Below, one piece after another: positions 1 to 21,149 of a stretch of 21,149 bases of DNA (position 1 is the stretch's first letter; each line of letters starts with the position of its first letter). The stretch lies in the IMG/VR virus record IMGVR_UViG_3300048609_000040, one strand, 5' to 3'. The position numbers were made by a program, and so were the translations under genes. The notes beneath the pieces are model-generated. The model ran no database searches, was not told where the DNA came from, and saw nothing but the letters and a program-made list of their open reading frames with translations. Source of the stretch: an uncultured virus (IMG/VR IMGVR_UViG_3300048609_000040) (Duplodnaviria > Heunggongvirae > Uroviricota > Caudoviricetes).

Positions 1-60
1 GCGTCGCTCGCATTCGGCGTAGCAATAGCAACGAGTCTTTACGCAGCACACCAACGGTAA
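1..60 (+). CDS. 3' end of a truncated ORF with a hydrophobic C-terminus (ASLAFGVAIATSLYAAHQR*), possible membrane anchor
   Basis: Frame 1 is open from base 1 to TAA at 58-60, immediately before an AT-rich intergenic region. Not in the ORF track. Confidence 0.45.
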   Translation, partial: ASLAFGVAIATSLYAAHQR

Positions 61-65
61 ATAGC

Positions 66-171
66 TGTATTCCAACACAATTTTAGATGTCATACATAAT
101 ACTTTTATTCTGAATATGTTGACATGCTAGATTGTCTTACTTCCGTACCTAGACGGCTCCGAGGAGCGTCA
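66..171 (+). promoter_or_regulatory. AT-rich promoter region of the left-arm operon, with two TGTAwTACA-like boxes and a leader hairpin
   Basis: TGTATTCCA 66-74 and TGTCATACA 88-96; TTGACA 119-124; extended -10-like TGcTAGATT 125-133; hairpin GCTC-CGAG-GAGC 156-167 covering the RBS GAGGAG. The exact -35/-10 pairing is unclear. Confidence 0.55.
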
Positions 172-173
172 AG

Positions 174-1511
174 ATGGTTTCTGAGAACGCAACAGCTGAG
201 ACTGACAGTTTCTTGATTCCAGCACCCAACTACGAGGCGTTGGAAGCTACGATCGCAAAGCTGGCACGGCGCCAGCAGAAGTTGTCGACGAAAGGGCCGC
301 TCGCTGACACAACCCCAATCGGAATCGTGCGGCTAGGCACCACGATCCTGCCAGCTCTCTGCCGCCATTGTAGACGAGAAAAGGCGCAGCACTACCAGAA
401 TGGTGCCACACTGTCTTGTTGGGACCGCACTACCTACTGGTTTGCTGGTCCCGAACGCGTCTACTACCAAATCCGCGTGACTGGCGCTAGAGCGTACCTC
501 AACGGGTACGAGTTCATCGCTACCCGACAACACGAGGAGGCCGGTGTTATTCTCCGCACTGTCCCGACCGCACAAGTCGCGCGGGGAGAACTTGACCGCT
601 TCCGTAACGTCGAGCCTCACTGTGAACACTGCGAGTTTGTGCGACGGCGCAAAGACACTTTCTTGGTACGGTCTGACGACGGTACGATCAAGCAGGTCGG
701 CCGCAATTGCCTCTCGGCGTACCTTGGGGGAGCTGATCCGCAGGCACTTGCCAAGCTCGCCGAGCTGTTGATCGAAGCTCGCTCAGTCGCTAGTAGCGCT
801 GACGAGTACGACTGGTGTGGCGGTGGTCATGGTGAGCTAACCGCATCGATCGCACAGTTTCTGACTTACGTAGCAACCAGCATTCGGCTCGACGGGTGGG
901 TCTCGCGTGGACAGGCACGTGATCATGGCGACGCTACAGCGACTGCAGACATCGCTTGGCGGGTGTTGTTTCCATTCGGCCCACGCGATCGAGAAGAGGC
1001 ACAGCGTTTTCAAGGGTTGGTCGAGAAACGAGATTATCAGCTCGCCCAAGACGCACTCGCGCGTTGTCGCACTGAGCTGACCGAGCAGACCACGAAGAGC
1101 GACTACGAGCACAATCTTCGTGTCGTCTGCGCCAGCGACATCGTCAAGGCTTCGACTGTTGGGCTTGCTGCCAGTGTCGTATCTTGGTACGAACGCCTTC
1201 TCGGGCGGGAGTTGGCTCGTCAACAGACGACCAAGACTACCAAAGACTCAAAGCATGTCGGTGTTGTCGGTGAGATGATCAATGTCACCGTCGGCGTGCT
1301 CGGAGTCCACGACGGCGACTCTCAATGGGGTGTGTACTACTTTCACAGGCTGCTCGATGACGCCGGCAACGTCTTTGTTTGGCGGTCTACAAAGGAACGC
1401 CTCGACGTTGGATCCCGTTACAAGCTACGTGCCAAAATCAAGGAACACGGCGAGTATAAAGGCACGCTTCAGACCGTTCTCACCCGCGCGCGGGTAAAAG
1501 AGGCCACGTGA
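174..1511 (+). CDS. Conserved-type phage hypothetical protein with Cys/His Zn-binding motifs and a probable C-terminal OB-fold nucleic-acid-binding domain
   Basis: 445-aa ORF with strong RBS (GAGGAG). Motifs CRHC...H...C, CEHC...RRRKDTF...QVGRNC, and a beta-rich C-terminus (SKHVGVVGE...GNVFVW...AKIKEHGEYKG..QTVLTR). Confidence 0.8.
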   Translation: MVSENATAETDSFLIPAPNYEALEATIAKLARRQQKLSTKGPLADTTPIGIVRLGTTILPALCRHCRREKAQHYQNGATLSCWDRTTYWFAGPERVYYQIRVTGARAYLNGYEFIATRQHEEAGVILRTVPTAQVARGELDRFRNVEPHCEHCEFVRRRKDTFLVRSDDGTIKQVGRNCLSAYLGGADPQALAKLAELLIEARSVASSADEYDWCGGGHGELTASIAQFLTYVATSIRLDGWVSRGQARDHGDATATADIAWRVLFPFGPRDREEAQRFQGLVEKRDYQLAQDALARCRTELTEQTTKSDYEHNLRVVCASDIVKASTVGLAASVVSWYERLLGRELARQQTTKTTKDSKHVGVVGEMINVTVGVLGVHDGDSQWGVYYFHRLLDDAGNVFVWRSTKERLDVGSRYKLRAKIKEHGEYKGTLQTVLTRARVKEAT

Positions 1512-1783
1512 AGATCGAAGACAAGACCACGTTCACTTGTTGCGATCACTGCGGGAAACAAGAAGAGACACGCTTCTTTGAAGTCTGTGGAGATAACGGA
1601 GGGCAGATTGCGGTTTGGTTCGGGCTGCCATCTGGCTGGATGAATCTCATCGGCGACCTCTTCTCCAACGAGGGTGAAATCAGAACTGCTTGCTCGTCTA
1701 CGTGCGCAGCTGAGCTGTCGAAGGATTTGGAACAGCAAATGTTAACGTACTGGGCCAAAGAAAAAGCGCTTGACAAGGCCTGA
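1508..1783 (+). CDS. Hypothetical protein with CDHC...CSSTC Zn-finger-like motif
   Basis: GTGA overlap with upstream stop; GAGG RBS; 91 aa. Confidence 0.7.
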   Translation: MKIEDKTTFTCCDHCGKQEETRFFEVCGDNGGQIAVWFGLPSGWMNLIGDLFSNEGEIRTACSSTCAAELSKDLEQQMLTYWAKEKALDKA

Positions 1784-1808
1784 ACGTTTTGTGGAGAAGG
1801 ACCCGTAA

Positions 1809-1994
1809 ATGCGCGTGAAGATCGAAGAGCGGCCAGGCATGCCGCAGTTTGGAGAATTCGTCGGGCTAATCATCGACGAACATGACAACATGCAGGTTGT
1901 GGTTCGGTGCGACGGTTACGGACTGATGCTCAAGTCCCTACACCCGTCGAAGGTCACACCTGTAACGCCCGAACAAGAAGAGCAATACCGATAG
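1809..1994 (+). CDS. Small hypothetical protein (beta-rich, SH3-like pattern)
   Basis: ATG with AAGGA RBS; 61 aa; fits operon packing. Confidence 0.65.
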   Translation: MRVKIEERPGMPQFGEFVGLIIDEHDNMQVVVRCDGYGLMLKSLHPSKVTPVTPEQEEQYR

Positions 1995-2015
1995 GCAGAA
2001 AGGATTCAGCAAGTA

Positions 2016-2471
2016 ATGGTCACCGACGAAATGATGCGAGACGCGCAAAAGGAGCTGGAAGAACTCCGCAGACAGGTTGGTGAACTTGCTGCGCAACTTG
2101 CTGCGCAGAAGCCAGTGCGGCAGATACTGCAAGCAGTTGCTGTTGCAGCCATTGACTTGGCACGGTCCGAGATGGCAGCTAACCGCAAGATCTACGCAAT
2201 CAAAGCACTGCGACAAACCTTCGGCCTTGATCTGAAGGAGGCCAAGGAACGCGTCGAGCAAGACCACTACAATGACCTGCTCCCAGACCAAGACACGGCA
2301 CAACACGTTTTGTTGACTAGGAACCAGGCAGTCTCACTGCTTGAGTCTGTAGATTCGTGTCTTGACGGTTTGATCGGAAGCAGCGCGCTTACGGTACTCC
2401 GCGGAATCGCCAACAGCGTCAGAGAGCAGATTGCAGCCGCTCGTAACGATGAGGTTGAGTCGCAAGGGTGA
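2016..2471 (+). CDS. Protein containing a ribosomal protein bL12 (L7/L12) C-terminal-like domain with an N-terminal coiled coil
   Basis: NRKIYAIKALRQTFGLDLKEAKERVE matches the bL12 CTD signature K-I/V-x-x-I-K-x-x-R-x3-G-L-x-L-K-E-A-K-x-x-V-E; AAAGGA RBS. Confidence 0.75.
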   Translation: MVTDEMMRDAQKELEELRRQVGELAAQLAAQKPVRQILQAVAVAAIDLARSEMAANRKIYAIKALRQTFGLDLKEAKERVEQDHYNDLLPDQDTAQHVLLTRNQAVSLLESVDSCLDGLIGSSALTVLRGIANSVREQIAAARNDEVESQG

Positions 2472-2525
2472 ACCTGCGACGCTCAAACGAGAAGCACAGC
2501 GCCGATGAGTTGGATAAAGGGATCA

Positions 2526-2698
2526 ATGACAACAATCACAAAAGGCACACGAGTCATCGTTCGATCAAACGAAGACGAACCGTTTGCCGTCGGCATCTTT
2601 GTATGGGGATCGTCCGTCCGTACGCTACAGAACTCGCGGCTACGCTTGCCGCTATGACTTCTAGAGAACAGTGGAAGCACTTGTTGGAGGTCAAATGA
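2526..2698 (+). pseudogene. Probable frameshifted or internally deleted small gene (MTTITKGTRVIVRSNEDEPFAVGIF... / ...CMGIVRPYATELAATLAAMTSREQWKHLLEVK)
   Basis: ATG 2526 has an AAAGGGA RBS and a protein-like N-terminus, but that frame stops at 2657. The protein-like C-terminus lies in another frame (end of track ORF 2468..2698) and ends with an ATGA coupling to the next ORF. Confidence 0.35.
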
Positions 2699-2748
2699 CC
2701 AACGCTGAATTGCTCAAGCTTCAAAACGACAAAGCGGGGCAGAAGTGA
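2695..2748 (+). CDS. 17-aa micro-ORF or gene remnant (MTNAELLKLQNDKAGQK)
   Basis: Strong GGAGG RBS; ATGA overlap upstream and GTGA overlap downstream, so coupled on both sides. Confidence 0.4.
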   Translation: MTNAELLKLQNDKAGQK

Positions 2749-2984
2749 AACCAACTATCAAATGGCTACGTGCCGAGATCACACAGCTCATCAAAGAGCT
2801 AAACGAAAACGCTGTAAAAGACCTCGAAAACGCCGAAAAGGCCGAGAAGGCCGATGAAGCCACCAGAAGCGCCGCGTTCTACGCGCGACGCGATTGCGAA
2901 CGGTGTCTGGCGCAAGATCTTCAACGCATCCTCAACGGTCAGACCTGGTTGGAAGCTTTCGAGGACAAGCCGTGCGAATCGTAG
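2745..2984 (+). CDS. Hypothetical helical protein
   Basis: 79 aa; coupled start; coiled-coil-like composition. Confidence 0.65.
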   Translation: MKPTIKWLRAEITQLIKELNENAVKDLENAEKAEKADEATRSAAFYARRDCERCLAQDLQRILNGQTWLEAFEDKPCES

Positions 2985-3184
2985 AAAACAACAACACAAT
3001 CGTCGTCGAGTGTTCTCACTGCAAGTCGAAGTTGGCAGTAGCGATCACCGATATCAGGTACGTCGAAATGGCCCATCACGGTTCTCCGTTCTACATTACC
3101 TGTCTCGCTTGCGGTGTGATTGTTGAAATAGCATCAAATCAGATTCCACCTGACTGGCGACGTAGTCTAGCAGGAGACGACTAA
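2972..3184 (+). CDS. Zinc-ribbon protein (CSHC...CLAC)
   Basis: Start reassigned to GTG 2972 (GAGGA RBS) within track ORF 2894..3184; two CxxC pairs. Confidence 0.7.
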   Translation: MRIVENNNTIVVECSHCKSKLAVAITDIRYVEMAHHGSPFYITCLACGVIVEIASNQIPPDWRRSLAGDD

Positions 3185-3185
3185 G

Positions 3186-3530
3186 ATGCCTTGTGGTGTA
3201 TGTGGAAGTGATGACGGTGTTGCTGGTGTGTACTGCAACGGTTGTCTCGATCTCGACCGCAAGATCGCGTCACAAATCTTCGATCTACTTGTCACACAAG
3301 TGGCCGCAAACGAAGATGATCGCGAGGCGTTTCTCTACGCACAAGCGCAGGGCTGTGTTGAGTGGCGCTTTTGTGGCAGCTTGGGCTTTGGTGGCAAGTT
3401 TTGGAACAATGGGCAGCGTTGGTACATCACCTGCTACCAAGAGGACGAGACATCTGAACGTCGACGAGTGATCATGGAAACCAACGCGGCCCTGGTTGCA
3501 CTGAAAGCACAAATTAGGACGCAACAATGA
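3186..3530 (+). CDS. Phage hypothetical protein (N-terminal CxxC..CxxC; EWRFCGSLGFGGKFW motif)
   Basis: AGGAG RBS; 114 aa; ATGA coupling to next gene. Confidence 0.75.
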   Translation: MPCGVCGSDDGVAGVYCNGCLDLDRKIASQIFDLLVTQVAANEDDREAFLYAQAQGCVEWRFCGSLGFGGKFWNNGQRWYITCYQEDETSERRRVIMETNAALVALKAQIRTQQ

Positions 3531-4261
3531 ACGACTTGCTCAACCGCAACCTGCCCAAATGGCCTCAACTCTACACGACCGGTACACCTGTTACCGTGGA
3601 TCAGGCCCAGGAGATCATCCGACGCACAGACAGCTTTTTCACGTTGGGTTGTGGGGGTAATGATGACGCCTGGGACGCCGACGTGATGCGCCGGTTGGGT
3701 ATGCCGTCAAGCTGGCGACACACCGAATTTGGCACAAGGACTTCCGAGCAAAGACATTTTGAAGTGGCAACTTGGCACCGTGCGTGGCAGTGCGTCGTAA
3801 CCTCCTACGTGAGCAACGACTGGCTGTCGTGTTGCTTCGTTAATGGACCACACGGCTGGTGCCATCCTGACGGTACGATCGGATTCGTTGACAACGTAGG
3901 CAAATGGCCAAGTGTCAACGACGTTCTAGCAGACTGGCAGAAAATCTCGAAAGCATTCCCGTTTTTGGATGTCGGCGCAACACTGTGGAACTGTGAAGAT
4001 TGTCAACGGGAAGATCAGAACCAAAGCGCCGCCCCGATCGTTAGTTTCCAAATTCGTCGTGGGGGCGTCGAAGTTGTTGATCCCGCTACGATCAACGTGC
4101 ATCAAGGTCACGCACCTGCACGACGTAGCGCCAGAGACGACTCGGAAGACGTTGTAATCGCAGGGTTAGTTGCTGGTGATCTAACAGTTGAACACGGTAT
4201 TCCCGCTGAGTGGATCAGACAGTGGGAAGATCGTTTCTTCCCTCGTGGCGGCTCGATGTAG
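3527..4261 (+). CDS. Phage hypothetical protein (LPKWPQ...GPHGWCHPDG...DNVGKWP motifs)
   Basis: 244-aa Trp-rich ORF, coupled start, ends at the AT-rich intergenic region. Confidence 0.8.
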   Translation: MNDLLNRNLPKWPQLYTTGTPVTVDQAQEIIRRTDSFFTLGCGGNDDAWDADVMRRLGMPSSWRHTEFGTRTSEQRHFEVATWHRAWQCVVTSYVSNDWLSCCFVNGPHGWCHPDGTIGFVDNVGKWPSVNDVLADWQKISKAFPFLDVGATLWNCEDCQREDQNQSAAPIVSFQIRRGGVEVVDPATINVHQGHAPARRSARDDSEDVVIAGLVAGDLTVEHGIPAEWIRQWEDRFFPRGGSM

Positions 4262-4381
4262 TTGTTGTAATACCTTAAGTTGTTGTAATACAACGTAAAT
4301 ATTTCGATCACAGTAGCGATCAAAATCGTGAATAGGTCGTTTTGGCCTTCGTCTATGATTTGAAGGCCCCGAGGGGCGTCA
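4260..4381 (+). promoter_or_regulatory. Promoter/operator region of the helicase operon
   Basis: 14-bp direct repeat AGTTGTTGTAATAC at 4260-4273 and 4278-4291; palindrome GTTGTA-A-TACAAC 4282-4294; double-GATC box 4304-4325; -10-like TATGAT 4354-4359; leader hairpin 4362-4381. Confidence 0.65.
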
Positions 4382-4396
4382 GAAAGAAGAGCCAAA

Positions 4397-5851
4397 ATGC
4401 CGAACTGGAGTGAGCAGCAGGAAGCGATTTTCAACTGGTTCCAGAGCGGAGCCGGCAACCTCGTCGTCGTTGCTCGCGCCGGCACCGGCAAGACCACGAC
4501 CGTGCTCGAAGGCGCCAACCGCGCTCCCGAGAAGGCGATCCTGTTCTGCGCCTTCAACAAGAAGATCGCTGACGAGCTGGCCAAGAAGTTGTCCAACCGC
4601 AACGCCGAGGCCAAGACGCTGCACGCGCTCGGCTTCAGCTGCTTGCGGGCTCGTAGCAAGAGCCTGCGCGTTGACGCCCAGCGCGGCTACAAGATCGCCC
4701 GCGATGTCTGCGGCGACAAGTGCCCCGACGACATCGTGGCGCTGGTGGCCAAGTTGGCCTCCCGCGCGAAGGGAATGGCCCCGTTCGCCGCGAAGCACGG
4801 CGACCTCACTGACATCGCCTACGCCCACGACTGCGTACCGGATGAGGAGTGGGAAGACGACGGTTACGACCTCGCTTACGTCGAGGGACACGCTCTCAAG
4901 GCGCTCGAAGTCGCCACCGAACGTGACGGCACAGTCGATTTCGACGACATGGTCTACCTGCCCGTCCGTTGCAGGCTGGTACGTGCCTGCTACGACCTCG
5001 TCATCGTGGACGAAGCACAGGACATGAACGCGGCACAGCTGGTGTTGGCGCTTGGCGCCTGCCGGAAGACCGGTCGGATCGCGGTCATTGGTGACGACCG
5101 ACAGGCGATTTACGGCTTCCGCGGCGCGGACTCGGGCTCAATCGACCGTCTCAAGACCGAGTTGCAGGCAACCACGTTGAAGCTCACGACTACCTACCGC
5201 TGCCCCAAGACCGTCGTCGCCGAGGCCGCCAAGCTGGTCCCCGACTACGAAGCCGCTCTGAGCGCTCCTGACGGTGTCATCACCAGCTTGGGTCAGACCA
5301 AGCTGCCGGAAACGGCTCTCGAAGGAGATTTCATCCTCAGCCGTACCAACGCGCCGCTCGTCTCGTGCTGCCTCAAGTGTCTGCGTCTCGGCAAACGCGC
5401 CAAGATCGAAGGTAAGGACATCGGTGCGGGGCTGCTCTCGCTGGTCAAGAAGCTGGCGACTGGACCGAATCGTGAGTCGATCAGCAACCTCCTGGAAAAG
5501 TTAACGCAGTGGGCTGAGCGTGAAGTCGCTCGCGCCCGCAAGAGCGCTGACCACAACGCCGAGACCCGCATCGCGGCGATCGAGGACCGCGCCGAGACCA
5601 TCCGCGCCCTCGCGGAAGGCCTGGCGAACATCAGCGAGCTGAAGACCCGCCTCGACGAGCTGTTCGAGGACTCGAACGGCAACGCCCCGCGGATCGTCTG
5701 CTCGACCATCCACAAGGCCAAGGGGCTGGAAGCTGGTCGGGTGTTCATCCTGACCGACACCTTCCGCAAGGACGCCACCAGCATCGAAGAGGCCAACATC
5801 CGCTACGTCGCGATCACCCGCGCCCAACGCGAGCTGGTGTGGGTCGCCTAA
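4397..5851 (+). CDS. UvrD/Rep-like superfamily 1 DNA helicase
   Basis: Q motif SEQQEAI; Walker A ARAGTGKTT; Ia AFNK; Ib TLHALG; II DEAQD; III GDDRQAIYGFRGA; IV TYRCP; IVa LSRTN; V STIHKAKGLE; VI YVAITRA. Confidence 0.95.
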   Translation: MPNWSEQQEAIFNWFQSGAGNLVVVARAGTGKTTTVLEGANRAPEKAILFCAFNKKIADELAKKLSNRNAEAKTLHALGFSCLRARSKSLRVDAQRGYKIARDVCGDKCPDDIVALVAKLASRAKGMAPFAAKHGDLTDIAYAHDCVPDEEWEDDGYDLAYVEGHALKALEVATERDGTVDFDDMVYLPVRCRLVRACYDLVIVDEAQDMNAAQLVLALGACRKTGRIAVIGDDRQAIYGFRGADSGSIDRLKTELQATTLKLTTTYRCPKTVVAEAAKLVPDYEAALSAPDGVITSLGQTKLPETALEGDFILSRTNAPLVSCCLKCLRLGKRAKIEGKDIGAGLLSLVKKLATGPNRESISNLLEKLTQWAEREVARARKSADHNAETRIAAIEDRAETIRALAEGLANISELKTRLDELFEDSNGNAPRIVCSTIHKAKGLEAGRVFILTDTFRKDATSIEEANIRYVAITRAQRELVWVA

Positions 5852-6111
5852 TGACGTTGGATGAGTTCATCAACGGCGGTAGTCAGTGGCCCGCCGGTTG
5901 TATGGGGCTGCGTACCAAGCGTGGACACGTTGTCTGGACGACGGCACACTATCCCGATGGGTGCAGTGGTAACCTCGTCTGCCTGTCGCGCATCGTCCAC
6001 GAGAACGGCGAAACATTTAGCCGCACGGCCTACTATGACCGCGACACGGAGATCGTGTTTGTTCCGAGGGTTGCCCAGATTGTCCAGATCGAGCAGCCGT
6101 TGGGAGATTGA
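5851..6111 (+). CDS. Hypothetical protein; its C-terminus is read out of frame from a relic of another gene (see findings)
   Basis: TAATG overlap with the helicase stop gives start 5851 within track ORF 5839..6111. Confidence 0.6.
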   Translation: MTLDEFINGGSQWPAGCMGLRTKRGHVVWTTAHYPDGCSGNLVCLSRIVHENGETFSRTAYYDRDTEIVFVPRVAQIVQIEQPLGD

Positions 6112-6139
6112 GCAAGAGCTTGATCACTGGTCCTTCTAA
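6045..6139 (+). pseudogene. Relic paralog of the Cys-repeat gene at 7299-7538
   Basis: 6055-6090 matches 7333-7368 at 28/36 nt (reads VCSEGCPDCPD). 6101-6130 matches 7497-7526 at 26/30 nt (reads WEIEQELDHW, in a different frame). No start codon; in-frame TGA at 6036. Confidence 0.6.
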
Positions 6140-6149
6140 GGAGCGTCAA

Positions 6150-6767
6150 ATGAGCAAGAAAAGCAAGCAGCAACCGCAGCAGACACAGCCACTCAAGCGG
6201 ACGTATCTGGTTCAGCGATTGTTGAAGCCGTTGCCGAAGACGGACTCGACGTCATTGCTGAAGCTGCTTGACTTCGGCGCTTTTGGCGTTGGTTTGACAA
6301 ATGGTGGCTTCTCAAAGCAGGCTATGCAAGCGCTCAACACCATTTGTCGCTTCGACTACATGGGCGCCAGCGAGTTCGAGTGGGGTGCTGTCCCAAACGC
6401 CTTCAAGACAATGCTGCAAGACAGCGAGAAAAACCCAATCGTATGTCGTGAGTTGCAGATCAACCCGCAAGACGTGCGGATCAAACACAGTCACGACAAC
6501 GGTACGCCCGAACGGGCTACGCCGCAGACGCTTTGGGTCTTCTGTCTCGCGTCCCAAGTCGATTTGGTGCTGGAACGCGTCAAGGCACTCACAGAGATCG
6601 AAGACGAATTCATGTTGTGCGAACGTACAGGTCTCGGACGCATCATCAAGTACAACATCAACGAACCTGTTGTTGGGTGGATCGAATTGGACAACGGCTT
6701 CGTCATCACGCTTGATGCAGCAATGCGCGACGCTTTCGCCGCGCTCTTCTCACAAGGAACGCACTAA
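6150..6767 (+). CDS. Phage hypothetical protein (FDYMGASEFEWGAVP motif)
   Basis: Start reassigned to ATG 6150 with AAGGAG RBS, within track ORF 6108..6767. Confidence 0.8.
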   Translation: MSKKSKQQPQQTQPLKRTYLVQRLLKPLPKTDSTSLLKLLDFGAFGVGLTNGGFSKQAMQALNTICRFDYMGASEFEWGAVPNAFKTMLQDSEKNPIVCRELQINPQDVRIKHSHDNGTPERATPQTLWVFCLASQVDLVLERVKALTEIEDEFMLCERTGLGRIIKYNINEPVVGWIELDNGFVITLDAAMRDAFAALFSQGTH

Positions 6768-7026
6768 TGAAACGCGGAATCATACTAGAAATCGAATGTG
6801 GCGAAACCACCTGCGCCAGCGAGCCTGGACGGTTCTGTAGGTTTTTGGGGCGCCAGAAGTTCGGTTCGATCTCGGTATGCATGTTGTTCCCAGATCCCGA
6901 CGGGCAGGGGAGTGACACCACGCTTCGTGATCAGGATGGCTGGATTCGGCGTTGTCCCGCTTGTATGAACGAGGCGCAGGACATGATGTGCGACGCTTTC
7001 GTCCACAAGGAACGCACCGATGAAAC
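6723..7026 (+). repeat. Imperfect direct repeat of a gene junction flanking the 6767-7036 gene
   Basis: ATG(C/T)GCGACGCTTTCG 6723-6738 vs 6986-7001; CACAAGGAACGCAC 6751-6764 vs 7004-7017; ATGAAAC 6767-6773 vs 7020-7026. Confidence 0.85.
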
Positions 7027-7036
7027 ATCCACGTGA
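6767..7036 (+). CDS. Cys-rich hypothetical protein, probably metal-binding
   Basis: TAATG coupling; AAGGA RBS; C..TC...CRF...C...RCPAC pattern. Confidence 0.7.
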   Translation: MKRGIILEIECGETTCASEPGRFCRFLGRQKFGSISVCMLFPDPDGQGSDTTLRDQDGWIRRCPACMNEAQDMMCDAFVHKERTDETST

Positions 7037-7268
7037 CCGCTTCGCTGAAGACGTCGAACTTGCTACACTCTATCGGGAAAGCTTTCCTGACCTGGATCGA
7101 GGTCGCCTAGGGCTCCTGTTGGAAAGAGAAGGGCTAGGAGTAGATCATTACCTGCATAGCGGACTACCCGATCGAATCGAATACATCAACCGTGTGCTCG
7201 ACAAGATGATCACGGAGAGAGCAAAGGTTGCTGCGTTTGTAGCAATCGATGTGCTCTTCGGAGAATAG
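7020..7268 (+). CDS. Hypothetical protein
   Basis: 82 aa; AAGGA RBS inside the junction repeat. Confidence 0.65.
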   Translation: MKHPRDRFAEDVELATLYRESFPDLDRGRLGLLLEREGLGVDHYLHSGLPDRIEYINRVLDKMITERAKVAAFVAIDVLFGE

Positions 7269-7298
7269 CGCCTACAAACTGCAAAAGTGGAGTGGAGA

Positions 7299-7538
7299 AT
7301 GACAACGCAAGAAATCGATCACGCCAAGCACGGTGTCTGTTCCGAAGGTTGTGAAGACTGTCCCAATCAAAAGGTACGCTACGAGATTGAGCGTATGAGA
7401 CAACAAGAGATCGAGCACCGTAAGCACGGTGTTTGCTCCAGAGGCTGTGGGGACTGTCCAGATCAACTAGCTGCCCACGAACGCGAAGTTGTCAACTGGG
7501 AGATCGAGCAAGAGCTTGACCGTTGGGGTTGGTGGTAG
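7299..7538 (+). CDS. Small protein with two QEIxHxKHGVCSxGCxDCP repeats (His/Cys metal-binding)
   Basis: Start ATG 7299 with GGAG RBS; repeats QEIDHAKHGVCSEGCEDCPNQ and QEIEHRKHGVCSRGCGDCPDQ. Confidence 0.75.
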   Translation: MTTQEIDHAKHGVCSEGCEDCPNQKVRYEIERMRQQEIEHRKHGVCSRGCGDCPDQLAAHEREVVNWEIEQELDRWGWW

Positions 7539-7595
7539 TAGTTACCCAGATACTGGGTAGGTGTCGAAGACGTGCTCGATTGAAAGGGCTAATGT

Positions 7596-7886
7596 ATGAA
7601 ACTCACACCAACGGAAGAGATCTCCGATCTGATCTACGCAGACACGTCAGACGTACGAGCCGTCATCGTAGAGCACTATCCACACGCCACGTTCAAGGGT
7701 GATGAAGATGAGATTCACGGACGACGGCTAGGAGTAACGATAAGCACCACACGGTTCGATTGGTACAAGTTCCTTCTGACAAGCGGTCTTTCACATCTAT
7801 CACTCAATTTCCAACTATCAGCACAAACAGGTTCTCAACTGATCAAAGACGTGCTCGATGTGTGCCAGCCTGGATGGCGAGGCTAA
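7596..7886 (+). CDS. Hypothetical protein
   Basis: 96 aa; AAAGGG RBS. Confidence 0.7.
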   Translation: MKLTPTEEISDLIYADTSDVRAVIVEHYPHATFKGDEDEIHGRRLGVTISTTRFDWYKFLLTSGLSHLSLNFQLSAQTGSQLIKDVLDVCQPGWRG

Positions 7887-7889
7887 GCC

Positions 7890-8102
7890 GTGGACATCGA
7901 ATTCGTGGATCCTAACTACACCGTTATCGAGTCTTGTGAGCAAGACGCAGAAGGTGTCCACTACCGTGTCGTTGTGGCGGGTAAGACGTGCTGGTACAGG
8001 TATGTTCGCTTCGGCCAAACGCGGCAAAACCGCGCTGGAGGCCCAGCATTCGTCGACGCTGCCCGAGAACAGTCCGCGCAGGCTGCCTGCTACAGAACGT
8101 GA
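7890..8102 (+). CDS. Hypothetical protein
   Basis: GTG with GAGG RBS, 3 nt after the upstream stop; 70 aa. Confidence 0.55.
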   Translation: MDIEFVDPNYTVIESCEQDAEGVHYRVVVAGKTCWYRYVRFGQTRQNRAGGPAFVDAAREQSAQAACYRT

Positions 8103-8109
8103 CGTACTA

Positions 8110-8442
8110 ATGGCACGTCAACTCAAAACAATCGCAAACTGGATCAACACTCACGTCCCTGACTTGTGGGCACACATCGAGCGGGGATACTGCAACACAG
8201 ATCGTAAGATAAGACACGGGCGTATCCGCATACCTAGCAAAGGAAGAATCGGCAACAGAATCGTTGTTACGCGCAAGCAGGACAACGTAATAGTACTGGA
8301 TCACAATGCTGCCGAGACTTACCGCTGCAATGCTGATGTCGAGCGCTGGCTTGCCACCTGGCTTGCAGGCGGTTGTACCGCTGTCTGTATTGGGACGTGT
8401 CATTCACCTCGATGCCGCCTCGCGGGGAACACGCGTGATTAG
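8110..8442 (+). CDS. Basic hypothetical protein
   Basis: Start reassigned to ATG 8110 (MARQLKTIANW...) within track ORF 7858..8442. Confidence 0.65.
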   Translation: MARQLKTIANWINTHVPDLWAHIERGYCNTDRKIRHGRIRIPSKGRIGNRIVVTRKQDNVIVLDHNAAETYRCNADVERWLATWLAGGCTAVCIGTCHSPRCRLAGNTRD

Positions 8443-8540
8443 AGTAGCTGAGTTCACCATCATTCTGAGAGGGATTAACCATAGTTACGGTCCTCCGAAT
8501 TTGCTAGGATAGTCAGTATCTCAGGAAAGGACAACTGGCT

Positions 8541-8753
8541 ATGCGATGCAACTGGCTTTTGGCATACGGAAACGGGCGCAAAAACAAGCGCATGTTCAAA
8601 GGGTGTTTTCCCACCCTACAGGCCGCGCAAAAGACAGCTGATCGGCTGAACGTCAACTGCCACAACGTAGTATGTTGGCGTCCAGTTTTCAACCCACCTC
8701 CTGGTGTAAGACTCGCAGGGTCTAGTAGGAGAAGCCATGCCGGCAGCTACTAA
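8541..8753 (+). CDS. Small basic hypothetical protein
   Basis: AAAGGA RBS; preceded by extended -10-like TGcTAGGAT at 8502-8510. Confidence 0.6.
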   Translation: MRCNWLLAYGNGRKNKRMFKGCFPTLQAAQKTADRLNVNCHNVVCWRPVFNPPPGVRLAGSSRRSHAGSY

Positions 8754-9174
8754 CATCACGGTGCGTACACGCGCTGAAGCAATACAGCTGCTTCACGACT
8801 TCGATGAGTTTTTGAGACACGCTATGGCTGCTCTAGACCCTCAAGTCGTCGTAGAAAAAGAACAAGGAAAGGGCGTCATGGCTGACTACGACAAGGTCAG
8901 CGGCTACGTGACGTTGACACCTGCCTATCTTGCGGCGATCAACAGCGCTTTCGGGTTCTCAGACGTCGTTCTAGCAAGCCAAGGAACGCCTCCAGCGGGA
9001 ATGCAAGCCTCGCTTGGTAAGGCTAGCTTCGTACGAGGTCAGATAGCAGACGCCATCAGGAAGCTTTCATCCAAACGCAAGCCACCAGCTGTCGCTGTCG
9101 GCCTCGGCATAGCCCTCATTTCGGCCGTGGTTAGCTTTGCAGTCACCTGGACACGTCAGGACACCCCGTCATGA
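8737..9174 (+). CDS. Hypothetical protein with a C-terminal transmembrane helix
   Basis: AGGAG RBS; KRK followed by PPAVAVGLGIALISAVVSFAVTW. Confidence 0.75.
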   Translation: MPAATNITVRTRAEAIQLLHDFDEFLRHAMAALDPQVVVEKEQGKGVMADYDKVSGYVTLTPAYLAAINSAFGFSDVVLASQGTPPAGMQASLGKASFVRGQIADAIRKLSSKRKPPAVAVGLGIALISAVVSFAVTWTRQDTPS

Positions 9175-9437
9175 AACATTACGGGCCAAAGAAGTACGTA
9201 CGGATCAAGTTCAAGCCCGTAGACAAACCACCCAGGTGGTACTGGGCTCGAAAGCTGAAGCCTGGCATGTACAAACGCGTACTGCCTGACGGCGACGAGT
9301 GCGTCAAAGAGAAGGAGCTACCCGACGGCACAAGCGTGTGCACGTCGGAGTTGCTCGTAGGTAAACCGATCGAGGAAAAGCCTGCTCGGATGAACCTGAT
9401 GTACGCGGAGCTTGAGGTAGTTGACGTTGACGACTAG
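9171..9437 (+). CDS. Hypothetical protein; last gene of the + arm
   Basis: ATGA coupling; its TAG stop overlaps the TAG stop of the convergent gene in CTAG 9434-9437. Confidence 0.7.
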   Translation: MKHYGPKKYVRIKFKPVDKPPRWYWARKLKPGMYKRVLPDGDECVKEKELPDGTSVCTSELLVGKPIEEKPARMNLMYAELEVVDVDD

Positions 9438-9709
9438 GCTGCTTTAGCCTCAACTGTCTTCTTGACTGACTTGGCCGCTGGCTTGGCTGGCTTGGCTGCT
9501 TTAGCCGGCTTGGCCTTGGCTGCTTTGTTGGCAGCCCAGGACGCTTGAAGGCGGTCATACTCCTGTAGCGCCACTGATCGCATCCAGGTCGACACGTCCA
9601 GACCTTGCTTGTCCGCCGCACGGTCAAACATCTTCCGATGCTCGATCGTCATACGTACGGAAACGATGGTGTGCTTGCGGGCGTTTTCACTTTTCAGTTT
9701 GCGGCTCAT
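9434..9709 (-). CDS. Ribbon-helix-helix DNA-binding regulator with an Ala/Lys/Pro-rich histone-H1-like tail
   Basis: Start ATG 9709 with GGAG RBS; IVSVRMT (ribbon) EHRKMFDRAADKQG LDVSTWMRSVA (helix-G-x-S/T-helix); tail KAAKAKPAKAAKPAKPAAK. Confidence 0.8.
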   Translation of the reverse strand: MSRKLKSENARKHTIVSVRMTIEHRKMFDRAADKQGLDVSTWMRSVALQEYDRLQASWAANKAAKAKPAKAAKPAKPAAKSVKKTVEAKAA

Positions 9710-9761
9710 GGTTGTCTCCAAACTATCGGTAGGACTCTTTTCGCCTTCCGAGTGTGGAAAC

Positions 9762-9791
9762 AATGTATTACCTACGAGTTACAATTGTCAA
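9762..9791 (-). promoter_or_regulatory. Sigma70-type promoter of the RHH gene, overlapped by a TGTAwTACA-like operator
   Basis: Minus strand TTGACA (9791-9786), N18, TACATT (9767-9762); box TGTATTACC at 9764-9772. Confidence 0.7.
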
Positions 9792-9835
9792 ATAATTGAA
9801 GTGCGGGACATTTGTACAACAGCTTCAAGGTGAAT

Positions 9836-10036
9836 CTAACAGTACGCTCGTGGCGCCTTCTTGATCCGCGGTTTCGTCATGTTGATGTCTAGTCCTCGCG
9901 TGACGACATAACGTGCTGTGTCGCGGACGGTCCGCTTCGAGTGTGAACAGATCATGTCGCCGATAGAACCTTTGTCGGGTCCGCTTTTCACGAACCGTAT
10001 CGAACACCAACAGGCTTTCTTACGCTTGGTCTTCAT
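9836..10036 (-). CDS. Small basic Cys-containing hypothetical protein
   Basis: 66 aa; GAGAGG RBS; K/R-rich. Confidence 0.65.
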   Translation of the reverse strand: MKTKRKKACWCSIRFVKSGPDKGSIGDMICSHSKRTVRDTARYVVTRGLDINMTKPRIKKAPRAYC

Positions 10037-10072
10037 TGGACGAAGCCTCTCTCACCCAATTTACTCATCTGT

Positions 10073-10300
10073 TTATCGCCTCGGCTTTTTCTCAACACTA
10101 TTGTAAAGATCAAAACCATAAGCTGAAGACTCTCTACCAGAGTCCAACTTGATATCGTAGACATCCCATCCAGCGCCAGAACCTATACGAGCCGGCTCTA
10201 ACAGCACACCACATGCTTTGCCGTACGACATACCCTTTCCTTTGGGTGTTTTGCGTGCACGACGACAAACACGAGTTCCAGCTTTCACGTAGCGAGCCAT
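10073..10300 (-). CDS. Small basic hypothetical protein (SH3-like pattern)
   Basis: 75 aa; GAGGGG RBS. Confidence 0.7.
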   Translation of the reverse strand: MARYVKAGTRVCRRARKTPKGKGMSYGKACGVLLEPARIGSGAGWDVYDIKLDSGRESSAYGFDLYNSVEKKPRR

Positions 10301-10314
10301 AGTTCCCTCTTTTC

Positions 10315-10494
10315 CTACAAGCGACAGTCGCGGTTAACACCGAGTATGTTGTAGTGCTCGGTTCCACCCGCGTCGGTTTTGATTTTACTCAAACGCATGC
10401 ATGCACGCGCCTCAGTTTTATTTCGTGATGTTAGCGGAACAGAACCAATCCGCCCGCCTTTCAAATAGAAAACGATGAACCTTTTCGTTTTCAC
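10315..10494 (-). CDS. Small basic hypothetical protein
   Basis: Start reassigned to GTG 10494 (AGGAG RBS; MKTKRFIVFY...) within track ORF 10315..10584. Confidence 0.6.
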   Translation of the reverse strand: MKTKRFIVFYLKGGRIGSVPLTSRNKTEARACMRLSKIKTDAGGTEHYNILGVNRDCRL

Positions 10495-10546
10495 GGCTGC
10501 TCCTATATCCTGGTACGTAGCTGCCTTGTTATGACATCCCACCCAA

Positions 10547-10876
10547 CTACTTGTCGTAAGGCGTTGCGCGAACGCACGGTCCATGCGCGTACGTGCTCAC
10601 CGCAGCGTGGATCTCACGATCGACCTTGCGGATCGCCGCCCCTAACTGTCCACTCTTGCGTCCGACGTCGCGTCCACCGACTGCGCCCTGGAGCGCTTCC
10701 CGTGCAGCGCCAGCTCGTGCCGCTGCAATTGCAAGGATTTTCGGCACGTCCTGGCAGCTACTGCTGGATCGGGCATCTTGGAGTGCATTCTGCGCTGCTT
10801 GTAGGTTGTTGGCGGCTGCCCGTTCGTGTTCGGGACGGGCAGAGGCGAGCCCTCGACTGTGTTTCGTAGTATTCAT
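10547..10876 (-). CDS. Ala-rich helical hypothetical protein
   Basis: 109 aa; GGGG RBS; 9 nt after the upstream stop. Confidence 0.65.
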   Translation of the reverse strand: MNTTKHSRGLASARPEHERAAANNLQAAQNALQDARSSSSCQDVPKILAIAAARAGAAREALQGAVGGRDVGRKSGQLGAAIRKVDREIHAAVSTYAHGPCVRATPYDK

Positions 10877-10885
10877 GACACCCCA

Positions 10886-11353
10886 CTATATGCTGCGGCC
10901 CAGCATGAGAGCTGTTTCAAAAGACTCGACAGAGTCGATGATCTTCGTGACGCGTTGGCCAAGCTTGGGCTTCCCGAGCTTATGCATCAGGGACTGGATG
11001 GGGTAGAGGGCGTTTTTTGCATTCTGGATGTTGTTGCGGATGTCGTTGGCCTCACCATCTTCAATACCGGGATAGCCCCTGCGCCCTGCCAGCGGCTGCT
11101 CTTTGTTTTGTACTACCCTTGCGGCACCGTACCCAACTGCCGCTCCAGCTAGTGCGGCAAAACCCCAGAAGGCAAGCACCCATCCCACGCTACGACCTTC
11201 CTCGGCACCCATCAGTTGGGTCGTATTTGGGATTTGGTTGTAGTAGAAGGTCGAGTACCCACCTGGAAGGCCCGTGTAGTGCTCAATACCTCGTTGAGCT
11301 GGGTTCCAGGGCTCATACTTGAAGGTCTCTTTCCAGTGGGTCTGCGTCAGCAT
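10886..11353 (-). CDS. Hypothetical membrane protein with a single central TM helix
   Basis: Start ATG 11353 with GAGG RBS; TM segment VGWVLAFWGFAALAGAAVGYGAA. Confidence 0.7.
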   Translation of the reverse strand: MLTQTHWKETFKYEPWNPAQRGIEHYTGLPGGYSTFYYNQIPNTTQLMGAEEGRSVGWVLAFWGFAALAGAAVGYGAARVVQNKEQPLAGRRGYPGIEDGEANDIRNNIQNAKNALYPIQSLMHKLGKPKLGQRVTKIIDSVESFETALMLGRSI

Positions 11354-11360
11354 GGGTACC

Positions 11361-11570
11361 TCACTCTTCCGTGTCCTCTTGCACACCTATCATAACCGAG
11401 ATCCCGGCTAGATCGCGTGCCAGTTTGTTTGCTTGCTTGAGCGTCAAGTAGACAGCCGTCCGCTTCTGGATGCTCTGGTGCTCTTCTACGACGGCGAGAA
11501 TGACCTTCTCCTCACCGTCTTGACGTACGACGTCGATACGCTCTGCTTCGTTGAGCGTTATCGTGCGCAC
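11361..11570 (-). CDS. Hypothetical protein
   Basis: 69 aa; protein-like composition; fits operon packing. Confidence 0.6.
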   Translation of the reverse strand: MRTITLNEAERIDVVRQDGEEKVILAVVEEHQSIQKRTAVYLTLKQANKLARDLAGISVMIGVQEDTEE

Positions 11571-11598
11571 TATTCGTTGGATGGGGCTCAGGAGTTCA

Positions 11599-11627
11599 AT
11601 CCTAGCAGACTACACCACAAATGAAAA
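11599..11627 (-). promoter_or_regulatory. Putative extended -10 promoter for the 11570-onward genes
   Basis: Minus strand TTTTCA (11627-11622), N17, TAGGAT (11604-11599), with TG extension (TGCTAGGAT, identical to 8502-8510 on +). Confidence 0.5.
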
Positions 11628-11653
11628 CAGCGTGGAGACCAGTGGTCCCACGC
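11618..11653 (-). terminator. Probable intrinsic terminator after the microprotein genes
   Basis: Minus strand GCGTGGGACC-ACT-GGTC(T)CCACGC hairpin (11653-11630) followed by TGTTTTCATTT. Confidence 0.65.
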
Positions 11654-11676
11654 CGTCCTCATTATCGTGCCGGCAA

Positions 11677-11784
11677 CTACTTCTTCATGCACTTCGACAT
11701 GCAAGAGCTGCGACCGCGCTTGCCAAGTCCCTTGCACTTCCGAGAACAGGTGCCGATCTTCTTAGAACCCCGACGCTTTGCCAT
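11677..11784 (-). CDS. 35-aa cationic microprotein with twin Cx3C motif: MAKRRGSKKIGTCSRKCKGLGKRGRSSCMSKCMKK
   Basis: Hand-translated (below ORF-track cutoff); GGAG RBS; 14 K+R, no D/E, 4 Cys. Confidence 0.75.
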   Translation of the reverse strand: MAKRRGSKKIGTCSRKCKGLGKRGRSSCMSKCMKK

Positions 11785-11832
11785 TGTCGTTCTCCGTTTC
11801 TTGGTTGGGTGGTTGAGTCTGTGCGCTCGTTA

Positions 11833-11928
11833 CTAGCGCTTGCGGCTCTTAGCGCGCTTGAGGCACTTGCTACGGCCCTTTGCCCACTTCAAGCAACGCC
11901 CCTTCTTTGCCTTCTTCGCCTTTGCCAT
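11833..11928 (-). CDS. 31-aa protamine/histone-like microprotein: MAKAKKAKKGRCLKWAKGRSKCLKRAKSRKR
   Basis: Hand-translated; GAGGAGG RBS; tandem TAG TAA stops; 16 K+R, no D/E. Confidence 0.8.
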   Translation of the reverse strand: MAKAKKAKKGRCLKWAKGRSKCLKRAKSRKR

Positions 11929-11940
11929 GACTTCCTCCTC

Positions 11941-12120
11941 CTAGGTTGGTTTCGGCTTCGGTGCTCGCGGCTTCGTCTTCACTGTTTGTTTCCGCGTTTT
12001 AACCGTTGCCTTGGTCTTCTCTGGAGGCCGGAAGCGAGCACACCGCCAAGGCTTACCGTCACGCATGTGCCACTTAACACATGCCATGCCGATGGGGCCT
12101 TGCTTCTTCTTTTCCGCCAA
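11941..12120 (-). CDS. 59-aa basic protein (CVKW...RCARF core, K/T/P-rich tail)
   Basis: Probable TTG start at 12120 after GAGGAAGG within track ORF 11941..12177. The track's TTG start at 12177 coincides with the predicted -35. Confidence 0.65.
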   Translation of the reverse strand: MAEKKKQGPIGMACVKWHMRDGKPWRCARFRPPEKTKATVKTRKQTVKTKPRAPKPKPT

Positions 12121-12147
12121 CTTCTCGACCTTCCTCGGGTTTTGATC

Positions 12148-12205
12148 AACATGGCACGGAAGGTCGGCAGCCGTCAAGCAATTTTTTGATCGTAGCTGTG
12201 ATCGA
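12148..12205 (-). promoter_or_regulatory. Promoter of the microprotein unit with an upstream double-GATC box
   Basis: Minus strand TCGATCACAGCTACGATCAAAA (12205-12184); TTGACG (12177-12172), N18, CATGTT (12153-12148) with TG extension. Confidence 0.6.
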
Positions 12206-12208
12206 TTT

Positions 12209-12415
12209 TCAGTCTGGTGTTGCCTCGATCAGCTTGTCCAACACTTCAATCAGGTTAGTCATCGCACGATGAACTTTTTTTCTGAACACCTCACAATCAT
12301 CACACTCACGTCCGGTTAGGGTAACACAAGTCCCTGGAAAATGCGGGCTAGGTACCTGCCCCGTCATTGTAAAGTACAGTTTGCTGGCTGCGAAATCGAG
12401 GTCTCGGTTGTCCAT
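12209..12415 (-). CDS. Small hypothetical protein (H..C...CxxC)
   Basis: 68 aa; GAGGTAGG RBS; 3 nt after the methyltransferase stop. Confidence 0.65.
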   Translation of the reverse strand: MDNRDLDFAASKLYFTMTGQVPSPHFPGTCVTLTGRECDDCEVFRKKVHRAMTNLIEVLDKLIEATPD

Positions 12416-12418
12416 CGC

Positions 12419-13306
12419 CTACCTCACTGTGTGATGCAACAAATCAGGGGTTGAAGTAATCAACAAACACGCAACTTTTCCGCGTCCGGCAGCATCACGA
12501 TTTACGCGTCTAAACTCGCCTGTACGAGTCATGTTAGCCCAACAACCATACAAGCGTCGAACGTCGGGCAAATCATTGTTTGTAGCAACGAACGCAGCAC
12601 CCCGCGCGACAGCAGCTTGTAGCGCACGAGCTAGATCGACATGATCTGACGGCCCAAAGCCCTCCTTGAGGTAGTTGCTGTAGACCCCAAAGTACGGACT
12701 ATCAACGAACAAAAAGTCTCCGCTACCAGCACGCTCGATAACGGGCCTGAAGTCGCTGGTAAGAAGCTCAGCGTCCTGAACTGCTTCTACGAACGGCGCT
12801 AGCCGTTTTGCAGTGATAAAGGCAGGTCCCGTCTTTCCCGTACGTCGACCATAGGGAACATTGAACACACCGCTCGCGTTTTCCCTCCAAACACCGTTGA
12901 AGCCCGTCGCATTGAGGTAGAAAAACCAGGCTGCCCGCTGCAAAGCACTTTGTGGCTTCTCAGCACGCACCTTGTAATACGTTTGGTCGTCGGTGCCGCG
13001 CTTCACGTAGTTGGACGCGAGCGCCCAAAGTACCGCGGCTGGATCCTTTTGGACCTGTTGGAACGCGTTCATCAACGGCTCACAGAGATCCGACAGGATC
13101 ATTCCTGGCAGACCGAGATCAGCCGCGACCGCGCCGCCTCCTAAGAACGGTTCTATATACCGTCCACCAGTGCGCTGGAGATATTCGTAGACGATGTCGG
13201 AGATGATTGGAACAAGCCACCGCTTGCCGCCAACCCAACGCACGATTGGTGTTGCATGCACACGAGGAGCAAAGGCTTTGTCTTCAAATAGCGTTGCCGA
13301 CATCAT
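12419..13306 (-). CDS. dam: Dam-like (D12 class) N6-adenine DNA methyltransferase
   Basis: RWVGGKRWL (motif X), YIEPFLGGGAV (motif I), SD (II), FFYLNATGFNGVWRENASGVFNVPYG (target recognition), DFLFVDSPY (IV; DPPY variant). Start likely ATG 13306 with GGAG RBS. GATC specificity is inferred. Confidence 0.9.
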   Translation of the reverse strand: MMSATLFEDKAFAPRVHATPIVRWVGGKRWLVPIISDIVYEYLQRTGGRYIEPFLGGGAVAADLGLPGMILSDLCEPLMNAFQQVQKDPAAVLWALASNYVKRGTDDQTYYKVRAEKPQSALQRAAWFFYLNATGFNGVWRENASGVFNVPYGRRTGKTGPAFITAKRLAPFVEAVQDAELLTSDFRPVIERAGSGDFLFVDSPYFGVYSNYLKEGFGPSDHVDLARALQAAVARGAAFVATNNDLPDVRRLYGCWANMTRTGEFRRVNRDAAGRGKVACLLITSTPDLLHHTVR

Positions 13307-13307
13307 T

Positions 13308-15281
13308 CTATGCTCCACGTTCGGTTAGGAAGGGTTGTAGTAGATGTAACGCGTCGGTGCGATGGTAGTAGTCGAACGGCAAACTCCGAGCGATGTACCT
13401 CGAATACGATGGATGATCGGTGATTCGTCGGTCCATACAAACCACAATACCGTAATCGTCAGATCGCCTGATCAGTCGACCAACACCTTGTCGCAATCGC
13501 ATAGCCATCCATGGGTAGTACCGCTTCTGGTACCAATCCTTGTCGGGCATGCGTCTTCTGATGGCAGTCAGCACTGCATCTTGATACGGGAAAGGCAATT
13601 TGTGGAGGATGATCGCCTTGGGGCCAGGCACGTCGATACCTGTCCAGAAACTGTCGACACCCATCAACACCGACGTGGGGTCGGCACGAAACCAGTCAAC
13701 CAGCGTCGATCGTGGCATGCTACCGCTACCACGCTTGCCCTGCTTGTGGAACACCCGACCACCGTAACCATCGAGCTTTTTGTGCATCCAATCGACGTCG
13801 GGCCACGCCGTGAAAAGGCACAACACACGGCCAGGCCAGAGGTCCAGGATCTCGCGGTAAAGAGGAAGTGTGTCTTGGTTGTATTGTTGACGATTTACAG
13901 GCGCGGGGACTGATGCGGCAGCGACAACAAGCTGTGCGTTAGCTTTGAAGTCGAAAGGTGATTCAGCCACAAACTCTACAGCATCGTCCGCTCCTAACTC
14001 GTCGCGAACAAGGTCAAACGTCCCAGCCGTTGTCATTGTTGCCGAGGTCATAACGACCGTCTTAGCTAACGTGTAGACATGCTGTTTCAGTAACGGTCCG
14101 ACCTCCAAAGGACGAGACTCTACACGAGATGGGCTGGACGGCTCTGTTGGTTTCTCTATCCAGTAGACTTTGTCCTCAAGGGGATTGGCGATCTCTTCGA
14201 GGTCGTCGATCAGCGTCTCGGTTGTACGCGCTAAGATGCGGATTGGAACAGCTCCCTCCCCGTCCAAATCTTCAAGCGTGAACCGCTGAAGTAGCTCTTT
14301 GAGTGGCTTAACGATTTCATCTACGTCAACCATGCCGGCTTCAAGACGATTGATGACACGATAGTGTTGACCGTTAACACATTCTGTGATCGCCTTGACT
14401 AACCAGCCACCAGCCTTTTCTACCTCGTTGACACCTGACCCGTAATCGGTTTTCAAGGCTTCAGCAAGATGTTTGAAACGGTGGTAGCCAAGCGAGGAAC
14501 CGAACGAGTCACGAGCTATCTTCGCAGCGTCGTGTGCCTCGTCCATGATCAACGTGTCAAACGGCGGAAGAATGCTGAACGGCCGTGCTCGCATAGACAA
14601 CATTGCATGCGCGAACAGCAAGTTGTAGTTGGTTACGACAATATCTGCTTCTGTTGCAGCCTTTCGATGCTTGTTGGACCAGCATGCTTCGGCGTACGGA
14701 CACTGCGCTCCTAGACACTCGTCGTTCTTGATTGTAACTATCGACCAAGCCTTGTCGGTACCGCTCGGGAACCCTGGATCGTCCCTATCCCCTGTAGTAG
14801 TTATCATTGCCCACGCAGAGACAGCATGTAGCATGCTGCCCAATTCTGCTCCCATGCCGTAGTTGTCATAGTCTGGTGTACCAGGCATCAACGTGGCGTC
14901 ACGGTTTGTTGTTAGAAAACCTAGCTTACGTAGGCAAAGAAAATTCCCGCGCCCTTTCAACAAGGCTGCTTTGAACTTAAAGGGCAAGGCTTCCTGAAGC
15001 AGTGGAAGATCTTTCTCAATAAGCTGATTCTGTAGCGCAATATTGGCTGTAGCAATCACAGCACGCTGCTTGTAGTGATGCGCCTGATACACGACAGGAA
15101 CCCCGTAGGCAAAGCCTTTACCCGAACCGCACGGTGCTTCTGCGAGGAGTTTGCCCTTATCAGTGATCGCTGTGGCTACTTTGCGCGCCAACTCGATCTG
15201 TCCCGTACGTACCTCGTATCCAGGCAGATGTTGAGCCAGGAGTCCCTTTGACGCAAACACCTGATCTATGAAATTGTTCAC
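13308..15281 (-). CDS. DinG/YoaA-family Fe-S SF2 DNA helicase
   Basis: GYEVRTGQ (Q motif), EAPCGSGKG (Walker A), KGRGNFLC and ECLGAQCPYAEAC (four Fe-S Cys), DEAH, SAT, FWTGIDVPG, KLPFP, QGVGRLIR. Confidence 0.93.
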   Translation of the reverse strand: MNNFIDQVFASKGLLAQHLPGYEVRTGQIELARKVATAITDKGKLLAEAPCGSGKGFAYGVPVVYQAHHYKQRAVIATANIALQNQLIEKDLPLLQEALPFKFKAALLKGRGNFLCLRKLGFLTTNRDATLMPGTPDYDNYGMGAELGSMLHAVSAWAMITTTGDRDDPGFPSGTDKAWSIVTIKNDECLGAQCPYAEACWSNKHRKAATEADIVVTNYNLLFAHAMLSMRARPFSILPPFDTLIMDEAHDAAKIARDSFGSSLGYHRFKHLAEALKTDYGSGVNEVEKAGGWLVKAITECVNGQHYRVINRLEAGMVDVDEIVKPLKELLQRFTLEDLDGEGAVPIRILARTTETLIDDLEEIANPLEDKVYWIEKPTEPSSPSRVESRPLEVGPLLKQHVYTLAKTVVMTSATMTTAGTFDLVRDELGADDAVEFVAESPFDFKANAQLVVAAASVPAPVNRQQYNQDTLPLYREILDLWPGRVLCLFTAWPDVDWMHKKLDGYGGRVFHKQGKRGSGSMPRSTLVDWFRADPTSVLMGVDSFWTGIDVPGPKAIILHKLPFPYQDAVLTAIRRRMPDKDWYQKRYYPWMAMRLRQGVGRLIRRSDDYGIVVCMDRRITDHPSYSRYIARSLPFDYYHRTDALHLLQPFLTERGA

Positions 15282-15374
15282 TTTGAGTCCTCTCGCGTCT
15301 CGCTTGAAAGCTGCGAGTAGCTACATTGATGGGACAAAGTCAGGACGTTCGTAATCGTCTACCACGAGCGCCCA

Positions 15375-16046
15375 TCAGCCTACGTCCTTGCACATACCTG
15401 AAAACACCTTTACGTCGTTCAAGACACGCTTTACGTTCTCTTCTATTGGTTGGAGGCCATTCAACACAGAAATCTTTTCGTTGCCTGGCCAAAATGATGG
15501 TGGTTCCGGCCAGTACGGGATCCATTGATAAGCCTTACGCAGTTGATCAACCTTCTCTACCTCGGCAGGTTCGTAGAGAGGTCTTCGGGCACGATGTCTC
15601 TTGTCTTGTCTCTCCAATGCCACGTTAGCAGGAACGTCGATAACATAGACGTGTGTGGGAACTACAGGTTTGACGTGTCGAAGTGCCGCCTCGACTACAA
15701 CACGACCGTGGATTGGCATTTGATAAACGAATGCGGAGAACATAGTGTGCCGATCGCCGACGATCATCACACCGTCGTTGCGCATTGCTGTTATCTGCGG
15801 TGTAAGGTCGGCAAGCTCTGCGGCAAACAGCCATAACATAGCCTCAGACGTGAAGCTGACGCGCTCGTCGAAGACGTCGAGGATCAACTGCCCCGCACGT
15901 GAAATCGGCCCAGGCATGGCTAGATGAGCTACAGGTAGTCCACGATCACGCAACTCGGCTACAAGAGCAGCTGCCAATGTTGTCTTACCGCAACCGTTTA
16001 CGCCTTCAAACACGACGTAAGGTGGTTCTTGTTTTTTACTCTTCAT
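15375..16046 (-). CDS. tmk: Thymidylate (dTMP) kinase
   Basis: VVFEGVNGCGKTT P-loop; LWLFAA; GDRH..S..VYQ; P.....IDVP..VALER. Start reassigned to ATG 16046 (GAGG RBS). Confidence 0.85.
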   Translation of the reverse strand: MKSKKQEPPYVVFEGVNGCGKTTLAAALVAELRDRGLPVAHLAMPGPISRAGQLILDVFDERVSFTSEAMLWLFAAELADLTPQITAMRNDGVMIVGDRHTMFSAFVYQMPIHGRVVVEAALRHVKPVVPTHVYVIDVPANVALERQDKRHRARRPLYEPAEVEKVDQLRKAYQWIPYWPEPPSFWPGNEKISVLNGLQPIEENVKRVLNDVKVFSGMCKDVG

Positions 16047-16446
16047 TGTTAGCCTCAGCCGGCCTAGCTTGGACCCGCAAGTAACGCTTTTCTGTTGTAG
16101 AGATTGGTAGCTTTGGTAGTACGACTCGCTGTTCGGTGACCAGACGAACGGCACCGACTTTATGGTCAGGTTGCGGATTGGGACCAATCAAACAGACAAA
16201 ACCTTCAAGCTCGTCGGCGCGTACAAGCCTATTTTCATAAGGGTAGACAACGTATGCCGCTGTTGTTAATTTTTCACACTCACTACACTGCACAGTGCCC
16301 CAGCCGACAACGCTTCGTAAGACAGGTTGCCCATCGGGGCCTATCTGACCTGTCCGTTTCGTCTCTGTGTAGATGGCGAAATAGTTGTCTGCCGCGACAA
16401 AATGTAACATGGTGGTAGTTGGTAAGGTGTGTAAACAATCAGGCAT
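16036..16446 (-). CDS. Hypothetical protein
   Basis: Start probably ATG 16446, overlapping the polymerase stop (track 16036..16473); fills the gap between pol and tmk. Confidence 0.65.
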   Translation of the reverse strand: MPDCLHTLPTTTMLHFVAADNYFAIYTETKRTGQIGPDGQPVLRSVVGWGTVQCSECEKLTTAAYVVYPYENRLVRADELEGFVCLIGPNPQPDHKVGAVRLVTEQRVVLPKLPISTTEKRYLRVQARPAEANNEE

Positions 16447-19400
16447 CGGCCCAACTCCGTCCATCTTTGACATCTACAGGGAAGAAGACCGTCACGCCAT
16501 TGTGCGTGTGGGTTTGCTGGAAGGCTTCACGAACGTCATCCTTGAGTCGCAGCACATCAACCTCATCGCACTCAAAGGTGATCGAGTCGTGGACTTGAAC
16601 GATAGGAAACGCGTTTCTGTATTGTTGACGTAGAACAGGTACAATGCGTTTAAGGCCCGTAGCCATAATGTCTGCCGCCGTCGAGTTGTGTACAACAAAG
16701 CCTTCCGCAACATAACCGTGATCGTCGCCTGGAATTTCGAGATCGAAAGTTTGTGCGGGTGGTTGTTTTATTATCTCTACTACAATGTCAAACTTCGCTG
16801 CACGTGTTGAAAATTCAACTGCAACATGATCTCCAACACGAAGATCACAAAGACGTGTCCAGGAAACAGTGTTACCGTCGTCGAGAAGGAAATAATGTCC
16901 CGCGGTACAACATAACGTACCGTGTTCAGCAAGCAACTTGTAGATAGGCTGAACACCAGCGTCGTGTAGTATGAAGTTGTTCGTACGCCGCCCGCTAGGT
17001 TGCTGTAAAGTGTGTCTTCGTGGATCAAGATCTCGATACCAGATCCAACCAAACGTGGTTAATACGCGTTGATCCCACCGCCCGCACTGTACGGGGAAGT
17101 TGTATACATCGTTGATTTCGGCATTACCTAACGGGAAACAGCGGCGGCGCCCGTAAATCGCCGAGCGAACCTCGTGTGGTGGCTGGGCTACGTCACGTAG
17201 CAGTTGTTGGTGCCATGCTGTAACACCAGGCATGCGTGAGGACATCAGCATGACCATACGCGCAATGTCTTCACGCTTGGTGTTAGGATGGTCCTTCTTG
17301 ATGTTGTTCCACAACGTGTCGATCTGGCCACCGTAGAAGGCACCGAACTCGGCGCGTTTGACGGCGTCGCGTAGAACCTTCCTCTCCGGTTGCGGCAACG
17401 TATCGAAATTGGGCCACACGATACGGGCGAATTCGGAGTGGATGTCCTTACCAGACGAGAAGATGTTACAGAGCCACGGATCGCCAGAAAGCAGCGCTAT
17501 CGTACGGCTCTCGATTTGACCGAAGTCAAACCCGACGAACCCGCGGGTTTCAGGTGCAACAACTTGCGCGCGAAGATTAGGCCGCCCTTTAGTAACATCA
17601 TCTCTGGGCCAGTTCTGACAGTTGCCTGTAATCATTACGTTTTTTCCTCGACGTACCACAATGTACGTCGAGGGAACAGAAACACAATAGACGTGTCCCT
17701 CCCACTGTCGTCGTGCAACCTTGGTTGTCTTTACCCATTTCAACTTCAATTTGGCAGCGGTCAACGACACCACTTCGTCGATATTATCTACAGCAGCAAT
17801 ACTATGCTTGTCTGACAGGTCTTCTGCAAAAGTGTCAGTTGACACAACAGCGTTCCCACCACGGCGTAATCGTGTCGGAAAGCCGTGAGATGGGGTCACA
17901 AACAGGTTTACGTTCTCGATGTAGATCATGTCTCCCGTATAAGGGAGATCTACGTATCTTGTAGGTTCAACGAAGTCGATACTGGAATCTTCCCTCCAGA
18001 ACTGTGCGACCTTACACCCGTGCAGCAGCGCAGGAAAATACACCCAACCTTTCTCGGTTAGTATCTCTGTCCTGTCGTCGAAGCACATTGGATCTTCTGC
18101 GCTCCAGCGACCTGTTATCCGATGCACACTCCACCGAGGATGCACTCGGTTGTGCTCGTCGACGTATCCATACTTGACGATGTTGCCTGCTTCATCGTGT
18201 CGATCGAAGAACGAGTAGATGAAGGTGCTGAACAACTTCTGGTTCTCACGATAATCCAGAAGTGCCCGCACTTCAGGGATGTGCACGAACGCTTCTAGGA
18301 TCTCCTTCTTGGTTGACGTCGCACCTTTCTCGGTTTGGAAATAGAGAGGCACACCGCGCGCCTTGAGATAGGCAGCAACGTGGTCACTGCTACCGATGTT
18401 CCACTCCCAAGCGTCCTTCTCGGCCGCGTCTATCAGTTCGGTCAACCGAACCTTTTGCCGCTCTAAGTAATCGTCAGGATCAGCGGCTCTACCACTAGGC
18501 TTACGGATCTTCTTGGCCTGCTCGAAGGCGATGTGCTGCCAGAGCGCGTCCTGGATCTCCGGTCGGTTGGCGTCCTCTTCTATGATCTTTTGCAGTTCGG
18601 GATCGTGTTTCTTGCTCCCGGTACGCCAATCAGCGAGCGCTTTGACTACTGGGTTGTCGAGGTATGGTTTCAGCGTCTCCTTGGTGATGCTGACCCGCGC
18701 TTTATCGGTTGTGGGCAAAACGACGTTGTGTACCCTAAGCCACCCCGCAACGTGATCTGCTGCTGTGATCTTCCACTTCCAAGCGCCCTTTTCGGCCGCC
18801 AATCGAATCTCATCGAGTCTGATTATCTTGCGGGTCTCGAACTCTTCGGGATCTTGTTTGGCGGTAGATCCTTGACGGTAGCGCTTAGCCTGTTCTGCAG
18901 CTAACCGATCCCAAAGCTTCTCGCGGATCTCTGGATCGTTGGCGCGGATTTCGATCTTCTCCCGCGCCACTTGCATGTTGTCCCAGAACTGTTTGTATAG
19001 CTGATCGTTGACCTCTTTGGAGATTGGGATACCTACGTCATACATCCACTCCGCGACTTCAGCACAGAACAAATCGACTTCATAGCAACGACGCGAGTCC
19101 GTTCGTTGCATTGCGACTTCAAGTGGTTCGTCAAGCCGTGCACATACCAGTGTGTCCTTGGCGTTATAAACTAAAAGGTTTTCTGGTGTGTCCTTACCTT
19201 GTCTAAACTCTGATTTCCACGGCCTGATGGCAAAGTATTGTGTACCAACTCGTTGTAGATTATGCGCAAGTCCAGGAAAAGCAGCGTGATGTTGAAGCAG
19301 TGTATCGGTGACTGGTCCAATCACAGGCAGGCGATGCCGTTTTAGCACCCCTTTGTCATATATCGAGTTGTGAAAGACCTTACGAATGTTTGGATCAGCC

Positions 19401-20305
19401 AACAACGCTGCAATTAACCGTTTTGACATCGGCGTGAGGATGCCCCACAGAACCGACAATCCCCAATTGGGGGTAGCCAACCCGATAGCACTCAACTTGG
19501 CATTGATTGGCTGCAACGCAGTATGCCGTTGTTCATCGTCAACGTAAGTCTCGGTGTCGACCGCAACCATACGTTGACGACGCGCCTCGACTACCATTTC
19601 TCGGATGAGTTTCTCTGCGCGGTTAGGATCGAAACACTCAGTCACAATATCTTCCTCACGGAAGACAATGTCCTTACCTGCCGCGATAGCTGCTACCTTG
19701 GCGGCGTCGTACATCAGATTCCAGAATGCGATGTCTGGACTGTGTGCGCCGCCGAGGCCAGCACCACCACGTAGAATAGCGGCAGGGTGGATGGTAGGGA
19801 TGACCGCCCGTTTGCCTGTACCGTCTGGATCAGCTAAATGGTACGAGCCTGCCAGGTCTTGTACAGACCCCACCCTTGACCCTAGAACAGCACGGGTCGC
19901 AACAGCTCCCAGGGCAAGAATCGCCTTACCTGGATGCTGTGATAGCTCCTGAACGAACCTTGGAGCACAAGCCTTGCGGGCCTTGTCTTTGTCTGTGTCG
20001 CTAGCTTCGGCCGTTGGCAGACACAACGTTGCGTTGGTCACCCACAAACGGCGACGATCTACACCGATCGCCGTCAATGCCTTGTTTACCAACTGCCCGC
20101 TGGCACCTACAAAGGGACGATTAAGTGCAATTTCTGTTTGCCCTGGGCCTTCTCCTACAACGATCCAATCAGCCTTGTCAGGATCGGGGCCTTCTCCGAC
20201 AACAGGCCGATTAGGTCCTTCGTCCCTGGCAAAAGGACAGTCCTTGCACTTGGCACCTTGAACGGTGCCACGAGCAAACGAAACAGCTTCGCGTATCACT
20301 CCCAT
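16439..20305 (-). CDS. polA: Family A DNA polymerase with N-terminal family-4 uracil-DNA glycosylase domain, 3'-5' exonuclease, duplicated thumb and two inteins (1288-aa precursor, ~999 aa spliced)
   Basis: UDG: CKDC, GEGPG, PFVG, TNATLC, KAC, HPAAILR. Exo: VAVDTET, FHNSIYD, YNAKD. Pol: TGRWS, motif A DFGQIESR, motif B RDAVKRAEFGAFYG, NFPVQ/STAAD, motif C VHDS. Start likely ATG 20305. Confidence 0.95.
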   Translation of the reverse strand: MGVIREAVSFARGTVQGAKCKDCPFARDEGPNRPVVGEGPDPDKADWIVVGEGPGQTEIALNRPFVGASGQLVNKALTAIGVDRRRLWVTNATLCLPTAEASDTDKDKARKACAPRFVQELSQHPGKAILALGAVATRAVLGSRVGSVQDLAGSYHLADPDGTGKRAVIPTIHPAAILRGGAGLGGAHSPDIAFWNLMYDAAKVAAIAAGKDIVFREEDIVTECFDPNRAEKLIREMVVEARRQRMVAVDTETYVDDEQRHTALQPINAKLSAIGLATPNWGLSVLWGILTPMSKRLIAALLADPNIRKVFHNSIYDKGVLKRHRLPVIGPVTDTLLQHHAAFPGLAHNLQRVGTQYFAIRPWKSEFRQGKDTPENLLVYNAKDTLVCARLDEPLEVAMQRTDSRRCYEVDLFCAEVAEWMYDVGIPISKEVNDQLYKQFWDNMQVAREKIEIRANDPEIREKLWDRLAAEQAKRYRQGSTAKQDPEEFETRKIIRLDEIRLAAEKGAWKWKITAADHVAGWLRVHNVVLPTTDKARVSITKETLKPYLDNPVVKALADWRTGSKKHDPELQKIIEEDANRPEIQDALWQHIAFEQAKKIRKPSGRAADPDDYLERQKVRLTELIDAAEKDAWEWNIGSSDHVAAYLKARGVPLYFQTEKGATSTKKEILEAFVHIPEVRALLDYRENQKLFSTFIYSFFDRHDEAGNIVKYGYVDEHNRVHPRWSVHRITGRWSAEDPMCFDDRTEILTEKGWVYFPALLHGCKVAQFWREDSSIDFVEPTRYVDLPYTGDMIYIENVNLFVTPSHGFPTRLRRGGNAVVSTDTFAEDLSDKHSIAAVDNIDEVVSLTAAKLKLKWVKTTKVARRQWEGHVYCVSVPSTYIVVRRGKNVMITGNCQNWPRDDVTKGRPNLRAQVVAPETRGFVGFDFGQIESRTIALLSGDPWLCNIFSSGKDIHSEFARIVWPNFDTLPQPERKVLRDAVKRAEFGAFYGGQIDTLWNNIKKDHPNTKREDIARMVMLMSSRMPGVTAWHQQLLRDVAQPPHEVRSAIYGRRRCFPLGNAEINDVYNFPVQCGRWDQRVLTTFGWIWYRDLDPRRHTLQQPSGRRTNNFILHDAGVQPIYKLLAEHGTLCCTAGHYFLLDDGNTVSWTRLCDLRVGDHVAVEFSTRAAKFDIVVEIIKQPPAQTFDLEIPGDDHGYVAEGFVVHNSTAADIMATGLKRIVPVLRQQYRNAFPIVQVHDSITFECDEVDVLRLKDDVREAFQQTHTHNGVTVFFPVDVKDGRSWADA
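16685..17086 (-). mobile_element. Mini-intein 2 (134 aa, no homing endonuclease)
   Basis: Starts CGRWDQRVLT; block B CTAGHYF; block F TFDLEI; ends VVHN followed by Ser+1. Exteins join as YNFPVQ-STAADI, equivalent to PolI NAPMQGTAADI. Confidence 0.92.
17621..18085 (-). mobile_element. Mini-intein 1 (155 aa, no homing endonuclease)
   Basis: Starts CFDDRTEILTEKGW; block B VTPSHGF; block F VYCVSVP; ends ITGN followed by Cys+1. Exteins join as GRWSAEDPM-CQNWP, equivalent to PolI GRLSSxxPNLQNIP. Confidence 0.9.
18248..18958 (-). repeat. Tandem ~112-aa duplication in the polymerase thumb
   Basis: Copy 1 18958-18623 and copy 2 18586-18248; about 49/113 identical residues by hand alignment with one gap. 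Confidence 0.9.
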
Positions 20306-20922
20306 TGGGCGGATGCATCTTTGAGCGTCTCGATTAGAGTCCACCTGCCCTCGTTACTTCTCAGCAATGGACTGTCGCTGCGCACGTAACCCCCTATGTC
20401 CTTTCCAGCGAAGGTCACGTGTATGATGCGGGCTTCGCCGACCAATCGTTTGAGTGCGCGCCAAACCGCACGGCAGCCTGCATTGTACGATGCAAACGTC
20501 CCGTAGTCTTCGATCACTTCCTGATACAAATCCTTGAAGACTTTGCATCGCCTAACAGGCGTGTGATCATACACTATCTCTCTAAGAGTATGTGTATGGA
20601 CTTCCCGTCTTCGATAGGGGTATGCAACATCGTAGAAGGGGTCCGGCAAATTGTCAGGGATGAAGTGGGCAAGATGTACATCTTCTCGATCGCAACGATC
20701 GTCCCTACATATTTCAGCGCCGTCTTCACCTATAGTTAAAACCGTAATCGGAGCTGGGGGTAAAGGCTCTTCGGCACGTTTCGACAAGAACAGACGACGC
20801 GCACGTTGTACAGCCTGACGAGTAACACCTAGTTTTTCCGCTAAGATACGATCAGGTTGTCTTAGTGTTTCGTTTTCCCAGTATTTGTTCCAGTTGATTC
20901 TCTTACGTCGTACCCTCGGCAT
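20296..20922 (-). CDS. Putative transcription regulator: N-terminal HTH, central C..C..H..H motif, possible C-terminal winged helix
   Basis: DRILAEKLGVTRQAVQRARR (HTH); CRDDRCDREDVHLAH; FKDLYQEVIEDYG...RAVWRALKRLV. Start likely ATG 20922 or 20928 within track ORF 20296..21066. Confidence 0.7.
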   Translation of the reverse strand: MPRVRRKRINWNKYWENETLRQPDRILAEKLGVTRQAVQRARRLFLSKRAEEPLPPAPITVLTIGEDGAEICRDDRCDREDVHLAHFIPDNLPDPFYDVAYPYRRREVHTHTLREIVYDHTPVRRCKVFKDLYQEVIEDYGTFASYNAGCRAVWRALKRLVGEARIIHVTFAGKDIGGYVRSDSPLLRSNEGRWTLIETLKDASAQWE

Positions 20923-20944
20923 GCTCATCCCCCGATGACAGCAA

Positions 20945-20986
20945 TCGGACAGCGAAGCACAATGATTTATGTGCTTCGCTGTCCGA
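20945..20986. repeat. Perfect 17-bp inverted repeat with 8-nt loop
   Basis: TCGGACAGCGAAGCACA-ATGATTTA-TGTGCTTCGCTGTCCGA, intergenic. Confidence 0.9.
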
Positions 20987-21019
20987 CGGATCCCGTTGTT
21001 TTGACGTGTGAGGTTCTGA

Positions 21020-21149
21020 CTAGCGGCGCATCGGCTGCGGCTGCTGATTGTTGCCGTTAGGAGCAACAGGAGCAGTCGTCGGTGCAGGCCGTCGCTGCGC
21101 TACCGGACGTCCCTGAGGAGCCTGAACCTGTTGCGGTGCTGCCAACATG
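21020..21149 (-). CDS. 3' end of a truncated gene with a Pro/Gln/Ala-rich disordered tail, possibly an ssDNA-binding protein
   Basis: ...MLAAPQQVQAPQGRPVAQRRPAPTTAPVAPNGNNQQPQPMRR* (TAG at 21022-21020). The SSB guess rests only on composition and replication-module context. Confidence 0.45.
   Translation of the reverse strand, partial: MLAAPQQVQAPQGRPVAQRRPAPTTAPVAPNGNNQQPQPMRR

Follow-up and report, generated by a model that had tools for sequence, protein, structure and literature searches.

The family A DNA polymerase encoded in a 21,149-nucleotide stretch of DNA from an uncultured virus, a large phage (IMG/VR IMGVR_UViG_3300048609_000040, hereafter the window), carries two full H1-H2 thumb-tip modules in place of the single H-H1-H2-I thumb of the canonical enzyme. 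Each of the two units consists of a charged two-helix hairpin, followed by the thumb-tip helices H1 and H2 and the beginning of helix I, and the doubled tip sets the protein apart from the canonical architecture, but not from family A. It appears to derive from an ancient tandem duplication, in frame and about 124 aa long, of a segment which starts in the tail of helix H, takes in the charged hairpin, H1 and H2 and ends in the head of helix I, and which would thereby have doubled the distal thumb in one small clade of polymerases with fused uracil-DNA glycosylase (UDG), exonuclease and PolA domains.

The open reading frame of this fusion is located on the minus strand at 16439..20344 (1301 aa counted from a GTG startcodon); the database form of the same protein (P0002) starts at the ATG at 20305 and is 1288 aa long. 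The N-terminal domain (aa 55-193, 19766..20182, minus strand) is a family 4-type UDG, with matches to Pfam PF03167 (E 8.9e-19) and PDB 1ui0 (E 2.2e-19), and its translation contains GEGPG and HPAAILR-type motifs and four cysteines, which we take to be the defining motifs and the Fe-S cluster cysteines of this family. It is followed by a 3'-5' exonuclease domain (aa 244-409, 19118..19615, minus strand; PF01612, 27.8 bits vs a cutoff of 23.6). Membership of family A was apparent from the PF00476 match of the fusion protein (E 3.8e-36, 125 bits vs a cutoff of 34.3), from the match between Klenow and a profile of the relatives of the window polymerase (E 4.8e-62), and from the model of the intein-free homolog P0004, which resembles Bst, Klenow and Taq with a TM of about 0.8 (normalised to the target) and thus has the Pol I large fragment fold. 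Stretches fitting the catalytic motifs A, B and C, as we take these to be defined, are visible in the translation and align with Klenow, and the C-terminus lies about 50 aa beyond motif C. The polymerase also contains two mini-inteins on the minus strand, at aa 754-908 (17621..18085) and aa 1087-1220 (16685..17086), which both start with Cys and end with Asn, have Cys and Ser, respectively, as the +1 residue, and are both precisely absent from the 99% identical allele of the window (L037/P0003) and from P0004. The first is positioned in the palm, just ahead of the motif A region, at a site which is read straight across in L037/P0003 and P0004 and which is occupied by larger inteins in P0009 and P0012, while Pfam supports the second only (Intein_splicing, E 1.8e-6, below the cutoff). 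The polymerase gene is part of a replication module which includes UvrD-like and DinG/XPD-like helicases.

Thumb helix H, as assigned by its position, is a helix of 26 residues rising from the palm (aa 443-468, 18941..19018, minus strand, DSSP of the model), and two-helix structural matches to this region span model residues 19..291. The sequence GIPIS in the window presumably corresponds to GVKID in Klenow, a stretch which the profile alignment with Klenow does not reach. Unit 1 (aa 463-574, 18623..18958, minus strand) and unit 2 (aa 587-699, 18248..18586, minus strand) are supported by BLASTP against each other, by profile and by model, with Pfam as additional evidence for unit 2. They are separated by a 12-aa linker (aa 575-586, 18587..18622, minus strand), and the repeat period of 124 aa equals a unit of 112 or 113 aa plus this linker, in whose C-terminal part the end of helix H recurs (with a short helix at 582-592). 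In the model, unit 1 comprises hairpin helices a (471-486) and b (502-518), diverged H1 (529-538) and H2 (555-561) helices and a short helix I' (565-575), while unit 2 comprises hairpin helices a (595-609) and b (626-642), canonical H1 (653-662) and H2 (680-686) helices, and the start of helix I (690-710).

An earlier, sequence-only reading of the window had described two consecutive units of ~112 aa with about 43% identity; the peptides it quoted are found exactly at its coordinates (18248..18958), on the minus strand, and BLASTP aligned the two units with 49/112 identical residues (44%), 63% positives and one 1-residue gap, a self-alignment far beyond chance (E 8e-29). A profile made from 76 units aligns along its entire length with both copies (E 2e-34 and 3e-45). 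Nucleotide identity between the copies is 52%, and 39% at third codon positions, and the duplication is therefore old and without recent homogenisation, and it is also in frame, both as had been proposed.

With regard to the identity of the repeated segment, the Pfam DNA_pol_A match in unit 2 begins at residue 43 of the unit (E 6e-8 including the following segment), and in the family profile unit 2 aligns residue for residue with the Klenow thumb tip, over a stretch that begins in the second half of helix H and reaches the start of helix I. The suggestion that the second half of each unit corresponds to the PolI thumb tip is thus directly supported for copy 2, whereas copy 1 gave no match to anything in Pfam and is identified solely via copy 2. 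The charged first half of ~55 aa had been interpreted as an insert peculiar to each copy, but is instead a family-wide two-helix element, which is present in every one of 80 relatives obtained from 1.84 billion representative proteins. Its proposed location at the position of the T7 thioredoxin-binding domain holds only as a topological equivalence, and an ambiguous one, in that the second helix of the hairpin falls on the C-terminal half of Klenow helix H in the family profile; the site strictly between this helix and H1 holds Cys-rich inserts in other relatives. In T7 gp5 the thioredoxin-binding domain (residues about 262-338) is situated between thumb helices H and H1, and docks thioredoxin as well as the acidic tails of gp4 and gp2.5. 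Such thumb-tip accessories are the known way to processivity for family A replicases, as with the T7 thioredoxin-binding domain and thioredoxin or, as proposed, with the Insert 2 of SP15-like enzymes.

AlphaFold2 models were obtained with high confidence for both P0004 (mean pLDDT 93.4, pTM 0.84) and window aa 425-753 (mean pLDDT 95.8, pTM 0.79), and have the same order of secondary-structure elements in units 1 and 2, hence both copies, including the more diverged copy 1, are predicted to be folded. Superposition on a PolI-type enzyme, which had been suggested as a check, showed that KlenTaq 435-580 fits the window model over 141 residues with an rmsd of 2.4 Å (Z 11.2, 28% identity); it follows that the canonical thumb is intact, with about 185 additional residues among the 329. 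Klenow and KlenTaq resemble the window protein in this superposition and in the alignment of unit 2 with the Klenow tip, but they have one tip and lack the hairpin. T7 polymerase likewise scored among the top structural matches to this thumb model (2ajq_A, Z 9.2, 164 residues aligned, chain 218-436).

The two-unit form is confined to one small clade of polymerases from uncultured phages, with seven distinct sequences that are 52-99% identical to the window across the region. Two full units were found in 3/80 relatives, and when all candidates with two matching stretches were checked, only P0002, P0005 and P0007 were true two-unit proteins: in P0025, P0026, P0029, P0041, P0046, P0054 and P0063 one unit is broken by an insert, in P0039 and P0043 the second stretch is weak and spurious, and P0069 and P0084 contain no full-length unit, but a number of weak, partial stretches. 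In a search of 90% clusters both units were covered by 6/12 proteins (P0002 to P0007, where P0002 is the window's own protein), with the other six covering 45-54% of the query. An alignment query of IMG/VR (a single-protein query gave no relative) retrieved 36 loci, of which two encode two units, 32 encode one unit and one is partial, while in the remaining one a two-unit gene is truncated at the end of the contig. A metagenome scan gave only one locus, the 99% allele, and the only matches in species-representative genomes were two distant ones (32-33% identity over the C-terminal part), in metagenome-assembled genomes of Patescibacteria and Gracilibacteria. The 329-aa thumb region had no tblastn match in 50,697 deposited phage records, whereas P0004 matched 2,645 of these, all with <60% identity (22.7-30.9% among the 20 matches listed). 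A structure search of BFVD gave one match at E <= 0.001 and none that covered both units with a good fit (best query-normalised TM 0.38, rmsd 14 Å), and literature searches gave nothing on a duplicated PolA thumb, judging by titles and abstract openings. The doubled unit is rare, and in agreement with the earlier reading, which was aware of none, no characterised PolA enzyme with this architecture was found in the sequence, structure and literature searches.

The occurrence of the two-unit arrangement in independent contigs from other sources also rules out an origin in faulty assembly. A collapsed or mis-joined repeat, or an annotation error, has nothing in its favour beyond the general risk of metagenome assemblies, and we consider it exceedingly improbable given the seven distinct two-unit sequences from different sources and contigs, and two copies whose DNA sequences differ too much for one to have been mis-assembled onto the other. 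All six copies of unit 1 group in a single clade (SH-aLRT 97), with a branching that recurs among the unit-2 copies; the duplication probably had a single origin. Unit number can change within this clade: P0009, which outside its thumb shares 87% identity with the two-unit P0006 and which falls in a nested group together with P0006 and P0007 (SH-aLRT 100), has a single unit, and the second unit is therefore dispensable or exchangeable in at least one lineage. A simple deletion between repeats was rejected as unproven for P0009, as its hairpin loop, compared with unit 1 and unit 2 of each of the six two-unit proteins, is shorter by five residues and resembles the loop of the outgroups, which makes a cassette exchange equally possible.

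The view that the duplication is maintained was supported by comparison of alleles and loci. Between the window and L037, unit 1 has 20 synonymous and three non-synonymous changes (dN/dS 0.036) and unit 2 has 24 synonymous and no non-synonymous changes (dN/dS 0), while for unit 1 of L001 vs L003 dN/dS is about 0.10, with dS near saturation. These substitution patterns show purifying selection on both copies. The copies differ in what has been conserved: the six unit-2 copies all retain 19 of the 22 family-conserved columns, while nine are retained throughout the six unit-1 copies (including A, E, A, R, D, R and R of the hairpin), in agreement with the earlier observation that copy 2 retains the canonical motifs better. 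Copy 2 is the working canonical tip leading into helix I, whereas copy 1 has kept the family-invariant hairpin residues, but has a tip half which lacks the canonical motif residues and is now basic. This tip half is the fastest-evolving part of the region, with an identity between clades of 24-53% vs 73-91% for the tip half of unit 2, and over the deepest branches it is still 24-36% identical, without disruptive indels.

The fast evolution of the unit 1 tip half fits relaxed constraint also, and one alternative is that the extra module serves as a structural extension, or is simply tolerated as a passenger, with the unit 1 tip half, linker and unit 2 hairpin packing on each other and merely lengthening or stiffening the thumb, and with selection only for a folded, harmless state. 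The loss of 13/22 family-conserved residues from the unit 1 tip half in at least one of the six two-unit proteins, the complementary charges of the basic unit 1 tip half and acidic unit 2 hairpin, the single-unit P0009 inside the clade and the unrelated Cys-rich inserts of 34-100 aa in the same thumb region of other relatives are all consistent with this, but the low dN/dS of unit 1 in two independent pairs, and the retention of unit length and frame in a clade with only 50-75% identity outside the region, speak against it. As every hairpin invariant is also kept in unit 1, and the constraint exceeds what foldability alone would normally require, we regard a passenger as unlikely.

The charges of the copies have diverged in opposite directions, from +5 (unit 1) vs -4 (unit 2) in the window to +5 to +13 vs -5 to 0 over 6/6 two-unit proteins. 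Single units (n=64) have a median charge of +3.5 with 24/64 at +5 or more, so the charge of unit 1 is within the family range. The likeliest role for the extra copy would be that of an extra DNA-gripping arm. In this reading, on which our confidence is evenly balanced, the extra module of an ancient tandem tip duplication would be a second, positively charged thumb arm, adding contacts with the product duplex and so raising DNA affinity, processivity or strand-displacement capacity, as a built-in counterpart of either the T7 thioredoxin-binding domain with thioredoxin or the Insert 2 of SP15-like polymerases. The basic unit 1 tip half and acidic unit 2 hairpin could, however, pack together instead of facing DNA. 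A more specific possibility, which we put forward with considerable doubt, is a self-made processivity device, in which the canonical tip and the basic, diverged tip with its hairpin would hold the duplex on two sides or at two places in succession, partly enclosing the DNA and giving clamp-like processivity without an accessory protein; we know of no DNA polymerase for which processivity by internal duplication has been described.

The opposite charge divergence looks like sub-functionalisation, and would also suit a partner-docking platform, where the extra module or the acidic unit 2 hairpin would recruit another component of the replisome (helicase, primase, SSB or a host factor) in the manner of the T7 thioredoxin-binding domain, without binding DNA itself. 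Strong purifying selection on both copies and the helicases encoded in the same replication module agree with such docking, as does the helicase contact raised for an analogous thumb insert in a recent report (NAR 2026, PMC13697223). The conserved arginines of the hairpin are, however, family-wide and fit a DNA-binding or structural role equally well, and docking seems to us improbable. Returning to the DNA-gripping arm, if the extra module binds DNA it would offer a compact route to PolA enzymes with higher processivity or strand displacement that need no partner, and a clean case of sub-functionalisation after intragenic duplication. A tip accessory was apparently built by copying the tip itself and was then kept by selection, and the natural one-unit, two-unit and Cys-rich-insert forms on similar backbones are a ready comparative series.

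Comparison with known systems places this polymerase closest to other phage replicases with thumb accessories. The solved SP15-like UDG-PolA enzymes (YerA41, phiLo; PDB 9qhs) share the UDG, exonuclease and PolA architecture and a helical thumb accessory with basic residues, and their Insert 2 is reported to contact dsDNA via these residues, was likened to T7 thioredoxin and was proposed to raise processivity (PMC13697223). They differ by having an Insert 1, a C-terminal domain of ~80 aa, and an Insert 2 which is a four-helix bundle and not a tip repeat (PMC13697223). Neither Insert 1 nor this C-terminal domain was evident in the window sequence or the P0004 model, and in a phmmer search the matches of the window protein to 9qhs were limited to the UDG domain (E 1.3e-11) and 70 residues of the palm (E 0.07). 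The SPO1-like UDG-PolA enzymes have an N-terminal active-type family 4 UDG as well, and a two-helix version of Insert 2 at the corresponding place in the thumb, in agreement with the single hairpin of the 80 relatives; that account, as far as it was accessible, describes a duplication for none of them (PMC13697223), and they also differ in that the window thumb region lacks a sequence match to any of the deposited phage records. Finally, T7 gp5 is likewise a family A phage replicase with an extra distal-thumb element that would lie over the product duplex; there is no sequence similarity between the two elements, and the comparison is one of topology alone, as equivalence of the insertion points is not provable. 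Whereas the T7 element is a flexible loop needing host thioredoxin, that of the window polymerase is a predicted folded, helical copy derived from its own thumb tip.

With regard to the thumb of the polymerase, the sequence-only reading had claimed an old, probably maintained tandem duplication, and two units indeed lie exactly where it had placed them in the minus-strand ORF, unit 1 at aa 463-574 and unit 2 at aa 587-699, with 44% identity over one single-residue gap (E 8e-29). The duplication must be old, since the copies are only 52% identical at the DNA level and 39% at third codon positions. The 12-aa linker between the units resembles, in its C-terminal part, the end of the long helix preceding unit 1, which gives a true period of about 124 aa, and the duplicated segment is the tail of helix H through the head of helix I. 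With copies this dissimilar in DNA and the two-unit form present in several independent sequences, an assembly artefact was excluded.

The duplication is contained in an ORF of 1301 aa (window 16439-20344, minus strand), which PHROGs assigns to phage DNA polymerase (phrog_17, E 1.7e-62) and in which Pfam matches a family 4-type UDG domain (aa 55-193, E 8.9e-19), a 3'-5' exonuclease domain (aa 244-409), DNA_pol_A in three stretches (E 3.8e-36) and, below threshold, an intein; the protein is a family A polymerase fused to a family 4-type UDG. The UDG domain (window 19766-20182, minus strand) retains motifs expected of an active family 4 enzyme, together with four cysteines at the positions of the Fe-S cluster ligands; these features suggest replication-coupled uracil excision, as reported for the SP15-like and SPO1-like polymerases. 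The neighbouring genes (UvrD-like helicase, D12-class adenine methyltransferase, DinG/XPD-like helicase and thymidylate kinase) form a replication and nucleotide-metabolism module. Relatives are carried by viral contigs of IMG/VR, of which the longer span 61-221 kb, a 145-kb contig is recorded for the window's own protein, and no close relative was found among deposited phages; the enzyme is therefore the replicase of an uncultured large phage. Directly downstream lies a 145-aa ORF (window 16036-16473, minus strand) that shares 35 nt with the 3' end of the polymerase gene and matches no Pfam family; it is a candidate accessory protein, with nothing that ties it to the thumb. Elsewhere, residues 53-82 only of a 151-aa ORF (window 2016-2471, plus strand) match the C-terminal domain of ribosomal protein L7/L12 (E 7.8e-6, 26.6 bits vs a cutoff of 25.9), which is odd in a phage replication region and perhaps spurious.

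The polymerase gene also contains two mini-inteins (window 17621-18085, 155 aa, and 16685-17086, 134 aa, both minus strand), neither with an evident endonuclease domain. Both are missing from a 99% identical allele (locus L037, protein P0003), whose exonuclease domain is instead interrupted by a large LAGLIDADG-type intein, and further inteins are found at the mini-intein sites and elsewhere in the related proteins P0007, P0009, P0010 and P0012. Intein content is highly polymorphic across this polymerase family.

We used AlphaFold2 to model window aa 425-753 (mean pLDDT 95.8, at least 90 at 309/329 residues, pTM 0.79) and the full-length P0004, a natural intein-free homolog of the window protein (mean pLDDT 93.4, pTM 0.84). 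Copy 1, which might have turned out unfolded, is predicted to be folded, and the elements of both units are predicted to follow the same order: helix a (15-16 residues), a loop (15-16), helix b (17), H1 (10), a small beta bridge, H2 (7) and a final helix. This last helix differs in length, with 11 residues in unit 1 (I') against 21 in unit 2 (helix I). KlenTaq 435-580 and the window model can be superposed over 141 residues (2.4 A, Z 11.2, 28% identity), nearly all of the KlenTaq thumb finding a partner, and a Foldseek-independent structure search gave a PolA thumb as each of its ten best matches (Z 9.7-6.8, 132-164 aligned residues). The model therefore contains a complete canonical thumb, to which about 185 of its 329 residues are extra. 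The match of Pfam DNA_pol_A to unit 2 begins at residue 43, with E 0.028 for the unit alone and E 6e-8 once the following segment is included, and unit 1 gave no match even with E values up to 10 allowed; these profile matches show copy 2 as the canonical thumb tip.

The charged hairpin of helices a and b had been read as an insert at the position of the T7 thioredoxin-binding domain, which is located between thumb helices H and H1. An 80-member family profile aligns with Klenow (E 4.8e-62) such that helix b falls on the second half of helix H, H1 on the FNLSS stretch, H2 on the STSEEVLEEL stretch and I on ILEYR, and by sequence helix b is thus equivalent to the C-terminal half of helix H in Klenow. 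However, the palm is immediately followed by a 26-residue helix (aa 443-468), which begins at a few residues that we take to be the counterpart of Klenow GVKID and apparently pairs with helix I, as indicated by two-helix structural matches spanning model residues 19 to 291. To place the hairpin between H and H1, at the site of the T7 domain, is therefore a fair topological description, while equivalence of the two sites is not proven.

A word-indexed search scored over residues 440-720 returned 12 proteins, with both units covered in six (one being the window's own) and about half in the other six, and when unit 2 was searched exhaustively with HMMER against 1.84 billion representative proteins, 80 were returned. 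Domain-level checks found two full units only in P0001-P0007. Among 36 IMG/VR loci, two units were present in two, one unit in 32 and a partial unit in one, the remaining locus (L003) being a two-unit gene cut by the contig end. The hairpin is present once in every relative, and so, while the proposed insert does occur in both copies, it is a family trait and only its doubling is special. Between helix b and H1, most strictly the counterpart of the T7 position, four single-unit proteins (P0025, P0041, P0054 and P0063) have zinc-ribbon-like, Cys-rich inserts of 34-100 aa that contain CxxC pairs; given these inserts, the thumb tip is a hot spot for accessories. The single-unit P0012 has additional large insertions, located near motif B and at the first intein site. 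The contig recorded for this protein, of 4.74 Mb, carries the label of a Gemmatimonadota MAG, which hints at a prophage and at a possible host phylum for part of the family.

In a tree of 76 units, all six unit-1 copies form a single clade (SH-aLRT 97), with a branching mirrored by the unit-2 copies, which fits one duplication before the two-unit clade diverged. A second tree, built from 29 full-length proteins after the columns of the units had been taken out, groups the two-unit proteins with P0009 (support 94). Within this group P0009 falls with P0006 and P0007 (support 100), and it shares 87% identity with P0006. Despite this position P0009 has a single unit, with helix a like unit 1, the tip like unit 2 and the loop in the short outgroup form. 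Loss by deletion and exchange of a thumb cassette are both possible, and by either route unit number can change on the P0006/P0007/P0009 backbone. The existence of this single-unit relative suggests a less likely alternative, that the extra module is a structural extension which is simply tolerated, as do the complementary charges of internal segments and the fast evolution of the unit 1 tip half: between sub-clades the unit 1 tip half is only 24-53% identical, the fastest-evolving part across the clade, compared with 73-91% for that of unit 2 and 40-68% for both hairpins.

Between the window and L037, 78 codons differ over aa 396-753, with 74 of these differences synonymous, and by the Nei-Gojobori method unit 1 has a dN/dS of 0.036 (20 synonymous, 3 non-synonymous) and unit 2 one of 0 (24 and 0), low values which agree with the duplication being maintained; for unit 1 of the loci L001 and L003 it is about 0.10, with dS near saturation. 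Along window 18086-19159 of the polymerase gene, dS against L037 varies about ten-fold, from 0.09 in the unit 2 hairpin to 0.98 in the unit 2 tip half and 1.17 in the 5' flank, and this unevenness suggests mosaic recombination inside the gene. Copy 2 was also confirmed as closer to the canonical motifs: 22 columns are conserved in 80% or more of 64 single units, and 19 of them are retained by every one of the six unit-2 copies, against nine by all six unit-1 copies, among them the hairpin's A, E, A, R, D, R and R. In all six two-unit proteins the net charge is positive for unit 1 (+5 to +13) and negative or zero for unit 2 (-5 to 0), the median of single units being +3.5, and these opposite charges suggest another less likely alternative, a partner-docking site. 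Copy 1 is shown to be a selected, basic and diverged copy with an intact hairpin and a confidently predicted fold, and we infer that its likeliest role is as an additional arm touching the product duplex, where the added contacts would give a stronger grip on DNA.

No other PolA with a tandemly repeated thumb tip was found in solved structures or BFVD, nor in the literature as far as titles and abstract openings indicate. The closest precedent for an extra arm is in the SP15-like UDG-PolA enzymes with solved structures: in these, the helical Insert 2 in the thumb contacts dsDNA via conserved basic residues and is likened to T7 thioredoxin, with a two-helix version in SPO1-like enzymes (PMC13697223). 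Both groups are related to the window protein in architecture but distant in sequence; its matches to the SP15-like 9qhs are confined to the UDG domain and a short stretch of the palm, and neither its sequence nor the P0004 model shows an evident Insert 1 or C-terminal domain. Thumb accessories are already known in other PolA; this putative one is made by self-duplication, and is rare and conserved.
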